Translations under genes and position numbers: made by a program | Origin: an uncultured Alphaproteobacteria bacterium | GTDB taxonomy: Bacteria > Pseudomonadota > Alphaproteobacteria > RF32 > CAG-239 | Reading direction: 5' to 3' | Assembly: GCA_944390315.1 (NCBI GenBank) | Contig: CALXPO010000024.1 | Coordinates: forward strand, 778-64,777 | DNA: 64,000 nt | Shown: positions 1-64,000 of the stretch, in pieces | How the letters are laid out: each line of letters opens with the position of its first letter | Position numbering within the stretch: the stretch's first letter is position 1 | The notes under the pieces: model-generated | Seen by the model: the letters and a program-made list of their open reading frames with translations, nothing else | Told to the model about the DNA's origin: nothing | Database searches by the model: none

Positions 1-1170
1 TATTTCAGCTACGGAAAAAATAATATCGATACCTCAAAACTTTCAAAAATCGGCTATGCCGGATTTAGACTGCATAACCAACTAAACACTAAAAAATATT
101 TTGACGAACTGGTTTCTTTTTTGGGTGCAAGTTATTTCAGAGCTTTGGGTAAAGGACAAAAATATGGTCTTTCCGCCCGCGGTTTGGCTATTGACACCGC
201 CGTTCAAACCGGTGAAGAATTTCCTATATTCAGAGAATTTTGGTTAGTACGTCCCAAAAGAAACGATAAATCCGCCACCGTCTACGCTTTACTTGACAGT
301 CCGAGTGCAACCGGAATATATACTTTTATAATTACTCCGGGCGAAAATACAATAATGGATATCGATGCCAAAATTTTTCCGAGAAAAGCTATAAATAAGC
401 TCGGAATTGCTCCGCTTACCTCTATGTATTTGTTTGGTGAAAATACGAAAAACAAATTTGATGACCACCGCCCCGAAGTGCACGATAGCGACGGATTGCT
501 CATCTTAAACGGAAATAACGAATGGCTGTGGCGACCGCTGGATAATTCAAAATATCTCCGTATCAGTGCTTTCGTTGACGAAAACCCCCAAGGCTTCGGG
601 TTGTTACAACGTGATCAAAACCCTGCTCATTATCTCGATTTTGAAGCTAATTATGAGCAACGTCCAAGTGTTTGGGTCGAACCTATCGGTGATTGGGGAA
701 AAGGATGGGTCGAATTGGTGGAAATTCCTTCTCTACAAGAAATTCATGACAATGTTGTCGCTTATTGGGTTCCGAAAGAAAAAGTCATACCGCAAAAACA
801 ATTAAATTACAAATATCGCTTATACTGGTTTAAAAAACTTCCCGTCAAAAAAATTCCGGGCGACATTACCGCTACCTATACCGGTATCGGCGGCGTATCC
901 GGAATGTTGGAAGAACATAAACGTAAATTTGTTATAGATTTTGATATTCTCAATATGGAACGCGAAGTTGAAAAAGGAATTGCCACTTTGGAAGTTTCCA
1001 CCAGTGAAGGAGAAATTGTCGGAAAACACTTAATGTATAATCCGGTTACAAAAGGCTTGACAGCTTATATAGACTTTAAGCCAAACGGCAAAACTTCCGA
1101 GCTACGTGCTTCCGTCGTCAAACGCGGTAAAAATATTTCCGAAATATGGAGTTACCAATGGTTGCCATAA
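1..1170 (+). CDS. opgG: Glucans biosynthesis protein G (OpgG/MdoG), 5'-truncated by window edge. The frame is open from nt 1.
   Basis: Translation (FRALGKGQKYGLSARGLAIDT... EFWLVRP...) matches the OpgG/MdoG periplasmic glucan biosynthesis family. The frame upstream of the first Met is open to position 1. Confidence 0.85.
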   Translation, partial: YFSYGKNNIDTSKLSKIGYAGFRLHNQLNTKKYFDELVSFLGASYFRALGKGQKYGLSARGLAIDTAVQTGEEFPIFREFWLVRPKRNDKSATVYALLDSPSATGIYTFIITPGENTIMDIDAKIFPRKAINKLGIAPLTSMYLFGENTKNKFDDHRPEVHDSDGLLILNGNNEWLWRPLDNSKYLRISAFVDENPQGFGLLQRDQNPAHYLDFEANYEQRPSVWVEPIGDWGKGWVELVEIPSLQEIHDNVVAYWVPKEKVIPQKQLNYKYRLYWFKKLPVKKIPGDITATYTGIGGVSGMLEEHKRKFVIDFDILNMEREVEKGIATLEVSTSEGEIVGKHLMYNPVTKGLTAYIDFKPNGKTSELRASVVKRGKNISEIWSYQWLP

Positions 1171-1580
1171 AAATTTTGAGTAAAGAAGATGTCATTGCCG
1201 CTTATTTGTGCAGCTTGAATTTTCCTGTTTCGCATATTGATACTTTAGTTCATCTTCTCAAAAACAAAATAAGTTTGAACTCAGATGATGCAAACGACCT
1301 CATTAAAGAAATTGATTGCCTGTTGCTAAATATGGCACGAAAAGTATTTCCAAATACTAAACTTAGCAATGAACAATTATTAACCCAGTTTAAACTTCAG
1401 TTCATTCTTAATAATGGGGCAAAACAATGTGTTAAAAACGGCATCAAAAATTTTGAGCTGCCGACACAGCTTGTTGAAAACATGCGTGCAAACTTATTTT
1501 TTAGTGCTCCCTCTTATCATTACAGCGAGATGAAACCGCAAAAAATTGAAACCTTCGGCTCTAAAAGGAAAAAGAAATGA
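1146..1580 (+). CDS. Hypothetical 144-aa protein wedged between opgG and opgH. It overlaps both (ATGA overlap with opgH).
   Basis: ORF only. No recognisable motifs. Spacing suggests translational coupling with opgH. Confidence 0.35.
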   Translation: MELPMVAIKILSKEDVIAAYLCSLNFPVSHIDTLVHLLKNKISLNSDDANDLIKEIDCLLLNMARKVFPNTKLSNEQLLTQFKLQFILNNGAKQCVKNGIKNFELPTQLVENMRANLFFSAPSYHYSEMKPQKIETFGSKRKKK

Positions 1581-3628
1581 GCTCTTATTTTACACCGATT
1601 TCAGCTAAGCAAATTCGTCACAGAAGACTGTGGATTTTCGGATTAATGTTTTTCAGCACACTAATGGCAACCTTAAAATGGATTACCGTTATACCAAGTA
1701 GTTCTGCTCTGATAACTAAGTGCTTGATGGTTAGTTTATTTATCTTAACTTTTGCATGGATTGCTCTATTCTTTTGGTCGAGTATTTTTGGTTTTTGGCA
1801 ATTGCTGCGTAAGAAAAAAGTTCTGGGTGTACATTGGCCGGAACAAAATTTTGACTTAAACACAAAAACAGCCATACTAATGCCTGTTTATAATGAATCT
1901 CCGGTTAATGTATATGCTAATTTGTTGGCCATGGCTCACCAACTGGAACAAACAGGGCAAATGTCAGCCTATGACATTTTTGTTTTAAGTGATACCACCA
2001 ATCCCAAAATTTGGGTAGAAGAAGAATATATGTGGAATGAAACCCGTAAATTGATGCCGCAAGGTATGAACATCTATTATCGTCGCCGTCCTCAAAATAC
2101 AGCTCGAAAAAGCGGCAATATCGAAGATTTTTGCAACAAGTGGGGAACACTCTATGATTATATGATTATACTTGATGCCGATAGTTTGCTTGACGGACAA
2201 ACAATGGTTACCATGTCCAGACTTATGGAAATCAACCCACAAGCAGGTATCATTCAGGCTCCGCCGATGTGTATTAACCGTAATTCTTTATTTGCAAGGA
2301 TTCAACAATTTGCCGGAAAAGTCTATGGGCCGATTGTATCTGCCGGTTTAGCCTATTGGCAAGTCGGTGACAGTAATTATTGGGGACATAACGCCATTAT
2401 TCGGGTTAAGGCCTTTATGGACTGTTGCAAACTGCCTGTCTTGGAAGGAAAAGCACCGTTCGGCGGTTATATTCTCAGTCATGATTTTGTTGAAGCGGCC
2501 CTTATCCGCCGCGGAGGTTGGAATGCTTGGTTACTGCCCGAACTTAAAGGAAGTTATGAAGAATGTCCTCCGTCAATGATTGATTTTGCCGTACGCGATC
2601 GGCGTTGGTGCCAGGGAAATATGCAACATATTAAAGTTTTGTTTTCAAAGGGGTTGCATCCGGTCAGCCGCATTCATTTTACCATCGGCATCATGTCTTA
2701 TTTATCCTCACCGATTTGGTTGTGCTTTTTGCTGGTTGGTCTTGCCGTTGCACTCGGGCGAAATCTCTTTCCGCCGGAATATTTTCCGACAACCTATACT
2801 TTGTTTCCGACCTGGCCCATTTTTGATAAAATAGGCACCATCAGCTTGTTTATTATCTCTATGTTTATGCTTATCTTTCCGAAATTTTTGGGCTTGATTA
2901 TATACCTCACTCAAAATAAGTGGAAAAAAATCGGCGGCTTTTTCGGGGCCTGCAAAAGTGTTTTGGCCGAAATTGTATTTAGTGCCTTAAATGCACCGAT
3001 TATGATGATGTTTCAGAGTAAATTTGTATTTGACATCTTCGCCGGAAACGATGCCGGATGGAATACGCAAAACCGTGATGAAACGGGAACGTCATTCAAA
3101 GAGGCCTTCCTCCGCCATCGTTGGCATACTTTACTCGGCATTGCAACAACAATTATTGTGTGGTTTTATGCCCACAGTTTGTTTTGGTGGATGCTGCCGA
3201 TTACACTCGGACTTATGCTGTCAATTCCTATTTCGATATTTTCTTCACGAGAAACGGTAGGGCAAAAAGCCAAAAAAGCTAATTACTTTATTATTCCCGA
3301 AGAAAATGATAAACCTGAAGTTTTAAAGCGTTCTCTGGCTTTTCGTAAAAAATTTGAAGAAATTCATCAAAATAAAGTTTTTGGTGTCGAAATCGTTACG
3401 GATGATACCGTTATGAACCTTTTACATCTTATGATGCTTCCGGTAAATGGTCCGGCTCCCGAATTTGGCACAAAAGCCTTGGAAATTGCAAAAATAAAAT
3501 TGGAAAACTATGTCAACCATGATTTGAAAATGGATTTGTCCAAGGAAGAAGAAATTGCTTTGCTGTACAGCCCAAATACGCTTAAAATAGCAAATTTAAT
3601 CAGACAATTGAGCAAAATCAAAAAATAA
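1577..3628 (+). CDS. opgH: Glucans biosynthesis glucosyltransferase H (OpgH/MdoH), GT2 family, multi-pass membrane protein.
   Basis: Shows ILDADS...QAPP...RWCQGN motifs typical of OpgH/GT2 and multiple TM segments. Sits adjacent to opgG. At 683 aa it is shorter than E. coli OpgH and lacks the long N-terminal cytoplasmic domain. Confidence 0.9.
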   Translation: MSSYFTPISAKQIRHRRLWIFGLMFFSTLMATLKWITVIPSSSALITKCLMVSLFILTFAWIALFFWSSIFGFWQLLRKKKVLGVHWPEQNFDLNTKTAILMPVYNESPVNVYANLLAMAHQLEQTGQMSAYDIFVLSDTTNPKIWVEEEYMWNETRKLMPQGMNIYYRRRPQNTARKSGNIEDFCNKWGTLYDYMIILDADSLLDGQTMVTMSRLMEINPQAGIIQAPPMCINRNSLFARIQQFAGKVYGPIVSAGLAYWQVGDSNYWGHNAIIRVKAFMDCCKLPVLEGKAPFGGYILSHDFVEAALIRRGGWNAWLLPELKGSYEECPPSMIDFAVRDRRWCQGNMQHIKVLFSKGLHPVSRIHFTIGIMSYLSSPIWLCFLLVGLAVALGRNLFPPEYFPTTYTLFPTWPIFDKIGTISLFIISMFMLIFPKFLGLIIYLTQNKWKKIGGFFGACKSVLAEIVFSALNAPIMMMFQSKFVFDIFAGNDAGWNTQNRDETGTSFKEAFLRHRWHTLLGIATTIIVWFYAHSLFWWMLPITLGLMLSIPISIFSSRETVGQKAKKANYFIIPEENDKPEVLKRSLAFRKKFEEIHQNKVFGVEIVTDDTVMNLLHLMMLPVNGPAPEFGTKALEIAKIKLENYVNHDLKMDLSKEEEIALLYSPNTLKIANLIRQLSKIKK

Positions 3629-3652
3629 AGATTGTTTTTGCATTGAATGCTA

Positions 3653-3681
3653 TTGACAAAAATCATGTCAACTTGTAGCAT
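3653..3681 (+). promoter_or_regulatory. Putative sigma70-type promoter (TTGACA-N17-TAGCAT) upstream of the hemolysin-family gene.
   Basis: Hexamers read directly: TTGACA at 3653-3658, a 17-nt spacer, and TAGCAT at 3676-3681. Confidence 0.3.
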
Positions 3682-3725
3682 GTCCTTTGTTTTAAATAGT
3701 TGTGAGGTCTGAAAATTAATTTATC

Positions 3726-5063
3726 ATGAGTCCCGTATACACTTACGTCGTCAATTTATTTTTTGTTTTTTTACTTGTCTTTGCTAACGCTTTTTTTGTA
3801 GTTTCCGAGTTTGCCATCGTCAAAATTCGACGTACAAAATTGGAAGAATTGGCTCATTTTGGAAATAAAAAAGCCAAAATAGCTCTGAAAATTACGGAAA
3901 ATCTTAACACCTATCTCAGCGCCATTCAATTGGGAATCACTTTGGCTTCTCTGGGACTGGGCTGGATTGGTGAACCTGCCGTTTCAAAACTTCTTGAAGA
4001 TTTGTTCAGAGATTTTTTTGCCGACAATAAAGTATTGTTACACTCAATCAGCTTCAGCGTGGCTTTTGGATTGATTACCCTGCTCCACGTTGTCTTGGGA
4101 GAATTGGTACCAAAATCTTTGGCTATTCAAAATACCGAAAATTTTGCCCTGATTATCGCCAAACCTCTTTATGTCTTTAAACATATTTTTGCTCCCTTTA
4201 TTTGGGTTTTTGATCAAGTAACCGCCGGTATCTTGCATCTTATGGGAATTCAACAATCAAACGAAACCGACGATGCTCACTCTGAAGAAGAAATTAAACT
4301 GATTATCGATGCTTCGCAAAAAGGCGGCGTCATTGATGATACAGAAGGTGAAATTATTCAAAACGCCATTGATTTTTCAGAAATTTTTGCTCACGAAATT
4401 ATGATTCCACGGCAAGACATGAAATGCCTTTATCAAAATTACACTTTTGAACAAGCCATGGATTTTGTTAAAAAGAATAATCATACACGTTTTCCTTTGT
4501 GCAACAAAGATAAAGATCATGTTATCGGAATGTTGCATATTCGTGATTTGTTGGAATATGAAGGTGACGGAAAAGATAAAGATGTTCTGACAAAATTAGC
4601 ACGCAAAATTTTATTTGTTCCTGAAAACAAATCCATTTCCGAAATTTTGCACCAAATGATGTCGCGTCATATCCATTTGGCTATTGTGGTCGACGAATAT
4701 GGCGGTACCGCCGGTTTGCTCTCTATGGAAGATATTTTGGAAGAACTTGTCGGAGATATTATGGACGAACATGACGACGCAACAAATGAGCCTATTAAAA
4801 AAATTAATGAAAACATGTGCGAATTTGACGGCGTAGTTTTGGTTGAAGATGCTTTTGACAGTATGGATTTGCCTGAATGCGAACACGAAGAAAGCACAAT
4901 GGGCGGTTATGTCTTCGGTTTGCTCGGACGCTTACCAAAAGTCGGCGATAAGGTCGAAGATGTTTACTGCGAATATGAAGTTATCGGTGTGGATAATATG
5001 CGCATCACTCGCATTAGAGCCAAAATAAAACCTTTTAGGACGGACAATGATGAAGAACAGTAA
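3726..5063 (+). CDS. tlyC: Hemolysin-family / CNNM-type transporter-associated protein (DUF21 TM domain + CBS pair + CorC_HlyC), TlyC-like.
   Basis: N-terminal 4-TM DUF21-like region, central CBS-like region, and a C-terminal CorC/HlyC transporter-associated motif. Confidence 0.8.
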   Translation: MSPVYTYVVNLFFVFLLVFANAFFVVSEFAIVKIRRTKLEELAHFGNKKAKIALKITENLNTYLSAIQLGITLASLGLGWIGEPAVSKLLEDLFRDFFADNKVLLHSISFSVAFGLITLLHVVLGELVPKSLAIQNTENFALIIAKPLYVFKHIFAPFIWVFDQVTAGILHLMGIQQSNETDDAHSEEEIKLIIDASQKGGVIDDTEGEIIQNAIDFSEIFAHEIMIPRQDMKCLYQNYTFEQAMDFVKKNNHTRFPLCNKDKDHVIGMLHIRDLLEYEGDGKDKDVLTKLARKILFVPENKSISEILHQMMSRHIHLAIVVDEYGGTAGLLSMEDILEELVGDIMDEHDDATNEPIKKINENMCEFDGVVLVEDAFDSMDLPECEHEESTMGGYVFGLLGRLPKVGDKVEDVYCEYEVIGVDNMRITRIRAKIKPFRTDNDEEQ

Positions 5064-5421
5064 TACCGTGTCTTTATTGGTCGGTCTGTTTATGCTTTCT
5101 TATTCCGATACGTATGCCGGTTGCTTAGATTTGCCTCAACCTCAGGCAAGGCAGGCTTTACAAATTTTAAGCACGCAAGATATGATTGTCGAATATTGCG
5201 AAAAATGTTCCGACAATATTCATCAAATTATTGGCATACGTTCAACAGGCATTGTTTGCGATAATAAGAATATGTGTCGTATTTTGATAAACGGTCAAGA
5301 AGCGGATATGTCCCGTCTCTTTGCTCAAAATGCCGATGGTAAAGATGAAAATATTGCATATGCCATACATTGTCCCGATGCCCTGCTTTATAATCCTCGT
5401 TTTTTAGATTTTAACAAATAA
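5047..5421 (+). CDS. Hypothetical small secreted cysteine-rich protein (signal peptide, possible lipobox YAGC).
   Basis: N-terminal hydrophobic signal-like segment. Eight Cys in 124 aa. Overlaps the tlyC stop by 17 nt. Confidence 0.4.
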   Translation: MMKNSNTVSLLVGLFMLSYSDTYAGCLDLPQPQARQALQILSTQDMIVEYCEKCSDNIHQIIGIRSTGIVCDNKNMCRILINGQEADMSRLFAQNADGKDENIAYAIHCPDALLYNPRFLDFNK

Positions 5422-5427
5422 AAACTG

Positions 5428-6219
5428 TTGCTTACTGTTTTTAATGATTATATAACAGTTATGAGAATTAACATCAAAACGGAAAACATCATGGAAAAAA
5501 TTATCAATTATATTGCTAAAGGTCAGGGTTTAGGCATCAAATATTTACTTCTTTTTGCCTTAATCGTAACGATTATTTTTAGCATTAACATCAAGTTAAT
5601 CGGCGAAGATATTATGGTGCCCAAGGCTCAAGAAATTGCTAATCAATTTTTACCTGTCAAAATTGAGAACGGCGAAATTGTAGAACCTATCAACATCGTA
5701 AAAAAGCATACAATCATCGTCGGTGAGGGTGAAAGCGCTCAATCTTTCGATATCCTTATGGATACAACAACGTATAATCTTGATCCGACGGAATTAAAAG
5801 ATGGCATCTATATTACACGCTCCGCTGTTTATACCGTTAATGACGGTGAAGCAAGAGTCCATAAATTAGAAGATTCTTTAGACCTGCCGAGCGGCGACTA
5901 TACTGAATTGTTTACCTCATTTTTGAATTGGGGAATTTTTATTTTCGGCATTTTTGCATTCTTAGGTTTGGCGCTGTTCTATTTTATAGCTGTTATTTTT
6001 TATGCGACCTGCTCTTACCTCATTTCGCTGATTATGCGTAAGAAATATAACTACGATTTAAGAATGAGATTAAGCACATTAGCTTTCATCGTGACATATA
6101 TTGTCTTTTCTATTCTCGAGCTATTCGGCTTTGGCAGCAACCTTATCTTTTTCTTAGCTGTTTTAGCTTTGCAAAGTTTAGTTATGAAAGACATTCCGAC
6201 CCAAGAAGTAAATCAATAA
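5428..6219 (+). CDS. Hypothetical integral membrane protein (DUF1189-like architecture: N-terminal TM, soluble domain, C-terminal TM bundle).
   Basis: ORF with clear TM segments at both ends. Followed by a rho-independent terminator. Confidence 0.5.
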   Translation: MLTVFNDYITVMRINIKTENIMEKIINYIAKGQGLGIKYLLLFALIVTIIFSINIKLIGEDIMVPKAQEIANQFLPVKIENGEIVEPINIVKKHTIIVGEGESAQSFDILMDTTTYNLDPTELKDGIYITRSAVYTVNDGEARVHKLEDSLDLPSGDYTELFTSFLNWGIFIFGIFAFLGLALFYFIAVIFYATCSYLISLIMRKKYNYDLRMRLSTLAFIVTYIVFSILELFGFGSNLIFFLAVLALQSLVMKDIPTQEVNQ

Positions 6220-6237
6220 TCTTGAAAGTATGATTTC

Positions 6238-6264
6238 GGCCTCGCTTCGGCGAGGCTTTTTTTG
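6238..6264 (+). terminator. Rho-independent terminator (GGCCTCGC-TTCG-GCGAGGC + T-tract).
   Basis: GC-rich stem-loop followed by TTTTTTTG, read directly. Confidence 0.55.
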
Positions 6265-6345
6265 TCTACTATCCATAACTATTCTACGGTAGATAATGCC
6301 AAATTATATTTACATTATTTATTTTTTATGTTACATTAGACAAAA

Positions 6346-7344
6346 TTGTTCGAAAGGGTTAATATGAAAAAAAATTCGCTATGGCAAAAAATAAAAGATA
6401 AATTTTGTCACAAATTTATCAAATTGGCTATACTTTCACTTCCCATACTCGGAACAAACGCCGGCGAAAATACTTCACCGCTACCTTCCTCGGATATTGC
6501 CAAGAATAAAGCCTTAACAGAAAAGAGCGTCTCTCCTTCTCGGCAAAATAACTTTGTCCCCCTCAATTCCGATGAAATCATTGCTCAAAAACTTCTTTCC
6601 GAAAAACAAAATATTATCGGAAATTTTAATTTGAACGACAGAGAATTTTCTGCCGAAGATTTGTCACGAATACAACAATGTCCCCTAAACGAACAAATCA
6701 TTAAAACTGCAAAAAAAAATGCCAAACGAGGCGTCCCCGGCTCCGGACAACAAACATACTGTCTCGGCGCCGTTAAGGAATTTTATAGCGCCAACGGAAT
6801 AATTATCGACGCTCAACGTTTTGCATACCGCGCCGTTGATAGTTTGCAGACAAATTCAAACTTTACGGAAATAAACGTTAACATATCAGACTTTGCAAGC
6901 ATGCCTGACGGCGCTCTGATGGCATGGGAAAAAGGCACGACACGCTATGGACATATTGCCATGAAAATCGGCAATAGAGAATATTGCGACTATGTTTATA
7001 ACCTTCATACCAATAATCGCCGCGGAAGAACAGGACAACGTTATGGCAAAGCCCATGTTTTTCTGTTGAAACAAATGCCTCTTACCGAAGATTTTACTCG
7101 TAAATTGATTGCGGAAGGACGGCTGAAAGATGATGTCAGAAAAAGAATTGAAGCTAAAATCAAAACAGATGATATGTATGCCAGATTGAAATATCACCCG
7201 CTAAAAACTTTTGATGTTGCAGATTCTGCTTTATTTCAAAGAAATTCGGCGTCCGTCGAAAGTCCAACTTCGCATTCCCAAAAATATGCGGGAAACCAAT
7301 TTGATATAAACATGATTAAAAAAACAAAAGAGAAATCACGTTAA
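6346..7344 (+). CDS. Secreted hypothetical protein with a putative CHAP/NlpC-P60-like Cys...His motif pair (YCLGAV ... YGHIAMKIG). Candidate amidase or peptidase effector. The start may be Met7 at 6364.
   Basis: Signal-peptide-like N-terminus. Cys and His motifs resemble the CHAP catalytic dyad. Low GC. Confidence 0.45.
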   Translation: MFERVNMKKNSLWQKIKDKFCHKFIKLAILSLPILGTNAGENTSPLPSSDIAKNKALTEKSVSPSRQNNFVPLNSDEIIAQKLLSEKQNIIGNFNLNDREFSAEDLSRIQQCPLNEQIIKTAKKNAKRGVPGSGQQTYCLGAVKEFYSANGIIIDAQRFAYRAVDSLQTNSNFTEINVNISDFASMPDGALMAWEKGTTRYGHIAMKIGNREYCDYVYNLHTNNRRGRTGQRYGKAHVFLLKQMPLTEDFTRKLIAEGRLKDDVRKRIEAKIKTDDMYARLKYHPLKTFDVADSALFQRNSASVESPTSHSQKYAGNQFDINMIKKTKEKSR

Positions 7345-7436
7345 CTTTTGTCAATTGATTATTTGCATAAAAAAAACTGGATTTTAATTTTGAAAGTGAT
7401 ATACTAGACAGAAATAGACAATTAAGGCAAAGTAAA

Positions 7437-8780
7437 ATGGGAAAATTTTCAGCAGATAAAGATTATGCACCGCGCGTCTCAATGCATAGGGATTATGAAC
7501 AGCACAAAAAACGCGGCGAAGCCTTGAGTGCTCGAAAAAAACAAATTCTCAGTAAAAACAAACAGTCTGTCGATAAAAATCGTGTTACCGAACAAACCAA
7601 CATCAGTCAACCAACGCCAAGTAACGTCCCCTCTCTGACCGATGAACAAATTTATTCCAAATTAGAAGAATTAAGTGCAAAATTCAGAGCTACAAACGGT
7701 CAAACCGAAGAAGCCGAATTAAGAAAATTTGCCGAACAATACCACCTCAATTTACGCGTTACGTCCGCTGTTTCAAAAACAGACAAAAGTGCCATTGCTC
7801 GTATGGTCTTTAATGGTGGTGTTGAAAAACCAATGATCGGTTACTCTCCAAAATTCGCCGATATTGCAAATTATCCTTTTAAATATTCCGTAAATCCTAA
7901 AAATCCAGAGGATTACAATTTGGATGATTCTACAATTTGGCAGGCTATGGCCGAAGAACCAAGACTCTTTGAAATGAAAGATAAAATAAAATCGGCTCTC
8001 GCTAAAGCCGGCGTTCCAAAAGAGATTCTTCCCGATATGAATCTAAATGATTTTAAGTACCTCATGTTTAATTATTGCGGTGCTCAGAAAGGTCTCGGTT
8101 TTACGAAGCTGTTTCAGGCAAAAGATGAGAATGGAACACCTCTTACCTATAAAGACAGAAACGGAAGAGATGTTCCTATATGCACCAGCGCAAAACAAGA
8201 AAATGTAATGCGTTTTATGCGCGAAAATCCGCAATTTAAGACCATGCTTATGAAAATGCCCGGCATTAACAGAGCTTATGTCGATACCTTAACCAAAAAA
8301 ATGTCAGAAACGGGGCTGACTGATATGTCCAAAGAACTCGAGCGCCACCCGGAATGGGCAAACCAGCCCGCAATTGACGTACATCATATCATCAATATCA
8401 AAGATTGTCGTTTGCTGGAAGAACAAGGAAAATCTTATGCTGCCGTTAATAATTACGAAAATATGTGTATTGTCAGCAATGGTACTCTGCTCGATGCCGT
8501 TAGTCGCGCCAGAAAAATGTCTTCGGAAAACAAAAATACTTCCGTTCATGCCGGTATTCATACTGCCGACGTTGTCTTCAGCGATAAGACAGATAAAGGT
8601 GATATTAAGCGGACAATGGCACGCCTTGAACCCCAACCCGGAGTTAGATGCATGCTCGGATTTAATGACGATATGATTATTATGGATTCAAATTATCAAC
8701 AGCAAACTAATACTCAATCTAACAATAACAATTCGCAAATGTTTTTCATAAAGCAAAATAACGGAGCCGCAAGAGCATGA
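7437..8780 (+). CDS. Putative polymorphic-toxin-like protein. The C-terminal region carries an HNH/AHH-like nuclease motif (DVHHIINIKD ... NNYEN ... HAGIH).
   Basis: HH dyad, downstream Asn, then an HxxxH-like His, consistent with HNH-superfamily toxin domains. ATGA overlap with a downstream SUKH immunity gene. No match to a housekeeping family. Confidence 0.5.
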   Translation: MGKFSADKDYAPRVSMHRDYEQHKKRGEALSARKKQILSKNKQSVDKNRVTEQTNISQPTPSNVPSLTDEQIYSKLEELSAKFRATNGQTEEAELRKFAEQYHLNLRVTSAVSKTDKSAIARMVFNGGVEKPMIGYSPKFADIANYPFKYSVNPKNPEDYNLDDSTIWQAMAEEPRLFEMKDKIKSALAKAGVPKEILPDMNLNDFKYLMFNYCGAQKGLGFTKLFQAKDENGTPLTYKDRNGRDVPICTSAKQENVMRFMRENPQFKTMLMKMPGINRAYVDTLTKKMSETGLTDMSKELERHPEWANQPAIDVHHIINIKDCRLLEEQGKSYAAVNNYENMCIVSNGTLLDAVSRARKMSSENKNTSVHAGIHTADVVFSDKTDKGDIKRTMARLEPQPGVRCMLGFNDDMIIMDSNYQQQTNTQSNNNNSQMFFIKQNNGAARA

Positions 8781-9193
8781 CTATTCAGGAATTAATTGAT
8801 TACATCAAACAAAATGACGAGGTCGGATGCAATAAAGCCACTTCTGATGTAAAAATCGCCATCGGCGTTCTTAAATTAAAAGAAGCCGGTCTTCCCGAAC
8901 CCAGTACCGATTATTATAAGCTGTTGCGACAATTCAACGGTCTTTCAAATAACGGTGGCTATGTTATGGGAATTAATCCTGAAAGTACTTTTTTTCCAAA
9001 TCTTATTGACTATAATCTAAAAGAAAAAGAAAATCTTAATACGGGTGAGATTATTCTTGGCTATGATGATGATTATTGGCTAATTTATAACCAAAATAAT
9101 AAAAATTATAAAATTGTGGATCCTGATGACGGTTCCGAAGAAGGGACATCAAACAACTTAGCCGATATTATTCCTTACGTACTCCATATATGA
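8777..9193 (+). CDS. SMI1/KNR4 (SUKH-1) family protein, putative immunity protein for the upstream toxin.
   Basis: About 138 aa with YYKLLRQFNGLSNNGG...ILGYDDDYWLIY motifs characteristic of SUKH/SMI1-KNR4. Translationally coupled to the toxin gene. Confidence 0.6.
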   Translation: MTIQELIDYIKQNDEVGCNKATSDVKIAIGVLKLKEAGLPEPSTDYYKLLRQFNGLSNNGGYVMGINPESTFFPNLIDYNLKEKENLNTGEIILGYDDDYWLIYNQNNKNYKIVDPDDGSEEGTSNNLADIIPYVLHI

Positions 9194-9200
9194 AGGATAT

Positions 9201-9392
9201 TTGATTATGATGGAATATATAAAACGAAAACTTTGCAGATTAGAAGAAAAAAACGATTGGCGTAAAAAAATCCCGTTTCCGCATTATTATGAAGAAAACG
9301 GAAAAATCGTAAAAGAAACGGCTGACGGGAAAAAATATGTTGTTACTTTAGACGATGCTTATAATGAAGTGATTGTGGAGCAAATAAAATGA
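9201..9392 (+). CDS. Small 63-aa protein, putative epsilon-like antitoxin. ATGA overlap with the zeta-family gene.
   Basis: Position and size immediately upstream of the zeta-toxin-family gene, overlapping it. No sequence motif. Confidence 0.35.
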   Translation: MIMMEYIKRKLCRLEEKNDWRKKIPFPHYYEENGKIVKETADGKKYVVTLDDAYNEVIVEQIK

Positions 9393-10243
9393 GAATGAAA
9401 AAACCTTGGATGGTTGTGATTGCCGGACCAAACGGCGCAGGAAAATCGACTTTTTATGATTTGGTCATTAAAGACGATCCTTTAATGAAAAATGCTCCTT
9501 TTATCAATTTGGATAATATTGCAAGAGATATATCCGAACCTCAGGATAATCCAAACAACAACATGATTAGTGCCGGAAAAATTGCCTATCAAGAAGTGGA
9601 AAAACACATTATCGGTAAAAAAAGTTTTGTATATGAAACGACGTCGTCGGGAAAAGTACACTTGCGCTTTATGGATGAAGCCAAAAAAAGAGGTTTTAAA
9701 GTTGCAACAATATTTATAGGTCTTTCGACACCCATGTTATCTTATTTGCGTGTTAAAGACAGAGTAACAAAAGGCGGACATGATGTCCCGACAAAAGATT
9801 TAAGACGTCGATATCCTAAAATAATGAAAAACTTTCCCGATATGCTAAAACGCAGCGATATCGCCGCTGTTTTTGATAATTCGGGCGATAAACCTTTCAA
9901 ACTTATTTTTCTCATGGACGATAAGGCTTTTCGCATTTTTTATAAATATCCTAAATGGCTTGAGGAATCTATCAAAGAACGCAAAACCCGCAAAGACATG
10001 ATTATGGTAAGAAATTCTCCTTCTGTTCATCAACTCAGCGATGAACAATTGCGCGAAATTTCAAATCAAGCCCTTAGCGCCGTAGCCGGTCTTAATAACG
10101 AAGCTATTCCGAATATTGTCGGTTCGGCCGATACCATCCCCGAAGATGCACGTGAACTTCCTAATCTACTTGAAGAAAATCAGGAAAAAAGCCGTAATGC
10201 AGCTCAGTGGATAAAAAGAATTAAAGAAGAAAATCAAAAATAG
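9389..10243 (+). CDS. Zeta-toxin family P-loop kinase (UNAG-kinase-like) with a C-terminal extension.
   Basis: N-terminal Walker A (VIAGPNGAGKSTF) followed by an INLDNIARD-type motif, as in zeta/PezT-family proteins. Low-GC island context. Confidence 0.65.
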   Translation: MRMKKPWMVVIAGPNGAGKSTFYDLVIKDDPLMKNAPFINLDNIARDISEPQDNPNNNMISAGKIAYQEVEKHIIGKKSFVYETTSSGKVHLRFMDEAKKRGFKVATIFIGLSTPMLSYLRVKDRVTKGGHDVPTKDLRRRYPKIMKNFPDMLKRSDIAAVFDNSGDKPFKLIFLMDDKAFRIFYKYPKWLEESIKERKTRKDMIMVRNSPSVHQLSDEQLREISNQALSAVAGLNNEAIPNIVGSADTIPEDARELPNLLEENQEKSRNAAQWIKRIKEENQK

Positions 10244-10750
10244 ACATTTCAGCCAAACCGAGGGGTGCTGTACAACCAGTAACTGGTGACTTTACTCACT
10301 CAGTTGAATTTGTAAATTGTCAATCTGATTTCTATACAACCTGCAAATTTGTGACTTGACTAACCTTTCTGACAAGACACCGTATTGTTTTCTCAGCGCA
10401 TTGAACTTCAGCCTCAAATAAATACCCCATTTTGTGAGAACCAACTTGTAGAAATAACTTAAGATTATTCTTTCATTTTTTGTCGGTCTGCTCAATATAT
10501 GGCATAATTGCTGTTTTTTACAATATGATATGCATGATTGACTTAATGTGTATGAGATTTAACTTTCCGACGAAGCGGTTAATATGAATATATGTAACTT
10601 ATTTATCTTTTTGCTTTTAAGCAATAAACTTAAATTAAGTTGGTAGAATTTATCAATAACTGAACAAGCTATATCTTTTATCTTTCAGCATAAAACTTGG
10701 GTACATAATTTGAGTGCATAACTTAGAATTTTGAAATTGCTTACAAAATT

Positions 10751-11374
10751 CTAGTAATTCCCATCATAATTATCACTCGATGGAGGATATTCATTATATT
10801 CGCTATATCCGTTTTGTTGTTCTCTCAAGCGTTGTTGCTGCTCATAATAACGCTGTTGACGACTTCTGGCTTCCTGCTCTGCCGCGGCTTCATAAATTGC
10901 GGTTATAATTGTATCACGAAATTCACGGGGATGGGCAATATCTCGGATAACCATACTACTTTCATCGTTTCCGACTTGAACAATGGCATCACCTGCTCCA
11001 AACAATCTCTGAATTAAACTTTGGACTATCTGCACATCGTTTATTTTTGCCAACGGAATATCTTTTTCTTTTATATTAATAATACCCCTGCGTACGTAAA
11101 CACGCTGATTGGTCACGGCATAGATTTTTAATTTATTATCAATTCTGCGATATATGTACGGGATAAACAAAATACCACCGATAAACGTTAAAAGACCTGC
11201 CACGGAATAAATATGTCCCAGCACATTAAAATGCTCTCCTTTACCGACACCGCTCCATGCTGCTAACATCATCAATATCCCGATAGACATTAATAAGGTA
11301 GGAATAACAAAAACTTTATAACTAAAATGCGCCTCGATTTTTACATATTCGTTTGGACGTAGTGCCAATGTCAT
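10751..11374 (-). CDS. Membrane protein with a bacterial PH domain (bPH_2/YdbS-like) and a Q/Y-rich C-terminal tail.
   Basis: Two N-terminal TM helices followed by a PH-like domain pattern. Low-complexity C-terminus (YEQQQRLREQQNGY...). Confidence 0.55.
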   Translation of the reverse strand: MTLALRPNEYVKIEAHFSYKVFVIPTLLMSIGILMMLAAWSGVGKGEHFNVLGHIYSVAGLLTFIGGILFIPYIYRRIDNKLKIYAVTNQRVYVRRGIINIKEKDIPLAKINDVQIVQSLIQRLFGAGDAIVQVGNDESSMVIRDIAHPREFRDTIITAIYEAAAEQEARSRQQRYYEQQQRLREQQNGYSEYNEYPPSSDNYDGNY

Positions 11375-11519
11375 TTTGCAGGACTCCTTTATGTCTTTTT
11401 GTTTGCGATTATAATTTAATTTTTTCAGAAAGACAATACGGATATTTTAATTGTAAATTAATAAAAGCAAGATTACTCTGGTATAGAGATTATTATAACT
11501 ACGATGAAAGGAGAATATT

Positions 11520-12680
11520 ATGACAACAAAACGTTTTATTTTAAACGAGACCAGTTACCACGGACAAGGAGCCATTTCGGCTATTGTTGATGAAGTCAAG
11601 ACACGAGGTTTTCATAAAGCTCTGATTGTGACTGATGCCGGTTTGGTAAAGTTCGGAGTTGTCAAAAAAGTTACTGATTTGCTTGATGCTGCCGGATTAA
11701 AATATGAAATTTTTGACGGCGTAAAGGCCAATCCGAGTGTCAATGTAGTTAAAAGCGGCGTTGAGGCTTTTAAAAAGGCCGGAGCTGATTATATGATTGC
11801 CATCGGCGGTGGTTCACCACAAGATACGGCAAAAGGAATCGGCATTATTATCAATAATCCGGAATTTGCCGATGTTGTTTCCTTGGAAGGCGTTGCTCCG
11901 ACCAAACATAAAAGCGTACCGGTCATTGCCGTTGCCACAACTGCCGGAACTGCCGCAGAAACAACTATCAACTATGTTATTACCGATGAAGAGAAAAGAC
12001 GCAAATTTGTTTGTGTCGACCCTCATGATATTCCTGTTGTCGCCGTTGTCGATCCCGACATGATGGCCTCTATGCCCAAAGGTTTGACTGCAGCTACCGG
12101 AATGGACGCCCTAACCCATGCCATTGAAGGTTATACGACCCTAGCTGCTTGGGAATTAGCCGATACCCTCAATCTTAAAGCCATTGAAATTATTTCCCGC
12201 TCCCTGAGAAAATCTGTTGCCGGTGATGCCAAAGCCAGAGAAGATATGGCTCTTGGTCAGTATGTAACCGGTATGGCTTTTTCAAACGTCGGCTTGGGTG
12301 TTGTTCATGGTATGGCTCACCCTTTAAGCGCTTTTTATGATACGCCTCACGGGGTTGCAAATGCCGTACTTTTGCCTTACGTTATGGAATTTAATGCACC
12401 TTATACCGGTGAAAAATTCCGTGAAATCGCTCGAGCCATGGGAGTTAAAAATGTTGATAATATGTCACAAGAAGAATATCGTCAGGCAGCTATCAACGCC
12501 GTACGACAATTATCAAAAGATGTAAATATTCCTCAAACCCTAAAAGAAATCGGCGTTAAAGAAGAAGATTTGGATGCTTTGGCAGAAGCAGCCATGGCTG
12601 ATGTCTGCACCGGCGGCAATCCGCGCCCCTGCACCAAAGAACTGGTCTTAGAAGTTTATAAGACTGCTTTCGGTAAATAA
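11520..12680 (+). CDS. fucO: Iron-containing alcohol dehydrogenase (lactaldehyde reductase FucO-like).
   Basis: Near full-length similarity to group III Fe-ADH: GGGSPQDTAKG, metal-binding His motifs, and a FucO-like N-terminus MTTKRFILNETSYHGQGA. Confidence 0.8.
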   Translation: MTTKRFILNETSYHGQGAISAIVDEVKTRGFHKALIVTDAGLVKFGVVKKVTDLLDAAGLKYEIFDGVKANPSVNVVKSGVEAFKKAGADYMIAIGGGSPQDTAKGIGIIINNPEFADVVSLEGVAPTKHKSVPVIAVATTAGTAAETTINYVITDEEKRRKFVCVDPHDIPVVAVVDPDMMASMPKGLTAATGMDALTHAIEGYTTLAAWELADTLNLKAIEIISRSLRKSVAGDAKAREDMALGQYVTGMAFSNVGLGVVHGMAHPLSAFYDTPHGVANAVLLPYVMEFNAPYTGEKFREIARAMGVKNVDNMSQEEYRQAAINAVRQLSKDVNIPQTLKEIGVKEEDLDALAEAAMADVCTGGNPRPCTKELVLEVYKTAFGK

Positions 12681-12743
12681 AATATGGCGGCTGGCTTCAA
12701 AAAAAAATGAACCTCATAAAAAATATCTCGTTATAGCCTATGT

Positions 12744-13028
12744 ATGGAGGGAAAAATGGACGATATATCAAAATTGCTACAAGAAGCCAAGCCGCTTTAT
12801 TTTGCCCGCAAAAAACGGAACAACCAAATTAAAGCCGTTCTTTGTATGGCATTATTTGCTATCGGACTAAATTGGAGCATTCTTTCTTATAAACCTACTT
12901 ATGAAGGCTATGAAAATAATGTTTTGGTTTCGATGCTGGAACAGCAAACTTCTTTGACCGACCAAGAAACGGTTATTGAGCAAATGGGGCTTCCGGTTGA
13001 CGATTACGGTTTATTGATGATTGGATAA
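12744..13028 (+). CDS. Hypothetical small single-pass membrane protein immediately upstream of the ECF sigma factor (possible cognate regulator).
   Basis: ORF with one TM segment. Stop is 4 nt before the sigma factor start. Confidence 0.35.
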   Translation: MEGKMDDISKLLQEAKPLYFARKKRNNQIKAVLCMALFAIGLNWSILSYKPTYEGYENNVLVSMLEQQTSLTDQETVIEQMGLPVDDYGLLMIG

Positions 13029-13031
13029 AAG

Positions 13032-13529
13032 ATGAAAGAAATAATTGCCGGAAACAAAAGTTTGGTACGTGCCATCATCAGAAAAATTACCGGTTCTTAT
13101 AACGAAGACATAGAACAGGAAGTTTATATCAAGACATGGCGTAATTTGGATAAATATAAAGAGGAAGGCAAATTTCGCCAGTGGCTCGGAACATTGACAG
13201 CTAATGTTTGCCGCGATTATTTCAAATCCAAACGCTATATTCAAAGCCGCGTTGAAACCAGCGACGAAGAAATACTTGAAACACCTTGTGTCTCTTCTTC
13301 TCCCGAAGAAATTATCGACAGCAAAAATCGTCAAAAAATTATTTTGAATGCCGTAAATCATCTTCCGGCAAAAATGAAAAAAGTTGTTGTACTTGCCGAA
13401 TTTGAAGGTTGGTCACAAGAACAAATAGCCACTAAGCTCGGTATTCCTGTCGGAACCGTTAAATCTCGTCTGTTTAATGCCAAAAAAATACTAAGCGAAC
13501 AGTTAAGCTTTTTAATTAAAGGAGAATAA
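13032..13529 (+). CDS. ECF (sigma-70 family, group IV) RNA polymerase sigma factor.
   Basis: Region 2 (DIEQEVYIKTW) and region 4 (VVLAEFEGWSQEQIATKLGIPVGTVKSRL) signatures. Confidence 0.85.
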   Translation: MKEIIAGNKSLVRAIIRKITGSYNEDIEQEVYIKTWRNLDKYKEEGKFRQWLGTLTANVCRDYFKSKRYIQSRVETSDEEILETPCVSSSPEEIIDSKNRQKIILNAVNHLPAKMKKVVVLAEFEGWSQEQIATKLGIPVGTVKSRLFNAKKILSEQLSFLIKGE

Positions 13530-13530
13530 C

Positions 13531-14118
13531 ATGAATAAAAAATTTTTAACATTAGCTTTGGCCGCTCTGCTCATCAGCGTATCTTCCGCCAATGCCGCGC
13601 CAAAACCACGTCCGATGGATGATCCCAAACGTCCGTCTCCGGAAATGATGGAAGTCAAATTGATTGAACAATTAAAACTGACACCCGAACAATATAATAC
13701 CATTCAGGAACGCCGCAAACTCGATAGGGAAAAAATGAAACCCCTGATGGATCAAATGAAAGAATTACATCAACAAATGAATGAAATTCGCAAAGCTAAT
13801 ATGAAGGCTTTTGAAGATATTTTGACCCCTGAGCAAAAGGCTGAATTTGATAAAATCAAAGCCGAACGTAAAGCTCGTCATGAAGAAAGAATGAAAAGAC
13901 ATCCGGGACCAAAAATGAAAAGAGGACATTTGCCGCCGGAACATATGAAACGCCCGCCGTTACCGGAACATCACCTTGCTGCACCGGCACCTAAAGATGC
14001 TCCTGCTCCGATGCCTGAAGATATACTGGCACCAATGCCTGAAGATGCCCCTGCTCCAATGCCCGAAGCACAACCGGCTTCCGAAACTCCGGCACCAAAG
14101 CCTGAGCCGGCAAAATAA
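13531..14118 (+). CDS. Periplasmic Spy/CpxP-family (LTXXQ motif) protein with a Pro/Ala-rich repetitive C-terminal tail.
   Basis: Signal peptide. Two LTPEQ motifs. C-terminal APAPMPED repeats. Confidence 0.7.
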   Translation: MNKKFLTLALAALLISVSSANAAPKPRPMDDPKRPSPEMMEVKLIEQLKLTPEQYNTIQERRKLDREKMKPLMDQMKELHQQMNEIRKANMKAFEDILTPEQKAEFDKIKAERKARHEERMKRHPGPKMKRGHLPPEHMKRPPLPEHHLAAPAPKDAPAPMPEDILAPMPEDAPAPMPEAQPASETPAPKPEPAK

Positions 14119-14127
14119 GCTAAGACA

Positions 14128-14274
14128 AATAGATGCCCCCAGTTTACTGGGGGTTCTATAACAGCTGCAAACCTTACGGTTTGACCACGCTCGTTGGCGT
14201 GGAGCGGTGTTGTTCCAACACCTTGGCATTCGGCCCCGAGTAAACTCGGGGTTTTCTGTAAGGCAACTAATAAA
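14128..14274 (+). repeat. Copy 1 of a roughly 146-bp structured dispersed repeat with four hairpins. Sits between convergent genes next to a bidirectional terminator hairpin (14279-14300).
   Basis: Near-identical (inverted) copy at 30003-30148 and a degenerate copy at 46463-46596. Internal palindromes: CCCCAG-TTTA-CTGGGG, CCACGC-CAACGA-GCGTGG, GGTGTTG-GAA-CAACACC, CCCCGAG-TAAACT-CGGGG. Confidence 0.8.
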
Positions 14275-14300
14275 AAAATCTCCGTTTATACGGAGATTTT

Positions 14301-15422
14301 TTATTGTTTCCACCATTTCAAAAAATTATCCCAAACCGAACTCGTCTTGGTCGGTATTGCTTTTTCAGAGTATTTGTTCGCCGGTAACGGAAAAATCTCT
14401 TTACCGTAAGGCGTTAAAACCTGCTTGATATATTCCGTACTGACGCGGCAAGTATGTATTCTTTTAAGCGAAGATTGACAAATATTAAGCCAAGCATCAC
14501 CTTGGGAAAACAAAAATAAAGGATTTTTTGATTTTAAAAATATCTTTGAAAACTCCGTCGGCTGAGATTGAAAGACCAATACCGACAAAAAATCACTTCG
14601 CTGCAAAAAAGAAATTTTTTCATAGTCATTATCCGAAGTCGACAGGACTAAAAAAATTCCACAAGCACCACCTTTTTGCAGCAATAAAGACATATAATTT
14701 TTAATCATAGATTCTTGTTGCATTAGACTGAGAAATTCATCTAAAACAACAATAATATACGGCAATTGTCCGACATGATTATGATAATCTCTGATATGGC
14801 GGCTGCCGCTTTTTTGAAAAAGCAACCGACGCCGTTCCGTTTCTTCGCATAACCAAGCCAAAGTCTCATGAACCTGCTCCGGTGTATTTAAAACCGGTGC
14901 CAACAAATAACTTTGCTGATTATATATATCAAACTCTCCATCGGCATTGAACAGAATGAACTTTATTTCATCTATGTTTTTCTTTAGAACCAAAGACAAA
15001 ATCAACGCCTTCAATGCCGATGTTTTGCCGCAGCCGCTTGTACCTAAAAGCAACAAATGTCGCATTTGATACAAATCAAATACTTGCGGAATACCGCTTA
15101 CATCGGTTCCAAAACAGACGGGCAATAAGGCGTGCGTCTTTTTAAATACTTCACCGGCTGACAAGGTTTCAAAATCAAGGGGGCTTTCCTGTTCAGCCGA
15201 AATTTCCAACAATAAGTTTTCAGTTTCGGGAAGATTCTCGCTAATAACTGACTTGCATCCCAGCTCTTCCATCATTTGCGGAATAATTTTTTCCAGCTCA
15301 CGGCTTTGATTTTCATCTATCCATACCAGCTCGGCCAACTCACATCTCGGTCCGCGACCTTGATGAATCATCTTGACTTTTAACCCGTGGACGTTCAAGT
15401 AATTTGCAACTTGCGATATCAC
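14301..15422 (-). CDS. FtsK/SpoIIIE-like P-loop ATPase. Motor-domain core only: no membrane anchor and no gamma domain.
   Basis: Walker A (LLLGTSGCGKTS), Walker B (YIIVVLDEF) and a GIFLVLSTS block align with the FtsK alpha/beta motor. At 373 aa it lacks the terminal domains. Confidence 0.65.
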   Translation of the reverse strand: MISQVANYLNVHGLKVKMIHQGRGPRCELAELVWIDENQSRELEKIIPQMMEELGCKSVISENLPETENLLLEISAEQESPLDFETLSAGEVFKKTHALLPVCFGTDVSGIPQVFDLYQMRHLLLLGTSGCGKTSALKALILSLVLKKNIDEIKFILFNADGEFDIYNQQSYLLAPVLNTPEQVHETLAWLCEETERRRLLFQKSGSRHIRDYHNHVGQLPYIIVVLDEFLSLMQQESMIKNYMSLLLQKGGACGIFLVLSTSDNDYEKISFLQRSDFLSVLVFQSQPTEFSKIFLKSKNPLFLFSQGDAWLNICQSSLKRIHTCRVSTEYIKQVLTPYGKEIFPLPANKYSEKAIPTKTSSVWDNFLKWWKQ

Positions 15423-15430
15423 CTTTTATC

Positions 15431-16000
15431 CTATAATTTTGCCAATTTTTGAGCTATTTGCAAAGCCAACTCATTAATCAACTTACTCTGCACTTCGGTT
15501 AAAGATTCAAAATCTGCTCCGAGCTCTGCCGATTGTTTACTTCTTTGTCTGTAAATGACGTCACCGTTTTTATATACCGTCCACCAAATATCCGTTTCCA
15601 TTTTTTGACCTAACACGGCACTCCAATTATTAATTTCGATTGTGACCGTATAAACAAAACTTTCCGAGCTCAAAGTTTTAAATTTTACGACTGACTTCGG
15701 CAAATATAAAGATATGTCATCGGCCAAAACCCGTGAAAATGAACTTGAGAGAGGTTCTGCCCAGCGGTTGAACTCAGATACTTTTAATTCTGCCGTTCCC
15801 GCTTCGGCGGTCACGATTTGCGGTCTGTCCAAATATTTCGGAACAAAGGCCTCTTCCACACCGATATCCATACGGCGGTTACTCACGGCTTTTACATTTG
15901 TATCGGCAACCTGCAACTGATAAAAACGAGATTGATTGGTACTTCCGAAAAAGCAGCCGCTCAATAAAAACATCACGGCCAACAATACTATTTTTTTCAT
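15431..16000 (-). CDS. ABC-type transport auxiliary lipoprotein (PqiC/YmbA, DUF330-like) of the Mla/MCE system.
   Basis: Lipobox LLSGC. Sits directly downstream of the MCE (MlaD) gene. Confidence 0.6.
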   Translation of the reverse strand: MKKIVLLAVMFLLSGCFFGSTNQSRFYQLQVADTNVKAVSNRRMDIGVEEAFVPKYLDRPQIVTAEAGTAELKVSEFNRWAEPLSSSFSRVLADDISLYLPKSVVKFKTLSSESFVYTVTIEINNWSAVLGQKMETDIWWTVYKNGDVIYRQRSKQSAELGADFESLTEVQSKLINELALQIAQKLAKL

Positions 16001-16001
16001 C

Positions 16002-16766
16002 TCAGTAACCTTCCTTTCCTCTTAACAATGCTTCGGGATGTCTTTCGATATAATCGGCGAAGTTGCCTAACGATTTGGCGGCTCCCGAGATATTATTCAT
16101 CGCCCGATTAAAATTACGCAGGGTTTCGGGAATTTCCTTTGTCTGTTGCGGAATTTTTGCGAAATCCGTTAATACCGTATTGAGTTGCGGCACGATTTTT
16201 TCATTCAGCGAATCCAAAAATGTATTCATTTTTACCACGGTTTGTTTAAGCGGTATATCCTGAAAATCTCGAGAAAGAGCGGCCAATGGCGATAGTACGG
16301 TCGGAATTTCGGGGACATTGCCTATTGTTTTATGATAAACTAACGGCGTATCCGGCAACATTTCAAGCTCTATCATCAGCTGTCCGGTTAGATAATTTTG
16401 TGTATTCAGTCTTGCACGCAAACCTTTATCGACCAATTGGGTCAAAACTTGCTGTCTGGTTTCGTTCGGCAATGACGGATTAAAGTTTTGACGATTGAAC
16501 GATACGTAAACGGGAATACTGAATTCGCTGTCTTTTAAGTTGGTTATCAAATCTATTTTAGATACGCGCCCGATATTCACCCCTTTGAACACAACCGGAG
16601 AACCGACATCCAAACCTCTTAGGGATTCCGAAAAATACATAACCACCATACTTTGATTCTGCAAGGTAATTTTTTCGGCAACAAACATGCCTATGACGGC
16701 ACCAAACATTAAAACGCCGCAGACAATAAACAAGCCTATCAATTTGCTGTTTGGTTTCTTACGCAT
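16002..16766 (-). CDS. mlaD: MCE-family protein (MlaD-like substrate-binding component).
   Basis: N-terminal TM plus MCE domain (VGSPVVFKGVNIGRV). Confidence 0.8.
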   Translation of the reverse strand: MRKKPNSKLIGLFIVCGVLMFGAVIGMFVAEKITLQNQSMVVMYFSESLRGLDVGSPVVFKGVNIGRVSKIDLITNLKDSEFSIPVYVSFNRQNFNPSLPNETRQQVLTQLVDKGLRARLNTQNYLTGQLMIELEMLPDTPLVYHKTIGNVPEIPTVLSPLAALSRDFQDIPLKQTVVKMNTFLDSLNEKIVPQLNTVLTDFAKIPQQTKEIPETLRNFNRAMNNISGAAKSLGNFADYIERHPEALLRGKEGY

Positions 16767-17520
16767 TTTTTGCTTCTCCTCTGGTTAAAAAATTGTAGAC
16801 TTTTTCATTCGGCGGATTTTTCAACATTTCTTTGGGATTGCCGTATCCCATAATCGATTTGCTTTCACCGTCCAAAAAAATTGAATTGCTCCCGATAGCA
16901 AAGATAGAGGCCAACTCATGCGTAACGACCACGATGGTTGTCCCCAAATTGTGATTTATATCCAAAATCAGGTCATCCAGCAATTTTGAGCTGACCGGAT
17001 CAAGACCGGCTGACGGTTCGTCAAAATAGACGATTTCGGGATCCAGGGCCAAAGCTCGTGCCAAGCCTGCTCTTTTTTTCATACCGCCGCTGATTTCGGA
17101 AGGATAAAATTCTTCAAATCCGGCCAACCCGACCAAGGCTAATTTGAGCGATACCAACTCATTAATTTCTTGCTCGGAATAAGTGCTATACTGTTGCAAC
17201 GGCAAAGCTATATTTTCTGCCAAAGTCATTGAGCTGAATAAAGCGCCGCTTTGATATAAAATACCGCATTTGCGCATAATGTCATCGCGGACTGACGGTT
17301 TGGCTTTGGTAAAATCAATACCGTCAATCATAATTGTTCCTTTTTGGGGCATAACCAAACCGGTTAAGGCTCTCAGCATTGAACTTTTGCCGCAACCGGA
17401 ACCGCCCATAATGATAAAAACATCACCTTTGTTGATGTTATAATTCAAATTTTTAAGCAAAACGAAATCACCATAACCTATGGTTAAATCTTTAACCGCT
17501 ATTTGCACTTCTTTTGTCAT
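16759..17520 (-). CDS. mlaF: ABC transporter ATP-binding protein (MlaF-like).
   Basis: Walker A (GGSGCGKSS), ABC signature (LSGGMKKR) and Walker B (IVYFDEP). Confidence 0.85.
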   Translation of the reverse strand: MTKEVQIAVKDLTIGYGDFVLLKNLNYNINKGDVFIIMGGSGCGKSSMLRALTGLVMPQKGTIMIDGIDFTKAKPSVRDDIMRKCGILYQSGALFSSMTLAENIALPLQQYSTYSEQEINELVSLKLALVGLAGFEEFYPSEISGGMKKRAGLARALALDPEIVYFDEPSAGLDPVSSKLLDDLILDINHNLGTTIVVVTHELASIFAIGSNSIFLDGESKSIMGYGNPKEMLKNPPNEKVYNFLTRGEAKNA

Positions 17521-18650
17521 ATTCCGATTACCTCACAAATAACGGTTATAAATCCGGTCATAACAATCATCCACACTATTGCCGAAACAACGGCTTTAGT
17601 CGTTGCCACGCCCACGCTGTCGGCATTGCGACCGCAATAAACACCGTAGTAACAGCCGCAGACGGCAATAACTATTCCAAAAATAAATCCGTGAAATATG
17701 CCGACCATGAAATTATTAAAACTGATGGCATCTATCGACATATCCCAGTATTTTTGCAAAGGAATATCCAACATGGTCACACCGACAAAACCACCACCGA
17801 GCATTCCCATAAAATCAGACCACATCGTCAACAACGGCATCATCAGTACCAGAGCCATCATTCGCGGTAAAACCAAAAAATCGCCGACAGGGATTCCCAT
17901 TGTTTTTAGGGCATCTATTTCTTCATTGACCTGCATGGTGCCGATGGTCGCCGCGTAGGATGCCCCTGTTCTGCCGGCCATGATAATTCCGGTCATAATT
18001 GCCCCCATGATACGGGTCATACCGATAGTTACCAAACTGGCCACATATATTTCGGCACCGAAAGTTTTGAGTTGAACCGCACCGACAAAAGCCAAAATCA
18101 ACCCCACCATAAAACTGATTAATGATACAATCGGCAAAGCCTTGTAGCCGCAGTCTTCCAATGCAAACAAAAAATCGACCTGCCGCATAACCGCGCGTCC
18201 GCCGAGATACCGTCCGAAAGACTGCAACGCCTTTACTAAAAAGCCATATCCTTTTTTAACACCGACGGATACGGCTATTCCCCAATTACCGATACGTTCC
18301 AAAAAAGATGCTTTTTTTATTTCTTCGGTAACGGGTTTGCGGTCTACCGAAAAAGCCAAATCAAGCATCTGCTTTACTCCTGACGGAGCTTGATTAAGAG
18401 AAAAATTCTGTTGGTTTTGGGTGGCCGATTTTCGAAGATTATACAAAATAACCAACAGAGAAGAATCCCACTTTTGGAGCTCTGAGGCATCAATTATAAT
18501 GGATTTTATGGTTGTTTTTTGAGCAAGGGCATATAAGCGGCGAATGGTTGCTTCGTCGTCAAAGCTGGTATAATTTCCGCTCAACTTGATGCTGAGGGTT
18601 TCTTTTTCCTGTTCAAACTTCAGTATATTGTCCATTATTTTTCTTTTCAA
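17517..18650 (-). CDS. mlaE: MlaE-family ABC permease with an N-terminal fused STAS (MlaB-like) domain.
   Basis: C-terminal roughly 260 aa is a multi-TM MlaE/YrbE-like permease. The N-terminal roughly 110 aa shows STAS-like alternation (IIIDASELQKWDSSLLVIL). Confidence 0.8.
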   Translation of the reverse strand: MKRKIMDNILKFEQEKETLSIKLSGNYTSFDDEATIRRLYALAQKTTIKSIIIDASELQKWDSSLLVILYNLRKSATQNQQNFSLNQAPSGVKQMLDLAFSVDRKPVTEEIKKASFLERIGNWGIAVSVGVKKGYGFLVKALQSFGRYLGGRAVMRQVDFLFALEDCGYKALPIVSLISFMVGLILAFVGAVQLKTFGAEIYVASLVTIGMTRIMGAIMTGIIMAGRTGASYAATIGTMQVNEEIDALKTMGIPVGDFLVLPRMMALVLMMPLLTMWSDFMGMLGGGFVGVTMLDIPLQKYWDMSIDAISFNNFMVGIFHGFIFGIVIAVCGCYYGVYCGRNADSVGVATTKAVVSAIVWMIVMTGFITVICEVIGI

Positions 18651-18801
18651 ATCTTTTGCTTAGTTTAGCACTTGGAGACACAAGGTCAAGGAGATTGCGA
18701 CTTTATTTGCAGATATAATCTTTTTATTAGAAAATACCAGTATGCCATTTTAAAATAGCAAAATACCTCAAGTCGGTAACTTGAGGTATTTTCTTATTAC
18801 A

Positions 18802-19194
18802 TTATTTCAGTTTTGTTATTTTGAGATGGCGAATAATATCCGTGTCTGCCGGCGGAAATTCATAATTATCCAAATCTTCGGGCGCAACCCAAGCAAATTT
18901 TTGATGAACATTGAGCTTGGGTTCGGCATTTTCGGGAAAATAAGTCCGATAAAGATTAATTTTGAACTCGCCGTTCGGATAACTGTAAGTCGTATCCATA
19001 ATAAAATCGCCGACTTCAACATCAAGGCTCAGTTCTTCCTTTATCTCTCTTTTCAGGCACTGTTGAAGGGTTTCGCCCTCCTCCAATTTTCCTCCCGGAA
19101 ATTCCCACAGATTAGGCAGCGGTTTTCCCTCGGGACGCTGAGCAATAAAAATTTTTCCCTCTTTAATCACCAAAGCCGCACTGACTTCTTTCAT
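18802..19194 (-). CDS. mutT: NUDIX hydrolase (MutT-like 8-oxo-dGTP diphosphatase).
   Basis: Nudix box GGKLEEGETLQQCLKREIKEELS. Confidence 0.8.
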   Translation of the reverse strand: MKEVSAALVIKEGKIFIAQRPEGKPLPNLWEFPGGKLEEGETLQQCLKREIKEELSLDVEVGDFIMDTTYSYPNGEFKINLYRTYFPENAEPKLNVHQKFAWVAPEDLDNYEFPPADTDIIRHLKITKLK

Positions 19195-19196
19195 CT

Positions 19197-20639
19197 CTAG
19201 GCTCCCAATTTAGCCAAAGCAGCTTGGACACGATTTAAGGTTTCTTGCTTACCCAAAATTACGGCAATTTCGGTTGCACCGCCGGCCGTGGTTTCTTTGC
19301 CGCTTAAGGCTATACGCAACGGATATAAAATCTGTCCGTTTTTCAGGCCGTTTTCTGCCGCCAGATTTTTCAAACATTCAAACAGGTTCTCATTCGTCCA
19401 ATCCGCAACCGTCGGCAATACTTCTGCTGCCAATTTCAAAGTATTTTGAGCAACCTCGGCATTGGTTTTCATCTTTTTATTTTCATAAAACGACAAATCA
19501 TATTCAGGTACGTTTTCTAAGAAATCGGTTTGGGAAACAATATCAGCCAAAGTTTCAACACGCGGTTGCAAAACCTTGCTCAAAAACTCTAAGTTAAGCG
19601 GACGTGTCAGATATTTTTGGTAGTAAGGCATAGCCAGTTCGTGAAATTTTTCGGTCGGCAGTTCTCTGATATAGCAACCGTTCATCCAAGTCAGCTTAAC
19701 TATATCAAAAATCGCCGGTGATTTGTTAAGGCGAGAAATGTCAAACACTTTTTCCAACTCGGAAAGTGAGAAGATTTCTCTGTCATCGCCCGGATTCCAA
19801 CCAAGCAATGCAATATAATTCAAAATGGCTGCGGGCAAATAGCCTTTGGCGACCAAATCTTGGAAAGAAGCGTCACCGTTTCTTTTTGATAATTTATGCT
19901 GAGCATCTTTCATAACTTGCGGAACATGTACATAAATCGGCGGCGTCCAACCAAAAGCCTCATAAATCAAATTATACTTCGGCGTGGAAGAAATATATTC
20001 GTTTCCGCGGACGACATGGGTAATGGCCATCAAATGGTCATCAATCACATTGGCAAAGTTATAAGTCGGAAAACCGTCGGTTTTAAGCAAAACACCTTCA
20101 TCCAAATCGTCATAATCGATTTCAATATCGCCGTAGACTTCATCATGAAAATGAGATTTTCCCTTTTTATTGATGGTTTGACGAATGGTATAAGGCTCTC
20201 CCGCCGCAACTCTGGCTTTAGCTTCTTCCAAGCTCAGATGTTTGCAGGGATCTTGAAATTTGGTCGGAACGGCTGCTTCTTCACCGTCTTCGCTCTCGGT
20301 TTCTTCTTTTTGTGAACAGAAGCAGTAGTGGGCGCCACCCAACTCTACCAATTTGTGCGCATATTCGGCATAAATCGCTTTTCTTTCCGACTGAATATAA
20401 GGACCGTAATTGCCGCCGATATCCGGACCTTCGTCCCAATTCATTCCTACCGTTTTCAAAGTTTGGTAGATAATATCGGTTGCTCCTTCGACATAGCGTT
20501 TTTGGTCGGTATCTTCAATACGTAACAAAAAATCACCGCCGGTAGATTTGGCGATTAAATATTCATATAATGCGGTACGTAAATTTCCGATGTGCATATA
20601 GCCGGTCGGAGAAGGAGCAAATCTGGTTCTTGCTTTCAT
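19197..20639 (-). CDS. gltX: Glutamate--tRNA ligase.
   Basis: HIGN (class I HIGH) motif, KLSKR (KMSKS) motif, full-length similarity. Confidence 0.9.
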   Translation of the reverse strand: MKARTRFAPSPTGYMHIGNLRTALYEYLIAKSTGGDFLLRIEDTDQKRYVEGATDIIYQTLKTVGMNWDEGPDIGGNYGPYIQSERKAIYAEYAHKLVELGGAHYCFCSQKEETESEDGEEAAVPTKFQDPCKHLSLEEAKARVAAGEPYTIRQTINKKGKSHFHDEVYGDIEIDYDDLDEGVLLKTDGFPTYNFANVIDDHLMAITHVVRGNEYISSTPKYNLIYEAFGWTPPIYVHVPQVMKDAQHKLSKRNGDASFQDLVAKGYLPAAILNYIALLGWNPGDDREIFSLSELEKVFDISRLNKSPAIFDIVKLTWMNGCYIRELPTEKFHELAMPYYQKYLTRPLNLEFLSKVLQPRVETLADIVSQTDFLENVPEYDLSFYENKKMKTNAEVAQNTLKLAAEVLPTVADWTNENLFECLKNLAAENGLKNGQILYPLRIALSGKETTAGGATEIAVILGKQETLNRVQAALAKLGA

Positions 20640-20735
20640 GTTTTCCTCTTTTTATCAAAAAATCAAATTTTTACGAATCTATGTTTGAGAATATCCCAAT
20701 TTTAAATTTTAACAAGCCTTTTATCTGTGCATGAT

Positions 20736-22400
20736 TTAAGCCGACAACAAAACTTTTGCCGCCGCTCTGGCTTCGTCGGTAATGTGTTCGCCGGCAAGCA
20801 TTCTGGCAATTTCTTCGTGTCTTTCCTCGGGGCTTAACTCACGGACATAGGTCGTGGTTACATTATCGACCGTTTTCTTTTCAACTTTGTAATGATGCTT
20901 TCCGCAAGCGGCAACCTGTGGGGAATGAGTTACCAGCAAGACTTGTACATCTTGCCCCAAACGCGCCAATCTTTCTCCCACCGCCTGAGCCGTAGCTCCG
21001 CCGACACCGGCGTCGACTTCGTCAAAAATCATTGTTTGGCAACCGCCGCAAGCCGCCAAGTTAACTTTGAGCGCCAGCATAAAACGTGCCAACTCACCGC
21101 CTGAGGCAATTTTGTTGAGCGGACCTTGCGGAGAGTTCGGGTTGGTTGAAACCGTGAAGGTTACACTGTCAAAGCCTTGCTCGTTCCATGCGCTTTCGGG
21201 CAATTTTTCGACCTGAGTCACAAAACGAGCCTTTTCCATTTTCAAAGGCGGCAATTCGGCCATAACTTTCCAATCCAAATCGGCGGCGGCACGGCGTCTT
21301 TTTTCACTCAGAGCCTCGGCTGCCTTCACATACTCGAGCTTTGCCTGCTCTTCTTGTTTGAGCAATTCGTTCAATCCGTCTTCGCCTAACTCAATCGTGG
21401 ACAGTTTTTGGCGCATTTCTTCCAAGACCAAAGGCAAATCGTCTATTCCGACTTGATGTTTGCGTGCGGCGGCTCGCAGAGCAAACAAGCGTTGCTCAAT
21501 ATTATCAATTTCACTTTGGCTCAAACTGACGGAAGAACTGGCTTCTTCAATTTGTCGTAAACTTTCATCGGCATTAATCAAAGTTTGTTCCAGACTTTCG
21601 GCCAAAATATCAAACTTGCCCTGAACAAGGCGGTTGGCTCTTTCTATGGCCGCCTGTGCGTGACGAACGGCAGAAACGACATCTGCCGACTGAGTCAGGC
21701 TGACATAGGCCGTATTTAGGTTTTCCAGTAATTTTTCGGCATTCATCATTTCGGTTCGACGGGCAGACAATTCCTCTTGTTCGCCTGCAACCGGTTTAAG
21801 TTTTTCCAACTCGTCAACCCAACAACGTAAATTTTCTTCCTCTTGTTTGGCCTCGGCCAAATTTTTTTCCGTATCCTGACGTTTTTGGACCGCCTGTTTA
21901 TACAATCTATATTTTTCCGCAACCGTATTTTGTTCGGCTTTATATTGTCCGTAACCGTCCAAAATTCCGCGATGCAACGTTGGGTTAAGCAAGCCCTGAT
22001 TATCGAATTGGCCGTGCACTTCAACCAAAAAGCGCCCCAGTTCTTTAAGAACTTTTAACGATACTTGCTGGTCGTTAATAAATATTTTGCCTTTACCGTT
22101 TGTATCCAAAGTGCGTTTTATGATGATTTCGTCTTCCAAATCCAAATCATATTCTTTAGCAAAATCGAATAATGGATGACCTTGTTCAGGCAAAGAAAAA
22201 ACCGCGGTAACGCTCAACTTGTCTTCGCCTTTACGAATCAACGACGTTTCGGCACGATTTCCTAAAGCCAAGCCCAGAGAATCGAGCAAAATTGATTTAC
22301 CGGCACCGGTTTCGCCGGTCAACACACTCAACCCCGAAGAAAACTCCAAATCGAGTTTGTCTATCAAAACCACATTGCGAATGGAAAGAGAACAGAGCAT
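20736..22400 (-). CDS. recN: DNA repair protein RecN. Start taken at Met16 (MLCSLSIRN...) to avoid the bamD overlap.
   Basis: SMC-like N-terminal Walker A (GETGAGKS), coiled coil, and C-terminal signature and Walker B. Confidence 0.9.
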   Translation of the reverse strand: MLCSLSIRNVVLIDKLDLEFSSGLSVLTGETGAGKSILLDSLGLALGNRAETSLIRKGEDKLSVTAVFSLPEQGHPLFDFAKEYDLDLEDEIIIKRTLDTNGKGKIFINDQQVSLKVLKELGRFLVEVHGQFDNQGLLNPTLHRGILDGYGQYKAEQNTVAEKYRLYKQAVQKRQDTEKNLAEAKQEEENLRCWVDELEKLKPVAGEQEELSARRTEMMNAEKLLENLNTAYVSLTQSADVVSAVRHAQAAIERANRLVQGKFDILAESLEQTLINADESLRQIEEASSSVSLSQSEIDNIEQRLFALRAAARKHQVGIDDLPLVLEEMRQKLSTIELGEDGLNELLKQEEQAKLEYVKAAEALSEKRRRAAADLDWKVMAELPPLKMEKARFVTQVEKLPESAWNEQGFDSVTFTVSTNPNSPQGPLNKIASGGELARFMLALKVNLAACGGCQTMIFDEVDAGVGGATAQAVGERLARLGQDVQVLLVTHSPQVAACGKHHYKVEKKTVDNVTTTYVRELSPEERHEEIARMLAGEHITDEARAAAKVLLSA

Positions 22401-22402
22401 AA

Positions 22403-23149
22403 TTACTTTTTGTCCTTTACGATTTTGGCGGCTTTGGCGGTCCAATTACCCTTGGGATAATTATACTTTAAGACATCGTAAGCCGTTTTAGCTTCCGTCG
22501 GCAAGCCCAAAAGAGTATAAATTTCGACCTGACGGTACAGAGCTTCTTCAATGTATCCGGTTTGACTGTAATTGGTCACCACGACCGAAAAACGATTGAG
22601 AGCCGAAAGATAATTTTTGCGCTCCAAATAATAGCGACCGACTTCCATTTCTTTGCCGGCTAAATTATCACGAGCCAAGACCATTTTTTGACGAGCATCG
22701 GCGGCATATTTGCTGTTCGGAAAACGAGCGACCAACTGATTGAACGCCTCTAAAGCCTGTCGGGTTTCGCCCTGCTCACGATTAACATCCGAAATTTGAT
22801 CATAATAGCAGATGGCTTTCAAATAGTAAGCATAGGCAACATTTGGATTACCGGGATGAAAACGGATAAATCTGTCCAGAGCCATAATCGCATCGTCATA
22901 ATTTTCATTTTTGTAGTAGGCATAGGCGCCCATAATTTTTGCCTCGGTCGCCCATTTGGAATAAGGATATTCCAACTCAACTTTTTCAAAAGTCTCCGCC
23001 GCTTTTTTGTAGCGAGTTTCCGCCAAATAATTATGAGCCTGATTGTAGAGCTCCTCGGCGCTCATTTTTTCCAAATCGACATTATCAGCGGCACAACCGA
23101 ACAAAAGTACCGAACAAAACAACAAAGACAATAACTTATATTTTTTCAT
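22403..23149 (-). CDS. bamD: Outer membrane protein assembly factor BamD (lipoprotein, TPR repeats).
   Basis: Lipobox LFGC and a TPR-rich BamD/ComL-like sequence. Confidence 0.85.
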   Translation of the reverse strand: MKKYKLLSLLFCSVLLFGCAADNVDLEKMSAEELYNQAHNYLAETRYKKAAETFEKVELEYPYSKWATEAKIMGAYAYYKNENYDDAIMALDRFIRFHPGNPNVAYAYYLKAICYYDQISDVNREQGETRQALEAFNQLVARFPNSKYAADARQKMVLARDNLAGKEMEVGRYYLERKNYLSALNRFSVVVTNYSQTGYIEEALYRQVEIYTLLGLPTEAKTAYDVLKYNYPKGNWTAKAAKIVKDKK

Positions 23150-23151
23150 CG

Positions 23152-24006
23152 CTATACCAATTCATAATTAGAGTTATCGGAAAACAAGACTTTCAACAAT
23201 TGATTATTATGGAAGTGTCCTGTTTTGGAAGCATTTAATTCTCCCAAAATATGATAGCCTGAGGTATACAAATCACCGATGGCATCCAAAACTTTGTGAT
23301 TGACACATTCGTGCTCGTTTCGCAAACCTCCGGGATTAAGAACTTTTTCGCCGTCCAGGACAACGGCATTCTCCAAACTTCCGCCTTTAATCAGACCGAT
23401 GGATTGTAAATAATCAACCTGATATTTTTCGCAAAAAGTGCGGCAAGGTGCAATTTCTTTGACAAACAATTGCGGGGTAATTTCTCCCTCAAACACCTGA
23501 TGACCGACAATTTTTGAAGGAAATTCGATTTCAAATTTAATTTTCAATCCCTTATCATAAGGATTGAGACTGACTCGGTTGCCTTTGTCATCAACAAACG
23601 AAATCTCCTTTTTGACTTTGAGATATTTGCGCGGAGCTTCCTGTTCTTTCAGTTCAACCTGCTCCAAAGCCTTATACAATACTTCGGCGCTGCCGTCCAT
23701 AATCGGCAGTTCGGGATTGTTCACTTCCACCAACACATTATCAACACCGCGAATATAGAGGGCGCTCATCAAATGCTCAATTGTGCTGACAATGTTTTTA
23801 TCTTTATCTCCCAGACAAGTACAATTTCTGGTATCAACCACATTTGACCACAAAGCCGGTATTTGCGGTTTACCTTCAACATCAGAACGGCAAAAAACGA
23901 TACCGCTGTTTACGGGCATTGGCTTAAACACCATTTTTGATTTTAGACCGGAATGCAAGCCGATACCTTCGATTTCAAATCCGCGTGCGATTGTTTGTTG
24001 TTGCAT
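23152..24006 (-). CDS. lpxC: UDP-3-O-acyl-N-acetylglucosamine deacetylase.
   Basis: Full-length LpxC similarity (MQQQTIARGFEIEGIGLHSG...). Confidence 0.9.
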   Translation of the reverse strand: MQQQTIARGFEIEGIGLHSGLKSKMVFKPMPVNSGIVFCRSDVEGKPQIPALWSNVVDTRNCTCLGDKDKNIVSTIEHLMSALYIRGVDNVLVEVNNPELPIMDGSAEVLYKALEQVELKEQEAPRKYLKVKKEISFVDDKGNRVSLNPYDKGLKIKFEIEFPSKIVGHQVFEGEITPQLFVKEIAPCRTFCEKYQVDYLQSIGLIKGGSLENAVVLDGEKVLNPGGLRNEHECVNHKVLDAIGDLYTSGYHILGELNASKTGHFHNNQLLKVLFSDNSNYELV

Positions 24007-24034
24007 TATAAACCTCCTAAAATAAAAAGCAGGC

Positions 24035-24440
24035 AGTCTGTAAGCCGGGTTCTGTATCGCAAAATATCGGTAAATATTTCAACGATTGATAGCCATTCAT
24101 CTTGGCGATATGTTACCACATCGCTCGGTGCGACCTACCTCTGGAGAGAAGTGGAAACGCTTCTTATGATTGGTAAAAACCAAACCTCCTAACTTGGTCT
24201 TGCTTCAAACAGGGTTTACCTTGCCAAAATCGTTGCCGATTTTGCGGTGAGCTCTTACCTCGCCTTTTCAACCTTACCGGAACTTGTCCGGCGGTAACTT
24301 TCTGCGGCACTTTCCCTTGGATTGCTCCAGCCGGACGTTATCCGGTGTTCTGTTTCCACGAAGCCCGGACTTTCCTCATCAATGGATTTTCCTTTCCTTG
24401 ACGCGGCTATCCGACCGCCTGCCCTTAGAAAGGTAATATT
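24035..24440 (-). ncRNA. rnpB: RNase P RNA (bacterial type A). Ends are approximate.
   Basis: Minus strand contains the universal GAGGAAAGUCCGGGC, GGGAAAGUGCC.CAGAAA and ACAGAACCCGGCUUA motifs in the correct order. P1 pairing between 5' GGCAGGCGG and 3' GACUGCCUGC. Confidence 0.8.
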
Positions 24441-24749
24441 ATCCCAAAATAAAAGCAAGCAAAATATAGTTGCGCTCCACAGAATCCGATTCTGTTTTTA
24501 AATATTTTTTTCGGCTGGAAAAAAATCCCATTTGGATATTTTGTCAACATATCGGCAAAAAAATACATTTTTTTCTAATATTCATATAACTCTTGCAGGA
24601 TATAGCTTTAGGACAAAAAAAAATTTCTTTTCGACAGAACAAACATTGAACAGTTAAGATTTTACTAAAAATTCCCATTGATTCCCATATTTTCCCATGT
24701 TATACCATAAAAATCAGAGCGCGATGAATAAAATATGAGGTAATAACGG

Positions 24750-25223
24750 ATGAGAAAAACTTTTCTCTTTATGGATACGATATCCAACAAGGTGGACGCC
24801 AAAGGGCGCGTCTCCCTGCCGTCAGATTACCGCGCAATCGTTAAAGAATTATCAACCGAAATCGTTTGTTACCGCAGTCTTACTTCCCCCTGCATCGAGG
24901 GCTGCACCGAAGAACTTCTCGAAAAACTCGCTTCCGATATGGAAAATTCGCTCGACTTTTTCTCTCAAACCCAAGACGATCTCACCAATTTGATTTTTGG
25001 TGACGCGCGCCGTTTTACCTTTGACAGTACCGGTCGAATTTCGTTATCGGAAAAACTTCTTAAACATGCCCAAATTACCGATACCGCCGTTTTTGTCGGT
25101 AAAGGTCGCAAATTCCAAATTTGGAACCCCGAAAATTGGGAAAAAGAAGAGGCTCGCATCCGTGCCGAAGTTCTCAAAAACAGACCGTCTTTACGCATAA
25201 ACGGAGGGCAAAATGAACAATAA
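24750..25223 (+). CDS. mraZ: Transcriptional regulator MraZ.
   Basis: Duplicated MraZ fold motifs (KGRVSLP / TGRISL). Confidence 0.9.
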   Translation: MRKTFLFMDTISNKVDAKGRVSLPSDYRAIVKELSTEIVCYRSLTSPCIEGCTEELLEKLASDMENSLDFFSQTQDDLTNLIFGDARRFTFDSTGRISLSEKLLKHAQITDTAVFVGKGRKFQIWNPENWEKEEARIRAEVLKNRPSLRINGGQNEQ

Positions 25224-26142
25224 GCCCAAACATATTCCCGTTATGCTTACCGAAGTCCTTGCCGCATTATCACCTGAAGCAGGCAAAACTTATGTTGACG
25301 CCACATTCGGCAACGGCGGCTACAGCGAAGCCATTCTTAAAACGGCAGACTGTAAGGTTATTGCCATTGACCGCGATCCCAATGTTAAACCTCGTGCCGA
25401 TGAAATGAAGGCTTTATACGGCAATCGCTTTGATTTCAGAGCCGGCTGCTTCGGCGACATTGCCGAATTGATTGATTTTCCGGTTGACGGCATTGTGTTT
25501 GACATCGGTGTTTCTTCCATGCAAATAGACCAGGCCGAACGCGGCTTTTCTTACAGCAAAGATGCTGCTTTGGATATGCGTATGTCTTGCAAAGGAACTT
25601 CTGCCGCCGATATTGTCAATTCTTATTCGGAAAAAGAATTGGCCGATTTAATATATCGTTTCGGCGAAGAAAGAAAATCACGTCAAATTGCCGCCAAAAT
25701 CATCGCCGCCCGTAAAGTTGAACCGATTACAACCACTAAACAGTTAGCCGAAATTATCTATCAGGTTATTTTCAAAAAACCCGGTCAACCCGATCCGGCA
25801 ACCCGCACTTTTCAGGCCTTGAGAATCGCCGTTAATGATGAACTGGGTGAACTTGAACGCGGCCTTGACAACGGTCTTAAAATCTTAAAAGACGGCGGTC
25901 GTATGGTCGTGGTCACTTTCCATTCTTTGGAAGACAGAATTGTCAAAAACTTTTTCAAACAAAAAGCAGGAAAAGATACCAACGTTTCCCGCTATTTGCC
26001 CCAAAAGAACTCTGACGAGAACAAAGAACTTTCTTTTTGTTCAAAAGCCGTTTTACCGACTGAGCTCGAGATAGAAAACAACTCTCGCGCACATTCGGCC
26101 AAACTTCGCTACGCCATTAAAATTAATAAGGAGACAGAATAA
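25213..26142 (+). CDS. rsmH: 16S rRNA (cytosine1402-N4)-methyltransferase RsmH.
   Basis: HIPVML...DATFGNGGYS SAM-binding motifs. Confidence 0.9.
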   Translation: MNNKPKHIPVMLTEVLAALSPEAGKTYVDATFGNGGYSEAILKTADCKVIAIDRDPNVKPRADEMKALYGNRFDFRAGCFGDIAELIDFPVDGIVFDIGVSSMQIDQAERGFSYSKDAALDMRMSCKGTSAADIVNSYSEKELADLIYRFGEERKSRQIAAKIIAARKVEPITTTKQLAEIIYQVIFKKPGQPDPATRTFQALRIAVNDELGELERGLDNGLKILKDGGRMVVVTFHSLEDRIVKNFFKQKAGKDTNVSRYLPQKNSDENKELSFCSKAVLPTELEIENNSRAHSAKLRYAIKINKETE

Positions 26143-26531
26143 TGAATACAACAAAATCTGCCGCTATCTGCCTGTGGGCAGCCTTAACTGTTTTAACTGC
26201 CGTGATTTTTGCTACTTTCATTATGAAAAACAGAGTACAATCTCTCGAAAAAGAATTAGCCGGCATCAACCGCAGCATCAATGAAGACATGAAAACCATT
26301 CATATTCTCAAAGCGGAATGGAGCCATTTGAACAATCCCGAAAGATTGCGCAAACTGGCTCAGGAACATACCAATCTTAATCCTATTAAAGCCGAACAAA
26401 TCATTAGTTACGCTGCTCTGCCGTTTGATTTTGAAAACGGCGATAATCGCAAAATGCTTGCCCGACAAAACCTCAATAATATTGCCAACCGCAATAAAAA
26501 ATTGCGCCGCTTAGCCAAAGCCGAAAGATAA
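26142..26531 (+). CDS. ftsL: Cell division protein FtsL (small bitopic).
   Basis: Position between rsmH and ftsI. Single TM plus coiled coil. Confidence 0.65.
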   Translation: MNTTKSAAICLWAALTVLTAVIFATFIMKNRVQSLEKELAGINRSINEDMKTIHILKAEWSHLNNPERLRKLAQEHTNLNPIKAEQIISYAALPFDFENGDNRKMLARQNLNNIANRNKKLRRLAKAER

Positions 26532-26551
26532 TCAAGGATATTTATCATAAA

Positions 26552-28288
26552 ATGGTTAAACTTTGGGCAAAAAACAAAAAAAGCAAATTTTATCTTCCGG
26601 GGGAAGAAATCAAGGTCAACCGGACATTTGCCTTTTCGGGTTTCGGAATTGAAAAAGATCCGCTGCAAGGTTGCAAAAGCAGAATGTTGCTTGCTATTTG
26701 CGCTTTTATGCTCATCTATTTTATCATTGCCGCACGAACTTTCGGAATTTGCTTAAGCGGTTTTTCATCTTCCGATAATCGATCCGAACCTGAAATGCCT
26801 CAACTCAAAATCAACAATCCGATTACCCGCGCCGACATTACCGACAGAAACGGCACTATTATTGCCACCTCATTGCCGACTTCCAACCTTTTTGCTCATC
26901 CGCGCAAAGTTAAAGATAAAGAAAAAGTCGCAGCAAAACTCAGTGAATATATCCCCGATATGCTCTACGAAGATATCTTGGCTTTATTGGAAAGAAATAC
27001 TAATTTTGTTTATATCAAACGCAATCTTTCTTTGGCCCAAAAATACCAAATTTATGCTCTCGGTATCCAAGGACTGGGTTTTGAAGATGTCGAAAAAAGG
27101 GTATATCCTCATAAAAATCTCTTCTCCCATATTTTGGGACGAACAAACATTGATAATATCGGAATTTCCGGTATGGAAAAACAACTGGACCAACGTCTGA
27201 CCAGTTCCGATGTTCCTTTGGAACTCACTCTTGATTTGGGCATTCAAGATACTATCAGACGCGAATTAGCCAAGGCCGTAAAAAAATTTAACGCTAACGG
27301 GGCTTCTTCTATCTTGATGGATGTTAACACCGGAGAAATTATCGCCATGGTTTCACTTCCGGATTTTGACCCTAACCAAAGTGTTCAACCTGACGAAAAA
27401 AGTCAATTCAATTTTACGACCAAGGGACTTTATGAACCAGGGTCGGTATTCAAAATTTTTAATGCCGCAATGGGATTGGAAAGCGGAAAAATTAAACTTT
27501 CCGACCGATTTGACGCAACAAAACCTCTCAAACTAAAATATAACATTATTAAGGATTATCGCGGCAAAAATAAGTGGTTGGATTTGCAAGAAATTCTTAT
27601 CTACTCATCTAATATCGGCTCTGCCCAGATAGCCCTTAAAGTCGGCAAAAATGAACAACAAAAATTTTTAAAACAAATTAAATTGTTTGACCCTATAACT
27701 TCTTTTGAAGTCGCCGAAAAAGCAAATCCGAGTATTCCGCCTCGTTGGGGAGAATCTACCGTTGCTACCGTCTCTTACGGCTATGGAATTTCAGTTACGC
27801 CTCTGCATATTATCTCCTCTTTTGCCGCTGTCGTTAACGGCGGTATTTACCATACGCCAACACTAATTAAAGGAAAACATCAGCAAGGACAACGTGTCTT
27901 ATCCGAAAAAACTTCAGCCACCATGCGCAAATTGTTACGCCATGTGGTTACCGAAGGCTCAGGCAAAAGAGCAAATGTCGTCGGTTATGAAGTTGCCGGA
28001 AAAACCGGTACTGCAAATAAACTTGTTAACGGAAAATACAAAGATAAAGTTGTCCGCACTTCTTTTGTTGCGACTTTCCCTGTTTCCAAGCCCAAATACG
28101 CCTTCTTTTTGATGATGGATGAACCCAAGGCGACCGAAGATACCGCTTGGTTTGCCACGGCCGGTTGGAATACGGTACCGACCGCAGGTGATATTATTGC
28201 CGCAATCGCACCGCAACTTAATATCAAAGCAAACTATGATTTAGATGAAAAACGGGCACAATTAATTGAAGCCTCATACTCTAACTGA
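26552..28288 (+). CDS. ftsI: Peptidoglycan D,D-transpeptidase FtsI (PBP3).
   Basis: PBP dimerisation domain plus transpeptidase motifs SVFK, SSN and KTGT. Confidence 0.9.
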   Translation: MVKLWAKNKKSKFYLPGEEIKVNRTFAFSGFGIEKDPLQGCKSRMLLAICAFMLIYFIIAARTFGICLSGFSSSDNRSEPEMPQLKINNPITRADITDRNGTIIATSLPTSNLFAHPRKVKDKEKVAAKLSEYIPDMLYEDILALLERNTNFVYIKRNLSLAQKYQIYALGIQGLGFEDVEKRVYPHKNLFSHILGRTNIDNIGISGMEKQLDQRLTSSDVPLELTLDLGIQDTIRRELAKAVKKFNANGASSILMDVNTGEIIAMVSLPDFDPNQSVQPDEKSQFNFTTKGLYEPGSVFKIFNAAMGLESGKIKLSDRFDATKPLKLKYNIIKDYRGKNKWLDLQEILIYSSNIGSAQIALKVGKNEQQKFLKQIKLFDPITSFEVAEKANPSIPPRWGESTVATVSYGYGISVTPLHIISSFAAVVNGGIYHTPTLIKGKHQQGQRVLSEKTSATMRKLLRHVVTEGSGKRANVVGYEVAGKTGTANKLVNGKYKDKVVRTSFVATFPVSKPKYAFFLMMDEPKATEDTAWFATAGWNTVPTAGDIIAAIAPQLNIKANYDLDEKRAQLIEASYSN

Positions 28289-28347
28289 ATATGAGACCTA
28301 ACTGAATATGAGACTTGGGGGCAATATCTTTTAAAATTTTACCATTG

Positions 28348-29040
28348 CTATTGTTGAGCGCAAACCGTGCTTTCAAAACGATAATTTTCGGTATTATCAA
28401 GTTTTTTTTGCGATTTGAGCATTGTTGCCTTAAAACTTTCAACCAACGGAGCTATCATTTTTATATATTCGTCGTTCATTTCGGCGGTAGCTCTGTCCGT
28501 TTGAGACAAAGAATTGACATTTTGCGGAGAAACCTTGGCTAAGTTTTGCATTATTTGCTCACGAATGCGGGGAATAAAATATTCCAACGCCGCAATACTT
28601 ATTTGTTGATGTTGATGCTCGTGGCGCAAAACCAGTTTATATTGACAACTGTTTTTATCCAATGTTTTATCTATGTAAATCGTCGGTTCCTGATAACCTA
28701 TAAAAACGTCAAGGCTCGCCGGAATAACGCAAATGCTGTTATCTTTAGCCACGCGTACCGTTGTGTTTAGAGTTACCGACCAATCAATTCCGAACAAAGA
28801 TAATCCGGAAGCATACATATTTGGCTCTATCAACCCATATTCTTGTCCCAGTTGTGTCAATGACTCACGATCATAATCGTAATTATACGACAATTTGCCA
28901 TATGAGGTTGTCATATTCAAACGCGGTGAATAGTCAAATTCGCCGCAAGGATTAATCGATACAGAAGCCTCTTGAGCCGCCATTACCGGATTTATAATTG
29001 CAAAACTGCAAAATATTGATGTCAAATACCATTTTTTCAT
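28348..29040 (-). CDS. Secreted hypothetical protein, possibly DUF922-like (HEHQH motif).
   Basis: Signal peptide. LRHEHQHQ could be a metal-binding motif. Family assignment is tentative. Confidence 0.45.
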   Translation of the reverse strand: MKKWYLTSIFCSFAIINPVMAAQEASVSINPCGEFDYSPRLNMTTSYGKLSYNYDYDRESLTQLGQEYGLIEPNMYASGLSLFGIDWSVTLNTTVRVAKDNSICVIPASLDVFIGYQEPTIYIDKTLDKNSCQYKLVLRHEHQHQQISIAALEYFIPRIREQIMQNLAKVSPQNVNSLSQTDRATAEMNDEYIKMIAPLVESFKATMLKSQKKLDNTENYRFESTVCAQQ

Positions 29041-29084
29041 GTATGTTAGTATATCATCATATTAGTTAAGATTAGGTTATAGAT

Positions 29085-29744
29085 ATGAAAAAATTTATCC
29101 TTTGTTTGACAACGGCTTTAATTACGGCTACATCTGCACAAGCTCAATATGTACGCAAAGTCGTACGCCCTAATTTTTTTATCCCCGAGCAAGAATTTAA
29201 TCGTGCAGAAAAATTACCCCCTTTCCCTCAATATGAAAATGAATATGATAAAGATATCAATTATGTCATTCCGGCCAAACAAAAACAGCGCCAAAAAATT
29301 AAAAAAGTCCAACCTGCAACGGAAACACAGGCCGTAAATGTTCAAACTTCTCCTCAAGAAAAAATTGAAAGTACACAAACCGATATTCAATCAACAACTA
29401 CGGCAAAACAAGAACCGACTCAGCTTATGCGTTGGAACTTATACCAAGAAGAACAATCTCAATCGGTTGAAAACAAAGTTGATTCCTCGGTAGCCATGCA
29501 ACCTTCACAAAAATTAGATTTACCTGTTGTAGACGAACGTGTCTTGCCTGATATGTCAACGGCAAAAGTTGATGACAATTTTGAGCAAACAGATGAATAT
29601 AAACAAATTGCACAAGAATATGCAAATGATATCAATACTCTTGCTCAAAGCGGACAACTGCCCGAAAATAAAAATATTTCAGATGCTTTGAGCAAAATGA
29701 TATCCGATGATGCTGTTTGGGTTGATGAAAATTTCGGCAAATGA
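29085..29744 (+). CDS. Secreted hypothetical protein, Q/E-rich.
   Basis: Clear signal peptide (ALITATSAQA-Q). No recognisable domain. Confidence 0.5.
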   Translation: MKKFILCLTTALITATSAQAQYVRKVVRPNFFIPEQEFNRAEKLPPFPQYENEYDKDINYVIPAKQKQRQKIKKVQPATETQAVNVQTSPQEKIESTQTDIQSTTTAKQEPTQLMRWNLYQEEQSQSVENKVDSSVAMQPSQKLDLPVVDERVLPDMSTAKVDDNFEQTDEYKQIAQEYANDINTLAQSGQLPENKNISDALSKMISDDAVWVDENFGK

Positions 29745-30002
29745 AAATATGTTGATTGGATAACATAGTTTTTTCTATGCTCTGGCAGCAATATTTTTTG
29801 TGACCTTTCACAAGCAAGTTTTTTGTTTCAAAATCAATCCACCTGTCCATATTTGCTGGGCATAGGTCTTTGCTGATTGATAGGTGTAAATTTTATTCGT
29901 CTGTCGCAAAGTTTTTTACGGTAGTTATGACGGCATCTCTTGGCTTATGTTGTCCGGAGATAATTTAACCATAAAAAAAACTCCCGATTAAGGGAGTTTT
30001 TT

Positions 30003-30148
30003 TATTAGTTGCCTTACAGAAAACCCCGAGTTTACTCGGGGCTGAATGCCAAGGTGTTGGAACAACACCGCTCCACGCCAACGAGCGTGGTCAAACCATA
30101 AGGTTTGTAGCTGTTATAGAACCCCCAGTTTACTGGGGGATATCTATT
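30003..30148 (-). repeat. Copy 2 (inverted orientation) of the roughly 146-bp structured dispersed repeat. Adjacent to a terminator hairpin (29979-30002).
   Basis: Reverse complement is about 97% identical to 14128-14274. Confidence 0.8.
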
Positions 30149-30162
30149 CTTTGTTGTTTTGC

Positions 30163-31242
<1,080 letters not shown>

Positions 31243-31256
31243 TTATAACATAACGC

Positions 31257-32225
31257 TTATTTGTGCAACATTTTATATTCTTTTTTAACACAATTTATAA
31301 TTTGCGACTGTCCCGTATAACATTCGTTTAAGACAATATCGGCATTTAATTTATTACGAAACCACGTCAGTTGCCGTTTGGCATATTGTCGGGTATGAAG
31401 TTTGGCATTTTCCACCGCCTGATTAAAACTGATTTCCCCATTCAAAAACGCGGCTAAATCGGGTACACCCTGCGCTTTCATTATCGGTAATTGCCAAGAA
31501 AGATGTTTTTTAAGCAAATTTTCTACTTCTTTTAAGGCTCCTTGAGCCATCATAATATCAAAACGAAGATTGCAACGTTTATCAAGTTCAGCTTTCGGCG
31601 GCAACAATTTTATCACAAAAAATTTGGTATCGGGAAGTCTCTTTATCAACGGACGTTTGAACCATTCGGCAATCGAAACTCCGGTGGTCATAAAAATTTC
31701 ATAAGCACGGCGTACGCGGGTACTGTCGTTGGGATTAACCAAAGCGGCGCCCGCAGAATCAATTTTTTGCAACCTGTCATAAAGTCCGTCGCTGCCGATT
31801 TTTTCAACCAGCATCAATGCCTGTTTTCTTATCTCGGGATTGACTTCGGGAATGGGGGTCGTGCCGTTAATCAAATTATCCAGATACAGTCCGCCGCCGC
31901 CGACAATTATCGGTGTTTTGCCTTGTTGCCACACTTCTTTTATGGCCTTGACGGCTTCTTCCAGCCACATCACCACATTGCCGCTGACTTCGTCCTCAAG
32001 ATATTCGTACAGCATATGCGGCACCGTTTGCTTGTCTTTGGCATCGGGCGAAGCGGCGATAATCGGAATGGATTTATAAACTTGACTGGCATCGGCGTTG
32101 ATAACCACGCCGTCAAACGCTAAAGCCAAATCTATGGCCAATTGCGATTTTCCGGAAGCGGTCGGACCGCCGATAACTATCGGGATATTTTGCGACACTT
32201 GGCTTCCTCCACCAAAATTCGACAT
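31257..32225 (-). CDS. miaA: tRNA dimethylallyltransferase MiaA.
   Basis: P-loop GPTASGKS plus MiaA-wide similarity. 49-nt overlap with the ddl 3' end. Confidence 0.9.
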   Translation of the reverse strand: MSNFGGGSQVSQNIPIVIGGPTASGKSQLAIDLALAFDGVVINADASQVYKSIPIIAASPDAKDKQTVPHMLYEYLEDEVSGNVVMWLEEAVKAIKEVWQQGKTPIIVGGGGLYLDNLINGTTPIPEVNPEIRKQALMLVEKIGSDGLYDRLQKIDSAGAALVNPNDSTRVRRAYEIFMTTGVSIAEWFKRPLIKRLPDTKFFVIKLLPPKAELDKRCNLRFDIMMAQGALKEVENLLKKHLSWQLPIMKAQGVPDLAAFLNGEISFNQAVENAKLHTRQYAKRQLTWFRNKLNADIVLNECYTGQSQIINCVKKEYKMLHK

Positions 32226-33091
32226 AATTCTTCGTAACTGCCGCCCATATGCTTAAACTGCTCGGGAACAAGCGAAAGCGGCGTCATTCCGGGGTTGGTA
32301 TTGATTTCCAAAACAACCACACCGTCTTTTTCGTTATAGCGCATATCGGTACGCGAAACCGTATGGCATCCCAAAGCCTGGTGCAGCATTTCGGCATAAG
32401 CCAGTGCCGTTTCAAAAGCAGCTTTAGGCAATTCTGCCGGAATGATATGATCGGTCATACCATCGGTATATTTTGCCTTATAATCATAGAATCCGCTTTT
32501 GGGGCGCATTTCGGTAACGGTCAAAGCCTTACCGTTTAAGACGCTTACGGTCAACTCTTTGCCCTCGATATATTCTTCAATTAAGATTTCGCGGTCTTTC
32601 TCACTGTCATCGACCGCCGACAAATCTTGCACATCTTTAATGATATAAACGCCGACGCTTGAACCGTCGCTGACCGGTTTAATAACGTATGGCATAGAAA
32701 TTTTTGTTCCATGTTCGCGCAGATTTTTTAAAGCCGTTTTTTCGCCGTTTGCAACTTTTATGCCGCAAGAACGACAGACCATCTTGGTTAAATCTTTATC
32801 CATTCCCACCGCCGATGCTTTCAGACCGGAATGGGTATAGGGAATTTGCAACAAATCGAGCAAGCCTTGAATTTCGCCATCCTCACCGAAATTGCCGTGC
32901 AATGCATTAAAAACGACGTCGGGACGATTATCTTTTAATTCCTGAACCAAAGCCCACACATCGGTCAAATCAAATGTTTTGACGTCATAGCCCGATTTTC
33001 CGAGAGCCTCTGCCGCACCCTGCCCCGTAACCAAGCTGACTTCCCGTTCAGCGGAAAAGCCTCCCATCAGCACCAAAACTTTCTTTGACAT
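32177..33091 (-). CDS. ddl: D-alanine--D-alanine ligase.
   Basis: ATP-grasp Ddl motifs (LHGNFGEDG..., EINTNPG). Confidence 0.9.
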   Translation of the reverse strand: MSKKVLVLMGGFSAEREVSLVTGQGAAEALGKSGYDVKTFDLTDVWALVQELKDNRPDVVFNALHGNFGEDGEIQGLLDLLQIPYTHSGLKASAVGMDKDLTKMVCRSCGIKVANGEKTALKNLREHGTKISMPYVIKPVSDGSSVGVYIIKDVQDLSAVDDSEKDREILIEEYIEGKELTVSVLNGKALTVTEMRPKSGFYDYKAKYTDGMTDHIIPAELPKAAFETALAYAEMLHQALGCHTVSRTDMRYNEKDGVVVLEINTNPGMTPLSLVPEQFKHMGGSYEELCRILVEEAKCRKISR

Positions 33092-33168
33092 TTTTTTAAA
33101 ATCCCTATATTAAGTGTACTTAATTCGGGTTTGGAATATAACAAATAAATTTTAAGAAAGTCATAAAA

Positions 33169-33951
33169 TTGATAAAATATTTTTTCGCGACAACTCTGTT
33201 TTTATTCGCTTTTGCCTCAAAGGCTCAGGCGCTTAGCGTTCGTCACGATTTTACCGCTTTTATCGGGCCGTTCAACGCCAGCACCGCCGAATTTGAATAT
33301 GACCTGCAACCCCAAAATTATGCCGTTCGTTCAACCGTGCGCACCAACGGAACTTTTAACGTTTTATATCCGTTTGAGGCAAAATATTTTACCGGCGGCA
33401 AAATTGAAAATGATTTTTTGGAAACCTCCGCTTATCACTATACTTCACAATCTCGTTTTAACAAACGGACCAAAGAAATGATTTATAACGATAAGGGGCA
33501 ACCGGTTTTTTCCATCAGCACCAAAAACGGAAAAGAAAAGAAAAAAGAAATCGAACCCACGCCCGAAACCGAAGATACCACAAACCTACAGACGGTTTTG
33601 GCCGCCATTGCCCGACAATATAACAATTTACGTTTTTGTGACTCTCGTATTCCGATAAAAAAAAAAAAAAAACGTTATGACGTCATCTTTCGTGATGAGG
33701 GTACCGAACAATTACCCAAAAGCAAATATTCTCCTTTCAGCGGCAAGGCCGCCAAATGCTCCATGTATATTGACAAACTCGGAGCCGAAGGGGACGATTT
33801 GCTATGGCAGCTGTCTTCCGACCGACCGATTTATTTTTGGATTATGGAAGACGAAAAAGCCAAAGCGCCGTTTATTGCCCGCATAAAAATTAATGAAACC
33901 CCCCTCGGGGAAATGAATGTATATACCACCAACATTGAGGTCAAAGAATAA
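33169..33951 (+). CDS. Secreted hypothetical protein (DUF3108-like). Contains an internal A15 homopolymer.
   Basis: Signal peptide. Overlaps the downstream U32 peptidase by 1 nt. Confidence 0.45.
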   Translation: MIKYFFATTLFLFAFASKAQALSVRHDFTAFIGPFNASTAEFEYDLQPQNYAVRSTVRTNGTFNVLYPFEAKYFTGGKIENDFLETSAYHYTSQSRFNKRTKEMIYNDKGQPVFSISTKNGKEKKKEIEPTPETEDTTNLQTVLAAIARQYNNLRFCDSRIPIKKKKKRYDVIFRDEGTEQLPKSKYSPFSGKAAKCSMYIDKLGAEGDDLLWQLSSDRPIYFWIMEDEKAKAPFIARIKINETPLGEMNVYTTNIEVKE

Positions 33952-35342
33952 TGAAATCGGAATTGCTCTTGCCCGCCGGCGATTTAGTCAAACTCAAAAC
34001 CGCAATTTTGTACGGTGCCGACGCCGTTTATGCCGGAACACCGGATATGAGTTTGCGCACTCAGTCAAAATTTTCGCTTGAAGATATTAAAGAAGGTATT
34101 GATTTTGTTCATCAAAAAGGCAAAAAAATATATCTGACGCTCAACCTTTACACCCATAATAAAGACATTGAAAAGCTGCCGCATTTTGTAAATACTCTGC
34201 GTGAGCTTAAACCGGACGGGGTTTTGATTGCCGACCCCGGCGTTTTCCTGTATTTGAAAGAAAATGCTCCCGAGCTTAAACGTTTTGTTTCAACTCAGGC
34301 CAATATCTGCTCTTATCAGACCGTCAAATTTTGGCAAAGTTTGGGAGCGACGCTTTGTGTTTTGGGAAGAGAAGTTTCTTTTGAAGAAATGAAAGAAATC
34401 AGACAACAATGCCCCGATATTATGCTCGAAACATTTGTTCACGGCGCAATGTGTATGTCTTATTCGGGACGTTGTTTGATTTCCAATTTTTTGGCCGACC
34501 GCAGCGCCAATCAGGGCAAATGCGCCCATTGTTGCCGTTGGCACTACAAACTGCACTTGCGCTTAAAAGACGGTACAATCAAAGATTTGGAAATCACCCC
34601 CGAAAACAAAGATATGTTTGAATATCTGGTCAAAGAAGATTTTCGTCCCGACGAACTCTACGAGATTGTCGAAGATGAACACGGCGCTTATATTATGAAC
34701 TCCAAAGATTTGTGCCTGATGCCCAAACTCAATCATATTTTGGATATCGGCATGCACTCGCTCAAAATCGAAGGACGCAATAAAACCGAATATTATGCCG
34801 CTATCACTGCCCGCAGCTATCGTCAGGCAATTGACGCTTATTATAAAAATCCCGAAAACTGGTCGCCCGATGTTTATATGAAAGAACTTTATACTTTGCA
34901 AAACCGCGGCTACTGCTTGGGCTTTTACGACGGACACCTAACCAATTTGAGCCAAAACTATGAATATACCCGCACTTTGGGCGACTGGCTGTTTGCCGGT
35001 TCCATTGTCGAATGGCAAGGCGATGATATTATTTTTGAATTGAGAAATTATATCGAATCAGGCGAATTTATTGAATTTTTGCTGCCGAACTCTCTTGAAA
35101 ACATTCGTTTGACTTTGCAAGAATTTCAAGATGCCGAAACCGGCGAAATCAGCGCAAAAGTTTCTGCCGGACAAGGTAAAAAAATTCGTATTCCGGCAAG
35201 TGCTTTCGGAATGAGCGCTGACAAGGTCAAGGAAATGCTGCCGCAATATTGCATTGCCCGCAAACCGGCAAAGCTCAAAGAAAGCGACCAAATCATGCTT
35301 AATCACAAAAAGAATGAATTTGATATTTTGTGTCAAAAATAA
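33951..35342 (+). CDS. Peptidase U32 family protein (YegQ/RlhA-like, possible 23S rRNA hydroxycytidine synthase).
   Basis: U32 signature (FVHGAMC.SYSGRCLIS) and a Cys cluster (CAHCCRWHY). Confidence 0.85.
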   Translation: MKSELLLPAGDLVKLKTAILYGADAVYAGTPDMSLRTQSKFSLEDIKEGIDFVHQKGKKIYLTLNLYTHNKDIEKLPHFVNTLRELKPDGVLIADPGVFLYLKENAPELKRFVSTQANICSYQTVKFWQSLGATLCVLGREVSFEEMKEIRQQCPDIMLETFVHGAMCMSYSGRCLISNFLADRSANQGKCAHCCRWHYKLHLRLKDGTIKDLEITPENKDMFEYLVKEDFRPDELYEIVEDEHGAYIMNSKDLCLMPKLNHILDIGMHSLKIEGRNKTEYYAAITARSYRQAIDAYYKNPENWSPDVYMKELYTLQNRGYCLGFYDGHLTNLSQNYEYTRTLGDWLFAGSIVEWQGDDIIFELRNYIESGEFIEFLLPNSLENIRLTLQEFQDAETGEISAKVSAGQGKKIRIPASAFGMSADKVKEMLPQYCIARKPAKLKESDQIMLNHKKNEFDILCQK

Positions 35343-35391
35343 TTTTTTGAATTAAAGTAAAAGCCTTGAAATTTTCAAGGCTTTTACTTTT

Positions 35392-35604
35392 TTATTGTAT
35401 ATCCAGATGAAGTTCTTTGCCATAGCATTTCAGCAATTTTTCATAGACGTCCCAATTTTTGAGCGAACCGATTTCCAGCGCATCTATTTGCTGCCAGTCC
35501 ACACCGCTTTGTTGGGAAATGTTATGAATACTCAAACCATGAGCGCAACGATACTCACGCAAGATTTCTCCCAATTGTTGTTTAATTTGTTTTTTTAGTT
35601 TCAT
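35392..35604 (-). CDS. XRE-family helix-turn-helix transcriptional regulator (70 aa).
   Basis: HTH pattern LREYRCAHGLSIHNISQQSGVDWQQIDALEIG. Confidence 0.55.
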   Translation of the reverse strand: MKLKKQIKQQLGEILREYRCAHGLSIHNISQQSGVDWQQIDALEIGSLKNWDVYEKLLKCYGKELHLDIQ

Positions 35605-35642
35605 CGGTCTAAACTCCCTTTTGTTTTGTTTGTTATTTTTGG

Positions 35643-35818
35643 TAAAACAAAACCGCCTTAAAAAATCTCAAGGCGGGGAGTTGACAACTGCACAAGAACA
35701 GTCTGGGTTATTCGCTGTACTTAAAAAAAAGAATACACTTATATCCCCAGCTCCCCTTAAAAGGAGTTGTTCTTTCTTGTGAGGAGCTGTCACACTCCGC
35801 CTCCGACCTCTCGGAGGC
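35643..35818 (-). ncRNA. Putative sRNA, copy A (about 176 nt). Minus-strand promoter TTGCCA-N17-TAATAT (35854 to 35826) and an intrinsic terminator (stem CCGCCUU/AAGGCGG + U-tract) ending near 35643.
   Basis: Perfect-spacing promoter and terminator bracket a structured RNA with several unpaired CUCC (anti-SD-like) motifs. No protein-coding potential. Confidence 0.4.
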
Positions 35819-35899
35819 AAAAGCCATATTAAAAAAATCCTGTTCGATTGGCAAGTCTTTTATTATACTTTCTCCCCTTTGTTTTGTTCATATTTTAGG

Positions 35900-36073
35900 T
35901 AAAACAAAACCGCCTTAAAAAATTTCAAGGCGGGGAGTTAGCAACTGCACAAGAACAGTCTGGGTTATTCGCTGTACTCCAAAAAGAATACACTTATATC
36001 CCCAGCTCCCCTTTAAAGGAGTTGTTCTTTCTTGTGAGGAGCTGCTACACTCCGCCTCCGACCTCTCGGAGAC
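35900..36073 (-). ncRNA. Putative sRNA, copy B. It is a paralog of copy A and has the same promoter (TTGCCA-N17-TAATAT at 36109 to 36081) and terminator.
   Basis: Same as copy A. Promoter, stems and terminator are all conserved between copies. Confidence 0.4.
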
Positions 36074-36207
36074 AAAAGCCATATTAAAAAAATCTTGTCC
36101 GATTGGCAAGTCTTTTTATCTCGTTTGAATATATCAAAACATGTTGAATAAAAAATATGAACGGCTATACTTTTAACATCCATTGCTAACTCAGAGGAAA
36201 TACCTAC

Positions 36208-37218
36208 ATGAAAAAAATTGCAATTTACGGCGCCGGACAAATCGGTACACAGGTCATGACTTATTTGCTCACAACTTGCAAAACCGAAGCCGAAGTTATT
36301 ATGTTTTCACCCCATAATTTTAAAAGAATTGAAGGGGCTTATGAAGATCTTAAAGATGCCGTCGCTCTCACAAATCAAAATACAATCTTACATTTTAAAC
36401 CAACAAACAATATTGTCGATTTAGCCCAATCCGATATTGTCTTTTTCTGTGCCGGAATTTTTCCCAAACCCGAAGAATATGAACAAGCTCTTCAAAAAGG
36501 AATTGATGATCGCTTGTTGCAAGCCGTCAAAAATACCGAAATACTGGACGCTTTTTGTCTTGCCGTCAATCAGGTTTGCCCCAAAGCTAAAATCTTTATT
36601 ATTACAAATCCGGTAGATCTGATGACAGAAATAGCGCGAAAAAAACTCCCCGATGCCGAAGTCTACGGATTGGGATGCTATCTTGATACGGCACGTTTCA
36701 AAAGAGAATTTGCCGAAATTATGCAACAAAACGGAACAAATCTCCGAATTGAAGATATCCACGCTTGGATACTCGGACATCACTCGGGAACCATGTTTTT
36801 GCACCAAGCCGATTTCACTTTTAAAGGACAAGAACTTTATCAACATCAAAACTTAAACAATCTTATGATGCAGGCTTTAACCAAAACCAGACAAAGAGGG
36901 CTTTTTATAACAAAACTAAACTGTGCTTCGCAAACACAAAAACTAAATAACGGCGCCTACTTTGCACCGGCAATGATGGTGTTTAATATTATAAAAGCAT
37001 TTCTCGAAAACCAAACAATTTTATTGCCGCTAAACCGAACATTTTATCCTCAGGACAATTTTAATTGCGAAGGAGCCGCTCAACTGCTCTGCAAAATTCA
37101 AAACGGAAATATTTATCCTGTTTTTTTGCAAAATACGCCGGAAGATATTAAAAATATGCAAGATAGCCTTGCCGAATACGAAATTGGAAAAAAGGCTTTA
37201 GCCGAATATATAAAATAA
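36208..37218 (+). CDS. Lactate/malate dehydrogenase family protein (divergent).
   Basis: N-terminal GAGQIG Rossmann motif, ITNPVD signature, and LDTARF and ILGHHSG active-site-like motifs. Confidence 0.6.
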   Translation: MKKIAIYGAGQIGTQVMTYLLTTCKTEAEVIMFSPHNFKRIEGAYEDLKDAVALTNQNTILHFKPTNNIVDLAQSDIVFFCAGIFPKPEEYEQALQKGIDDRLLQAVKNTEILDAFCLAVNQVCPKAKIFIITNPVDLMTEIARKKLPDAEVYGLGCYLDTARFKREFAEIMQQNGTNLRIEDIHAWILGHHSGTMFLHQADFTFKGQELYQHQNLNNLMMQALTKTRQRGLFITKLNCASQTQKLNNGAYFAPAMMVFNIIKAFLENQTILLPLNRTFYPQDNFNCEGAAQLLCKIQNGNIYPVFLQNTPEDIKNMQDSLAEYEIGKKALAEYIK

Positions 37219-37261
37219 CATATTTTTACAAAAATCCCTGTCTTTTTCGACAGGGATTTTT

Positions 37262-37555
37262 TTAGATTATTTCAAACTTACCGAGCGTTATCTCCGGCAA
37301 AAAACCTTTTATTACAGGCGGCATAAATTGTACGCGGTCCACTCTGGCCGTCAACGGTCCTTTGTGGCAGGCCAAAATCAATTTATCAAGCACATCTTCT
37401 TCGGCACAGGCAAAAACTTCAACACTTCCGTCTTCACAATTGCGTACCCAACCCGAAATATTGCCGATATTCAAGGCCTGCCTCCTCGTCCACCAACGAA
37501 AACCAACACCCTGAACCCGACCGCTGATTTTTAAATAAACAGATTTTTCACTCAT
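37262..37555 (-). CDS. acyP: Acylphosphatase.
   Basis: ISGRVQGVGFR and GWVRNCEDGSVEV signatures. Confidence 0.8.
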   Translation of the reverse strand: MSEKSVYLKISGRVQGVGFRWWTRRQALNIGNISGWVRNCEDGSVEVFACAEEDVLDKLILACHKGPLTARVDRVQFMPPVIKGFLPEITLGKFEII

Positions 37556-38048
37556 TCAAAAATTGTTCTATATCACAAAGTTCTTTTTTCATACTTTGAC
37601 GTTTTTGTTCCGAGATATCTTCTTTGCCCCAGTGTTCCGCTTGCCAAAGCTCTTCCAAATTAGCCGCATCAAATGCTTGTTCCGCACTGATATGTCCTTT
37701 GACTAAGGCCGCTGCCAATAATTCCGACTTCATATTCAACGAAGCCAAATAAAATGCCGCTAACTCTTTGTCTGACAAATTACTGATAAAATTTTTAAGA
37801 TTATTTAGTGAATAAGGATTTTGTTCCGGTACATTTAAATCTTTTGTCGTAATGTATTTGGCATTGATTTCTTGGTTTGCCCAACTTAAAATCGGATTCC
37901 AAAGTTCTTCTTGCTTCTTTATCAATTCATCATTATTTGCCCAAAACAACAGCGAATCCGTCGGGGCAAATTGAACTAATTTGTCTATCACATCTTCCCG
38001 ACAATTTTTGATTTCTCCAACGGCTTGTTCTAATTTTTCTCTAGTCAT
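37548..38048 (-). CDS. ATP12-family F1-ATPase assembly chaperone. Used here as an alphaproteobacterial marker.
   Basis: ATP12/ATPAF2-like sequence across the full length (FWANNDELIKKQEELWNPILSWANQ...). Confidence 0.7.
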   Translation of the reverse strand: MTREKLEQAVGEIKNCREDVIDKLVQFAPTDSLLFWANNDELIKKQEELWNPILSWANQEINAKYITTKDLNVPEQNPYSLNNLKNFISNLSDKELAAFYLASLNMKSELLAAALVKGHISAEQAFDAANLEELWQAEHWGKEDISEQKRQSMKKELCDIEQFLNE

Positions 38049-38092
38049 ATCTTAGTTCCTTTTTCAACAAATTTGCCTTTGTTGTATACAAA

Positions 38093-40351
38093 TTATTTTA
38101 AAAAGTTATTAAGTAATTTCCTGGCACCACTTTCTAACATCTTTGCCGTATCCTTAGCCGCATTTTTTCCCATGTCATAACCGCTCTGGACCGCATCTTT
38201 ACCCAAATTATATCCTCCTTGTGCCACATCTTTACCTATATTATAGCCGTCCTGAACCGCACCCTTGGCTGCATTTACTCCGTCACTGACCATATCTGAT
38301 GCCCCTTGGTAGGTTTGATATGCGGCATTCCCTACGCCGCTCGGTTTAGAAAAATAATTATCAAATGATGTCCCTTTCAAAGCTGTATAACACGGAGCCG
38401 GATCCCTATCCAAAAACATTTGAGCTCCCGTATACGCCGGTCCGGCCATCAATCCAGCAATCGTTTTGACGGCATTTCCCGTATCCAACCCGATTTTCGG
38501 TTGTTGTAATGTCCCCTTAATTTCTACCAAATTGGTCAAGGCTTGTACAATTCCGGCATCGGCAATTCCGTTGCGATAAGCATTTAACGATAAAGACAAT
38601 TTGTCATCGGGTAAATTTACCGAACCGTTGCTGACTAATGTCATTTTATCGCTGTCAACGGCTATGCCTTTTGGAAAATTAATCTTTCCTTTATTGATAT
38701 CGGCACGAACAACTGCGCATTTTAAAGAAACTTCTTCAACTTTTTTGGTATCTATTTTTAGTGCGCTTAGAAGCTGCGACACGAAATTGCCGTTCAAAAA
38801 GCTCAATTCTCCGGTTTGAAGTTCGGATTGGTTAACAATAGCAATCACTTGTCCCGTCATCGAATCGGCCAGACTTCTATATGTAGCGCCTTTGCCTTGC
38901 AAGTCGGCAAATATTTCGCTTTTTCCGCCCGAAACTATCCCGAAATCTTTATTACCTTTAACGGCAAATTCCTGATGCAGTTGTTGCAAAATCAAATCTT
39001 TGGTATTGACTTTCAAGGTTAAAGATTGAGCTGCGGCATTAACGGTTGCATTCACGTTAATCGTTCCGTCACCGATACGCAATTGTAACGGTTCTATATT
39101 CAAATTACCGTTTTTGAGTTGCCCTTTCAAATTCAAATCATTTATCGTCATTGCATCATTGACAATCAATGTCTTAACCGCCAGTTTTAAGTCGGCGTCG
39201 GCGGTCTTTAGCAAATCAAAAGGTATCCTATCATTCGGCACATATGTGCTCGCCTCGGCGGTGCTTATCAGCGACGGCAGCTTTGATGCCAACGGACTTT
39301 GCGGAGTTAAGGTGCGCAAATCGATTTTGTCACTTGTCAAATCGGCGACCGCACTCGGAATTTTGCCGCTGATGTCGGCGCTCACGCTTCCTTTGATAAG
39401 ATTGTCGGCAACATTTAAGCTCGAGATATTCAGCGCAACCGTCTGCAAATCGGCTTTACCGTCGGCAATCAATGTGGTTTCGGGAGCATTAAAGTTTCCG
39501 GCCGGATTATAAACATTAAAACTAAATTTGGCACGAAGTTTATTCATGATATCGTATAAATCGGCCTTAACCTTGGCTTTAACATTTAATGCCTCAATTT
39601 CGGCATCAACCGGCCAAGGTGATTGGCTGTCAAAAAGTCCTGCCAATGAACCTGTTATCGCCTGACCTTTAGAATTCATTCCGTCTATCGACACATCCCA
39701 GCTGACATTCATCGGACTGTTGATGCTTTGAGTTGAAAAAGTCAGCGAATTAATGGTCACAATCATCGGTTTTGCCGAGGCTGCCTCGTATTCAACCGAG
39801 CTATCGCTAATGCTTACCGAATTAATACTGATATCGGACAAAGTTCCCAAAAAAGCAGGAGCTTGCGTTTCGACCTCAGCCGCGTTTGCACTTGAAATTA
39901 GCCAACCACCTGAGACAAAACTCGTTTTAACCTCATTGCTTTTCGGTGCGGCAACCGGAGTAAAAGTCCAGTTATTCTCTCCTGAGCTTGTTGTTTGCAA
40001 ATAAATTTTTGCATTGTTCAACACAACTTTATCAACCACAATCTGCTTTTTGAGCAACGGCATAATCGAAATCTTTAGCTCCAAAGAACCGATTTCGGCC
40101 ATATTGGGATGACTTGCCCAGTCGGCATTGGCAAAGGCAACATCATTTATAACCAAAGTCGGAATTAAGGAAATACCCAAATTAGCTTCACCGTTAATGC
40201 TCAGTTTGCGTCCGGTTTGTTCATAGGCGATTTTTTCGACCAGCGACTTGTACTTATTCAAATCAAACGTTTTCAAAAAGATAAATCCGCCGACTAATAC
40301 GGCGACGACCAAAATTAAAATTATTCCCAGCAACCACTTAAAAAAACGCAT
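38093..40351 (-). CDS. asmA: AsmA-family outer-membrane biogenesis protein.
   Basis: N-terminal TM anchor plus an AsmA-like repetitive beta-rich domain. Confidence 0.8.
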   Translation of the reverse strand: MRFFKWLLGIILILVVAVLVGGFIFLKTFDLNKYKSLVEKIAYEQTGRKLSINGEANLGISLIPTLVINDVAFANADWASHPNMAEIGSLELKISIMPLLKKQIVVDKVVLNNAKIYLQTTSSGENNWTFTPVAAPKSNEVKTSFVSGGWLISSANAAEVETQAPAFLGTLSDISINSVSISDSSVEYEAASAKPMIVTINSLTFSTQSINSPMNVSWDVSIDGMNSKGQAITGSLAGLFDSQSPWPVDAEIEALNVKAKVKADLYDIMNKLRAKFSFNVYNPAGNFNAPETTLIADGKADLQTVALNISSLNVADNLIKGSVSADISGKIPSAVADLTSDKIDLRTLTPQSPLASKLPSLISTAEASTYVPNDRIPFDLLKTADADLKLAVKTLIVNDAMTINDLNLKGQLKNGNLNIEPLQLRIGDGTINVNATVNAAAQSLTLKVNTKDLILQQLHQEFAVKGNKDFGIVSGGKSEIFADLQGKGATYRSLADSMTGQVIAIVNQSELQTGELSFLNGNFVSQLLSALKIDTKKVEEVSLKCAVVRADINKGKINFPKGIAVDSDKMTLVSNGSVNLPDDKLSLSLNAYRNGIADAGIVQALTNLVEIKGTLQQPKIGLDTGNAVKTIAGLMAGPAYTGAQMFLDRDPAPCYTALKGTSFDNYFSKPSGVGNAAYQTYQGASDMVSDGVNAAKGAVQDGYNIGKDVAQGGYNLGKDAVQSGYDMGKNAAKDTAKMLESGARKLLNNFLK

Positions 40352-40371
40352 TATTATCTCCTGATTTTATT

Positions 40372-41301
40372 TTATTCCGTCATTGACAATCCGGCAGCCT
40401 GCAAACTGCTTTTGAAATGTTGCGGCAGCGGTGCGGTAATGATTGTCTTCTTACCATATAGTGATGACAAATCTATTTTATAAGCGTGCAGATGCAGTTT
40501 ATCACTAAATAAATTAAACTTTTTGCGTTCCGGACCGAAATAGCGGTCATCGCCGACAATCGGACAACCGATTGATTCCAAATGCGCACGAATCTGGTGG
40601 GTACGTCCCGTCAGCGGGGAAACCTCTATCAGTGCAAACTTTTCACCGACGTTATCCACCACTCTGTACACCGTACGTGCACTTTGCCCTTGCGGCGAAA
40701 CCATCATTTTTTCACCGATTTTTTCCAGTGGTGCTTTAATTTCACCGCTTAATTGCTTGGGACAGCCGATTGTCAAAGCCAAATAAGTCTTTTGCAGTCC
40801 GTGTTCTCTAAAGGCTTTGGTCAGAAGTTCGGCATATTTGCGATTTCGCGCCAACAACAAAATTCCGCTGGTATCCTTATCAATGCGATGTACCAACTTC
40901 GGACGGTCTTCCAATTCAAACTTCAGACCATCAAGCAGACCGTCAACGTGAAAATGGGTATTCGTGCCGCCTTGTACCGCTAAACCCGAAGGTTTGTTTA
41001 TGGCTATGATGTTTTTATCCTTAAAAATGACTAAACTGCGGATAAAATCTATTTCTTTTGCCGTTAATTCCGGATTTTTTTCGCTACCTGTTTCCGTATC
41101 TCTTAAAGGGGGAATCCGAATTTCTTGTCCAGCCGACAATTTCAAACCGGCTTCCGCCCTTTTGCCGTCAACCTTAATTTGTTTGGTTCTGAGCAATTTT
41201 TGCAAACGCCCCAAAGTCAGATTTGGATAATATTTCAAAAACCAACGGTTAAGCCGCATTCCGTCATCGGCTTCTTTTACCTTTACTAATTCTACCGACA
41301 T
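40372..41301 (-). CDS. rluC: RluA-family 23S rRNA pseudouridine synthase (RluC/RluD-like with S4 domain).
   Basis: S4 motif plus the catalytic HRIDKDTSGILLLA motif. Confidence 0.85.
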   Translation of the reverse strand: MSVELVKVKEADDGMRLNRWFLKYYPNLTLGRLQKLLRTKQIKVDGKRAEAGLKLSAGQEIRIPPLRDTETGSEKNPELTAKEIDFIRSLVIFKDKNIIAINKPSGLAVQGGTNTHFHVDGLLDGLKFELEDRPKLVHRIDKDTSGILLLARNRKYAELLTKAFREHGLQKTYLALTIGCPKQLSGEIKAPLEKIGEKMMVSPQGQSARTVYRVVDNVGEKFALIEVSPLTGRTHQIRAHLESIGCPIVGDDRYFGPERKKFNLFSDKLHLHAYKIDLSSLYGKKTIITAPLPQHFKSSLQAAGLSMTE

Positions 41302-41307
41302 GATAAT

Positions 41308-42114
41308 CTACTTTCTTCCCATCATTTCTCTTTTTAATGCCATTAGGTTGAGAACATCATCTTCGCGCCAAGCCGCGTTTGCTCGTTGGGTTAATTTTTC
41401 ACAACGTTTTATATGCTCCTCCATAGGTATTAATTCTATATTCTCTATAAATTTGTCAAAATCATCACCCGTCTTAAATGAGGGCTCTTTTTTACCAAAC
41501 TCGTATATCTCAATCGGATAGTTCTTTTCTATTGCTTGACGAACAAAATCTTCTACCGCTACCGAAACATTTAGCGAAACACTAGGCTTAACCGCCAGCG
41601 GATTTCCCGTCGGATAGCCAAACTTTTCTCTTAATGCTCTGTGCTTAGTGAAAGCATCATCCATATCCATTTTACGTTCAACAACATTCATCGCTGCTTG
41701 ATACTCATCGGCTAGAACGACTTTTGTCTTAGTCTTATATCCCATATTCTGCATATGCTCTATCATTTTTACCGTATTTTGAATAACCGAAGTATCATAA
41801 ACAATATCCATATGTTTTTTCACGGCCGCTTTATAAATTTCATTTGAAACTTTGGTCGCGAATCGACTTATATCCGAATCATAAAAATCATCCCTGATAT
41901 CGTAACCAAGCATTCTGACGTATTCGGCAATGACGTTATCCGAAGAGATAACCACCGCATTTTTGATACCTGCCGCTAAAGTTGATTTACCTGACCCCGG
42001 CGCACCGACCAAAGCATAAAATGTCGGATCCGTCGACGGTGTTTTTCCGGCCAAGGCTTTTTGCACCATTTGTTCGGTAAAGGCTTGTTGTTCATCTTCG
42101 GCTAATTCCAGCAT
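41308..42114 (-). CDS. P-loop NTPase / zeta-toxin-like kinase family protein. The start was chosen at MLELAEDEQ, 1 nt after the rarA stop. The longest ORF extends to 42198.
   Basis: Walker A (LVGAPGSGKSTLA) and zeta/AAA_33-like organisation. Translational coupling to rarA. Confidence 0.5.
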   Translation of the reverse strand: MLELAEDEQQAFTEQMVQKALAGKTPSTDPTFYALVGAPGSGKSTLAAGIKNAVVISSDNVIAEYVRMLGYDIRDDFYDSDISRFATKVSNEIYKAAVKKHMDIVYDTSVIQNTVKMIEHMQNMGYKTKTKVVLADEYQAAMNVVERKMDMDDAFTKHRALREKFGYPTGNPLAVKPSVSLNVSVAVEDFVRQAIEKNYPIEIYEFGKKEPSFKTGDDFDKFIENIELIPMEEHIKRCEKLTQRANAAWREDDVLNLMALKREMMGRK

Positions 42115-42115
42115 T

Positions 42116-43456
42116 TCAGTCCTCCTTGGGTTTATTTTTATTTTTTTCATAACGGAGTTTTTCAAAATACTCCACTCTTTTTTTGACTTCTCTCTCAAAT
42201 CCTCTTTCGACCGGATAGTAGAGTTTTTGACGGCTTATACCGTCAGGAAAATAATTTTGTCCCGAAAAGCCGTCTTCCAGATCTTGATCATAAATATAGC
42301 CTTCGTGATAGCCCAAATTTTTCATTAATTTGGTCGGAGCATTCAAAATATGTTTCGGCGGCATCAATGAACCTGTCTTTTTTGCCAAATCAAACGCTTT
42401 GTGCATTGCTTTGTATACACCTGCCGACTTGGGCGCCGTCGCCAGATAAACCGTCAGCTGCATCAAAGCCAAATCACCTTCGGGCGAGCCTAAACGCTCA
42501 TAAGTCTGCCAACAAGAGATTGCTTGCGTAACCGCATTGGGGTCAGCCATTGAAACATCTTCTACCGCAAATCGGGTTAAACGGCGAAAAATATATTTCG
42601 GGTCCTCCCCCGCATCTATCATCCGCGCTACCCAATACAGCGCCGCATCAACATCGGAACCTCGCAGAGACTTATGAACCGCCGATATTAAATTATAATG
42701 CCCGTCTCGTCCTTTATCGTATATCGGAGCTCGTGAACGAATAATTTTTAACAAGGCTTCTTTATCAAAAATTTCGCCTTCTTTGGCATAATTAAATACA
42801 CTTTCCGCTAAATTTAAGATATATCTGCCGTCACCGTCGGCGGTTGCTTTCATCAATTCACGAGCTTCGTCATCAACAGGCAATTTACGCCCGACTTCTT
42901 TTTCGGCACGTTTGAGCAATTCTTCAAAATTATCGGAACTTAATCTATTGAGTACAAAGACCTGACAGCGTGATAAAAGCGCCGCATTGAGTTCAAAGGA
43001 TGGATTTTCGGTAGTTGCACCGACCAAAATAATCGTACCGTCTTCAACATAAGGCAAAAAACCGTCTTGTTGGGACTTGTTAAAACGATGAATTTCATCA
43101 ACAAATAACAACGTCCCCTGTCCCTGATTGGCACGTCTGTCTTCAGCGTACTGAAAAACCCTTTTTAGATCAGCTACCCCGGAAAATACAGCGGAAATTT
43201 GTTCAAAATATAGATTGGTATGCTCGGCAATCAATCGTGCAATCGTCGTTTTGCCGCAACCGGGAGGTCCCCATAAAATAAATGAAGTTATTTTTCCAGA
43301 TTTTAGCATTCTTCCCAAAGGTGCATCCGGACCGACAACTTGGTCTTGACCGACGACTTCGCTTAAATCCTTCGGACGTAATCTGTCTGCCAGCGGACGC
43401 TTTATTTTTTGTGAAAATAATGTCTCTTCCATCTTCCACCTATCTCTGATATCCAC
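42116..43456 (-). CDS. rarA: Replication-associated recombination protein A (RarA/MgsA AAA+ ATPase).
   Basis: Walker A (GPPGCGKTT), Walker B (LFVDEIHRF) and a MgsA C-terminal domain. Confidence 0.9.
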   Translation of the reverse strand: MDIRDRWKMEETLFSQKIKRPLADRLRPKDLSEVVGQDQVVGPDAPLGRMLKSGKITSFILWGPPGCGKTTIARLIAEHTNLYFEQISAVFSGVADLKRVFQYAEDRRANQGQGTLLFVDEIHRFNKSQQDGFLPYVEDGTIILVGATTENPSFELNAALLSRCQVFVLNRLSSDNFEELLKRAEKEVGRKLPVDDEARELMKATADGDGRYILNLAESVFNYAKEGEIFDKEALLKIIRSRAPIYDKGRDGHYNLISAVHKSLRGSDVDAALYWVARMIDAGEDPKYIFRRLTRFAVEDVSMADPNAVTQAISCWQTYERLGSPEGDLALMQLTVYLATAPKSAGVYKAMHKAFDLAKKTGSLMPPKHILNAPTKLMKNLGYHEGYIYDQDLEDGFSGQNYFPDGISRQKLYYPVERGFEREVKKRVEYFEKLRYEKNKNKPKED

Positions 43457-45068
43457 CGCGGTCGCGAGAAGTTATCATATCTTGATTCTCTTTCTGGCGT
43501 CTTTTATTTTCTAAAACTCGACGCTTGCGTTCTTCTATAACACTGCGCAATTCTTCTTTATTGGCTCGGTTCTGCTCTCTGATTTTTGCCAAAGCCTCTT
43601 CATCCGTCGCAGGACCTTTGTCCCGTTTTTGATGTTTAAAAACTTTTTGACCTAATTTAACTAAGTTATCAACATCCATTCCCTTAAAACCACCGACGTT
43701 ATAAACACCGAAATTGCGTGCATCCCCTAAGAATAAGTCGGTAAAATCAATTCCTTTCATGCCGCCTTTGCGTGTTTTTTTCTTCGGAGCTAAAATTTGT
43801 TTTATTTCCATGGCCGAAGGTACGCGTCCCAAGGCTTGAGCAATTTGCTCGGGCGTAATAATACATTCACTCAAATCAAGTTCGGCAATATTAACACCGG
43901 TAAAATCTACTCCCGTAAAATCAACACCGCGTAAATTGAGCTTGCTTAAATCTATTTTTTTCAAATCCAGCAAAGTCAGATTAATGCGGCTCAGATTAAG
44001 TTTGTGCGGATAGTAGGTTGCCAAATATTCTATCAGTTTTTGCAGCTCTTCAAGACTGATTTCGTCCATCGTTATGTCAAGTAAAATGGCATCTTGGAAA
44101 TAGACATCAGTCAGAACAACATTATCCATTTTGGCACCGGTAAAGTTGGTACCTATCAATTGTGCGCCGGCAAAAACCGCTCCCGTCAAATCTGCTCCCG
44201 AAAGATTGGTGTTGGTCAGATTGGCTCCAGAAAAATCAGCTCCGGACAAATTGGAACCCGAAAAATTAACCCCTGACAAATTGGCTGCCGAAAAGTTGGC
44301 ATTAGACAAATCTTCGTGATCAAACTCACCGTTTTCCAAGTTTTTGCCGTTAAATTCAATATTTAATATCGGCAAATCATCTTCGGGACGACGTGATACG
44401 GCATGCCATGGATCAGGATCCCCATCGTCATCATCAGGTGGCAAAGACTTTTTATCTTCTTCATCATCGCTACCTTCGTCACCATCATCTTCTTCATCAT
44501 CGCGACGATGGTAATCGTCATCTTCATCATCATCGCTACCTTCATCACCATCATCATCTTCATCATCGCGATGGCGGTAATCGTCATCTTCTTCATCATC
44601 ACGACGGCGGTAATCATCATCTTCTTCATCATCGCGACGACGGTAATCATCATCTTCTTCATCACCTCTGCGGCGGCGGCAATCATCATCTTCTTCATCA
44701 TCGCGGCGGCGGTAATCATCATCTTCTTCATCATCGCGGCGGCGGTAATCGTTACCTTCTTCATCACCTCTGCGGCGGCGGTAATCGTTACCTTCTTCAT
44801 CACCTCTGCGGCGGCGGTAATCGTTACCTTCTTCATCACCTCTGCGGCGGCGGTAATCATATACTTTGTTATGAGCTTTCTTGCCTTCAGCCGCTTCATA
44901 TTGTACTTTTTTTCTTTTTATTCTTGATTTCTTTTTTTCGCGCGCTATTTTTTCTTGCTCTTCATCACAAATAGCAAAAGCATAATCATCGCCGCTTGAT
45001 TGCATAGCGGCTCGCGTTCTGTCCCTAATTGCTTTTAGAGCGGCAATTTTTTCTTCGTCCGTTGCCAT
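43440..45068 (-). CDS. Pentapeptide-repeat protein with an N-terminal array of highly charged 12-aa tandem repeats (DYRRRRGDEEGN / DYRRRDDEEDDD). Candidate secreted effector.
   Basis: Two blocks of A(D/N)LSG-type pentapeptide repeats. A 36-bp DNA tandem array encodes the charged repeats. Confidence 0.7.
   Translation of the reverse strand: MATDEEKIAALKAIRDRTRAAMQSSGDDYAFAICDEEQEKIAREKKKSRIKRKKVQYEAAEGKKAHNKVYDYRRRRGDEEGNDYRRRRGDEEGNDYRRRRGDEEGNDYRRRDDEEDDDYRRRDDEEDDDCRRRRGDEEDDDYRRRDDEEDDDYRRRDDEEDDDYRHRDDEDDDGDEGSDDDEDDDYHRRDDEEDDGDEGSDDEEDKKSLPPDDDDGDPDPWHAVSRRPEDDLPILNIEFNGKNLENGEFDHEDLSNANFSAANLSGVNFSGSNLSGADFSGANLTNTNLSGADLTGAVFAGAQLIGTNFTGAKMDNVVLTDVYFQDAILLDITMDEISLEELQKLIEYLATYYPHKLNLSRINLTLLDLKKIDLSKLNLRGVDFTGVDFTGVNIAELDLSECIITPEQIAQALGRVPSAMEIKQILAPKKKTRKGGMKGIDFTDLFLGDARNFGVYNVGGFKGMDVDNLVKLGQKVFKHQKRDKGPATDEEALAKIREQNRANKEELRSVIEERKRRVLENKRRQKENQDMITSRDRGGYQR
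44484..44862. repeat. In-frame 36-bp tandem repeat array of about 10 units. The last three units (44736-44843) are perfect copies. The array lies inside the pentapeptide-repeat gene.
   Basis: Direct reading: GCGGCGGCGGTAATCGTTACCTTCTTCATCACCTCT occurs three times exactly, with progressively diverged upstream units. Confidence 0.85.
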
Positions 45069-45137
45069 TTTTCACCTTTGCAATTTTTATCTGACAATTT
45101 TATATTCTAGCTTATTAATTCGTATTTTACAAATATT

Positions 45138-45695
45138 TTATATATTTTCGTCAAAAAAATCGCCACCGATAATTTTTTGAACAATATCATACCCAAAGCC
45201 TGCCCGAAGCATTGTCCTTATATCTTTCACGCGATAAAGTTTACATTGCTCTTCATCTTTACGATACGGGCCTATTTTCTTCTTACGTGCAAAATTCATT
45301 GCCGCGGCTTCTTCATCTATTTCCGAGGCTGATAATATTTTGTCAACAATTCCCTTATCAATACCCTTTTGTATCAGTTTTTGCCTAATGTAAAACTCTG
45401 ATTTTCCGGCCGCCAAATAATCCGCAATTTTTTGCTCAGCATATCGATTGTCATCAAGATATCCCCAACGTTCAAAATCATTAATAATTTCTTCAACCCA
45501 AGCAAATGCCGTTTGGCTGGAAAAATCTGAATTTTTGTAACCATATTTCAATATCCGTCTCTTTAACACGTCTCTCAAATTTTCTTTTGAAGAATCAAAG
45601 CGTTGCAAATAATATAAAGCTATATTTTGTAGCCGCTGCCGCGTCATTTTCTTTTCTCGATTGGCAAAATCACTCTTTTTTTGTTCATTTTCCAT
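45138..45695 (-). CDS. recX: Regulatory protein RecX (tentative).
   Basis: Three-helical-repeat pattern (ALYYLQRFDSSKENLRDVLKRR...) resembling RecX. Confidence 0.6.
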   Translation of the reverse strand: MENEQKKSDFANREKKMTRQRLQNIALYYLQRFDSSKENLRDVLKRRILKYGYKNSDFSSQTAFAWVEEIINDFERWGYLDDNRYAEQKIADYLAAGKSEFYIRQKLIQKGIDKGIVDKILSASEIDEEAAAMNFARKKKIGPYRKDEEQCKLYRVKDIRTMLRAGFGYDIVQKIIGGDFFDENI

Positions 45696-45797
45696 TGCAT
45701 AGAACCTATTTTTACTTGATTTTTATATTAAGGACATGTTAAACAATATAATAGATTTTACAAGTATAAACCGTATTAACAACTATGGATTAATAAC

Positions 45798-46415
45798 ATG
45801 ATTAAAAAAATTCTTTCTATATTTTGCGCCGCTGCTCTCGTTTCTACCCTTGCCGCTTGCGCTTCTACGGACGAAGCCGTTCCTCAAAAATACAATGAAC
45901 CGCGTTTTAATACCGATGGCGTAGTCAATCTTAAAGTTAATAAAGTTGAAGTTATCTCCGAATTTACTCCTTCTTTTACTCGTCCAAATGTTGAGCATTT
46001 GTTCCCCGTCTCTATTGAAAAAACTGCTAAACTTTGGGCTACTGATCGCCTCAAAGCCGTAGATTTTTCCTCCGATAAGCAAGCTACTTTTATCATTAAA
46101 GATGCCAGCGTTACCGAAGAAGTTGTTAAATCTGACAAATTATTTGAAAAAGACAGCTTGAAATATCGCGCTAAATTGTCTGTCGTTTTGAAGATTAGTG
46201 ATCCATACAATTTTTCTAGTGCCGAAACTTCTTTGGAAGCATGGCGTGAATTAACTATCCCTGTTGACACTTCTATTGAAGATAAAGAAAAATACTGGAA
46301 CAGTATGGTCGAAAAATTATTTGAAGAATTTAATGCTCGTATGCAGATGAATATTAATAAATATTTGAATATGTATATCGCAGATTCTGAACATGTAGAA
46401 GTTTACGACGAATAA
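45798..46415 (+). CDS. Hypothetical lipoprotein.
   Basis: Lipobox LAAC after a signal peptide. Terminator hairpin at 46440-46465. Confidence 0.55.
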   Translation: MIKKILSIFCAAALVSTLAACASTDEAVPQKYNEPRFNTDGVVNLKVNKVEVISEFTPSFTRPNVEHLFPVSIEKTAKLWATDRLKAVDFSSDKQATFIIKDASVTEEVVKSDKLFEKDSLKYRAKLSVVLKISDPYNFSSAETSLEAWRELTIPVDTSIEDKEKYWNSMVEKLFEEFNARMQMNINKYLNMYIADSEHVEVYDE

Positions 46416-46462
46416 TTAAAACTTGTATATCTTATAAAACCCGCTTACTTAAGCGGGTTTTT

Positions 46463-46596
46463 TTATTGCTTGCCGTAAAACCACGAGTTTACTCGAGACG
46501 AATGCTAAGGTATGTCGCTAGGCACTGCTCCACGCCAACGAACGTGGTCAAACCGTAAGGCTTGTCGCTATTATAGAACCCAGTTTACTGAGTGAT
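46463..46596 (-). repeat. Copy 3 (degenerate) of the structured dispersed repeat. It is followed by a further decayed partial copy (46597-46700).
   Basis: Alignable to 30003-30148 with the core CCACGCCAACGA(A/G)CGTGGTCAAACC conserved. Sits next to a terminator hairpin. Confidence 0.6.
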
Positions 46597-46913
46597 ACCT
46601 ATTGCTTACCTTACAAAACGCCAATTTGTTCTGTGCTGAATACTAAACTGTTGGATAAGAAAACATTCCACACCAACGAGCCTGTCATCGCTAAATTTGA
46701 GCAGCTTTTGCTCTCTGAAGCTCTCTATACTTCAAACGTAACCGCCTCATTTTCATAACGAATATAGACATATCCGCATCAGATTCTCAGAGTTTTTGCA
46801 CTCGTCCGAAAAAATCATAATATTATGTTCTTATCTTTACCAAACACAATTTAACTCAAAAAAAATCCCCGCTTTTGCAGAGATTTTTAACTGATATCTT
46901 TATTACTTTAAAA

Positions 46914-47333
46914 TTAGTTCAAAATGCTTCTTTGTTGCAAACCTGCATCAAATTTTAATATTGGCAAACTGATATTTTCGGCAATTTTGGCTGCACCTTT
47001 TAATATTTTGCAACTTCCATAGAAAACCGCATGAGCTGCTTTCAGGGGAGCCGTTGCGCTAAATTCAAAACATTCTCCGGGCTCAAGCTCAGGAATTTCT
47101 CCGCTGAACCCTTCCGAGCTGTCATTATAGCTTTGACCGCTTTCATCGGTAATATTCCAATCTTTACCGAGTAACGTTATTTTTTCATCCGAATTATTTT
47201 CAATACAGAAATAATATCCCCATAAGAATTCAGTATCAGCATGGTGCGACGCCTCTACCAATTCCGAAGCTGCGGTAATAATCAAATCACCGTTCTCCAT
47301 AACGACCATGTCTTCTGTATCTTGCATTATCAT
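46914..47333 (-). CDS. apaG: ApaG-domain protein.
   Basis: ApaG-like pattern LLGKDWNITDESGQ...GEIPELEPGECFEFSA. Confidence 0.7.
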   Translation of the reverse strand: MIMQDTEDMVVMENGDLIITAASELVEASHHADTEFLWGYYFCIENNSDEKITLLGKDWNITDESGQSYNDSSEGFSGEIPELEPGECFEFSATAPLKAAHAVFYGSCKILKGAAKIAENISLPILKFDAGLQQRSILN

Positions 47334-47713
47334 TTACCTTTTGTTAACATTTATTAACCAAAGGTTAGCGTGAGTCCTAAAAAATTGCAATTCATGAATC
47401 CATTTGTTCACAAAGTTATACACATCTTAATTTTAATCTTTTATTAACCTTTGAATCTATGAGAAAAAATTTTTAATCTCAGACACGTATAAAAATATTT
47501 TTTCTTAAAATCTGATTTTTTTTATAATTTTTTTTATCTTTCTCATAGAATCGACAAAATGTGTAAATGGAAATTTTCAGTAAAACATGGGCTTCTCGTT
47601 TGCTTGACTCGTTTAGGGCAAAGGATATTCAATCTTCAACAAACTCGGGAATAATTTTATCACTAACAAAAAAAAAGCGGCCGCTAAGCCGCTTTTTTAT
47701 TGCACTAATAAAA

Positions 47714-48235
47714 TTACTTTTCCGCAGAACTTGCCGCTAAAATATCTAATAATTTTTTCGTGGCATCGCTTGAACTCATATGATTGCAAATTGCATATTC
47801 ATTTGACAATCTATCCAGAGCTTGCTCATAAATTTGGCGTTCGCTGTATGACTGTTCGGCCAAATTTTCACGTCTGTACAAATCTCTGACAACTTCGGCA
47901 ATGGCTACCGGACTCCCGGAGTTTATTTTATTTTCATATTCTTGTGCACGGCGTGACCACATAATTTTTCTCACTTTGGCTTTGCCTTTCAAAACACCGA
48001 GAGCCTCATCCATTGTGGAAGCCTCCGATATTTTGCGTAAACCGACACTTTCTGCTTTACTTAAAGGAACACGTAAAGTCATTTTATCTTTATCAAAATT
48101 AACAACAATAAGCTCCAACTCTGTTCCTGCTATTTTTTGTTTCGTGATATCGGCAACTTTACCGACCCCATGCGCCGGATAAACGACAAATTCTCCAGAA
48201 TTGAATGCAATCTTTGCTGTTGTTTTCTTGTTCAT
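47714..48235 (-). CDS. carD: CarD/CdnL-family transcriptional regulator (RNAP-binding).
   Basis: N-terminal RNAP-interacting domain (FNSGEFVVYPAHGVGKV). Confidence 0.85.
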   Translation of the reverse strand: MNKKTTAKIAFNSGEFVVYPAHGVGKVADITKQKIAGTELELIVVNFDKDKMTLRVPLSKAESVGLRKISEASTMDEALGVLKGKAKVRKIMWSRRAQEYENKINSGSPVAIAEVVRDLYRRENLAEQSYSERQIYEQALDRLSNEYAICNHMSSSDATKKLLDILAASSAEK

Positions 48236-48461
48236 TACCTATCTTCCCTCTTTGCTAAAATACTAAAATTAGGCCCTGTTTTATACAAAACAGAGCCTAA
48301 TATACCATATTTTTCGAACCAAATCCAGTACAAATTTTATATCTTTATAGTGCAATCCCAAAATATTGTCCAAATATTTTTTGCTATTATCTAAAATTTA
48401 GTTTATATTGACAAACAGATTTAATTATTAAAGATACGTTTTACTTAAAAATATTATTATA

Positions 48462-48833
48462 ATGAAAAAAATCACTTTTATTGTCTGCTTTTTAGCAATT
48501 GCAGCTGTTGTTTTGTGCGCCACCACAAAGAATGAAATACAACAAAAATCTTTATCTGACAATGAAGCCGCCATCTCTGAACAATCTCAAAAAGTAGTGG
48601 CTTGTTTTGTTGCAAACGGCATTTGGGAAACGGAACCAACCGCATATTCAGCCGCAGCTGCTTCCGTATCAGTCGCATACCTACTTCTTGATAACGATGA
48701 AGTGGTCATTATTTATCCCAAAATCCCTAATATCAGATACGCTGACGCCTGTCGATTTTTACCTCCTTTTTCTAAAGAAGAAGCTAAAATAATTCTTAAA
48801 GCGCAAATGGGACAACAGCCACTTTTTCACTAA
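48462..48833 (+). CDS. Hypothetical secreted protein.
   Basis: Signal peptide. No recognised domain. Confidence 0.45.
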   Translation: MKKITFIVCFLAIAAVVLCATTKNEIQQKSLSDNEAAISEQSQKVVACFVANGIWETEPTAYSAAAASVSVAYLLLDNDEVVIIYPKIPNIRYADACRFLPPFSKEEAKIILKAQMGQQPLFH

Positions 48834-48931
48834 AAATTGCGTAAAAAAAACACCTGACAGTATAATACACTGTCCGGTGTTTTTTTAGAGTTATATCATT
48901 TAATAAGTTTTAATACAAACTTTGTCTTACT

Positions 48932-49399
48932 CTATTTAGGAAACAATCCCGTTTGTCGTAAAGCCTCGCCTAAAACCATTGTTGCCGATACCGCTACATT
49001 GATTGAACGAGCGGCTTCCGTCATCGGTATGGTTAATCTGGCATCTACCGTATCATGCACAATTTCAGGAACACCGGCGCTTTCTCGACCTACCAACAAG
49101 ACATCATTGGGACGGAATTCAAATTTATAATAAGGTACCAGCGATTTTGTCGTCAGCAAAATAATTCGACCATATTCTTCAGGATGAGAATAAGCATAGT
49201 TGCAAAAATCATCCCAAGAATTGTGACGGCGATATTTCACTAAGTCCAAATAGTCCATCCCATAACGGCGCAATGCGCGCTCGTCGAATACAAAACCGCA
49301 AGGCTCTATAATATCGACTTCGACGTTAACACAGGCACCAAGCCTAAGCATGGTACCCGTGTTTTGCGGCATATCGGGTTGAAATAAAGCCAAACGCAT
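48932..49399 (-). CDS. trmL: tRNA (cytidine34/uridine34-2'-O)-methyltransferase TrmL (SpoU family).
   Basis: SPOUT motifs and TrmL length. Confidence 0.85.
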   Translation of the reverse strand: MRLALFQPDMPQNTGTMLRLGACVNVEVDIIEPCGFVFDERALRRYGMDYLDLVKYRRHNSWDDFCNYAYSHPEEYGRIILLTTKSLVPYYKFEFRPNDVLLVGRESAGVPEIVHDTVDARLTIPMTEAARSINVAVSATMVLGEALRQTGLFPK

Positions 49400-49400
49400 C

Positions 49401-52400
49401 TTATGCTCCTTTTTTCAAAACTTCGACATCAAAGTTCAGAACAACGCCTTCAATTTCGCCTTTGGTTCCGCCGGCGCATATTTCGACAACTTTCTCGCTG
49501 CTCGGAACTAAAACCTGAGATTTAATGTAGTCTTCGTTTTCTCTCAAAGCCTCTCTCAAAGTTTCATCTTCGGTCTGCCAGCAAAGTTTGATGCGGTCGG
49601 AAATATCAAAATCTTTTTCTTTACGCAGATTTTGAACCAAACGAACAAAATCACGAGCCATACCCTCTTTAGCCAGAGCCGGTGTTACCTCGGTATCAAG
49701 AACGACAACGGCTTTGTTATCGGCAAAAGATTTACCGGCCTTACCGCCCAAAATTTCCAAACGTTCTTCATACAAATCAGGTGAAAGTTCAATATCGGCA
49801 ATAACGATACCATCACCTTTTTCTTGCCAGCATACTTCACCAGACTTTTTATATTGATTATAGGCAGCCATGACTTTTCCCATGTCTTTACCTAACTTTT
49901 TACCCAAAAGCGGTGTGTAAAGGTATAAAGAACGGGCAGCATAGTTGGCAACATTTTCATCAATATTGACAGCCTTGACATTAAGTTCGTCTTTGATGAT
50001 TTCCTGATACTGCTGATTTAAAAATCCGAGATTTGAACCGGCGACGGTCAGGCTGGCCAAAGGCAAGCGGTTGCGCAAATTCTTTTCTTCACGAATAAAT
50101 TTGGCTGCCGAACACAAATCTTGAACAAAATCCATCTCACGAACTAAATCGTCATCAGATTTAATATCTTCAAGCAACGGGTAGTCGGTTAAATGTACCG
50201 ATGATTTGGCATCAACCAAAGCCTGATATACGTATTCGGTCGTAAACGGCATTAGCGGAGCCATAATCTTGCACAAATTAACCAAAACGGTATACAAAAC
50301 ATCAAAGGCCTGTTTGTCACCCTCCCAGAAGCGATCACGCGTACGACGAATATACCAGTTGTTCAAAACTTCCATAAACGAAGCAATTTCGTTACAAGAA
50401 TGCGCAACGTCATAAGTTTCAAGTCCATTCTTCACTTCAAAAGCCAACTTTTTCAGTTTTGCTAAAATATAATTATCCAAAAATTCACTCGATGAGCTGA
50501 CTTCTTTTGCTTTATAACCTTCTGCATTAGCATAAAGTGTGAAGAAATAAAAAGCATTCCACAACGGAATTTGTGCTATACGGGCGGCCTTGACAATTTC
50601 TTTACCTTCTTTATCCACAGCCACACAACCGCCTTTCAATACAGGCGATGAAACTAAAAACCAGCGCAAGGTGTCGGAACCTATTTTATCCAAAACTTCG
50701 TTCGGATCAGGATAATTTTTCAAACGTTTGGATAATTTTTGTCCTCCCTCTGCCATCAACAAGCCGGTACAAATACAGTTTTTGAATGCCGGTTTATGAT
50801 GCAAAGCCGTTGATAATACGGTCAAAGTATAGAACCAACCACGGGTCTGATCCATAGCTTCGACGATAAAATCGGCAGGAAAATGTTTTTCAAACCATTC
50901 TTTATTTTCAAAAGGATAGTGAATTTGTGCATAAGGCATTGAACCGGATTCGAACCAACAGTCAAATACGTCAGAGACACGGCGCATCATGCTTTTACCG
51001 GTCGGATCTTTTGAGTTGGGATAAACCACTTCGTCAATATACGGCTTATGCAAATCGGTTACTTCTATACCTGTTTTTTCTTTGATTTCGGCGATAGAAC
51101 CGAAAACATCAATATTCGGATATTTCGGATCATCTGATTTCCATACCGGAATCGGCGTTCCCCAGAAACGGTTACGAGATATAGACCAATCTCTGGCACC
51201 TTCCAGCCATTTTCCGAATCGTCCGTCTTTGATATGTTCGGGCACCCAATTGATTTGTTGATTGAGTTTGACCATTTCATCTCTGAACTCGGTAACTTTT
51301 ACAAACCAAGAAGACATCGCTTTATAAATCAGCGGTGTATCCGTACGCCAACAGAAAGGATAAGAGTGGGTGTATTGCTCTTTTTTGACCAATAAGCCGT
51401 TTTGCTTTAACCACTGCATAATCGGTTCATTTGTTTCAAATACCTGTTTGCCTTCATAATCCGGAACTTCCGAAGTAAATTTACCTGCCTCGTCAACAGG
51501 GCATACAATCGGAAAGTTTTCGTCATAAGCGCGGCAAGCCTCAAAGTCGTCTTGACCAAAACCGGGAGCAATATGAACAACACCGGTACCGTCTTCGGTA
51601 GATACAAAATCGCCTGCCAAAACTTTGAAGGCTCCTTTCTCTTTTAAATGTTTAAAGTAAGGGAACATCGGTTCATAACTTAAACCGATTAAATCGGCGC
51701 CCTTTATTGTGCCAACTCTTTGAGCATGCTCGAGTTGTTTTTTATAGCGACCTAGCAAGGCTTCTGCCAAAATATATTTTTGACCGTCCTCTTCCATAAC
51801 GGCATAGTCGATATCTTTACCAACGGCCAACATAAGATTTGAAGGCAAAGTCCAAGGTGTGGTTGTCCAGACCAAAATATTCATACCGTTTTCGAGCTTA
51901 AACATAACGGTAATGGCATTATCGGTTTTATCCTGATATCCTTGATTGACCTCAAAGTTTGAAAGCGGTGTTTCGGCTGCCCAAGAATAAGGCAACACTC
52001 TAAAATCTTCATAAATCAAACCTTTGTCGTATAAATCCTTGAAATTATGGATTACACTTTCCATAAAAGACAAGTCCATGGTTTTATAGTCGTGAGAAAA
52101 ATCGACCCAACGACCGATGCGCTTAAACATATCGACCCAAATACCCGAATATTTGAGCACATCCTGACGACAGAAATTATTAAATTTTTCGACACCGAAC
52201 GCTTCTATTTGCTTGCGCCCCGAAACGCCCAGTTGTTTCTCGGCAGACATTTCGGCCGGCAAGCCGTGACAGTCCCAACCTAGACGGCGGTCGACCTTTT
52301 TGCCGTTCATGGTTTGAAAACGAGCGACAACGTCTTTAACATAGGAAATCATAATATGACCGTAGTGCGGGGTTCCGTTGGCAAACGGAGGACCGTCGTA

Positions 52401-52538
52401 AAACACAAATTCGGCCGCACCGTCTCGGTTATGCACCGATTTTTCAAAAGTTTTATCTTCTTCCCAAAATTTGAGAACATTTTTTTCCATTGCGGCAAAA
52501 TCCGGCTTTGCCTGTTGCTCAGCATAATGTTTTGTCAT
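49401..52538 (-). CDS. ileS: Isoleucine--tRNA ligase, eukaryote-like type 2.
   Basis: PPFANGTPHYGH (HIGH region, type-2 flavour) and KLSKRL (KMSKS). 1045 aa. Confidence 0.95.
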   Translation of the reverse strand: MTKHYAEQQAKPDFAAMEKNVLKFWEEDKTFEKSVHNRDGAAEFVFYDGPPFANGTPHYGHIMISYVKDVVARFQTMNGKKVDRRLGWDCHGLPAEMSAEKQLGVSGRKQIEAFGVEKFNNFCRQDVLKYSGIWVDMFKRIGRWVDFSHDYKTMDLSFMESVIHNFKDLYDKGLIYEDFRVLPYSWAAETPLSNFEVNQGYQDKTDNAITVMFKLENGMNILVWTTTPWTLPSNLMLAVGKDIDYAVMEEDGQKYILAEALLGRYKKQLEHAQRVGTIKGADLIGLSYEPMFPYFKHLKEKGAFKVLAGDFVSTEDGTGVVHIAPGFGQDDFEACRAYDENFPIVCPVDEAGKFTSEVPDYEGKQVFETNEPIMQWLKQNGLLVKKEQYTHSYPFCWRTDTPLIYKAMSSWFVKVTEFRDEMVKLNQQINWVPEHIKDGRFGKWLEGARDWSISRNRFWGTPIPVWKSDDPKYPNIDVFGSIAEIKEKTGIEVTDLHKPYIDEVVYPNSKDPTGKSMMRRVSDVFDCWFESGSMPYAQIHYPFENKEWFEKHFPADFIVEAMDQTRGWFYTLTVLSTALHHKPAFKNCICTGLLMAEGGQKLSKRLKNYPDPNEVLDKIGSDTLRWFLVSSPVLKGGCVAVDKEGKEIVKAARIAQIPLWNAFYFFTLYANAEGYKAKEVSSSSEFLDNYILAKLKKLAFEVKNGLETYDVAHSCNEIASFMEVLNNWYIRRTRDRFWEGDKQAFDVLYTVLVNLCKIMAPLMPFTTEYVYQALVDAKSSVHLTDYPLLEDIKSDDDLVREMDFVQDLCSAAKFIREEKNLRNRLPLASLTVAGSNLGFLNQQYQEIIKDELNVKAVNIDENVANYAARSLYLYTPLLGKKLGKDMGKVMAAYNQYKKSGEVCWQEKGDGIVIADIELSPDLYEERLEILGGKAGKSFADNKAVVVLDTEVTPALAKEGMARDFVRLVQNLRKEKDFDISDRIKLCWQTEDETLREALRENEDYIKSQVLVPSSEKVVEICAGGTKGEIEGVVLNFDVEVLKKGA

Positions 52539-52846
52539 TATTCCAATACCCTAAAACTTGATAAATAAATTTTTACAAATTACAAATGAATGTGATTTTA
52601 GATTTTTTTTGAATTTTATGTGCACAAATATAATCCCCTTAGGGGATAATAATCGAGAAGAAATGTATAAAATTACTGCACATATTGCTTTTTCCTATTA
52701 TCATCTTTCGGCATGGTAATTTAATACATTCGTCCAGCCGAGTCAAGCACTTATAATTTTCTTTTACCATTAACAAAGCCTTTTATATTTTATGCAAAAA
52801 AAAGAGCATCAAACTGATGCTCTTTTTTTTGCACTACCGCTGTCTT

Positions 52847-53422
52847 TTACTTGCGAGCAAATTTTCCGACTTTTTTTTGCTCGTCTTTTTTAGCTCGCAT
52901 TTCTCCGTAATACGGGGGCAGGAACGGTACCAACTCGTTATTGAACTTCATGTTCACACGCCAACCATGCTTATCTTGCGGATTGGGATTGCCGGCATGC
53001 CGTTCTTCGCGGATGGTCATATATTCCGAAATCGGAACAAACTCATCCATGTCGACATACATTCCTTGAAGTGTATTGGGAACATATGTCATGCGCGGCA
53101 TTAACGACTGTGTCAGAAGAGCGTTTACCGGACCGAAGAAGGTAACGACGGCTCCGTCGGGAACTTTGTCTTTTACTTCGTACTTATACCCATTAACCGT
53201 GATAAACTTCAGACCATCGGATTCGATATATACCGATGTTTTGTTCTCTTCATGATGCAGGTCGACCAGAGTAAATTGTCCGTCCTCTTCTTTGCCTTCA
53301 ATGCGCCAACGTTTACCATCAAGATTTTTCATCTTGTATAACAGCACCTTCGTTGTTTGGGTGATGTTAAAGTAAAAAAAGCTGGTGGCTGTTTTTTCTC
53401 TTTGTTCTACTAGATTGTTCAT
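52847..53422 (-). CDS. Hypothetical protein (191 aa).
   Basis: ORF with a bidirectional terminator downstream (52795-52832). No domain recognised. Confidence 0.45.
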   Translation of the reverse strand: MNNLVEQREKTATSFFYFNITQTTKVLLYKMKNLDGKRWRIEGKEEDGQFTLVDLHHEENKTSVYIESDGLKFITVNGYKYEVKDKVPDGAVVTFFGPVNALLTQSLMPRMTYVPNTLQGMYVDMDEFVPISEYMTIREERHAGNPNPQDKHGWRVNMKFNNELVPFLPPYYGEMRAKKDEQKKVGKFARK

Positions 53423-53521
53423 AAAGCATATAATTTTTAGTACTAAAATAATTTTTTGATATTATGATATTACATGTAAATTTTCTTTTTATCAAGCATT
53501 TTTGTCAAATTTTCGGAAAAA

Positions 53522-54319
53522 TTATTCAAAATTTATAACAACGATTTCGGGAACGGCAAAAAAGCGTATCGGCAGCACGCTGGTGCCCAGTCCGACACTT
53601 ACAATCATATTTTTCTTTCCTTCCTTTATGTGTCCCCGCAAATATTTTTGTCCGAAACGTGAATTGGAAATCGGCGCGCCCAAAAAAGGAATATAAATCT
53701 GCCCGCCGTGCGTATGACCGGCTAAAGTCAGCACGACATTATCCGGTACTTCGGCAAAAATATCGGGAGAATGAGAAAGCAAAATTATCGGCTCTTGCGC
53801 ATTTTGCAGTGTTCGGGGCAAATTCGGAGTTCCGGTTTTAATATCCTCCACCCCGCCGACATAAAATTTTTTATTATTAAAACTCAGCTCCAGTCCGGAA
53901 TTGGCAAAAACCCAAATACCTGCCCATTTTAAGCACTGTTTAACGGTTTTCTTGTCATAATAAGAATCGTGATTACCCATTACGGCAAATACACCGAGCG
54001 GAGCTTTAATCTGCTCTAAGCTTTTTCCTATCTCCAAAATGTTCATGGAGCGCTCGGGCCAGTGCCCGCAAACATAATCTCCGCCCAAAAACACAATATC
54101 TGCTTTTTGAGCATTGATAACCTCCACTATTTTATCAAGCCTTTTTTGCTCATTAACGCCGATGTGAAAATCGGAAGCAAACACCGCTTTCAGTCCCTTA
54201 AGTTCGGAACAGGCGACATTGTATGTTTTGACTTTCAATCGTTTGGGCTCAACCCCAAATCCCCAAAACAAGATTATCAAAGGCAATAGGGTACATATCA
54301 TCAACAAATTTTGCATCAA
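53522..54319 (-). CDS. Calcineurin-like metallophosphoesterase with an N-terminal TM anchor.
   Basis: GDYV, GNHD and GHTHGGQ phosphoesterase motifs. Confidence 0.8.
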   Translation of the reverse strand: MMQNLLMICTLLPLIILFWGFGVEPKRLKVKTYNVACSELKGLKAVFASDFHIGVNEQKRLDKIVEVINAQKADIVFLGGDYVCGHWPERSMNILEIGKSLEQIKAPLGVFAVMGNHDSYYDKKTVKQCLKWAGIWVFANSGLELSFNNKKFYVGGVEDIKTGTPNLPRTLQNAQEPIILLSHSPDIFAEVPDNVVLTLAGHTHGGQIYIPFLGAPISNSRFGQKYLRGHIKEGKKNMIVSVGLGTSVLPIRFFAVPEIVVINFE

Positions 54320-54464
54320 AAAGATCTTTCTGTTCCTGTCATTTAAAAAAAATTAGCAGTTCAAACGAATAAAAGCAACCGCTTTTCAGCCTAAATGTAA
54401 AAAATGATGACTTTTTCAAAATTTTAGTTTATAATGCTGCGAGTTTCAACAAAGATGAGTCATA

Positions 54465-55106
54465 ATGAAAAAGATTGTATCGGCCGAAGTTGCCGGAAAA
54501 CTTATTAATGAAAATGATACCGTAATGATTGGCGGTTTTTTACGTTGCGGTGCACCGGTAAAAGTTATTGAGGAAATTATAAAAAACAAAATCGGAAATT
54601 TGACTCTTATAAGTAATGATACAAGTTTTCCTGATCATGACCGCGGCAAATTAATCGTCCACAAGCTCGTTAAAAAAGCCATCGTCACTCACATCGGCAC
54701 CAATCCCGAAACCTGTCGACAAATGAACGCCGGTGAGTTGGAAGTTGAACTGGTACCGATGGGCACTTTAATTGAACGTATTCGCTGCGGCGGCGCAGGT
54801 TTGGGCGGTGTTCTGACTCCTACCGGTGTCGGAACATTGATTGAAAAAGGTAAAACCATCATTGAGCAAGACGGCAAAAAATATTTGTTAGAAAAACCGC
54901 TTACTGCCAATGTTGCCATTGTTTACGCTACCAAAGCCGACAAATTCGGTAATTTGTTTTTGGACGGCACAACCCGTAATTTTAATACCATTATGCCGAC
55001 CGCTGCCGATGTAGTCATTGCCGAAGCCGACGAAATTTGTGACGAACCGCTTAATCCCGCCGAAATTAATGTACCGGGAATTTTTGTAGATTATATCGTT
55101 AAGTGA
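54465..55106 (+). CDS. scoA: 3-oxoacid CoA-transferase subunit A.
   Basis: CoA-transferase family I alpha subunit (MIGGF...). Confidence 0.8.
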   Translation: MKKIVSAEVAGKLINENDTVMIGGFLRCGAPVKVIEEIIKNKIGNLTLISNDTSFPDHDRGKLIVHKLVKKAIVTHIGTNPETCRQMNAGELEVELVPMGTLIERIRCGGAGLGGVLTPTGVGTLIEKGKTIIEQDGKKYLLEKPLTANVAIVYATKADKFGNLFLDGTTRNFNTIMPTAADVVIAEADEICDEPLNPAEINVPGIFVDYIVK

Positions 55107-55112
55107 GGAAAT

Positions 55113-55775
55113 ATGCTGACCAAAGAACAATCTCGCGAAATTATCGCGAAAAGAATTGCCAAGGAACTAAAAGACGGAGATGTAGTGACTTTGGGTATTG
55201 GATTACCTACCGAAGTTGCAAACTATATCGACCATAATGTCCATATTATCTTTCAATCCGAAAACGGCATGACCGGCGTTTGGACAAAAGATAGCCAGCC
55301 CTCGCTTAATCCAAAAATCACAAACGCCGGCGGCATTCCCGTATCCCCAAAGCCAGGAGTTTGTTTTTTTGATACCCAAATGTCCTTTACCATGATTAGA
55401 GGCGGTCATGTTAATGCGACTGTACTTGGAGCCTTGCAAGTTGATGCTCAGGGAAATTTGGCAAATTGGATGATTCCGGGAGCTTTTGTTCCCGGTATGG
55501 GCGGTGCCATGGATTTGGTTGTCGGTGCCAAAAAGGTGATTATCGCCATGGAACATACCAACAAAGGTGAGCCTCGCATTTTGGAAAAATGCACATTGCC
55601 TTTGACCGCCGCCGGTGAAGTTAATTTGATTGTTACCGAACGCGCCGTTATTGAAGTTACGCCGCAAGGTTTACTCTTAAAAGAAATTAATCCGCTGTTT
55701 TCCTTAGATGAAGTTATCGCTTCGACTGGAGCTAAGCTGATTATTGACGATGCCTTAATCCAAAAAGCCGCTTAA
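55113..55775 (+). CDS. scoB: 3-oxoacid CoA-transferase subunit B.
   Basis: SENG catalytic glutamate motif plus family-wide similarity. Confidence 0.8.
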   Translation: MLTKEQSREIIAKRIAKELKDGDVVTLGIGLPTEVANYIDHNVHIIFQSENGMTGVWTKDSQPSLNPKITNAGGIPVSPKPGVCFFDTQMSFTMIRGGHVNATVLGALQVDAQGNLANWMIPGAFVPGMGGAMDLVVGAKKVIIAMEHTNKGEPRILEKCTLPLTAAGEVNLIVTERAVIEVTPQGLLLKEINPLFSLDEVIASTGAKLIIDDALIQKAA

Positions 55776-55846
55776 ATTTTATCGTAACTAAATTGTTTAA
55801 AAAGCAAAGAGCTTGTTCCAATCAGAAACAAGCTCTTTGCCTACGC

Positions 55847-56272
55847 CTAATAAAGCTTAGTCTTAGCCAGACCTTCACTCCACCAAGAAGTAAAATAGAT
55901 ATCGGCTATATAGCTTTTAGGCTTTACCAGTCTTCTGCCGTTTTCACCGATAAAGATGAAATCCTTACCTTCGGAAAAGCGACTGGCTTCAATCGTTTCG
56001 CGCTTGATGATGCCTGTCGAAAGCTCAGAAAAAATGCGACGTTCGGCAATATCAATGTATTTGTCGGAACGCCCGATTTTTGCTCCCAGACGATAATCAA
56101 TTCCGTCTGAAGTTGTTTTCTGAATGATGCACCACCTTAAACTCCTGCACTTGGGGATGTTGAAATACTTCCGCAAGAACAGGTACGAATTGAAATAACG
56201 ATTATTATTCATAAAAATAAATAAATTATAATATTTACATAAGAATTTTACATCTTTTTTCCTTAAAGTCAA
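55847..56272 (-). CDS. Hypothetical protein. The N-terminal roughly 20 aa may be spurious and extend into the AT-rich promoter region.
   Basis: ORF only. Terminator-like hairpin at 55806-55843 downstream. Confidence 0.3.
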   Translation of the reverse strand: MTLRKKDVKFLCKYYNLFIFMNNNRYFNSYLFLRKYFNIPKCRSLRWCIIQKTTSDGIDYRLGAKIGRSDKYIDIAERRIFSELSTGIIKRETIEASRFSEGKDFIFIGENGRRLVKPKSYIADIYFTSWWSEGLAKTKLY

Positions 56273-56364
56273 GCCGCTTTTGTCATATTTTTGTACAAAA
56301 TGTTGACAGTACCTTAATTATCTAATATCATATATTATATACAGTTTATCAATGGAGACAAAAA

Positions 56365-57987
56365 ATGGTCGCTAAATCAGTCAAGAAAAAGCCCTCCCAC
56401 AAAAATTTATCTTTAGAAACAAGAATTATTACAACTTTTGCTCTTATCGAATTTTTTAAAACCGATGCCAAAAATATTAGTGGAAATGATTTGCAAGAAA
56501 TCCTTGATAAAATTAATCAGCTAACTCAGCAAGCCTATGATAATGACGATATGCAAGCCTTTGATATTCTTCGTGAGCATAATCTTGACGGCATTAGCAA
56601 TATTAGTGAACTTAAAAGCAAAATCCACCGCAATCGAGTCATAAATATGTACAAACAACTCGGCTACTTCGGATTATCTCAAGGTACTACCAAAGAATAC
56701 CAAATGTCATCCATTGAAACTTTAGCAACCATGATGTATGTTGCTAATGTAAAAAATGCCGATGAAATCGCAGAAAAACTTGTTACTAAAACTTTAACCG
56801 ATGAGGAAGCCGAGCTCTTACAAGCAAATATTTCCGGAGGATTGGGAAATCTTAAAAAATGCCTTATTAAAGACTTTGAAAGATATAAATATAAAAATCA
56901 AGCCAATCCTATAATCTCAGAAATAGCTAAAGATATTGAAGAGTATGTTTTTGATGAAAATAAAAAAATCCAAGTATCTTATAAAGTAAAAGATTCCAAA
57001 AAACCTTTTCGAAAAAAATTACGCGAAAATTTTAATACTTCCTCTAAACCTGAATTTCTCAAACTTATCGGTACTATGCTTACAGAAGGCAAAAATGCGG
57101 CTCAAGCAAGTTCTCGTGCTTCAAATTATAACCAATTTTGCCAGATTTTATCTAATCAATATCCTCAAAAAGATATTAATAAACTTGTGGACAATGCTCT
57201 CGGAATATCAATATCAGAAGCCGATAAAGAAAAAGCTGAACAACTCCGAATCGACGCTTACAGAAAAAAATGCGAAAATCTTTATTTCAAAACCGTGGCC
57301 GGAATGCTCTCACAAAAATATGAATATAATCAAACTCATAAAATTCAAACCGACTATGATGTCTACTTAAAAATTATAGATTCTCGCTATATAAAGGATT
57401 TGTGTGACGGTAAAAACAATGTTTATATGCTAGCTTTTCAGGATCCTGACTATCAACAACAATACGAAAATATGGCTGCTGAAAAAAAACTTAATAAAGA
57501 ATTCAGAGATGACACAGCCGAAAAACAACTGATTTCTGTTCATCATAATACCGTGACCATAGGATCTGCATACGATTTTTGCAGTAAATTTTTTCCTACC
57601 TTTGACGAGGAACAAAAAATGCAAAAATGCACCGAGTTGGCAAATATTTTCGGAAATTTCACCTATGTTATAGGACAAGATGTACACCAATCCCTTGAAC
57701 CTCAAGGTACAATCGAAATCGGCGCTACTCCTAAGTCTATGCTCATGGCTACCAACATTGACCCTCAGGCCTTAAAAAATATATCACCTGCATTACCAAA
57801 GTACATGCAAGAAGGATTAAAACAACGTTTTAAATTCAACAATAATGATATCAATAAAAGAAGAGTATATGAATATATGCAACTTCCCGAAGCCAAAGAT
57901 ATTACTTTCTTACGGCAAAATGTTATTAAAGATAAACAACATGTTTCTGCCATGCAAAAATTCACTCGTTATAATAAAGAATATTAA
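56365..57987 (+). CDS. Hypothetical 540-aa orphan protein in a low-GC island. No signal peptide. Candidate effector.
   Basis: Long uninterrupted ORF with a plausible RBS. GC is markedly below flanking core genes. Bidirectional terminator at 58090-58126. Confidence 0.5.
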   Translation: MVAKSVKKKPSHKNLSLETRIITTFALIEFFKTDAKNISGNDLQEILDKINQLTQQAYDNDDMQAFDILREHNLDGISNISELKSKIHRNRVINMYKQLGYFGLSQGTTKEYQMSSIETLATMMYVANVKNADEIAEKLVTKTLTDEEAELLQANISGGLGNLKKCLIKDFERYKYKNQANPIISEIAKDIEEYVFDENKKIQVSYKVKDSKKPFRKKLRENFNTSSKPEFLKLIGTMLTEGKNAAQASSRASNYNQFCQILSNQYPQKDINKLVDNALGISISEADKEKAEQLRIDAYRKKCENLYFKTVAGMLSQKYEYNQTHKIQTDYDVYLKIIDSRYIKDLCDGKNNVYMLAFQDPDYQQQYENMAAEKKLNKEFRDDTAEKQLISVHHNTVTIGSAYDFCSKFFPTFDEEQKMQKCTELANIFGNFTYVIGQDVHQSLEPQGTIEIGATPKSMLMATNIDPQALKNISPALPKYMQEGLKQRFKFNNNDINKRRVYEYMQLPEAKDITFLRQNVIKDKQHVSAMQKFTRYNKEY

Positions 57988-58134
57988 AATATTTGTATAT
58001 CAGTCTACACACTCTGTATTTGATATATGGCTTTTACCGGAAAATAACATTTTCTATCAGTTTATCAGTCGGCATCAGAGCAAGGAATTTAACAAAAAAC
58101 CCGACGATTACTTGCCGTAATCATCGGGTGTTTT

Positions 58135-58410
58135 TTACTGTGGACCGACAGGCTTGCCGTTCAGACGAATGTCCGTAACTAGGGTGCCGTCTTTATCCTT
58201 GGATTGAAAAATAGAGAAACTATCTCCCGCCTTCGGACGTCCAGAATGCTTAAAATAGCTCTTATATATCTCTATCTTTGTTCCATCTTCGAAAAACAAA
58301 GTATAAAGATAATTGCTTGTCATGACTTTTTTAATTTCTGCCTTGATAAGTGCCATAATAATAAAATTTAGTGTATTCAGTTTATCGCCATATAGCACTT
58401 TTGTCAACAA
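58135..58410 (-). CDS. Hypothetical small protein downstream of tyrS.
   Basis: ORF only. Overlaps the tyrS stop by 7 nt. Confidence 0.35.
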   Translation of the reverse strand: MLTKVLYGDKLNTLNFIIMALIKAEIKKVMTSNYLYTLFFEDGTKIEIYKSYFKHSGRPKAGDSFSIFQSKDKDGTLVTDIRLNGKPVGPQ

Positions 58411-59663
58411 GCCTGTTTAATCAAACCGAATTTCTTTTTGCCTTGGGCTATTTTTACTTGGCCGTTTACAACGTCCTCGGCACTCAAAACATAGTTTTCG
58501 TCACTTATCGCGCGGTCGTTGACCTTGATTCCGTTTTGTTTAATCAAGCGACGAACTTCACCTTTGCTGGCACAAAAACCGATTTCGACAAAAGCATCCA
58601 ATACCGACAAACCGACCACGTTGTCTTTAATCAAGGTCGGCAATTCTCCGCCGATACCGCCCTGCTCAAAAGTTTTGATTGCGGTTTCTTCGGCAGCCTT
58701 GGCTTCGGCTTCGCCGCGGCAGATTTTGGTAGCCTCAAAGGCCAAAATCTTTTTGGCCTCGTTTATTTCTTGGTCTTTTAAGGCCTCCAAGCGACGAATT
58801 TCGTCCATCGGCAAATCGGTATAAATACGCAGGCACTTACCGACCTCGGCATCACCGATATTACGGAAGTATTGGAAATAATCGTAAGCGGGAAGTTTTT
58901 CTTCGTTAATCCAAACGGCGTTGCCTTCGGATTTACCCATCTTTTTGCCTGCCGAATCGGTAATAATCGGGCTGGTAAAGCCAAACAATTCGATATCGTA
59001 TTTACGACGACCGAGCTCCGTTCCCGAAGTAATGTTTCCCCATTGGTCGGAACCGGCAATTTGGGCGCGACAACCGTATTTTTGATATAATTCGCAGAAA
59101 TCATAGCCTTGGAGCAACATATAGTTAAATTCCAAAAAGCTCATCGGCTGTTCTCTGTCCAAACGGCTCTTAACGCTGTCCATGGTCAACATACGGTTAA
59201 CCGAATAATAGGTTCCGATATCTCTCAAAAAAGCAAGGTAATTGATATCTTTGAACCAATCCCAGTTATCAACCATAACCGCATCGTTTTTACCTTCGCC
59301 GAAACGCAAAAACTTGCTGAATGATTTTTTTAAGCCCTCGATATTGTGAGCCAAAGTTTCTTCATCCAAAAACGGACGCAGTTTATCTTTACCCGAAGGA
59401 TCGCCGATGCGTGCCGTGGCGCCGCCGACCAAAGTCAGTGGCTTATGTCCGCATTTTTGAAACCAACGCATCATCATTAAAGGCACGATATGTCCGACGT
59501 GAAGACTGTCGCCGGTTGGGTCGGAACCGAGATAGCCGACGGCGGGAACACCTTTTTGCTCACATTCTGCCAAATATTCGTCAAAACCGCTTTCGTTGGT
59601 GCATTGATTGTAAAAACCGCGTTCAACCATGATGTTGAAAAATTCTGATTTAAATTTACTCAT
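58404..59663 (-). CDS. tyrS: Tyrosine--tRNA ligase.
   Basis: HVGH (HIGH), KMGKS (KMSKS) and a C-terminal S4 domain. Confidence 0.9.
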   Translation of the reverse strand: MSKFKSEFFNIMVERGFYNQCTNESGFDEYLAECEQKGVPAVGYLGSDPTGDSLHVGHIVPLMMMRWFQKCGHKPLTLVGGATARIGDPSGKDKLRPFLDEETLAHNIEGLKKSFSKFLRFGEGKNDAVMVDNWDWFKDINYLAFLRDIGTYYSVNRMLTMDSVKSRLDREQPMSFLEFNYMLLQGYDFCELYQKYGCRAQIAGSDQWGNITSGTELGRRKYDIELFGFTSPIITDSAGKKMGKSEGNAVWINEEKLPAYDYFQYFRNIGDAEVGKCLRIYTDLPMDEIRRLEALKDQEINEAKKILAFEATKICRGEAEAKAAEETAIKTFEQGGIGGELPTLIKDNVVGLSVLDAFVEIGFCASKGEVRRLIKQNGIKVNDRAISDENYVLSAEDVVNGQVKIAQGKKKFGLIKQAC

Positions 59664-59758
59664 CGTTCCTTTCTTTCCTTGCTTTTATAATAAATTCTTA
59701 ACGCATATTAGCATATAATTTGCAGAGTGCAACCTGTTATAACTTTTTTGTGTAACCG

Positions 59759-60868
59759 ATGAATAATATTAAAACTCTAACTTCTTTGGGAATTGCCGGT
59801 TCGACCTCTCTCGACGGGCTTGGATTGGCTTTGATGGAAACCGACGGTGTCGATATTTACAGTCAGGGAACGACCTTAATCGTTCCTTATGAAGAACCTT
59901 TACTCGAAAAAATAAGAAGTGTTTTAGGCAAACGCGCAGACTCTCCCGAACACGCCGTCCAAATTCGTGAAGCCGAACTGGCTTTCAGCGAATTTGCCGC
60001 ACGAACGGTCAACGAATTTTTGCAAGAAGAAGAACTTAAACCCGATGTTTTGGGATTTGCCGGTCACACCATTTGCCACCGTCCGACTGAGCATTATACG
60101 CACCAAATCGGTGACGGACAGAAATTAGCCGATTTAACGGGAATTAAAACCGTTGCCCGATTTCGCAATGCCGATATTTTGGCCGGCGGTCAAGGAGCTC
60201 CCTTTGCTCCCGTATTTTATCAGGCTTTGACCGCACATCTTGAGCATCCGTTGGCTGTTATTGATATCGGCGGCACCTCCGAAATTGTCTGGTTTGGGTC
60301 AAACGGCGAAATGACAGCCTTTGTCAGCGGTCCGGGAAATGCCGTTATCAACGACTGGACGCAAAAACACGGCGGAATGCATATGGATTATAACGGTAAA
60401 CTGGCTATTACCGGCAAAGTTGACAACAAAATTTTGAGTTCGCTTATGCATCACAAATATCTGGCGCTTAATCCGCCTAAAGCCTGCGACCGTACCATCT
60501 TCACCGAAAAGGCCGAACACTTGGAAGGCTTATCTTTAGAAGACGGAGCGGCGACCGCTACCGCTTTTGTCGCCGAATCCATCGCCTATTCCATGGCCCT
60601 TTATTTGCCAGAACCGCCCAAAGAAGTCATTGTTTGCGGCGGCGGTGCCAAAAATCCGACTTTAATGCGCTTTTTGCGACAACGTTTACCTGAAGCAGAA
60701 GTTAAAACAGCCGCCGCCGTCGGTTGGAAATCCGAGGCTATCGATGCTCAGGAAGCCGCTTTTTGGGCGGTGCGGCGTTTGCATTTTCTGCCGCTGAGCT
60801 TTCCGTCCACAACCGGAGTTTTTGAACCCGTCATCGGTGGCGAAATTTTTGAGCCCGCAAAAATTTAG
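59759..60868 (+). CDS. anmK: Anhydro-N-acetylmuramic acid kinase.
   Basis: N-terminal GxxSGTSLDG-type motif plus AnmK-wide similarity. Confidence 0.85.
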   Translation: MNNIKTLTSLGIAGSTSLDGLGLALMETDGVDIYSQGTTLIVPYEEPLLEKIRSVLGKRADSPEHAVQIREAELAFSEFAARTVNEFLQEEELKPDVLGFAGHTICHRPTEHYTHQIGDGQKLADLTGIKTVARFRNADILAGGQGAPFAPVFYQALTAHLEHPLAVIDIGGTSEIVWFGSNGEMTAFVSGPGNAVINDWTQKHGGMHMDYNGKLAITGKVDNKILSSLMHHKYLALNPPKACDRTIFTEKAEHLEGLSLEDGAATATAFVAESIAYSMALYLPEPPKEVIVCGGGAKNPTLMRFLRQRLPEAEVKTAAAVGWKSEAIDAQEAAFWAVRRLHFLPLSFPSTTGVFEPVIGGEIFEPAKI

Positions 60869-61871
60869 TCGACTGCTGTTGTGTATTCTTAAAACTTATT
60901 TTGATGCCGCATATCTTAATTATATGCTTGTTTCCCTTTTGTGTTTGTGAAAAAAGAAAATTTAACAAATGGTTCTTACGCCCAAAATACGCCTTGAAAT
61001 ATTCAATCGGCAAAAATTGATATATTTTTTGCCGTAATTTCATTTTTTGCTTCCAAGATGCCAGTTTATATTCCCAAAATAAAGAGCGGACGATACACTG
61101 ATAAAAACTATCCGATAACTGGCTCCATTTTTCTCTTTTCATTAATTCTCTACGAACATAATCTGCGGCGAGCAATGAATTTTCGGCATATTTGCCTCGA
61201 TTGGACGTAATATTACCTTTTGCATTATACCTATATACATAGAGGCTTTCGGAGACAATACCTATCCTTTTAGCCTCAGACAATGAAATCAGGCAAAAAG
61301 CAACGTCATTGCATGATGAAAGAGGCTGGAAGCGAAGTTTTTTACTAAGAACAAAATCTTTGCGATACAACTTGTTCCATACCGTAAAACTGGTAAAAGA
61401 AAAATCATTTACCATATCTAGTGAAAAGTCATTAATAAATTTAATTTTCTCCCATGCCAAGGAGATGGACATTTCACTTTGCTTGTTGCCAATATCTATG
61501 ATATCCGCCTTACATACAACAATATCGTTATTGTGGCTTTCTCCGTAATTATATAATTTTTCTGCCATTTCGAGAGAACATAAATCATCTGCATCCGCAA
61601 ACCACAGCCATTTTCCTTTGGCTTTCTCTATACCTTTATTTCTGGCTAATGCTGCGCCGCTATTTGCCTGATTTATGATTACGAATCTACTGTCAGATTG
61701 AGCATAATTTTCTAAAATTTCTTGTGATCTATCGTTTGAACCATCATTAATCGCAATTATCTCTATTTCTTGTAAAGTTTGGTGACACAAACAATTTAGA
61801 CAGTCCTCAAGATATTTCTCTGCATTAAAAACAGGTACAATAATACTTACTTTTATGTTCCCGTTAGTCAT
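60831..61871 (-). CDS. Family 2 glycosyltransferase.
   Basis: SIIVPVFN...INDGSND, DAD and GT-A motifs. Confidence 0.8.
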   Translation of the reverse strand: MTNGNIKVSIIVPVFNAEKYLEDCLNCLCHQTLQEIEIIAINDGSNDRSQEILENYAQSDSRFVIINQANSGAALARNKGIEKAKGKWLWFADADDLCSLEMAEKLYNYGESHNNDIVVCKADIIDIGNKQSEMSISLAWEKIKFINDFSLDMVNDFSFTSFTVWNKLYRKDFVLSKKLRFQPLSSCNDVAFCLISLSEAKRIGIVSESLYVYRYNAKGNITSNRGKYAENSLLAADYVRRELMKREKWSQLSDSFYQCIVRSLFWEYKLASWKQKMKLRQKIYQFLPIEYFKAYFGRKNHLLNFLFSQTQKGNKHIIKICGIKISFKNTQQQSTKFLRAQKFRHR

Positions 61872-62084
61872 TCCCCACGTTCTCCAAAGAAACTTTTAAG
61901 ATTATGAGTTGTAACTTTTGCAAAAACATTTCTTTTAATTGACCTTTTTATAACGAATTTGTTGTATAAACAGTCTTGTTTGCATCTAACCTGCTTAAAA
62001 TGTCTTATTTCATTCATCACATTTTATAAAAAAAAATGCAAAAAATTCATATTTATAAAGATATTATTTTCTTTTGATTAAATG

Positions 62085-62843
62085 TCAAATGCTTTTTATG
62101 TTCTCGTCCAGGGCTTTAACCGGATTGAGCTGTTTTCCCAATTTAATATGCCAAAACAGGTGATAATTTTTCTTAAAATAATCATAAGCTGTTTTACCTT
62201 GACAGTCTTTTAGAGTTTTATCGGCACCAAAAGCCAAAAGTTTTTTGATATTAGCCGCACTTTTGCCCATGTTGGCCGCTGCTATTAACGCCGTTATACC
62301 TTCATAATTTGTTGCATTAACGTCGGGACAAATTTTTTTAATATCATCCAGCAAAACCGGTCGATGATAAAAAGTGGCAGCTATTGTCAGCAAATTTGAA
62401 CCATCATTTAAGCAAATTTTTGACACATCGCTCCTACTTAGCAATTCTCTGACAACCGGTAACGAATTGCGACGAGCTATGGCTGCAATCAACGGATTTT
62501 TCATACTGTTATTTTCAGCATTTAAATGAGCTCCGGCTGCAATTAATTCTTTTATAACTGCCAGAGAACGTTTCTGATAAACCGCTACAATTAAAGGTGT
62601 TGCGCCAAATAAGCCGATTTGATTGACATCAGCGCCCTCATCTAACAATTGTTTTACCACTGAAGCTCGCAAAAAATGTAAATTTTTAAGCGCACAATGC
62701 AAAGCCGCTGTCTTATTTTTCTCTTTTAGCAAGGCATGAGCGGCCAATTCATCCATCACAAACGTTAGCATGAGTCCTAATAAAAAGGTGATTCCAAATA
62801 AAATTACATAAAACATTTTTGCCCCATAAAATATAGTTGCCAA
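62085..62843 (-). CDS. Ankyrin-repeat protein with an N-terminal TM anchor.
   Basis: At least four ANK repeats (G.TPL..A...L..GA..N). Confidence 0.8.
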   Translation of the reverse strand: MATIFYGAKMFYVILFGITFLLGLMLTFVMDELAAHALLKEKNKTAALHCALKNLHFLRASVVKQLLDEGADVNQIGLFGATPLIVAVYQKRSLAVIKELIAAGAHLNAENNSMKNPLIAAIARRNSLPVVRELLSRSDVSKICLNDGSNLLTIAATFYHRPVLLDDIKKICPDVNATNYEGITALIAAANMGKSAANIKKLLAFGADKTLKDCQGKTAYDYFKKNYHLFWHIKLGKQLNPVKALDENIKSI

Positions 62844-62904
62844 TTTTTGTGCAATATTGTATCTTTGGTTAGATTATTTAATTATTAACAAAAAATATTA
62901 TCTT

Positions 62905-63450
62905 ATGAAGAAATTAATTATTTTCAGACATGGAGATTATGAGCTAGACGCTAACAAGCAGCTGACTATAAAATCTGCAAAAGAAGTTTATGCTCGCGCC
63001 AAACTTATCTCCGATATTATGGGAAAGGCCGATTTGATTTTGACCTCGCCCGTGTTGCGTGCCGTTCAGACGGCTGACGTCATTGCCAAAGCAATGGATA
63101 TTAAACAAATTAATGAAGAGCCGATGCTTGCGGAAAGATATGACGCTAATAAAGAGCTTATGAAAGAAGCAATCATTAATAAGGCTCTTGACCTTAAAAG
63201 CCAGATTTTAGTGATTATTACTCACTATCCTAATATTAAGCAAATCTTTAATATAAGTTTAGAACCCGGAATGGAAATTATATTGGAAGCTGATGAATGG
63301 AAGAACATTTTTAATGCTCGTCCTTCAACTCTATTGACAAAGTTTTCAATTAAAACACCGGAACTTATTGAACAATATTTTTGTCCGACATCTTCAGAAA
63401 GAGATCTACAAGAACTAAATGAAATAGATTTTTTACACGGACGTCTTTAA
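62905..63450 (+). CDS. Histidine phosphatase superfamily protein (SixA-like). Start taken at MKKLIIFRHGD. The longest ORF begins at 62857.
   Basis: RHG catalytic motif at the N-terminus. Confidence 0.65.
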   Translation: MKKLIIFRHGDYELDANKQLTIKSAKEVYARAKLISDIMGKADLILTSPVLRAVQTADVIAKAMDIKQINEEPMLAERYDANKELMKEAIINKALDLKSQILVIITHYPNIKQIFNISLEPGMEIILEADEWKNIFNARPSTLLTKFSIKTPELIEQYFCPTSSERDLQELNEIDFLHGRL

Positions 63451-63573
63451 CCCTTTCAATAAGTGTTTTTCCGTTGTCTGAACGAATATTTGCCGCACGA
63501 GCCCTCATTTTTTGAACTCGTAATAATAAAAAAACTGCGTAAGAAATACGCAGTTTTTTTATTATTTAATAAG

Positions 63574-63945
63574 TCAGGCGTTTTTTTGCTCTTGCATTTC
63601 CAAGGCAGAAAGTAACGTCCTAATACGTTCAATAAAGACCGAACTTGTCTCTATTTTTTTTGACAAAGGAACATTGCCATCGTTCCATAATACCTTCAGT
63701 CGACACTCGTAACGATCCAAAATAATTTGAATATCCTGTTCTTCAAGAATGTTGTGAATATACCAACCTCGGTTTACCGGAGACAATCTCCAGAAAAATT
63801 TGTCAAACTCGGCAGAATCAGCTTTAATGGGGTTTTGTAACCATTTTTTGCGCCAATACCGATCACGCAAATAGCCGTATACAGAGCTAAGGACAAATAT
63901 ATCAACAACAATCCACACCAGAAGAGAAATCGGCATGGGTAACAA
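63574..63945 (-). CDS. Hypothetical membrane protein.
   Basis: ORF with an N-terminal TM. Terminator hairpin at 63528-63560. Confidence 0.35.
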   Translation of the reverse strand: MLPMPISLLVWIVVDIFVLSSVYGYLRDRYWRKKWLQNPIKADSAEFDKFFWRLSPVNRGWYIHNILEEQDIQIILDRYECRLKVLWNDGNVPLSKKIETSSVFIERIRTLLSALEMQEQKNA

Positions 63946-64000
63946 CTTAAAGCACAGAGCGCCCGAAACAGCGACGAAAAGCAGGGAAATTATTCCTATT

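Follow-up and report, generated by a model that had tools for sequence, protein, structure and literature searches.

A dispersed hairpin repeat of uncultured gut Alphaproteobacteria as a very probable transposase-less miniature of an IS200-group insertion sequence

Results

The repeat and its neighbors in the window

The window, i.e. the whole stretch of 64,000 nucleotides that was analysed, harbors a short repeat at three sites, all of which sit between convergent genes. The first copy (c1) is flanked by a gene for a 195-aa protein (13531-14118, +) and an FtsK-domain gene (14301-15422, -), and the second (c2) by a 219-aa gene (29085-29744, +) and mreB (30163-31203, -). The third and fourth copies (c3 and c4) lie together between a 205-aa gene (45798-46415, +) and a DUF525 gene on the minus strand. 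The coordinates of the copies and of their parts are collected in Table 1, with strands given in the sense of the transposase gene described below.

A preliminary description of this DNA had reported three copies, one of them inverted, and all three are confirmed in place. Copies c1 and c2 are mutually inverted, with 97% complementarity along 143 nt (arms 14136-14278 and 29997-30139), and a core 20-mer has three matches in the window as opposed to 0.00 expected from 100 shuffles. The family profile (nhmmer) matches the window at 14129-14274 (+), 30001-30147 (-) and 46458-46602 (-), and partially at 46598-46707 (-). The partial match is the truncated copy c4, which had been overlooked; it starts directly after the terminal CTAT of c3 and forms a tandem array with it.

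Table 1. Copies of the repeat in the window, their parts and the adjacent host signals
Feature	Position	Strand	Basis and remarks
Copy c1 of the probable PATE	14129..14269	- (tnpA-sense top strand = window minus)	nhmmer E=5.7e-50, sequence, alignments
Right-end subterminal hairpin of c1, CCCCCAG-loop-CTGGGGG (IP_R equivalent)	14136..14153	-	sequence, fold, family alignment
Left-end subterminal hairpin of c1, CCCCGAG-loop-CTCGGGG (IP_L equivalent)	14234..14251	-	sequence, fold, family compensatory changes
TTAT (ATAA on +) at the left end of c1, putative target/cleavage site C_L	14270..14273	-	family flank pattern and empty-site comparison
Host bidirectional intrinsic terminator	14273..14302	both	terminator scan; between the convergent genes 13531-14118(+) and 14301-15422(-)
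Host hairpin CTCCC/GGGAG abutting c2, A-run before and T-run after	29973..30003	.	direct sequence reading and upstream-hairpin test
TTAT at the left end of c2	30002..30005	+	sequence
Copy c2 of the probable PATE	30006..30147	+ (top strand)	nhmmer E=3.5e-54
Left-end hairpin of c2	30024..30041	+	AGAAAA immediately before is a guide-like run at the IS608 G_L position (IS608 layout, PMC5934647)
Internal module of c2	30053..30106	+	H2 30053-30069, H3 30073-30090, H4 30093-30106
Right-end hairpin of c2	30122..30139	+	followed by ATATCTAT (30140-30147), the final 8 nt of the element; identical to the right end of the full insertion sequence
Terminator of gene 45798-46415(+), T-tract and TTAT (46463-46466) flanking c3	46436..46466	+	terminator scan (46436-46461), sequence
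Copy c3, decayed, hairpins mutated	46467..46602	+	nhmmer E=2e-29
Copy c4, truncated and strongly decayed, left end through H3 kept	46603..46690 (3' limit approximate)	+	nhmmer E=1.4e-8, model positions 57-144

The copies differ in their state of preservation. Copy c2 has intact ends and a single mismatch to the family consensus, an A instead of G at 30100 in the loop of H4. In c1, the loop of the right-end hairpin is inverted (GTAAAC where GTTTAC is expected) and the right terminus is GGGGGCATCTAT in place of GGGGGATATCTAT; therefore, c1 may be immobile. The same right-end variant is found in the same-species contigs L144 and L145. The left end of c3 starts with TGCTTGCC, resembling the TGCAAGC left end of the full insertion sequence copies L106-L115.

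At c1 and c2, the repeat is interposed between a stop codon (that of the 195-aa gene and that of mreB, respectively) and a bidirectional terminator, and it probably forms part of the 3' UTRs of these two genes. It was this interposition that had given rise to the functional interpretation in the preliminary description. The c3/c4 array is bracketed by two separate terminators in the terminator scan, and thus lies outside both transcription units. The same scan makes no call on the hairpin at 29973-30003.

In same-species samples with identical flanking proteins, the c1 and c2 sites are occupied in every sampled strain, and the c3 locus carries one additional tandem unit in two assemblies. Exact-protein look-ups of three flanking genes returned only occupied sites and no same-species empty site, and a degenerate DNA pattern for the C-terminus of mreB had no match in metagenome contigs. 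A tblastn search of the 64-kb window with TnpA detected no transposase gene, implying that the copies in the window rely on a tnpA gene elsewhere or are now immobile.

Hairpins and fold of the element

Four palindromes had been named in the preliminary description. All of them are present in the element, together with a fifth, AAACC/GGTTT. The fold, which had been recommended for inspection, is much more stable than those of shuffled sequences on either strand (z = -8.1 and -7.4), and both the single-sequence and the consensus folds consist of five separate local hairpins instead of one long palindrome. The five hairpins also appear in the RNAalifold consensus of 30 distinct copies, in which ten base pairs exhibit compensatory changes. 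These pairs are confined to the left-end hairpin, the right-end hairpin and H2, with none in H3 and H4; since the sequence of H3 was fixed by the core-motif search pattern, its conservation is uninformative. The one-sided pair changes (about 15 G-T versus about 15 C-A) give no signal for which strand's structure is selected.

At the gathering thresholds of Rfam, RNase P alone passes in the window and nothing is called on the element. A permissive Rfam scan of 14080-14340 likewise yielded nothing at threshold, its best-scoring matches being mostly on the host terminator. The IS200 sRNA family STnc490 reached 17.7 bits versus a gathering threshold of 56.

Ends of the element and its insertion site

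Read in the sense of the transposase, the element is composed of host hairpin, T-run, TTAT / TAGTTGCCTTACAGAAAA-CCCCGAG TTTA CTCGGGG-three inner hairpins-GAA-CCCCCAG TTTA CTGGGGG-ATATCTAT / variable flank, where the slashes mark its boundaries. With a length of about 142 bp, it is too short for a transposase gene. The subterminal hairpins CCCCGAGTTTACTCGGGG and CCCCCAGTTTACTGGGGG have the same sense on the top strand, both with the loop TTTA. Terminal inverted repeats are lacking, and TAGTTGCC... at one terminus is unrelated to ...ATATCTAT at the other. The ends are asymmetric as well, with 18 nt from the left cut to its hairpin and 8 nt from the other hairpin to the right cut. The corresponding spacers of IS608 are 19 nt on the left and 10 nt on the right.

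TTAT or TTTAT precedes the left end (TAG...) in nearly all copies. One conserved locus is occupied in L030 and unoccupied in L029 and L053; the empty site reads ...CTCCTTTTTAT/ATAAGATTT, and the occupied site ...CTCTTTTTAT(TAG...ATCTAT)ATAAGATTT. This sole empty site fits an insertion 3' of TTAT and is also compatible with a 3-bp TAT duplication, so that the search for target-site duplications suggested in the preliminary description reveals no unambiguous one. Because target and element both end in TAT, there is an ambiguity of up to 4 nt in where the boundaries lie. In the tandem arrays (c3-c4, and that at L008), the second copy starts immediately behind the CTAT of the one before it, and if these are insertions next to one another, the CTAT at the right end would serve as a near-cognate target.

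The top strand of the element coincides with the G>C strand in 52 of 74 copies; among the 50 copies with an absolute skew above 0.05, it does so in 37 (p = 9e-4). This bias is confounded with the leading-strand bias of genes and their terminators. Insertion into the template of the lagging strand is expected to produce an orientation bias in this direction (PMC5027513). The + strand of the window has a negative skew throughout; only c1 fits the expected orientation, and c2, c3 and c4 are opposite to it.

Distribution across genomes

When a collection of species-representative genomes was searched with an 18-nt motif from the core of the element, at least 105 loci were obtained. Among the matches listed, the element is complete at no fewer than about 80 loci, where it is 88-100% identical, sharply bounded and set in unrelated flanks. 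At least 35 assemblies contribute these loci, almost all of them bearing the label of uncultured gut Alphaproteobacteria or proteobacteria, and the sources among the matches listed include human (Hadza samples included), sheep and roe deer as well as an MGBC-labelled record. The preliminary description had regarded the repeat as a dispersed, MITE-like multi-copy family, which is borne out by the at least nine loci in a single MAG, the largest number for one genome. It had also named two outcomes that would speak against such a family, i.e. that only the copies of the window exist, or that they belong to a larger duplicated segment. The count of loci and assemblies among the matches listed disposes of the former, and the unrelated flanks of the copies dispose of the latter.

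Many copies are located at true contig ends, as expected of a repeat that breaks assemblies. A metagenome scan with the right-end motif added 24 further loci, one contig matched in the viral collection, and diverged copies occur in human faecal samples on six contigs that are named 'Bacteriophage sp.' and have no annotation. The plasmid collection contained no match to the element.

Fifteen loci among the matches listed are identical to the consensus, and consensus-identical copies are shared by MAGs that have no more than about 68-72% identity in the flanking coding DNA. This near-identity across diverged hosts points to recent bursts and horizontal spread rather than conservation. The repeat is real and abundant, and it has probably been active recently.

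An insertion sequence with the same ends

At one locus (L036), the right end of the repeat and a variant of its left end enclose an open reading frame of 142 aa, which runs antisense to the orientation adopted in the preliminary description. The encoded protein is a full-length match to Pfam Y1_Tnp (E = 1.9e-31) and scores 122.9 bits on the NCBIfam model transpos_IS200 (cutoff 55). It can be aligned with the solved Y1 transposases 2ec2, 2f4f, 2a6m (ISHp608) and 2xm3 (ISDra2), with the HUH motif and the C-terminal Tyr matched. A TnpA (P0003, 232 member sequences) that is 92% identical to that of L036 is encoded inside complete insertion sequences of 559-561 bp at several distinct gut-metagenome sites; tnpA is also present at four other metagenome loci. 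The gene lies between the same or closely related ends at L036, L106-L115, L130, L134 and L137.

The full insertion sequence is arranged as host hairpin, T-run and TTAT / TGCAAGCTTTGCTGAAAA-CCCCCAGTTTACTGGGGG ... tnpA ... GAA-CCCCCAGTTTACTGGGGG-ATATCTAT / flank. All of its copies terminate in GAACCCCCAGTTTACTGGGGGATATCTAT, which is identical to the right end of the repeat. Its left end, TTAT/TGCAAGCTTTGCTGAAAA followed by the hairpin, is a close variant of that of the repeat, and two repeat copies (L025 and L033) bear exactly the left-end variant of L036. The three-hairpin inner module (H2-H4) is not present in the insertion sequence, and the inner 85 nt of the repeat are not derived from it. 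A version of 45 nt with a single hairpin is found at L119 and on the viral contig L140.

Adjacency to intrinsic terminators

In tnpA sense, the element starts right after the hairpin of a host terminator, its T-tract and TTAT. We scored hairpin adjacency by an MFE-plus-distance criterion with a non-coding control. An upstream hairpin is found at 82.8% of the occupied sites (53/64), versus 8.8% of unoccupied non-coding TTAT sites (n = 2597), 14.3% of unoccupied non-coding TTTTAT sites (n = 616) and 3.7% of unoccupied coding TTAT sites (n = 10438). The excess implies that the TTAT motif alone is not a sufficient explanation. Among the left flanks of the full insertion sequence (L036 and six more), a clear hairpin can be recognized by eye in five of seven. 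In many of the host terminators, a good T-run exists only on the strand that places the element downstream. The abutment on terminators noted in the preliminary description is therefore real, in the window as well as elsewhere, but its polarity is the reverse of what was supposed, with the element downstream of the T-tract in tnpA sense.

Discussion

The ends of the repeat are common to an IS200-group insertion sequence that encodes a Y1 transposase. Therefore, we conclude, with a probability of about 0.9, that the repeat is a transposase-less miniature (a PATE, the equivalent of a MITE) of this 559-561-bp member of the IS200/IS605 family in gut Alphaproteobacteria. Also in favor of this reading are the layout of the ends, the compensatory changes in both end hairpins, the 45-nt form and the spread of near-identical copies; against it stand the lack of a transposase gene in the window and the inner 85 nt, which do not stem from the parent. 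The preliminary description had called the family novel; as a new kind of element it is not, since the PATE is an already described one (PMC3119063).

The mechanism of the family suggests how such a miniature may be mobilized. A TnpA dimer, supplied in trans, would bind both subterminal hairpins on the top strand and cleave the left end 3' of the flanking TTAT and the right end 3' of CTAT. The single-stranded circle thereby released would be pasted 3' of a TTAT in a single-stranded target with no target duplication ('peel and paste'). The AAAA located 5' of the left hairpin corresponds to the position of the IS608 guide, and would pair with TTAT in the pattern of AAAG with TTAC (PMC5934647). 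The three inner hairpins would then be passenger sequence. We infer mobility in trans from the near-identity of copies that occupy unrelated sites in many genomes. We also considered whether the target hairpin is bound by TnpA as a mimic of the element's right end, and set this idea aside because the junction occupies both hairpin-binding sites in the accepted model of the integration complex (PMC5027513).

Among the alternatives, the least improbable one takes the repeat for a structured RNA under selection, which would be transcribed as part of 3' UTRs before the terminator, would stabilise mRNA or insulate adjacent transcription units, and would have spread through its usefulness. We consider it very improbable. 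Although the very stable fold (z about -8) and the compensatory changes in three hairpins would suit such a role, the covariation is concentrated in the two hairpins that the transposase would bind, with none in H4 or in the search-fixed H3, and no Rfam family is called at threshold. The positions of c1 and c2 between a stop codon (of the gene at 13531-14118 and of mreB) and a bidirectional terminator would also be as expected; c3 and c4, however, are located between two terminators. Moreover, the many host terminators with a good T-run on only one strand put the element downstream, i.e. after the T-tract of the co-oriented gene. The identity of 95-100% among copies across species could reflect selection on the RNA, but the ends are those of a transposon and are common to the transposase-carrying insertion sequence. 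In the single orthologous pair (L054/L029, with a common right flank and a homologous terminator stem), the element is 92.5% identical versus 91% for the flank. In this one pair, the element has thus diverged as its flank has, which suggests neutral decay and argues against a selected RNA function. The decay at the rate of the flank, the placement of c3/c4 outside the transcription units and that of the element behind the T-tract speak against the mRNA-stabiliser or insulator role put forward in the preliminary description.

Still less probable is that the repeat is of the REP/REPIN type, kept by a single-copy domesticated RAYT, instead of a true derivative of an insertion sequence. The repeat is indeed extragenic, palindromic and near the 3' ends of genes, the 45-nt form with one hairpin is known here, and the enzyme is a Y1 HUH protein of the RAYT superfamily. 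Nonetheless, the L036 protein reaches no more than 29 bits with the RAYT model, whose cutoff is 80, far from its score on the IS200 model, and tnpA is multi-copy, framed by a left and a right end as a 559-bp unit at several sites. At about 142 bp with two different ends, the repeat also differs from a REP of 20-40 nt or an inverted REP doublet. We thus rejected membership in a REP/RAYT system.

The least probable alternative is a classical MITE that is mobilised by a DDE transposase and duplicates TA or TAT at its target site. It could account for TAT at both junctions and for the sole empty site, but neither of the extreme ends, TAGTTGCCTTACAG... or ...GGGGGATATCTAT, is an inverted repeat of the other, the hairpins are subterminal at unequal distances from the ends, and a Y1 enzyme is the sole transposase found between these ends. 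Moreover, the 'duplicated' TAT does not vary, which is what a constant target followed by a constant end of the element would give.

The association with terminators may have either of two causes: the transposase prefers a T-tract plus TTAT beside a hairpin, or insertions elsewhere are lost. We consider such a target choice, with selection adding to it, to be the most likely explanation. The preliminary description had proposed, as one of its two ideas, that the repeat targets terminators; it is the better of the two and plausible, with selection against other insertion sites as a further possibility. Landing past a terminator would be harmless to the host and would shield the element from read-through transcription. 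Odaert and co-workers reportedly observed in 1998 that insertions of IS1541 cluster at terminator-like stem-loops downstream of genes; if so, a preference for terminators is not new for the IS200 group. In IS608, duplex DNA beside the target gave no stimulation of integration (PMC5027513).

A bolder proposition, which we regard as possible but rather doubtful, is that this IS200-group lineage evolved structure-directed targeting of terminators (hairpin, T-tract and TTAT), and that the three-hairpin core may also have a role of its own, e.g. in folding or protecting the single-stranded DNA intermediate or in the 3' UTRs of convergent genes. If true, the lineage would be a DNA-transposon counterpart of group IIC introns, and the near-identical copies in hosts whose DNA differs by about 30% would mean frequent horizontal transfer, perhaps via phages; the latter is suggested by the copies on some virome contigs. 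The placement past T-tracts, common to the insertion sequence and its miniature, may also serve as a natural data set on whether Y1 transposases sense structure beside their 4-nt target.

The identification accounts for a repeat that is conspicuous and breaks assemblies in little-studied, uncultured gut Alphaproteobacteria, and its anatomy (ends, target and parent insertion sequence) can be used by annotation pipelines. The effect on the host seems to be small, consisting of longer 3' UTRs in some convergent genes such as mreB, and of homology for rearrangement or tandem expansion. The points of interest are the very small parent, the strict placement past T-tracts, the conserved three-hairpin core and the near-identity across species.

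Comparison with known systems

The repeat resembles Correia (NEMIS), ERIC and REP/BIME elements in being short, intergenic, hairpin-forming, multi-copy and near gene ends. In Correia elements, terminal inverted repeats of 26 bp are accompanied by a TA duplication, ERIC as a whole forms a single long imperfect palindrome, and REPs are single palindromes of 20-40 nt tied to RAYTs. Correia (NEMIS) was rejected because the ends of the repeat are not mutual inverted repeats; the preliminary description had likewise found no match to Correia, and the repeat indeed has no terminal inverted repeats of the kind that define it. ERIC/IRU was rejected because the repeat folds into five separate local hairpins instead of one long imperfect palindrome. 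Group IIC introns insert just downstream of the stem-loops of intrinsic terminators in a fixed orientation. These introns are, however, retroelements with a ribozyme and a reverse transcriptase, and nothing of the kind is present in the repeat.

The likeness to IS608 and ISDra2 is considerably closer, as the transposase aligns with their structures and the layout of the ends is the same. IS608 is further matched by the guide-like AAAA beside the left hairpin and possibly by the orientation bias, which is in the direction of the lagging-strand template but confounded with that of genes and terminators. In contrast to IS608 and ISDra2, there is no tnpB and no omega-RNA-like match, and the target is TTAT, usually TTTTTTAT; in contrast to IS608, the association with hairpins upstream of the target is pronounced.

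With IS200 of Salmonella and IS1541 of Yersinia, the parent has in common a single small Y1 transposase gene and subterminal hairpins. IS200, at 707 bp, has been called the smallest of the insertion sequences with full autonomy, and its left end carries a bidirectional terminator that blocks impinging transcription (PMC4513863). The parent identified here is smaller still, at 559-561 bp, and is without a left-end terminator of its own; it relies on that of the host, which occupies the position of the left-end terminator of IS200. Unlike in IS200 and IS1541, a high-copy miniature outnumbers the full insertion sequence.

PATEs were defined in Haloquadratum walsbyi as elements with no terminal inverted repeats, with palindromes near both termini, with no target duplication and with a length too short for a transposase; the distance from the 5' start to the palindrome is the longer one, and terminal-only forms of 52 bp were described (PMC3119063). 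They have also been noted in Halanaerobium (PMC7290912). The repeat agrees with this description in leaving no room for a transposase, lacking terminal inverted repeats, carrying similar palindromes near both termini and having the longer distance at its 5' end. It further agrees in the conserved target of 4-5 nt at the 5' flank, the absence of an evident target duplication, the ends common to a transposase-bearing insertion sequence, and the terminal-only mini versions of about 50 bp (45 nt here versus 52 bp). It differs from the known PATEs in that its parent is a tnpA-only IS200-group element of gut Alphaproteobacteria rather than one of the archaeal IS605/IS1341 type, in that it contains a conserved 85-nt core of three hairpins unrelated to the parent, and in its strong preference for sites immediately past intrinsic terminators.

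A possible termination signal and hairpin variants

Because TTTTCTGT comes after the left-end hairpin in the direction opposite to the sense of tnpA, the transposase gene of the parent IS, the element itself resembles a weak intrinsic terminator for the genes converging from the right-end side, i.e. mreB and the 195-aa gene. The terminator scan listed the left-end hairpin with TTTTCTGT at neither of the two sites in the table. At the right end, the terminal TCTA of normal copies is predicted by folding to be able to pair with TAGA 5' of the hairpin. The right-end hairpin of c1, the first window copy, differs from that of every other copy in that its 4-nt loop is inverted, as though flipped inside the palindrome: the + strand reads TTTA there and not TAAA. 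This variant is also found in other samples of the same species (L144, L145).

Reduced forms of the element occur as well. A 45-nt single-hairpin form, TGTTGCCTTACAGAAAA-CCCCCAGTTTACTGGGGG-ATATCTAT, lies directly after a terminator hairpin, and at two loci the right-end hairpin stands alone as the perfect palindrome ATAGATATCCCCCAG TTTA CTGGGGGATATCTAT, without the remainder of the element.

Copy number, insertion sites and possible vehicles

Copy number at the c3 locus, the third window copy, varies within the species. Two assemblies (L148 = GCA_949286285.1, CASEBZ010000010.1; L149) hold an extra, nearly identical 137-nt tandem unit, giving the order c3-c3'-c4, which originated either by unequal recombination or by re-insertion after CTAT. 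Four metagenome contigs (L110-L113) have a common left flank of the full IS and differing right flanks, a pattern due either to a chimeric assembly joined across the repeat or to copies that recombined with one another.

A structured segment, conserved between L030, L029 and L053 and about 90-150 nt long, adjoins one insertion site, and its outer stem is the 'terminator-like' hairpin used for the insertion in L030; the segment's match to skipping-rope RNA (RF02924) is below threshold, at 28.8 bits versus a gathering score of 36.7. Two other copies are preceded by a CCACCGGC/GCCGGTGG-type hairpin, ahead of which L016 shows a very weak tblastn match to the TnpA C-terminus (E=6.4). These copies may have been inserted beside the end of another, different IS200-like element.

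Element copies with 71-86% identity are also present on six contigs of the phage collection (MT838190.1, MT839539.1, MT835680.1, MT835812.1, MT836093.1 and MT837319.1), which come from human faeces and are labelled 'Bacteriophage sp.' with no annotation. These contigs could be transfer vehicles, or bacterial fragments in viromes.

Elsewhere in the window, a 33-nt unit is repeated in tandem at least 10 times within a long ORF, with a single spacing of 36 nt, and the array would specify a protein repeat of 11 residues. There is also a pair of neighbouring direct repeats, each about 240 nt long, that are 90-96% identical and spaced 255-257 nt apart.

Coordinates of features in the window and in comparison loci (L-numbers)
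Feature	Sequence	Positions	Strand	Remark
c1 right-end hairpin	window	14136-14153		
Left-end hairpin with TTTTCTGT	window	14234-14259		
Left-end hairpin with TTTTCTGT	window	30016-30041		
c3 locus	window	46467-46602	+	
Bacterial RNase P RNA class A	window	24025-24422	-	288 bits
Direct repeats	window	35625-36116		
Long ORF	window	43440-45068	-	
33-nt array	window	44389-44856		
45-nt single-hairpin form	L119	1359-1384 region		
45-nt single-hairpin form	L140 (IMGVR_UViG_3300029770_000229)	1834-1878		viral-collection contig
Solo right-end hairpin	L131	1412-1444		
Solo right-end hairpin	L132	3520-3552		
Structured segment	L030	7482-7568	-	
Region with CCACCGGC/GCCGGTGG-type hairpin	L016	2-72		
Region with CCACCGGC/GCCGGTGG-type hairpin	L009	6384-6450		
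Parent IS	L036	3501-4068		

Size of the parent IS

The parent IS, an autonomous element, measures just 559-561 bp and its TnpA 142 aa (whole IS in L106, L108, L110, L114, L115 and L134; also L036). IS200, at 707 bp, has been described as the smallest fully autonomous IS known (PMC4513863), whereas the parent IS is shorter still.

What the first reader, a model, noticed from the sequence alone, without database searches (positions are those of the whole stretch)
35615..36128. Tandemly duplicated putative sRNA genes, each with a perfect sigma70 promoter and an intrinsic terminator
There are two roughly 257-bp units at about 93% identity. On the minus strand each unit has a TTGCCA-N17-TAATAT promoter and, about 176 nt downstream, a CCGCCUU...AAGGCGG stem plus U-tract. 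The predicted RNAs form several hairpins with unpaired CUCC motifs (CUCCUC, CUCCUU, CUCCCC) that could pair with Shine-Dalgarno sequences, an AbcR-like logic. The family is not recognisable by eye. The locus sits between an XRE HTH regulator and an LDH-like gene.
Basis: seen in the sequence. Interest (0 to 1): 0.7.

Follow-up and report, generated by a model that had tools for sequence, protein, structure and literature searches.

The report
New structured RNA leading regulator gene
The two repeats are real copies of a previously undescribed, tightly folded ~175-nt RNA that always sits directly in front of one small DNA-binding regulator gene and probably throttles that gene's expression, much like the Brt-Trp pairs of Bartonella.

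Summary
There are two 255-bp tandem units (92% identity), and each carries a conserved TTGCCA-N17-TAATAT promoter, a ~177-nt RNA and an intrinsic terminator on the minus strand.

The RNA is a genuine structured family. Eighteen distinct copies from about eight lineages of uncultured bacteria (one labelled Alphaproteobacteria) keep the same six helices plus terminator. In that set 97% of cells are paired, and 35 of 56 pairs show compensatory changes. Rfam 15 has no match.

The RNA is never free-standing. In every lineage, whatever the neighbouring genes, 1-3 units lie directly upstream of, and co-oriented with, one narrow subfamily of 70-120-aa XRE helix-turn-helix genes. Only 27-45 nt separate the last terminator from the start codon, so the gene has no room for a promoter of its own.

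The most likely function is a terminated leader (attenuator) of the XRE mRNA, released as a stable RNA. In read-through transcripts a conserved AACUCCC is predicted to sequester the XRE ribosome-binding site.

The AbcR-like reading (unpaired CUCC seeds) is not supported, because those motifs lie inside conserved or covarying helices.

The closest known system is Bartonella Brt-Trp. The architecture is the same, but homology was tested and not found. I rate this a new variant of a known kind, of moderate interest.

The parts
35614..36116 (-). Tandem array of two 255-bp units. Each unit runs from an A-rich upstream element and promoter, through the RNA and terminator, to an SD-like GGGAG or GGGGAG.
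   Evidence: TRF period 255, 2.0 copies, 92% matches. Alignment A1. The same inter-unit junction occurs in other species, L008/L017/L019/L020.
36081..36109 (-). Promoter of the distal unit (unit 2): TTGCCA-N17-TAATAT.
   Evidence: Consensus scan, 9 of 12 matches. The -35 CTTGC(C/T/A)AA and the -10 TAATAT are conserved in every unit of the multi-copy lineages. In the two distant single-copy lineages whose promoter region is held, the -10 is TAATAT (L034) and, by my reading, TATTAT (L038).
35899..36075 (-). RNA copy 2 (177 nt): P1 5' hairpin, P2-P3 long-range stem, P4 hairpin, P5-internal loop-P6 arm, terminator.
   Evidence: cmsearch with R1, 204.1 bits. MFE -77.7 kcal/mol, z -7.19. Differs from copy 1 by compensatory changes in P2 (AGC/GCU versus GAC/GUC).
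35910..35933 (-). Intrinsic terminator stem-loop of unit 2, followed by UUUUGUUUU at 35909..35901.
   Evidence: Terminator scan: 10 pairs, 5 GC pairs. Helix 8 covaries across lineages.
35872..35877 (-). SD-like GGGGAG in the inter-unit junction. It is a duplicated copy of the XRE ribosome-binding region with no ORF behind it.
   Evidence: Read from the sequence. The junction is conserved in L008, L017, L019 and L020.
35826..35854 (-). Promoter of the proximal unit (unit 1): TTGCCA-N17-TAATAT.
   Evidence: Consensus scan and conservation.
35642..35820 (-). RNA copy 1 (179 nt). It is also the 5' leader of the XRE mRNA when the terminator is read through.
   Evidence: cmsearch with R1, 205.7 bits. 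MFE -73.9 kcal/mol, z -6.08. The same fold is obtained independently for eight sequences.
35799..35818 (-). P1: 8-bp 5'-terminal hairpin GCCUCCGA-GAGG-UCGGAGGC.
   Evidence: Helix 1 is 98.6% paired, with 3 pairs changed on both sides once distant homologues are added. The loop reads GAGA in L022 and GAAA in L034.
35699..35742 (-). P5/P6 arm with the most conserved unpaired nucleotides: internal loop GA(U/A)AUAAG / CGAAUAA, then the junction AGACUG.
   Evidence: Invariant columns in A2. The pattern ATAAG...CGAATAM....DRCTG occurs only twice in the window, where 0.00 is expected by chance. GAAUAA and ACUG persist in L034 and L038, where P6 is absent.
35653..35676 (-). Intrinsic terminator stem-loop of unit 1, followed by UUUUGUUUU at 35652..35644.
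   Evidence: Terminator scan and covariation in helix 8.
35676..35682 (-). AACUCCC: the 3' strand of the P2 base, and the predicted anti-SD for the XRE gene.
   Evidence: Complementary to GGGAGUU at 35618..35612. There are 7-8 contiguous pairs in all six lineages examined, and one position changed on both sides in L038.
35612..35618 (-). Shine-Dalgarno GGGAG plus UU of the XRE gene, 7 nt upstream of the ATG at 35604.
   Evidence: Read from the sequence. Conserved as (G)GGAGUU in all XRE-proximal units.
35392..35604 (-). 70-aa XRE (Cro/C1-type) helix-turn-helix gene, the invariant partner of the RNA. There is no promoter between the terminator and its ATG.
   Evidence: ORF list. Pfam HTH_25 and HTH_31 match below threshold. 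AF2 model pLDDT 74.5. Foldseek top hits are C.BclI, HipB and XRE regulators, TM 0.72-0.80. No promoter-like site lies in 35642..35604.
35354..35390 (.). 17-bp hairpin flanked by A- and T-runs. It is a bidirectional terminator closing the XRE gene (-) and the convergent U32 peptidase gene (+).
   Evidence: Terminator scan. Its weak Rfam 'ohsC' hits below the gathering score (33.5 and 30.5 versus 50 bits) are hairpin-only matches.

Best explanation
The locus encodes a new family of ~160-180-nt highly structured RNAs that form a fixed module with a small XRE-family helix-turn-helix regulator gene.

Each unit is transcribed from its own sigma-70-type promoter. The RNA folds into a 5' hairpin plus a three-way-junction domain closed by a long-range helix, and most transcripts end at a strong intrinsic terminator. 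This releases a stable RNA.

The XRE gene has no promoter of its own, so it can only be expressed when RNA polymerase reads through the last terminator. The RNA is therefore also the 5' leader, or attenuator, of the XRE mRNA.

In the read-through transcript, the 3' strand of the P2 base (AACUCCC) is predicted to leave its partner GGAGU and pair with the XRE Shine-Dalgarno (GGGAGUU). This pairing would close a three-way fold around the terminator hairpin and a U-tract:A-tract hairpin, giving a second, translational brake.

The net effect would be a lot of RNA and very little regulator, with the ratio open to modulation by an unknown signal acting on the folded domain. The tandem extra copies (two here, three in a relative, one in distant relatives) are duplications of the whole promoter-RNA-terminator-SD unit. 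They add RNA dosage and extra terminators.

What is shown: the RNA structure, its strand, the conserved promoter and terminator, the invariant linkage to the XRE gene, and the lack of room for a promoter. What is inferred: attenuation, SD sequestration, any feedback by the XRE protein, and any trans-acting role.
For: 1. Real RNA with a conserved fold. Eighteen distinct copies have 97.1% of cells paired, and 35 of 56 pairs change on both sides. No shuffle out of 500 reaches these values, and slid controls give 38-45% paired. Every helix covaries (smaller set). Each sequence folds into the same architecture on its own.

2. Strand. Covariance-model hits occur only on the strand co-oriented with the XRE gene. 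Many G-U pairs would be A-C mismatches on the other strand.

3. Linkage. The RNA lies immediately upstream of the XRE homologue in every lineage, despite different neighbours: acylphosphatase/LDH-like/U32 in the window; PEGA/topA in L008; small ORFs/ribosomal protein operon in L022 and L032; gyrA/pheT in L034; tig/ABC-F in L038. All three distant XRE homologues taken from an exhaustive HMMER search also carry the RNA, at 85, 70-76 and 161 bits. No further copy exists elsewhere in the 64-kb window.

4. No own promoter. Only 27-45 nt separate the terminator U-tract from the start codon, and no promoter-like site lies there.

5. SD sequestration. A[A/G]CUCC(C/U) and (G)GGAGUU give 7-8 contiguous pairs in six lineages. 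The same three-way MFE fold is found in all six, and one pair changes C-G to U-A.

6. Precedent. In Bartonella henselae, the Brt RNAs lie about 15 nt upstream of promoter-less XRE genes (trp). Deleting the Brt1 3' stem-loop raises trp1 transcription (PMC5387305, PMC8070961).

7. No long conserved single-stranded stretch exists that could act as a classical seed.
Against: There are no expression data: all sequences come from metagenomes or MAGs.

No mutually exclusive antiterminator was found. When the 3' arm of the terminator is withheld, its 5' arm simply stays unpaired in all eight sequences tested. Termination therefore looks constitutive, and regulated read-through is an assumption.

SD:anti-SD complementarity is partly expected by composition, because the RNA is rich in CUCC/GGAG helices. 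It rests on a single double change.

The upstream copies in arrays are separated from the XRE gene by a further promoter and terminator. They cannot act as simple leaders, which suggests the released RNA has a function of its own.

The single-copy contigs of the window's species and of the L022 type may be assembly variants.
Confidence: 0.6

Rival explanations
1. Independent trans-acting sibling sRNAs. The terminated ~177-nt RNAs would base-pair with mRNAs elsewhere, for example through CU-rich motifs against Shine-Dalgarno sequences as in AbcR, LhrC or CcsR. The XRE gene would then be only their transcriptional regulator, or an unrelated neighbour expressed by leakage.
For: Each unit is a complete gene with its own conserved promoter and a strong terminator. 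Copy number is 2-3 in several lineages, as is typical of sibling sRNAs. Upstream copies cannot be simple leaders. Termination appears constitutive. Brt1 was also proposed to act in trans.
Against: The CUCC motifs are in helices, not in loops. P1's CCUCC is not conserved in distant members. The conserved unpaired nucleotides are short junction or internal-loop elements, not a seed. The RNA never occurs apart from the XRE gene, and it is single-copy in distant lineages. There is no match to AbcR or any other sRNA family in Rfam.
Confidence: 0.2
2. A ligand-sensing riboswitch. The three-way-junction domain would be an aptamer for a metabolite or ion, and binding would alter terminator efficiency or SD access for the XRE regulator.
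For: The layout is the classical promoter - conserved structured domain - terminator - ORF. The invariant nucleotides are concentrated in junctions and in an internal loop, GA(W)AUAAG/CGAAUAA. P2 abuts the terminator and shares its 3' strand with the predicted anti-SD. Heme responsiveness has been claimed for Brt1.
Against: No antiterminator alternative was found. The controlled gene is a generic regulator, so it gives no clue to a ligand. Each tandem copy has its own promoter, unlike known tandem riboswitches. P6 is dispensable and the P4 loop is variable.
Confidence: 0.12
3. An RNA-protein partnership. The abundant RNA would bind or titrate the XRE protein (as a decoy or sponge, or by a type III toxin-antitoxin-like stoichiometry set by the terminator), or the protein would bind its own leader to control read-through.
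For: There is strict co-occurrence of one RNA family with one narrow XRE subfamily: 14 representatives at E<1e-10 among 1.84 billion. An RNA excess over protein is built in by the terminator. The repeat-array-then-terminator-then-gene layout resembles ToxI-ToxN (resemblance recalled from memory).
Against: The protein is predicted to be an ordinary Cro/C1-type DNA-binding HTH, and no RNA-binding feature was detected. There is no toxin-like domain: the PADLOC hits are HTH only. Co-occurrence is equally well explained by cis-regulation.
Confidence: 0.06
4. A divergent member (true homologue) of the Bartonella Brt RNA family.
For: The module architecture is the same. The promoters look alike: TTGCTAAACTCATAAGATTTTTTTAATAT in L017 versus TTGCTAAACTTCCAAGATTATTTTATGAG on pBGR3, which is 22 of 29 identical by my own count. 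At least the L022 lineage is labelled Alphaproteobacteria, as Bartonella is.
Against: The covariance model of this family finds nothing at the Brt locus of pBGR3. A Brt covariance model finds Brt copies at 246 and 226 bits, but nothing above 9 bits in the window or related loci. blastn with word size 7 finds nothing in either direction. Trp proteins score only ~16 bits against the XRE-subfamily profile, whereas the weakest listed database hits score about 35 bits.
Confidence: 0.02

Closest known systems
Brt-Trp modules of Bartonella (Bartonella regulatory transcripts Brt1-9 with downstream XRE-family trp genes; Tu et al. 2016, PMC5387305; review PMC8070961)
   Same: Both have a highly structured RNA of about 180-200 nt with its own promoter. 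The RNA lies immediately upstream of, and co-oriented with, a small XRE helix-turn-helix gene that has no discernible promoter. A 3' stem-loop acts, or is predicted to act, as a transcription attenuator. Both are multicopy and both occur in Alphaproteobacteria. In both, the gene's ribosome-binding site lies within or next to the 3' structure.
   Different: No sequence or structure homology is detectable, and the proteins are not specially related. Here a canonical GC-stem plus U-tract terminator lies 27-45 nt before the ATG. Here complete RNA units are repeated in tandem before a single XRE gene, whereas Bartonella has one Brt per trp, dispersed over a 277-kb region. The partner protein here is mostly 70-83 aa (homologues up to about 120 aa), against 108-152 aa for Trp. 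The genomic context here is housekeeping, not a plastic prophage-rich region.
Transcription-terminating riboswitches and leaders that also yield stable terminated RNAs (for example SreA/SreB in Listeria, or RZ from the SAM-II metZ riboswitch in Sinorhizobium, PMC9373788)
   Same: Both share the promoter - conserved folded domain - intrinsic terminator - ORF layout, and in both the terminated product accumulates as an sRNA-like species.
   Different: No ligand is known and no antiterminator was detected. Each tandem copy has its own promoter. The controlled gene is a transcription factor, not a metabolic gene.
Tandem sibling sRNAs with CU-rich anti-SD motifs (AbcR1/2, CcsR1-4 'cuckoo', LhrC1-5)
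   Same: Both consist of tandemly repeated sRNA genes, each with a promoter and a terminator, and both have CUCC-rich sequence.
   Different: In those families the CU-rich motifs sit in exposed loops or linkers and act as seeds. Here they are helix strands. There is no Rfam match. Here the linkage to a downstream gene is obligatory.
Candidate structured RNAs near HTH-XRE genes in human microbiomes (Fremin & Bhatt 2021, PMC8040213)
   Same: That survey lists HTH-XRE as one of the two most frequent gene neighbours of its new candidate structured RNAs (100 candidates). This suggests that RNA-XRE pairing is a recurrent design.
   Different: Those candidates are uncharacterised. This RNA's sequence was not found in the 200 of 408 supplementary files that could be searched, so identity with any of them is unknown.

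Membership tests
Brt RNA family (Bartonella) | Sequence and secondary-structure homology to Brt1-9 | tested here: not met
   The Brt covariance model R2 was built from Brt1, Brt6, Brt7 and the pBGR3 copy. It finds the positive controls in L031 at 246 and 226 bits, but nothing above 9 bits (E 0.59) in the window, L008, L017, L019 or L022. The reciprocal model R1 finds nothing on pBGR3. blastn with word size 7 is negative in both directions.
Brt RNA family (Bartonella) | Located immediately upstream of an XRE-HTH gene that lacks its own promoter | tested here: met
   There are 27-45 nt between the terminator and the start codon in all lineages, and no promoter-like site lies there.
Brt RNA family (Bartonella) | The 3' stem-loop attenuates transcription of the downstream gene | not testable with these tools
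   A canonical intrinsic terminator is predicted and covaries. Attenuation itself needs transcript mapping or reporter assays.
Brt RNA family (Bartonella) | The downstream protein belongs to the Trp clade of XRE proteins | tested here: not met
   The best Trp-family protein scores 16 bits against the profile of this XRE subfamily, whereas the weakest listed database hits score about 35 bits. Pairwise comparison gives 35% identity over only 37 HTH residues.
AbcR / CU-rich anti-SD sibling sRNAs | Match to the family covariance models (Rfam) | tested here: not met
   No Rfam 15 hit is found in 35300-36300 even at E up to 10, apart from noise (PyrR at E 2.8; hairpin-only hits on the neighbouring terminator).
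AbcR / CU-rich anti-SD sibling sRNAs | CU-rich motif exposed in a loop or single-stranded linker and conserved as a seed | tested here: not met
   CUCCUU is the P4 5' arm and CUCCCC is the P2 3' strand, and both are paired in at least 94% of cells. The P1 CCUCC is replaced by CAUUC or CAUCC in L034 and L038.
AbcR / CU-rich anti-SD sibling sRNAs | Tandem genes, each with its own promoter and terminator | tested here: met
Transcriptional (terminator-type) riboswitch | Conserved, covarying structured domain in the 5' leader of the regulated gene, on the same strand | tested here: met
   with strand-specific covariance-model hits.
Transcriptional (terminator-type) riboswitch | Expression platform with mutually exclusive terminator and antiterminator | tested here: inconclusive
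   The terminator is present. Folding without its 3' arm gives no alternative pairing of the 5' arm in eight sequences. Only a weak GAGGCGG:CCGCCUU possibility was seen by eye, in invariant sequence.
Transcriptional (terminator-type) riboswitch | Specific ligand binding | not testable with these tools
   No ligand clue is available. The regulated gene is a generic regulator.
XRE (Cro/C1-type) HTH protein family, for the partner gene | Cro/C1-type helix-turn-helix fold | tested here: met
   The AF2 model has four helices and pLDDT 74.5. Foldseek finds C.BclI, HipB, C.AhdI, ClgR and SinR at TM 0.6-0.8. Sequence hits are only sub-threshold: Pfam HTH_25 at 20.1 bits against a cut-off of 24.6.

The most novel reading that the evidence does not exclude
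The folded three-way-junction domain may be a sensor (aptamer) for an unknown small molecule or cellular factor that sets terminator read-through and SD exposure for a dedicated XRE regulator. Together with Bartonella Brt-Trp and the many uncharacterised 'structured RNA next to HTH-XRE' candidates in microbiomes, it would then define a recurrent, convergently evolved regulatory design: a structured RNA gate in front of a promoter-less XRE gene. In this design the released RNA would double as a trans-acting or protein-titrating effector.
Probability: 0.2. Interest if true: 0.7.

Novelty: new variant of a known kind. Interest (0 to 1): 0.5.

Why it matters
The locus adds a well-supported new structured RNA family. 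Its covariation in every helix is of the quality needed for an Rfam entry, and it comes from uncultured bacteria for which almost nothing is known about RNA regulation.

It also shows that the unusual Brt-Trp arrangement, so far considered specific to the genus Bartonella, has an independent counterpart elsewhere: a highly structured, terminated RNA in front of a promoter-less XRE regulator. This turns a curiosity into a possible general design.

The locus offers a simpler system for asking how such RNA gates work. It has a canonical terminator, a clear anti-SD and a 70-aa regulator. If the domain senses a signal, it would be a new sensor class controlling a transcription factor.

Practically, the covariance model can be used to annotate these loci. 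This would avoid calling the spurious 48-64-aa ORFs that overlap them.

Tried and rejected
1. Known RNA family. Rfam 15 gives nothing here, either at gathering thresholds on the whole window or at E up to 10 on 35300-36300.

2. Plus-strand element or leader of the LDH-like gene. The plus strand also folds well (z -5.5), as any reverse complement of a structured RNA does. However, the covariance-model hits, the G-U pairs, and the promoter and terminator all point to the minus strand. The LDH-like gene is also absent from the syntenic site in L017, L019 and L020.

3. Small protein or leader peptide. The 39-55-codon ORFs start at an ATG inside the -10 box. They change frame between species and are absent in L022, L034 and L038.

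4. Homology to Brt. Rejected as detailed above. Brt itself is not in Rfam.

5. Mobile, phage or plasmid origin. The conserved pattern is absent from viral contigs. blastn against plasmids gives only chance hits. The neighbouring genes are housekeeping genes.

6. Wider distribution. One pattern scan of GTDB species genomes gave one true locus (L022) and two chance hits. The JGI metagenome scan gave only a high-GC chance hit. Both scans used a strict 20-nt pattern, so distant members such as L034 and L038 would have been missed.

7. Defence or toxin-antitoxin role of the protein. PADLOC and NCBIfam give only generic sub-threshold HTH hits.

8. Formal pair counting for the SD:anti-SD helix. MAFFT misaligned the variable spacers, so only the per-lineage listing and folds are offered.

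9. Taxonomy and environment. Cluster look-up gave no names, and a literature search for the sample codes gave nothing.

10. Extra copies. No further copy of the RNA was found elsewhere in the 64-kb window.
Full report
**The observation**

Tandem Repeats Finder reports a single array at 35614-36116 with period 255, 2.0 copies and 92% matches. Aligning the two units gives 94% mean column identity.

On the minus strand, each unit carries TTGCCA-N17-TAATAT (35854..35826 and 36109..36081). This is 9 of 12 matches to the sigma-70 consensus. Each unit also carries a 10-bp GC-rich hairpin followed by TTTTGTTTTA (35676..35653 and 35933..35910).

The RNAs delimited by these signals fold much better than dinucleotide shuffles, with z = -6.1 and -7.2. 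They run from about 35820 to 35642 and from about 36075 to 35899.

The array lies between a 70-aa helix-turn-helix gene at 35604..35392 (minus strand) and an LDH/MDH-like gene at 36208..37218 (plus strand). The only correction at this level is that the promoter is good rather than perfect.

**It is a real, structured RNA**

Rfam 15 has no match, even at permissive thresholds. I therefore collected relatives through the neighbouring proteins.

Contigs carrying the identical LDH-like protein gave the same species, with one or two units. Homologues of the small HTH protein led to other species:
- L008.
- L017, L019 and L020.
- An 'uncultured Alphaproteobacteria bacterium' MAG, L022, found by a pattern scan of GTDB genomes. 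It has three tandem units.

A covariance model built from 14 distinct units (R1) found no further copy in the 64-kb window.

An exhaustive HMMER search with the HTH-protein profile then gave more distant relatives. All three that I could look up have one RNA unit directly upstream: L034 at 85 bits, L038/L039 at 70-76 bits, and L042 at 161 bits.

On the final alignment of 18 distinct RNAs, 97.1% of cells form standard pairs, and 35 of 56 pairs show changes on both sides. None of 500 column shuffles reaches the observed values, and sliding the 3' partners by 1-3 columns drops pairing to 38-45%. Every helix contains compensatory changes (smaller set). Eight representatives fold into the same architecture when folded individually.

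**The architecture**

The elements, in order, are:
- P1, an 8-bp 5'-terminal hairpin.
- P2 and P3, a long-range stem. All seven P3 pairs covary.
- A three-way junction carrying P4 (CUCC/GGGGAG) and the P5 arm.
- In P5, a highly conserved internal loop GA(U/A)AUAAG / CGAAUAA and a variable P6, which is short in L022 and absent in L034 and L038.
- The junction AGACUG.
- The terminator, immediately after P2.

From memory, the loop resembles a UAA/GAN-type internal loop. This is a lead, not a test.

The open reading frames that overlap the RNA start inside the -10 box, shift frame between species and vanish in distant members. The element is therefore non-coding. Covariance-model hits are always on the strand co-oriented with the HTH gene.

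**The link to the XRE gene**

The RNA is never found alone.

The surrounding genes differ between lineages:
- acylphosphatase - (LDH-like) - RNA - XRE - U32 peptidase in the window and in L017-L020.
- PEGA-domain protein and topA in L008.
- Small ORFs and the ribosomal-protein operon in L022 and L032.
- gyrA and pheT in L034.
- tig and an ABC-F gene in L038.

Yet the order is always the same: promoter, RNA, terminator, a 27-45-nt spacer, Shine-Dalgarno, and the ATG of one narrow XRE subfamily.

That subfamily is tiny. It has 7 clusters at 90% identity among 5.8 billion proteins, and 14 representatives at E<1e-10 among 1.84 billion. Its predicted fold is an ordinary Cro/C1-type HTH.

There is no room and no signal for a separate promoter between the terminator and the ATG. 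The gene can therefore only be transcribed by read-through from the RNA promoter.

Distant lineages have one unit. The window's clade has two, with an identical inter-unit junction in several species, so that duplication is old. L022 has three. The repeat unit includes an SD-like GGGGAG, which shows that the whole promoter-to-SD segment was duplicated.

**Mechanism**

Shown: the structure, the strand, the conserved promoter and terminator, the obligatory linkage, and the lack of a separate promoter.

Inferred: most transcripts terminate, releasing the ~177-nt RNA, and rare read-through produces the XRE mRNA, whose leader is the RNA.

Folding the read-through transcript predicts a rearrangement. 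The 3' strand of the P2 base (AACUCCC, 35682..35676) leaves GGAGU and pairs with the XRE Shine-Dalgarno plus two U residues (GGGAGUU, 35618..35612). This closes a three-way fold around the terminator hairpin and a hairpin between the U-tract (UUUUGUUUU) and a downstream A-tract (AAAACAAAA).

The same fold is the MFE in six lineages. The complementarity is 7-8 contiguous pairs in each, and one position changes from C-G to U-A in L038. This evidence is suggestive but thin, because CUCC/GGAG complementarity is built into this RNA.

I found no antiterminator. With the terminator's 3' arm withheld, its 5' arm stays unpaired in all eight sequences tested. Either termination is a constitutive throttle, or an external factor modulates it.

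The upstream copies in arrays cannot be simple leaders. A function for the released RNA (trans-acting, or binding the protein) therefore remains open.

**Comparison with known systems**

A literature search led to the Brt-Trp system of Bartonella henselae. It comprises nine 194-203-nt, highly expressed, highly structured RNAs. Each lies about 15 nt upstream of a poorly transcribed XRE-family gene that has no discernible promoter. Deleting the Brt1 3' stem-loop raises trp1 transcription, and a trans role has also been proposed (PMC5387305; PMC8070961). This is the same design.

I tested membership directly:
- I obtained Brt sequences from plasmid pBGR3 and from B. henselae genomes.
- My model finds nothing at the Brt locus.
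- A Brt model that recovers Brt copies at 246 and 226 bits finds nothing above 9 bits in this family.
- blastn is negative in both directions.
- Trp proteins score only ~16 bits against the XRE-subfamily profile.
- Brt itself is not in Rfam.

So this element works like Brt-Trp but is not a detectable member of that family.

The AbcR-like reading fails its defining test. The CU-rich motifs are helix strands, and P1's CCUCC is not conserved.

A microbiome-wide survey noted HTH-XRE as one of the commonest neighbours of new candidate structured RNAs (PMC8040213). I could not find this sequence in the part of its supplement that is searchable.

**Verdict**

The best explanation is a new RNA family acting as a terminated leader/attenuator, and probably a translational gate, of a dedicated XRE regulator (confidence 0.6). 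The extra tandem copies add RNA dosage.

The rivals are: a purely trans-acting sibling sRNA (0.2), a ligand-sensing riboswitch (0.12), an RNA-protein titration pair (0.06), and true Brt homology (0.02).

Novelty: a new variant of a known kind. Interest is moderate (0.5). The family is well supported and broadens a design thought to be specific to Bartonella, but it is narrow in distribution, comes from uncultured organisms, and lacks expression data.

Noticed in passing
window 24025-24422 (-): Bacterial RNase P RNA class A, 288 bits, full length. It is the only Rfam gathering-threshold hit in the window.
   Followed up: no
window 35862-35890 (-): A third promoter-like site, TGAACA-N17-TATAAT (10 of 12, better than the RNA promoters), lies in the junction between the two units. 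Its -10-like box persists in other species' junctions as TATGAT, TATTAT or TATATT. It could be a second start point, or part of an A/T-rich UP element of the proximal promoter.
   Followed up: partly
window 36208-37218 (+): The LDH/MDH-like gene (Ldh_1_N; 126 bits against the malate dehydrogenase subfamily model, well below its cut-off of 283) is absent from the syntenic site in L017, L019 and L020. There the acylphosphatase gene is followed directly by the RNA array. The gene therefore looks like a lineage-specific insertion or loss, and its sequence is divergent.
   Followed up: partly
L001, L002, L005 versus window, L003, L004: Assemblies of the same species carry either two units or one mosaic unit. 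The L001 unit switches unit-2-like / unit-1-like / unit-2-like / unit-1-like along its length. This does not fit a single crossover or a simple assembly collapse, and suggests gene conversion or real strain alleles. Likewise, L032 and L033 have one unit where L022 has three.
   Followed up: partly
L022 1622-2869 (+): Three tandem 96-aa ORFs plus a 90-aa ORF lie directly upstream of the three-unit RNA array. None has a Pfam match. It is an unexplained small-gene array.
   Followed up: partly
L025 (pBGR3) 26440-26470; L030; L017 120-160: The Brt promoters of Bartonella resemble the promoters of this RNA family. Both have TTGCTAAAC..AAGATT.TTTTA with the same 17-nt spacing, and 22 of 29 positions are identical in the best pair, even though the RNAs and proteins are not detectably homologous. 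Significance was not assessed, because the best pair was chosen among many.
   Followed up: partly
proteins P0148, P0150, P0153, P0154: The XRE-subfamily profile also hits long proteins (361-807 aa) containing 4-8 tandem copies of the same small HTH domain. This is an unusual architecture, and its origin is unknown.
   Followed up: no
terminator tails of the RNA copies (e.g. window 35644-35652): The terminator U-tract reads UUUUGUUU(U) in most of the RNA copies, including the distant ones; the exception seen is L022a, which reads AUUUUUUUU. In most XRE-proximal units it is matched by a downstream AAAACAAAA or AAACAAAA. A plain U-tract would be expected to drift more, so the G may be kept for this pairing or for a protein such as Hfq.
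   Followed up: partly
L030 4481-4642 (+): The 6S RNA gene of Bartonella henselae lies next to the Brt6-Brt8 cluster (73.6 bits).
   Followed up: no

What the first reader, a model, noticed from the sequence alone, without database searches (positions are those of the whole stretch)
43440..45068. Pentapeptide-repeat protein with a hyper-charged 12-aa tandem-repeat (VNTR) array. Candidate host-directed effector.
The N-terminal roughly 200 aa are a near-pure D/E/R/Y repeat (DYRRRRGDEEGN then DYRRRDDEEDDD), encoded by a 36-bp array of about 10 units whose last three are perfect, which predicts copy-number variation. The C-terminus has two pentapeptide-repeat beta-helix blocks. It has no signal peptide and starts overlapping rarA. 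This architecture is typical of secreted effectors of intracellular bacteria.
Basis: partly seen in the sequence, partly recalled or inferred. Interest (0 to 1): 0.65.

Follow-up and report, generated by a model that had tools for sequence, protein, structure and literature searches.

The report
Repeat-expanded pentapeptide protein, gut alphaproteobacterium
This gene encodes a strongly conserved cytoplasmic beta-helix (pentapeptide-repeat) protein of uncultured gut Alphaproteobacteria whose disordered acidic linker was recently enlarged by a tandem DNA repeat; the evidence argues against a host-directed effector, but its relatives in sister species are always paired with an orphan VirD4-like secretion ATPase, and that pairing has not been described.

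Summary
A 542-aa ORF lies on the minus strand at 43440-45068. It has two pentapeptide-repeat blocks and a 405-bp in-frame tandem array (44454-44858; units of 36, 33, 66 and 63 bp; three perfect 36-bp and two perfect 33-bp copies). The array encodes DY-RRR(R)-acidic blocks.

The effector interpretation is not supported. The gene is the ortholog of a family found in at least 180 species-level genomes of uncultured gut and rumen Alphaproteobacteria. It always sits in the same chromosomal neighbourhood (recX ... PRP ... rarA). dN/dS is 0.00-0.02 on the folded part.

The array lies in a linker that is 0-35 aa long in distant relatives and 18-181 aa long, acidic and poor in Arg, in the window's clade. 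Independent tandem arrays arose in other lineages.

In every relative outside the window's clade, the PRP gene is translationally coupled to a divergent VirD4-like coupling ATPase, usually preceded by a lipoprotein with weak SPOR-domain matches. No VirB genes were seen in the flanks examined. The window's clade has lost both partner genes from the locus.

My best reading is a cytoplasmic scaffold or regulator of type IV coupling protein (T4CP) ancestry, carrying a recently slipped, length-variable polyampholyte linker. Copy-number variation is plausible but unproven: the only other assembly breaks inside the array.

The parts
43440..45068 (-). Whole PRP gene (542 aa plus stop)
   Evidence: ORF list. 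RBS and ATG read. Pfam. More than 1293 homologs.
45104..45132 (-). Sigma-70-like promoter match (TTGTAA-17-TAGAAT) in the 69-nt recX-PRP spacer
   Evidence: It matches 9 of 12 positions, and the number of such sites in the region is not above chance, so this is only a candidate.
44997..45056 (-). Conserved N-terminal helix (aa 5-24, DEEKIAALKAIRDRTRA)
   Evidence: AF2 helix 5-24. Conserved across the window's clade.
44859..44963 (-). Lys-rich helix (aa 36-70, including KKKSRIKRKK), not seen in the compared relatives
   Evidence: The linkers of relatives lack it.
44454..44858 (-). Tandem array: 10 units of 36/33/66/63 bp encoding DY-RRR(R)-acidic blocks (aa 71-205). Net charge -43. Predicted disordered.
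   Evidence: pLDDT is below 50 for most of aa 87-208.
44751..44858 (-). Three perfect 36-bp copies (DYRRRRGDEEGN, net charge 0)
   Evidence: 3 exact matches, 0.00 expected by chance.
44379..44453 (-). Acidic and Pro-rich junction with the family-wide Trp motif (PDPWHAVS)
   Evidence: W221 is invariant in 118 sequences. A related motif, GW..DP, is present even in distant PRPs.
44064..44366 (-). Pentapeptide-repeat block 1 (aa about 235-335)
   Evidence: Pfam. AF2 pLDDT 90-97.
44013..44063 (-). Alpha-helical insert (aa 336-352, ISLEELQKLIEYLATYY)
   Evidence: AF2 helix 336-352. Nearly invariant residues in this stretch.
43869..44012 (-). Repeat block 2 (aa 353-400, LNLSRINLTLLDL...GVDFTGVDFTG)
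   Evidence: Pfam stretches. TRF 15-bp period. pLDDT above 90.
43605..43868 (-). Family-specific C-terminal module (SECIITPEQIAQALGRVP ... ILAPKKK ... IDFTDLF ...)
   Evidence: Invariant columns. Only about 25 clusters at 50% identity match it over the full length, in 1.84 billion representatives.
43443..43604 (-). Basic coiled-coil tail with an Arg-rich C-terminus (...RKRRVLENKRRQKE...SRDRGGYQR)
   Evidence: AF2 helix 489-535. Tail net charge is +13 here and +3 to +17 across the family; ends of the type R[GD]R..R or a basic tail are conserved.
42116..43432 (-). rarA/mgsA, the downstream gene, 5-10 nt after the PRP stop in all 28 loci of the clade
   Evidence: Pfam MgsA_C 2.8e-62. Gap table.
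45138..45695 (-). recX, the upstream gene
   Evidence: Pfam RecX_HTH2. Synteny.

Best explanation
The ORF is one species' ortholog of a lineage-restricted, cytoplasmic pentapeptide-repeat (PRP) protein of uncultured gut Alphaproteobacteria.

Family architecture: an N-terminal helix, a linker, an acidic beta-helix in two blocks, a family-specific alpha module, and a basic coiled-coil tail.

In sister lineages the gene is translationally coupled to a chromosomal VirD4-like coupling ATPase with no VirB genes in the flanks examined, and is usually preceded by a lipoprotein with weak SPOR matches. In the window's clade these two partner genes were lost from the locus. The PRP gene stayed, under strong purifying selection, between recX and rarA. 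The loop between its N-terminal helix and the beta-helix then grew into a long acidic disordered linker.

In this genome the linker was further enlarged by recent in-frame slippage or unequal recombination of a 33/36-bp unit. A related motif occurs once in relatives (YRRADDEEDY in L003).

Inferred mechanism (not shown):
- The rigid acidic beta-helix is a docking, DNA-like surface.
- The basic tail oligomerises or binds the partner.
- The array is a length-variable polyampholyte tether with Tyr/Arg stickers between acidic blocks. It tunes intramolecular contacts (acidic linker with basic tail) or multivalent contacts.
- The array is not a catalytic, targeting or secretion domain.
For: Shown:
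- PRP fold and domain order.
- The family occurs in 180 species-level genomes, all gut or rumen MAGs.
- Synteny recX-PRP-rarA, with a 5-10 nt gap to rarA in 28 of 28 loci of the clade.
- PRP-T4CP coupling, gap -41 to +26 nt, in all 54 other loci with a T4CP. Among independently fetched T4CP loci with room upstream, all but one (L106, probably chimeric) have a PRP-like gene upstream, including pairs only about 30% identical that sit in other neighbourhoods.
- T4CP identity: Pfam PF02534 E=1.8e-22. The AF2 model's best structural matches are Cagbeta, DotL and TrwB.
- No T4CP or lipoprotein gene in the window or in L001-L028.
- Linker length is 0-35 aa outside the clade, against 18-181 aa (198 aa in the window) inside it. 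Short-linker members of the clade (L022, L023, L025) already lack the T4CP gene.
- dN/dS is 0.00-0.02 for core plus tail and 0.07-0.32 for the linker.
- The array is young: perfect copies, and synonymous-only differences between some units.
- Independent arrays exist in L002 (45 bp x 4, 97% match), L065/L083 (45 bp x 3.1, in the C-terminal tail) and L012.
- Arg fraction is 0-8% in the long linkers of the clade, against 19% here.
Against: - No experiment or interaction prediction links the PRP to any partner.
- Loss of the T4CP from whole genomes of the window's clade is inferred only from the locus and from the near-absence of PRP-less T4CP loci. Whole genomes were not searched.
- The rooting of the RarA tree is uncertain, and L027 falls outside the clade.
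- The role given to the array rests on composition only.
- Retention of the PRP after T4CP loss fits poorly with a pure T4CP regulator, so a second, unknown function has to be assumed.
Confidence: 0.5

Rival explanations
1. T4SS substrate or host-directed effector. The basic Arg-rich C-terminus is a VirD4-type translocation signal, and the protein is exported through a T4SS encoded elsewhere in the genome. The repeat array and the KKKSRIKRKK patch act in a target cell.
For: Orthologs are operon partners of a VirD4-like ATPase. The basic C-terminus is conserved family-wide. From my own knowledge, untested here: VirB/D4 substrates carry positively charged C-terminal signals (Vergunst et al. 2005). 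PRP-containing secreted effectors exist: Rickettsia SrfD has two PRP blocks plus coiled coils and binds host Sec61 (PMC11258249). PipB/PipB2 and NleL/SopA appear among the weak hits.
Against: No T4CP or T4SS gene lies in the 64-kb window or in any of the 28 loci of the clade. No VirB genes lie next to the T4CP in relatives. dN/dS of 0.00-0.02 is atypical for effectors. The gene is single-copy and syntenic among housekeeping genes. All relatives found are gut or rumen MAGs with no sign of an intracellular lifestyle. PipB and PipB2 scores are far below cut-off.
Confidence: 0.12
2. DNA-mimic regulator of DNA enzymes, working like Qnr/MfpA. The acidic beta-helix and the polyanionic linker would imitate DNA and modulate gyrase, RarA, RecA/RecX or, ancestrally, the DNA-binding T4CP.
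For: The beta-helix core has net charge -10 to -27 and the linker reaches -67. MfpA, Qnr, AlbG and EfsQnr are among the fold and sequence hits. The gene sits between recX and rarA in all loci and is probably co-transcribed with rarA. T4CPs are DNA-dependent ATPases related to FtsK (my own knowledge).
Against: Scores are far below the Qnr and MfpA family cut-offs. The architecture is about 2.5 times larger, with extra domains. Neighbours change in distant lineages (pepN context) while only the T4CP stays, so the link to recX and rarA may be mere synteny. The window's array adds Arg blocks that lower the negative charge density.
Confidence: 0.2
3. The exact array is an assembly product or a selectively neutral recent expansion with no functional meaning. 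Copy number is not a biological variable.
For: The only other assembly has a 100-N gap in the array and five differences in the adjacent 86 nt, while the flanks are identical. The unit was not found in the metagenome contig collection. Three related species (L007-L009) keep a 118-aa linker of constant length.
Against: The array keeps the reading frame. Its units differ by synonymous changes and by whole-codon indels. The conserved N-terminal helix and the core stay in one ORF. Linker dN/dS of 0.07-0.32 shows that the linker is not free of constraint.
Confidence: 0.1

Closest known systems
Qnr / MfpA / AlbG / McbG topoisomerase-protecting pentapeptide-repeat proteins
   Same: Right-handed quadrilateral beta-helix made of pentapeptide repeats. 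Net acidic. Cytoplasmic.
   Different: Scores are far below the family cut-offs: Qnr 44.7 against 240, MfpA 42.5 against 360. This protein is 542 aa, against about 180-220 aa. It has an N-terminal helix, a disordered linker, a helical insert, a family-specific alpha module and a basic coiled coil. No mfpB-type neighbour was seen.
CagZ-Cagbeta of Helicobacter pylori (a small partner protein that regulates a VirD4-type coupling ATPase; PDB 8dol, PMC9886983)
   Same: In relatives, a gene next to the T4CP gene encodes a soluble partner candidate. Cagbeta is the best structural match of the relatives' T4CP model.
   Different: CagZ is not a PRP. The Cag system has a full T4SS. No VirB genes were seen near the T4CP in the flanks examined, and the window's clade has no T4CP gene at the locus at all.
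Canonical VirD4 in VirB-type T4SS clusters of alphaproteobacterial plasmids (e.g. Erythrobacter aureus NZ_CP031358)
   Same: These are the nearest plasmid relatives of the partner ATPase.
   Different: Only 21-25% identity. They are embedded in VirB4, VirB8, VirB9, VirB10 and VirB11 genes, with no PRP gene among the annotated products. The gut-alphaproteobacterial ATPase is chromosomal, lies among housekeeping genes, and almost always has a PRP gene upstream.
PRP-containing secreted effectors: Rickettsia SrfD, Salmonella PipB/PipB2, E. coli NleL and Salmonella SopA (N-terminal beta-helix)
   Same: PRP blocks combined with coiled coils. SrfD has two PRP blocks and two coiled coils (PMC11258249).
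   Different: No homology beyond the repeats: PipB 61.9 bits against 274, PipB2 42.8 against 354. No secretion system is visible. Strong purifying selection and housekeeping synteny.
DotG/IcmE (pentapeptide-repeat region in a type IVB secretion core protein)
   Same: A PRP segment in a T4SS-associated protein. It appears among the sequence hits.
   Different: 25 bits against a cut-off of 750. DotG is a VirB10-like envelope protein, whereas this protein has no membrane segment.
PopZ-type hub proteins of Alphaproteobacteria (from my own knowledge, not tested)
   Same: The order N-terminal helix, then an acidic disordered linker of variable length, then a helical oligomerisation region.
   Different: No sequence relation was tested. 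PopZ has no beta-helix. This is only a 'works like' lead for the role of the linker.

Membership tests
Pentapeptide-repeat proteins (Pfam PF00805) | Tandem A(D/N)LXX-type repeats scoring above the Pfam gathering threshold | tested here: met
   136.2 bits against a cut-off of 20.2, five stretches.
Pentapeptide-repeat proteins (Pfam PF00805) | Right-handed quadrilateral beta-helix fold | tested here: met
   AF2 pLDDT above 90 over aa 235-430. Foldseek top hits are all PRP structures.
Qnr / MfpA | Score at or above the NCBIfam equivalog cut-off | tested here: not met
   Qnr 44.7 against 240. MfpA 42.5 against 360.
Qnr / MfpA | A protein of about 180-220 aa that is a single beta-helix with a C-terminal dimerisation helix | tested here: not met
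   542 aa with five additional modules.
Qnr / MfpA | Binds or protects DNA gyrase | not testable with these tools
   Needs biochemistry.
VirB/VirD4 (type IVA) secretion substrate | A cognate T4CP and T4SS in the same genome | tested here: inconclusive
   None in the 64-kb window or in the 28 loci of the clade. Present next to orthologs in other clades. The whole genome was not available.
VirB/VirD4 (type IVA) secretion substrate | Positively charged C-terminal tail | tested here: met
   Tail net charge +13, ending SRDRGGYQR. Basic C-termini occur across the family. This feature is not specific.
VirB/VirD4 (type IVA) secretion substrate | Demonstrated translocation | not testable with these tools
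   Needs a reporter assay.
SPI-2 effectors PipB / PipB2 | Score at or above the NCBIfam equivalog cut-off | tested here: not met
   61.9 against 274. 42.8 against 354.
VNTR / length-variable coding repeat | Head-to-tail, near-identical units whose lengths are multiples of three | tested here: met
   Units of 36, 33, 66 and 63 bp. Five perfect copies.
VNTR / length-variable coding repeat | Different unit number or order between strains | tested here: inconclusive
   L001 has identical flanks, differs inside the array and contains a 100-N gap. No other assembly of the species was found.
Anti-phage defence systems (PADLOC) | A match to a defence-system protein model | tested here: not met
   No hit for the PRP. 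Only a P-loop-level hit for the partner ATPase.

The most novel reading that the evidence does not exclude
The PRP family is the dedicated cargo, plug or adaptor of a domesticated chromosomal VirD4-like ATPase. With the lipoprotein that shows weak SPOR and OEP matches, it would form a previously undescribed two- or three-gene envelope module in gut Alphaproteobacteria. The DNA-like beta-helix with a basic C-terminal signal would stand in for the relaxase-DNA substrate. In the window's clade the motor was lost, and the freed PRP evolved a repeat-driven polyampholyte linker that could drive condensate formation or a new binding function.
Probability: 0.2. Interest if true: 0.7.

Novelty: new variant of a known kind. 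Interest (0 to 1): 0.42.

Why it matters
The window gene itself is a pentapeptide-repeat protein of unknown function with a young coding tandem repeat. That is useful as a strain marker and as a natural experiment in how disordered linkers grow, but it is not a virulence lead.

The wider result is of more interest. A VirD4-type coupling ATPase has no VirB genes in the flanks examined and almost always has a pentapeptide-repeat gene upstream. The pair is conserved among housekeeping genes across many uncultured gut Alphaproteobacteria, and the ATPase was then lost from the locus in one clade while the PRP was kept under strong constraint. The six literature searches run here found no description of this pairing. 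It gives a testable entry point into what coupling ATPases do outside secretion machines, and into the function of a PRP family.

Tried and rejected
- Named PRP families were rejected on curated cut-offs: Qnr, MfpA, HetL, PipB, PipB2 and DotG.
- Defence-system models gave no meaningful hit (PADLOC).
- Sequence search of the PDB with the T4CP found nothing, either as a single sequence or as a profile. Only the fold search identified it.
- Foldseek of the PRP model gave generic PRP hits and nothing for the C-terminal module.
- phmmer of the C-terminal 213 aa against 1.84 billion representatives found no full-length relatives outside about 25 clusters. Lower hits were repeat matches in giant proteins.
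- The metagenome scan for the repeat unit found 0 hits, so copy number could not be compared across samples.
- My first reading, that L001 carries two extra units, was wrong. Exact prefix and suffix comparison shows only that the array differs and is gapped.
- The first tblastn with the 'PRPcore' query was out of frame and was redone.
- The plasmid search with the PRP C-terminal half (aa 330-542) gave no match.
- Literature searches for PRP with T4CP or VirD4, and for RF32 or CAG-239 biology, found nothing on this pairing.
- L106, the one T4CP locus without an upstream PRP, is a 1.5x-coverage contig with a truncated T4CP next to an OmpR-type regulator. It is probably chimeric.
Full report
1. 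OBSERVATION

The ORF at 43440-45068 lies on the minus strand. It encodes 542 aa and starts at an ATG preceded by AAGGTGA. Pfam finds pentapeptide repeats (PF00805, E=2.2e-40, five stretches).

An AlphaFold2 model built on 118 homologs gives:
- a helix at aa 5-24
- a Lys-rich helix at aa 36-81
- a disordered stretch, pLDDT below 50 for most of aa 87-208
- a confident beta-helix at aa 235-430 (pLDDT above 90), interrupted by a helix at 336-352
- a weaker alpha region
- a long basic helix at aa 489-535

Foldseek against the PDB returns only pentapeptide-repeat structures.

Tandem Repeats Finder reports an array at 44454-44860 with periods 33, 36 and 102 and scores 426-457. Unit by unit, the array spans aa 71-205:
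- three perfect 36-bp units (DYRRRRGDEEGN, net charge 0)
- two perfect 33-bp units (DYRRRDDEEDD, net charge -4)
- one hybrid 36-bp unit (DCRRRRGDEEDD)
- two 33-bp units that differ only by synonymous changes
- a 66-bp and a 63-bp unit

Both unit types have a chance expectation of 0.00 matches. All unit lengths are multiples of three. The alternative-frame ORFs inside the array are artefacts of its periodicity.

- The second unit is 11 aa, not 12.
- The first 70 aa are not repeat.
- It is the gene's 3' end, not its start, that meets rarA. Judged from relatives, the conserved rarA start is the ATG at 43432, eight bases after the PRP stop.

2. WHOSE GENE IT IS

A protein search returned more than 1293 hits. 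The named ones are mostly 'MAG: Alphaproteobacteria bacterium' pentapeptide-repeat proteins of about 360-500 aa. A scan of one genome per species found relatives in 180 genomes. The 80 best are all gut or rumen MAGs (human, mouse, Hadza, deer, yak, cattle) with labels such as uncultured Alphaproteobacteria, 'Azospirillum sp. 51_20' and 'Proteobacteria bacterium CAG:495'. The best identity is 82-86%.

A sample of 20 other ORFs in the window has ordinary housekeeping and cell-envelope Pfam matches: MdoG, a family-2 glycosyltransferase, MreB, PBP2, AnmK, MlaE, RecN, GltX, TyrRS, Fe-ADH and U32 peptidases. IleRS is annotated on the identical contig L001. Nothing points to an intracellular lifestyle.

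phmmer with the C-terminal 213 aa against 1.84 billion representatives found only about 25 clusters (at 50% identity) that match over the full length. The family is therefore lineage-restricted, not universal.

3. CONTEXT AND THE UNEXPECTED PARTNER

In the window and 27 related loci (L001-L028; PRP core 66-100% identical) the order is apaG, a 205-aa lipoprotein gene on the opposite strand, recX, PRP, rarA, often a zeta-like kinase gene, then rluC. The gap between PRP and rarA is 5-10 nt.

In the other 53 species-level loci (PRP 53-62% identical) and in L083, the PRP gene is the middle gene of a trio: a lipoprotein of about 584 aa with weak SPOR matches, the PRP, and a protein of about 785 aa. 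The gap from the PRP stop to the start of the third gene is -41 to +26 nt, mostly 2-9 nt.

The third protein has N-terminal transmembrane helices and the Walker A motif GETGCGKTS. It matches Pfam T4SS-DNA_transf (E=1.8e-22). It falls far below every NCBIfam equivalog cut-off and has no sequence-level PDB hit. Its AF2 model (pLDDT 77.7) matches best H. pylori Cagbeta in complex with CagZ, Legionella DotL, and TrwB. It is therefore a divergent VirD4-type coupling protein (T4CP).

The nearest plasmid relatives are 21-25% identical. The one examined sits in a canonical VirB4, VirB8, VirB9, VirB10, VirB11 cluster with no PRP among the annotated products. In the gut Alphaproteobacteria no VirB gene lies within the flanks examined.

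A separate scan starting from the T4CP fetched 70 metagenome loci. Among those with room upstream, every one except L106 carries a PRP-like gene upstream. L106 is a 1.5x-coverage contig that is probably chimeric. The set includes pairs only about 30% identical to the reference that sit beside pepN instead of rarA. The PRP-T4CP pair is thus conserved while the neighbours change. This is the strongest functional lead for the family.

4. WHAT HAPPENED IN THE WINDOW'S CLADE

tblastn finds neither the T4CP nor the long lipoprotein in the 64-kb window or in L001-L028. On a RarA neighbour-joining tree these loci form one group, apart from L027. T4CP-bearing lineages occupy several deep branches, so loss is the more parsimonious reading. 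The rooting is uncertain.

Linker length between the N-terminal helix and the Trp motif:
- 0-35 aa in T4CP-bearing lineages
- 18-181 aa in the window's clade, rich in Asp, Glu and Tyr, with an Arg fraction of 0-8%
- 198 aa in the window, with net charge -43 and 19% Arg

Three short-linker members of the clade (L022, L023, L025) already lack the T4CP gene. Loss therefore preceded the linker expansion.

Related motifs occur once in relatives: YRRADDEEDY in L003 and EFRRDDDTYDD in L006. This is consistent with lineage-specific amplification of such a motif.

Strong, young arrays of unrelated units occur in L002 (45 bp x 4, 97% match, DAPEDDYSEDDGDYA), in L065/L083 (45 bp x 3.1, EQQRREVELERQREQ, in the C-terminal tail), and more weakly in L012. 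Slippage in the charged disordered segments is therefore recurrent in the family.

Selection: in six species pairs of the clade, dN/dS is 0.00-0.02 for core plus tail and 0.07-0.32 for the linker. The protein is strongly constrained even without an adjacent T4CP gene.

5. COPY-NUMBER VARIATION

The only other assembly of this locus is L001, an ENA scaffold. Its first 301 nt and last 1209 nt of the gene are identical to the window, as are about 8 kb of flanks. It has a 100-N gap inside the array and five differences in the 86 nt that follow the gap, including DC to DY and a different unit type. This fits either array-specific change or short-read misassembly. The copy number in L001 is unknown.

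The repeat unit was not found in the metagenome contig collection. Three sister species (L007-L009) keep a 118-aa linker of constant length, so not every linker in the family is unstable.

6. MECHANISM

Shown:
- the fold
- the domain order
- the charge layout: beta-helix core -10 to -27, tail +3 to +17, basic C-terminus
- the conserved pairing with a T4CP in relatives
- the loss of that partner from the locus here
- strong purifying selection
- recent in-frame amplification

Inferred: the protein is a cytoplasmic docking or regulatory scaffold whose ancestral client is the coupling ATPase. This is analogous to CagZ acting on Cagbeta (PMC9886983). In the window's clade it has kept or gained a T4CP-independent role. 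The array would be a length-variable polyampholyte tether. Tyr and Arg can act as 'sticker' residues (my own knowledge), here set between acidic blocks. The tether would modulate contacts with the protein's own basic tail or with partners.

I put this reading at about 0.5. The rivals are:
- a T4SS substrate or effector (0.12)
- a Qnr/MfpA-like DNA mimic acting on gyrase, RarA or RecA (0.2)
- an assembly or neutral artefact as regards the exact array (0.1)

The evidence for and against each is given in the structured fields.

7. COMPARISON WITH KNOWN FAMILIES, NOVELTY AND VERDICT

It is a member of the pentapeptide-repeat superfamily. It is not a member of any named PRP family: the Qnr, MfpA, PipB, PipB2, HetL and DotG cut-offs are all missed. 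It has no hit to defence-system models.

Six literature searches found nothing on a pairing of PRP with VirD4 or a T4CP, or on the biology of these gut Alphaproteobacteria. They did retrieve Rickettsia SrfD and cREM-4, which are PRP-containing secreted or candidate effectors.

Verdict:
- The effector interpretation is not supported.
- The VNTR prediction is plausible but unproven.
- The window gene is a new variant of a known kind, of moderate interest (0.42).
- The PRP-orphan-T4CP module seen in relatives is the more novel lead.

Noticed in passing
L029-L081, L083-L150 (e.g. L049 3093-8423): A conserved chromosomal trio: a lipoprotein of about 584 aa with weak SPOR and OEP matches, the PRP, and a divergent VirD4-like coupling ATPase of about 785 aa. 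No VirB genes lie in the flanks examined. The PRP-T4CP pair persists even in lineages where the neighbours differ (pepN context, L126 and L137).
   Followed up: partly
L083 6356-7693 (also in L065 and L082): A 445-aa protein with a HEMSH (HExxH-like) motif and no Pfam hit is inserted between the T4CP gene and rarA in one sub-lineage. The PRP there carries a C-terminal 45-bp tandem array (EQQRREVELERQREQ).
   Followed up: no
window 44363-44974, both strands: Three long ORFs in alternative frames (178, 193 and 174 aa) lie entirely inside the repeat array. They are artefacts of the periodic sequence, not genes.
   Followed up: yes
window 43432-43456: The longest rarA ORF starts at the GTG at 43456 and would overlap the PRP gene. 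Relatives show that the conserved start (MEETLFS) is the ATG at 43432, 8 nt after the PRP stop.
   Followed up: yes
window 41308-42198 (-): A zeta-toxin / AAA_33-like P-loop kinase gene lies directly after rarA. It is conserved in most loci of the window's clade and absent or diverged in many others. No antitoxin-like partner was looked for.
   Followed up: no
window 14301-15422 (-): A short (373-aa) stand-alone protein with an FtsK/SpoIIIE domain lies upstream of an Mla transporter gene. Its role is unknown.
   Followed up: no
window 7437-8780 (+), 6346-7344 (+), 56365-57987 (+): Three sizeable ORFs (447, 332 and 540 aa) have no Pfam match at E<=1e-5.
   Followed up: no
window 44913-44942 (aa 43-52): A Lys/Arg patch (KKKSRIKRKK) precedes the array and is absent from the compared relatives. 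It resembles a nuclear-localisation-type basic cluster, but it could equally be part of a charged single helix (AF2 helix 36-81).
   Followed up: partly
L021 and L056: These records are labelled 'Bacteroidaceae bacterium' and 'Lactobacillaceae bacterium' but carry the same alphaproteobacterial recX-PRP-rarA synteny. The contigs are probably mis-binned.
   Followed up: no
L012-L028 linkers, and window aa 26-37: Short conserved motifs sit inside the otherwise variable linker: LEEDDSFPPHEDFEED in one sub-clade, and GEDGAFAVCDEEE (window: GDDYAFAICDEEQ) in the window's sub-clade. They may be partner-binding linear motifs.
   Followed up: no
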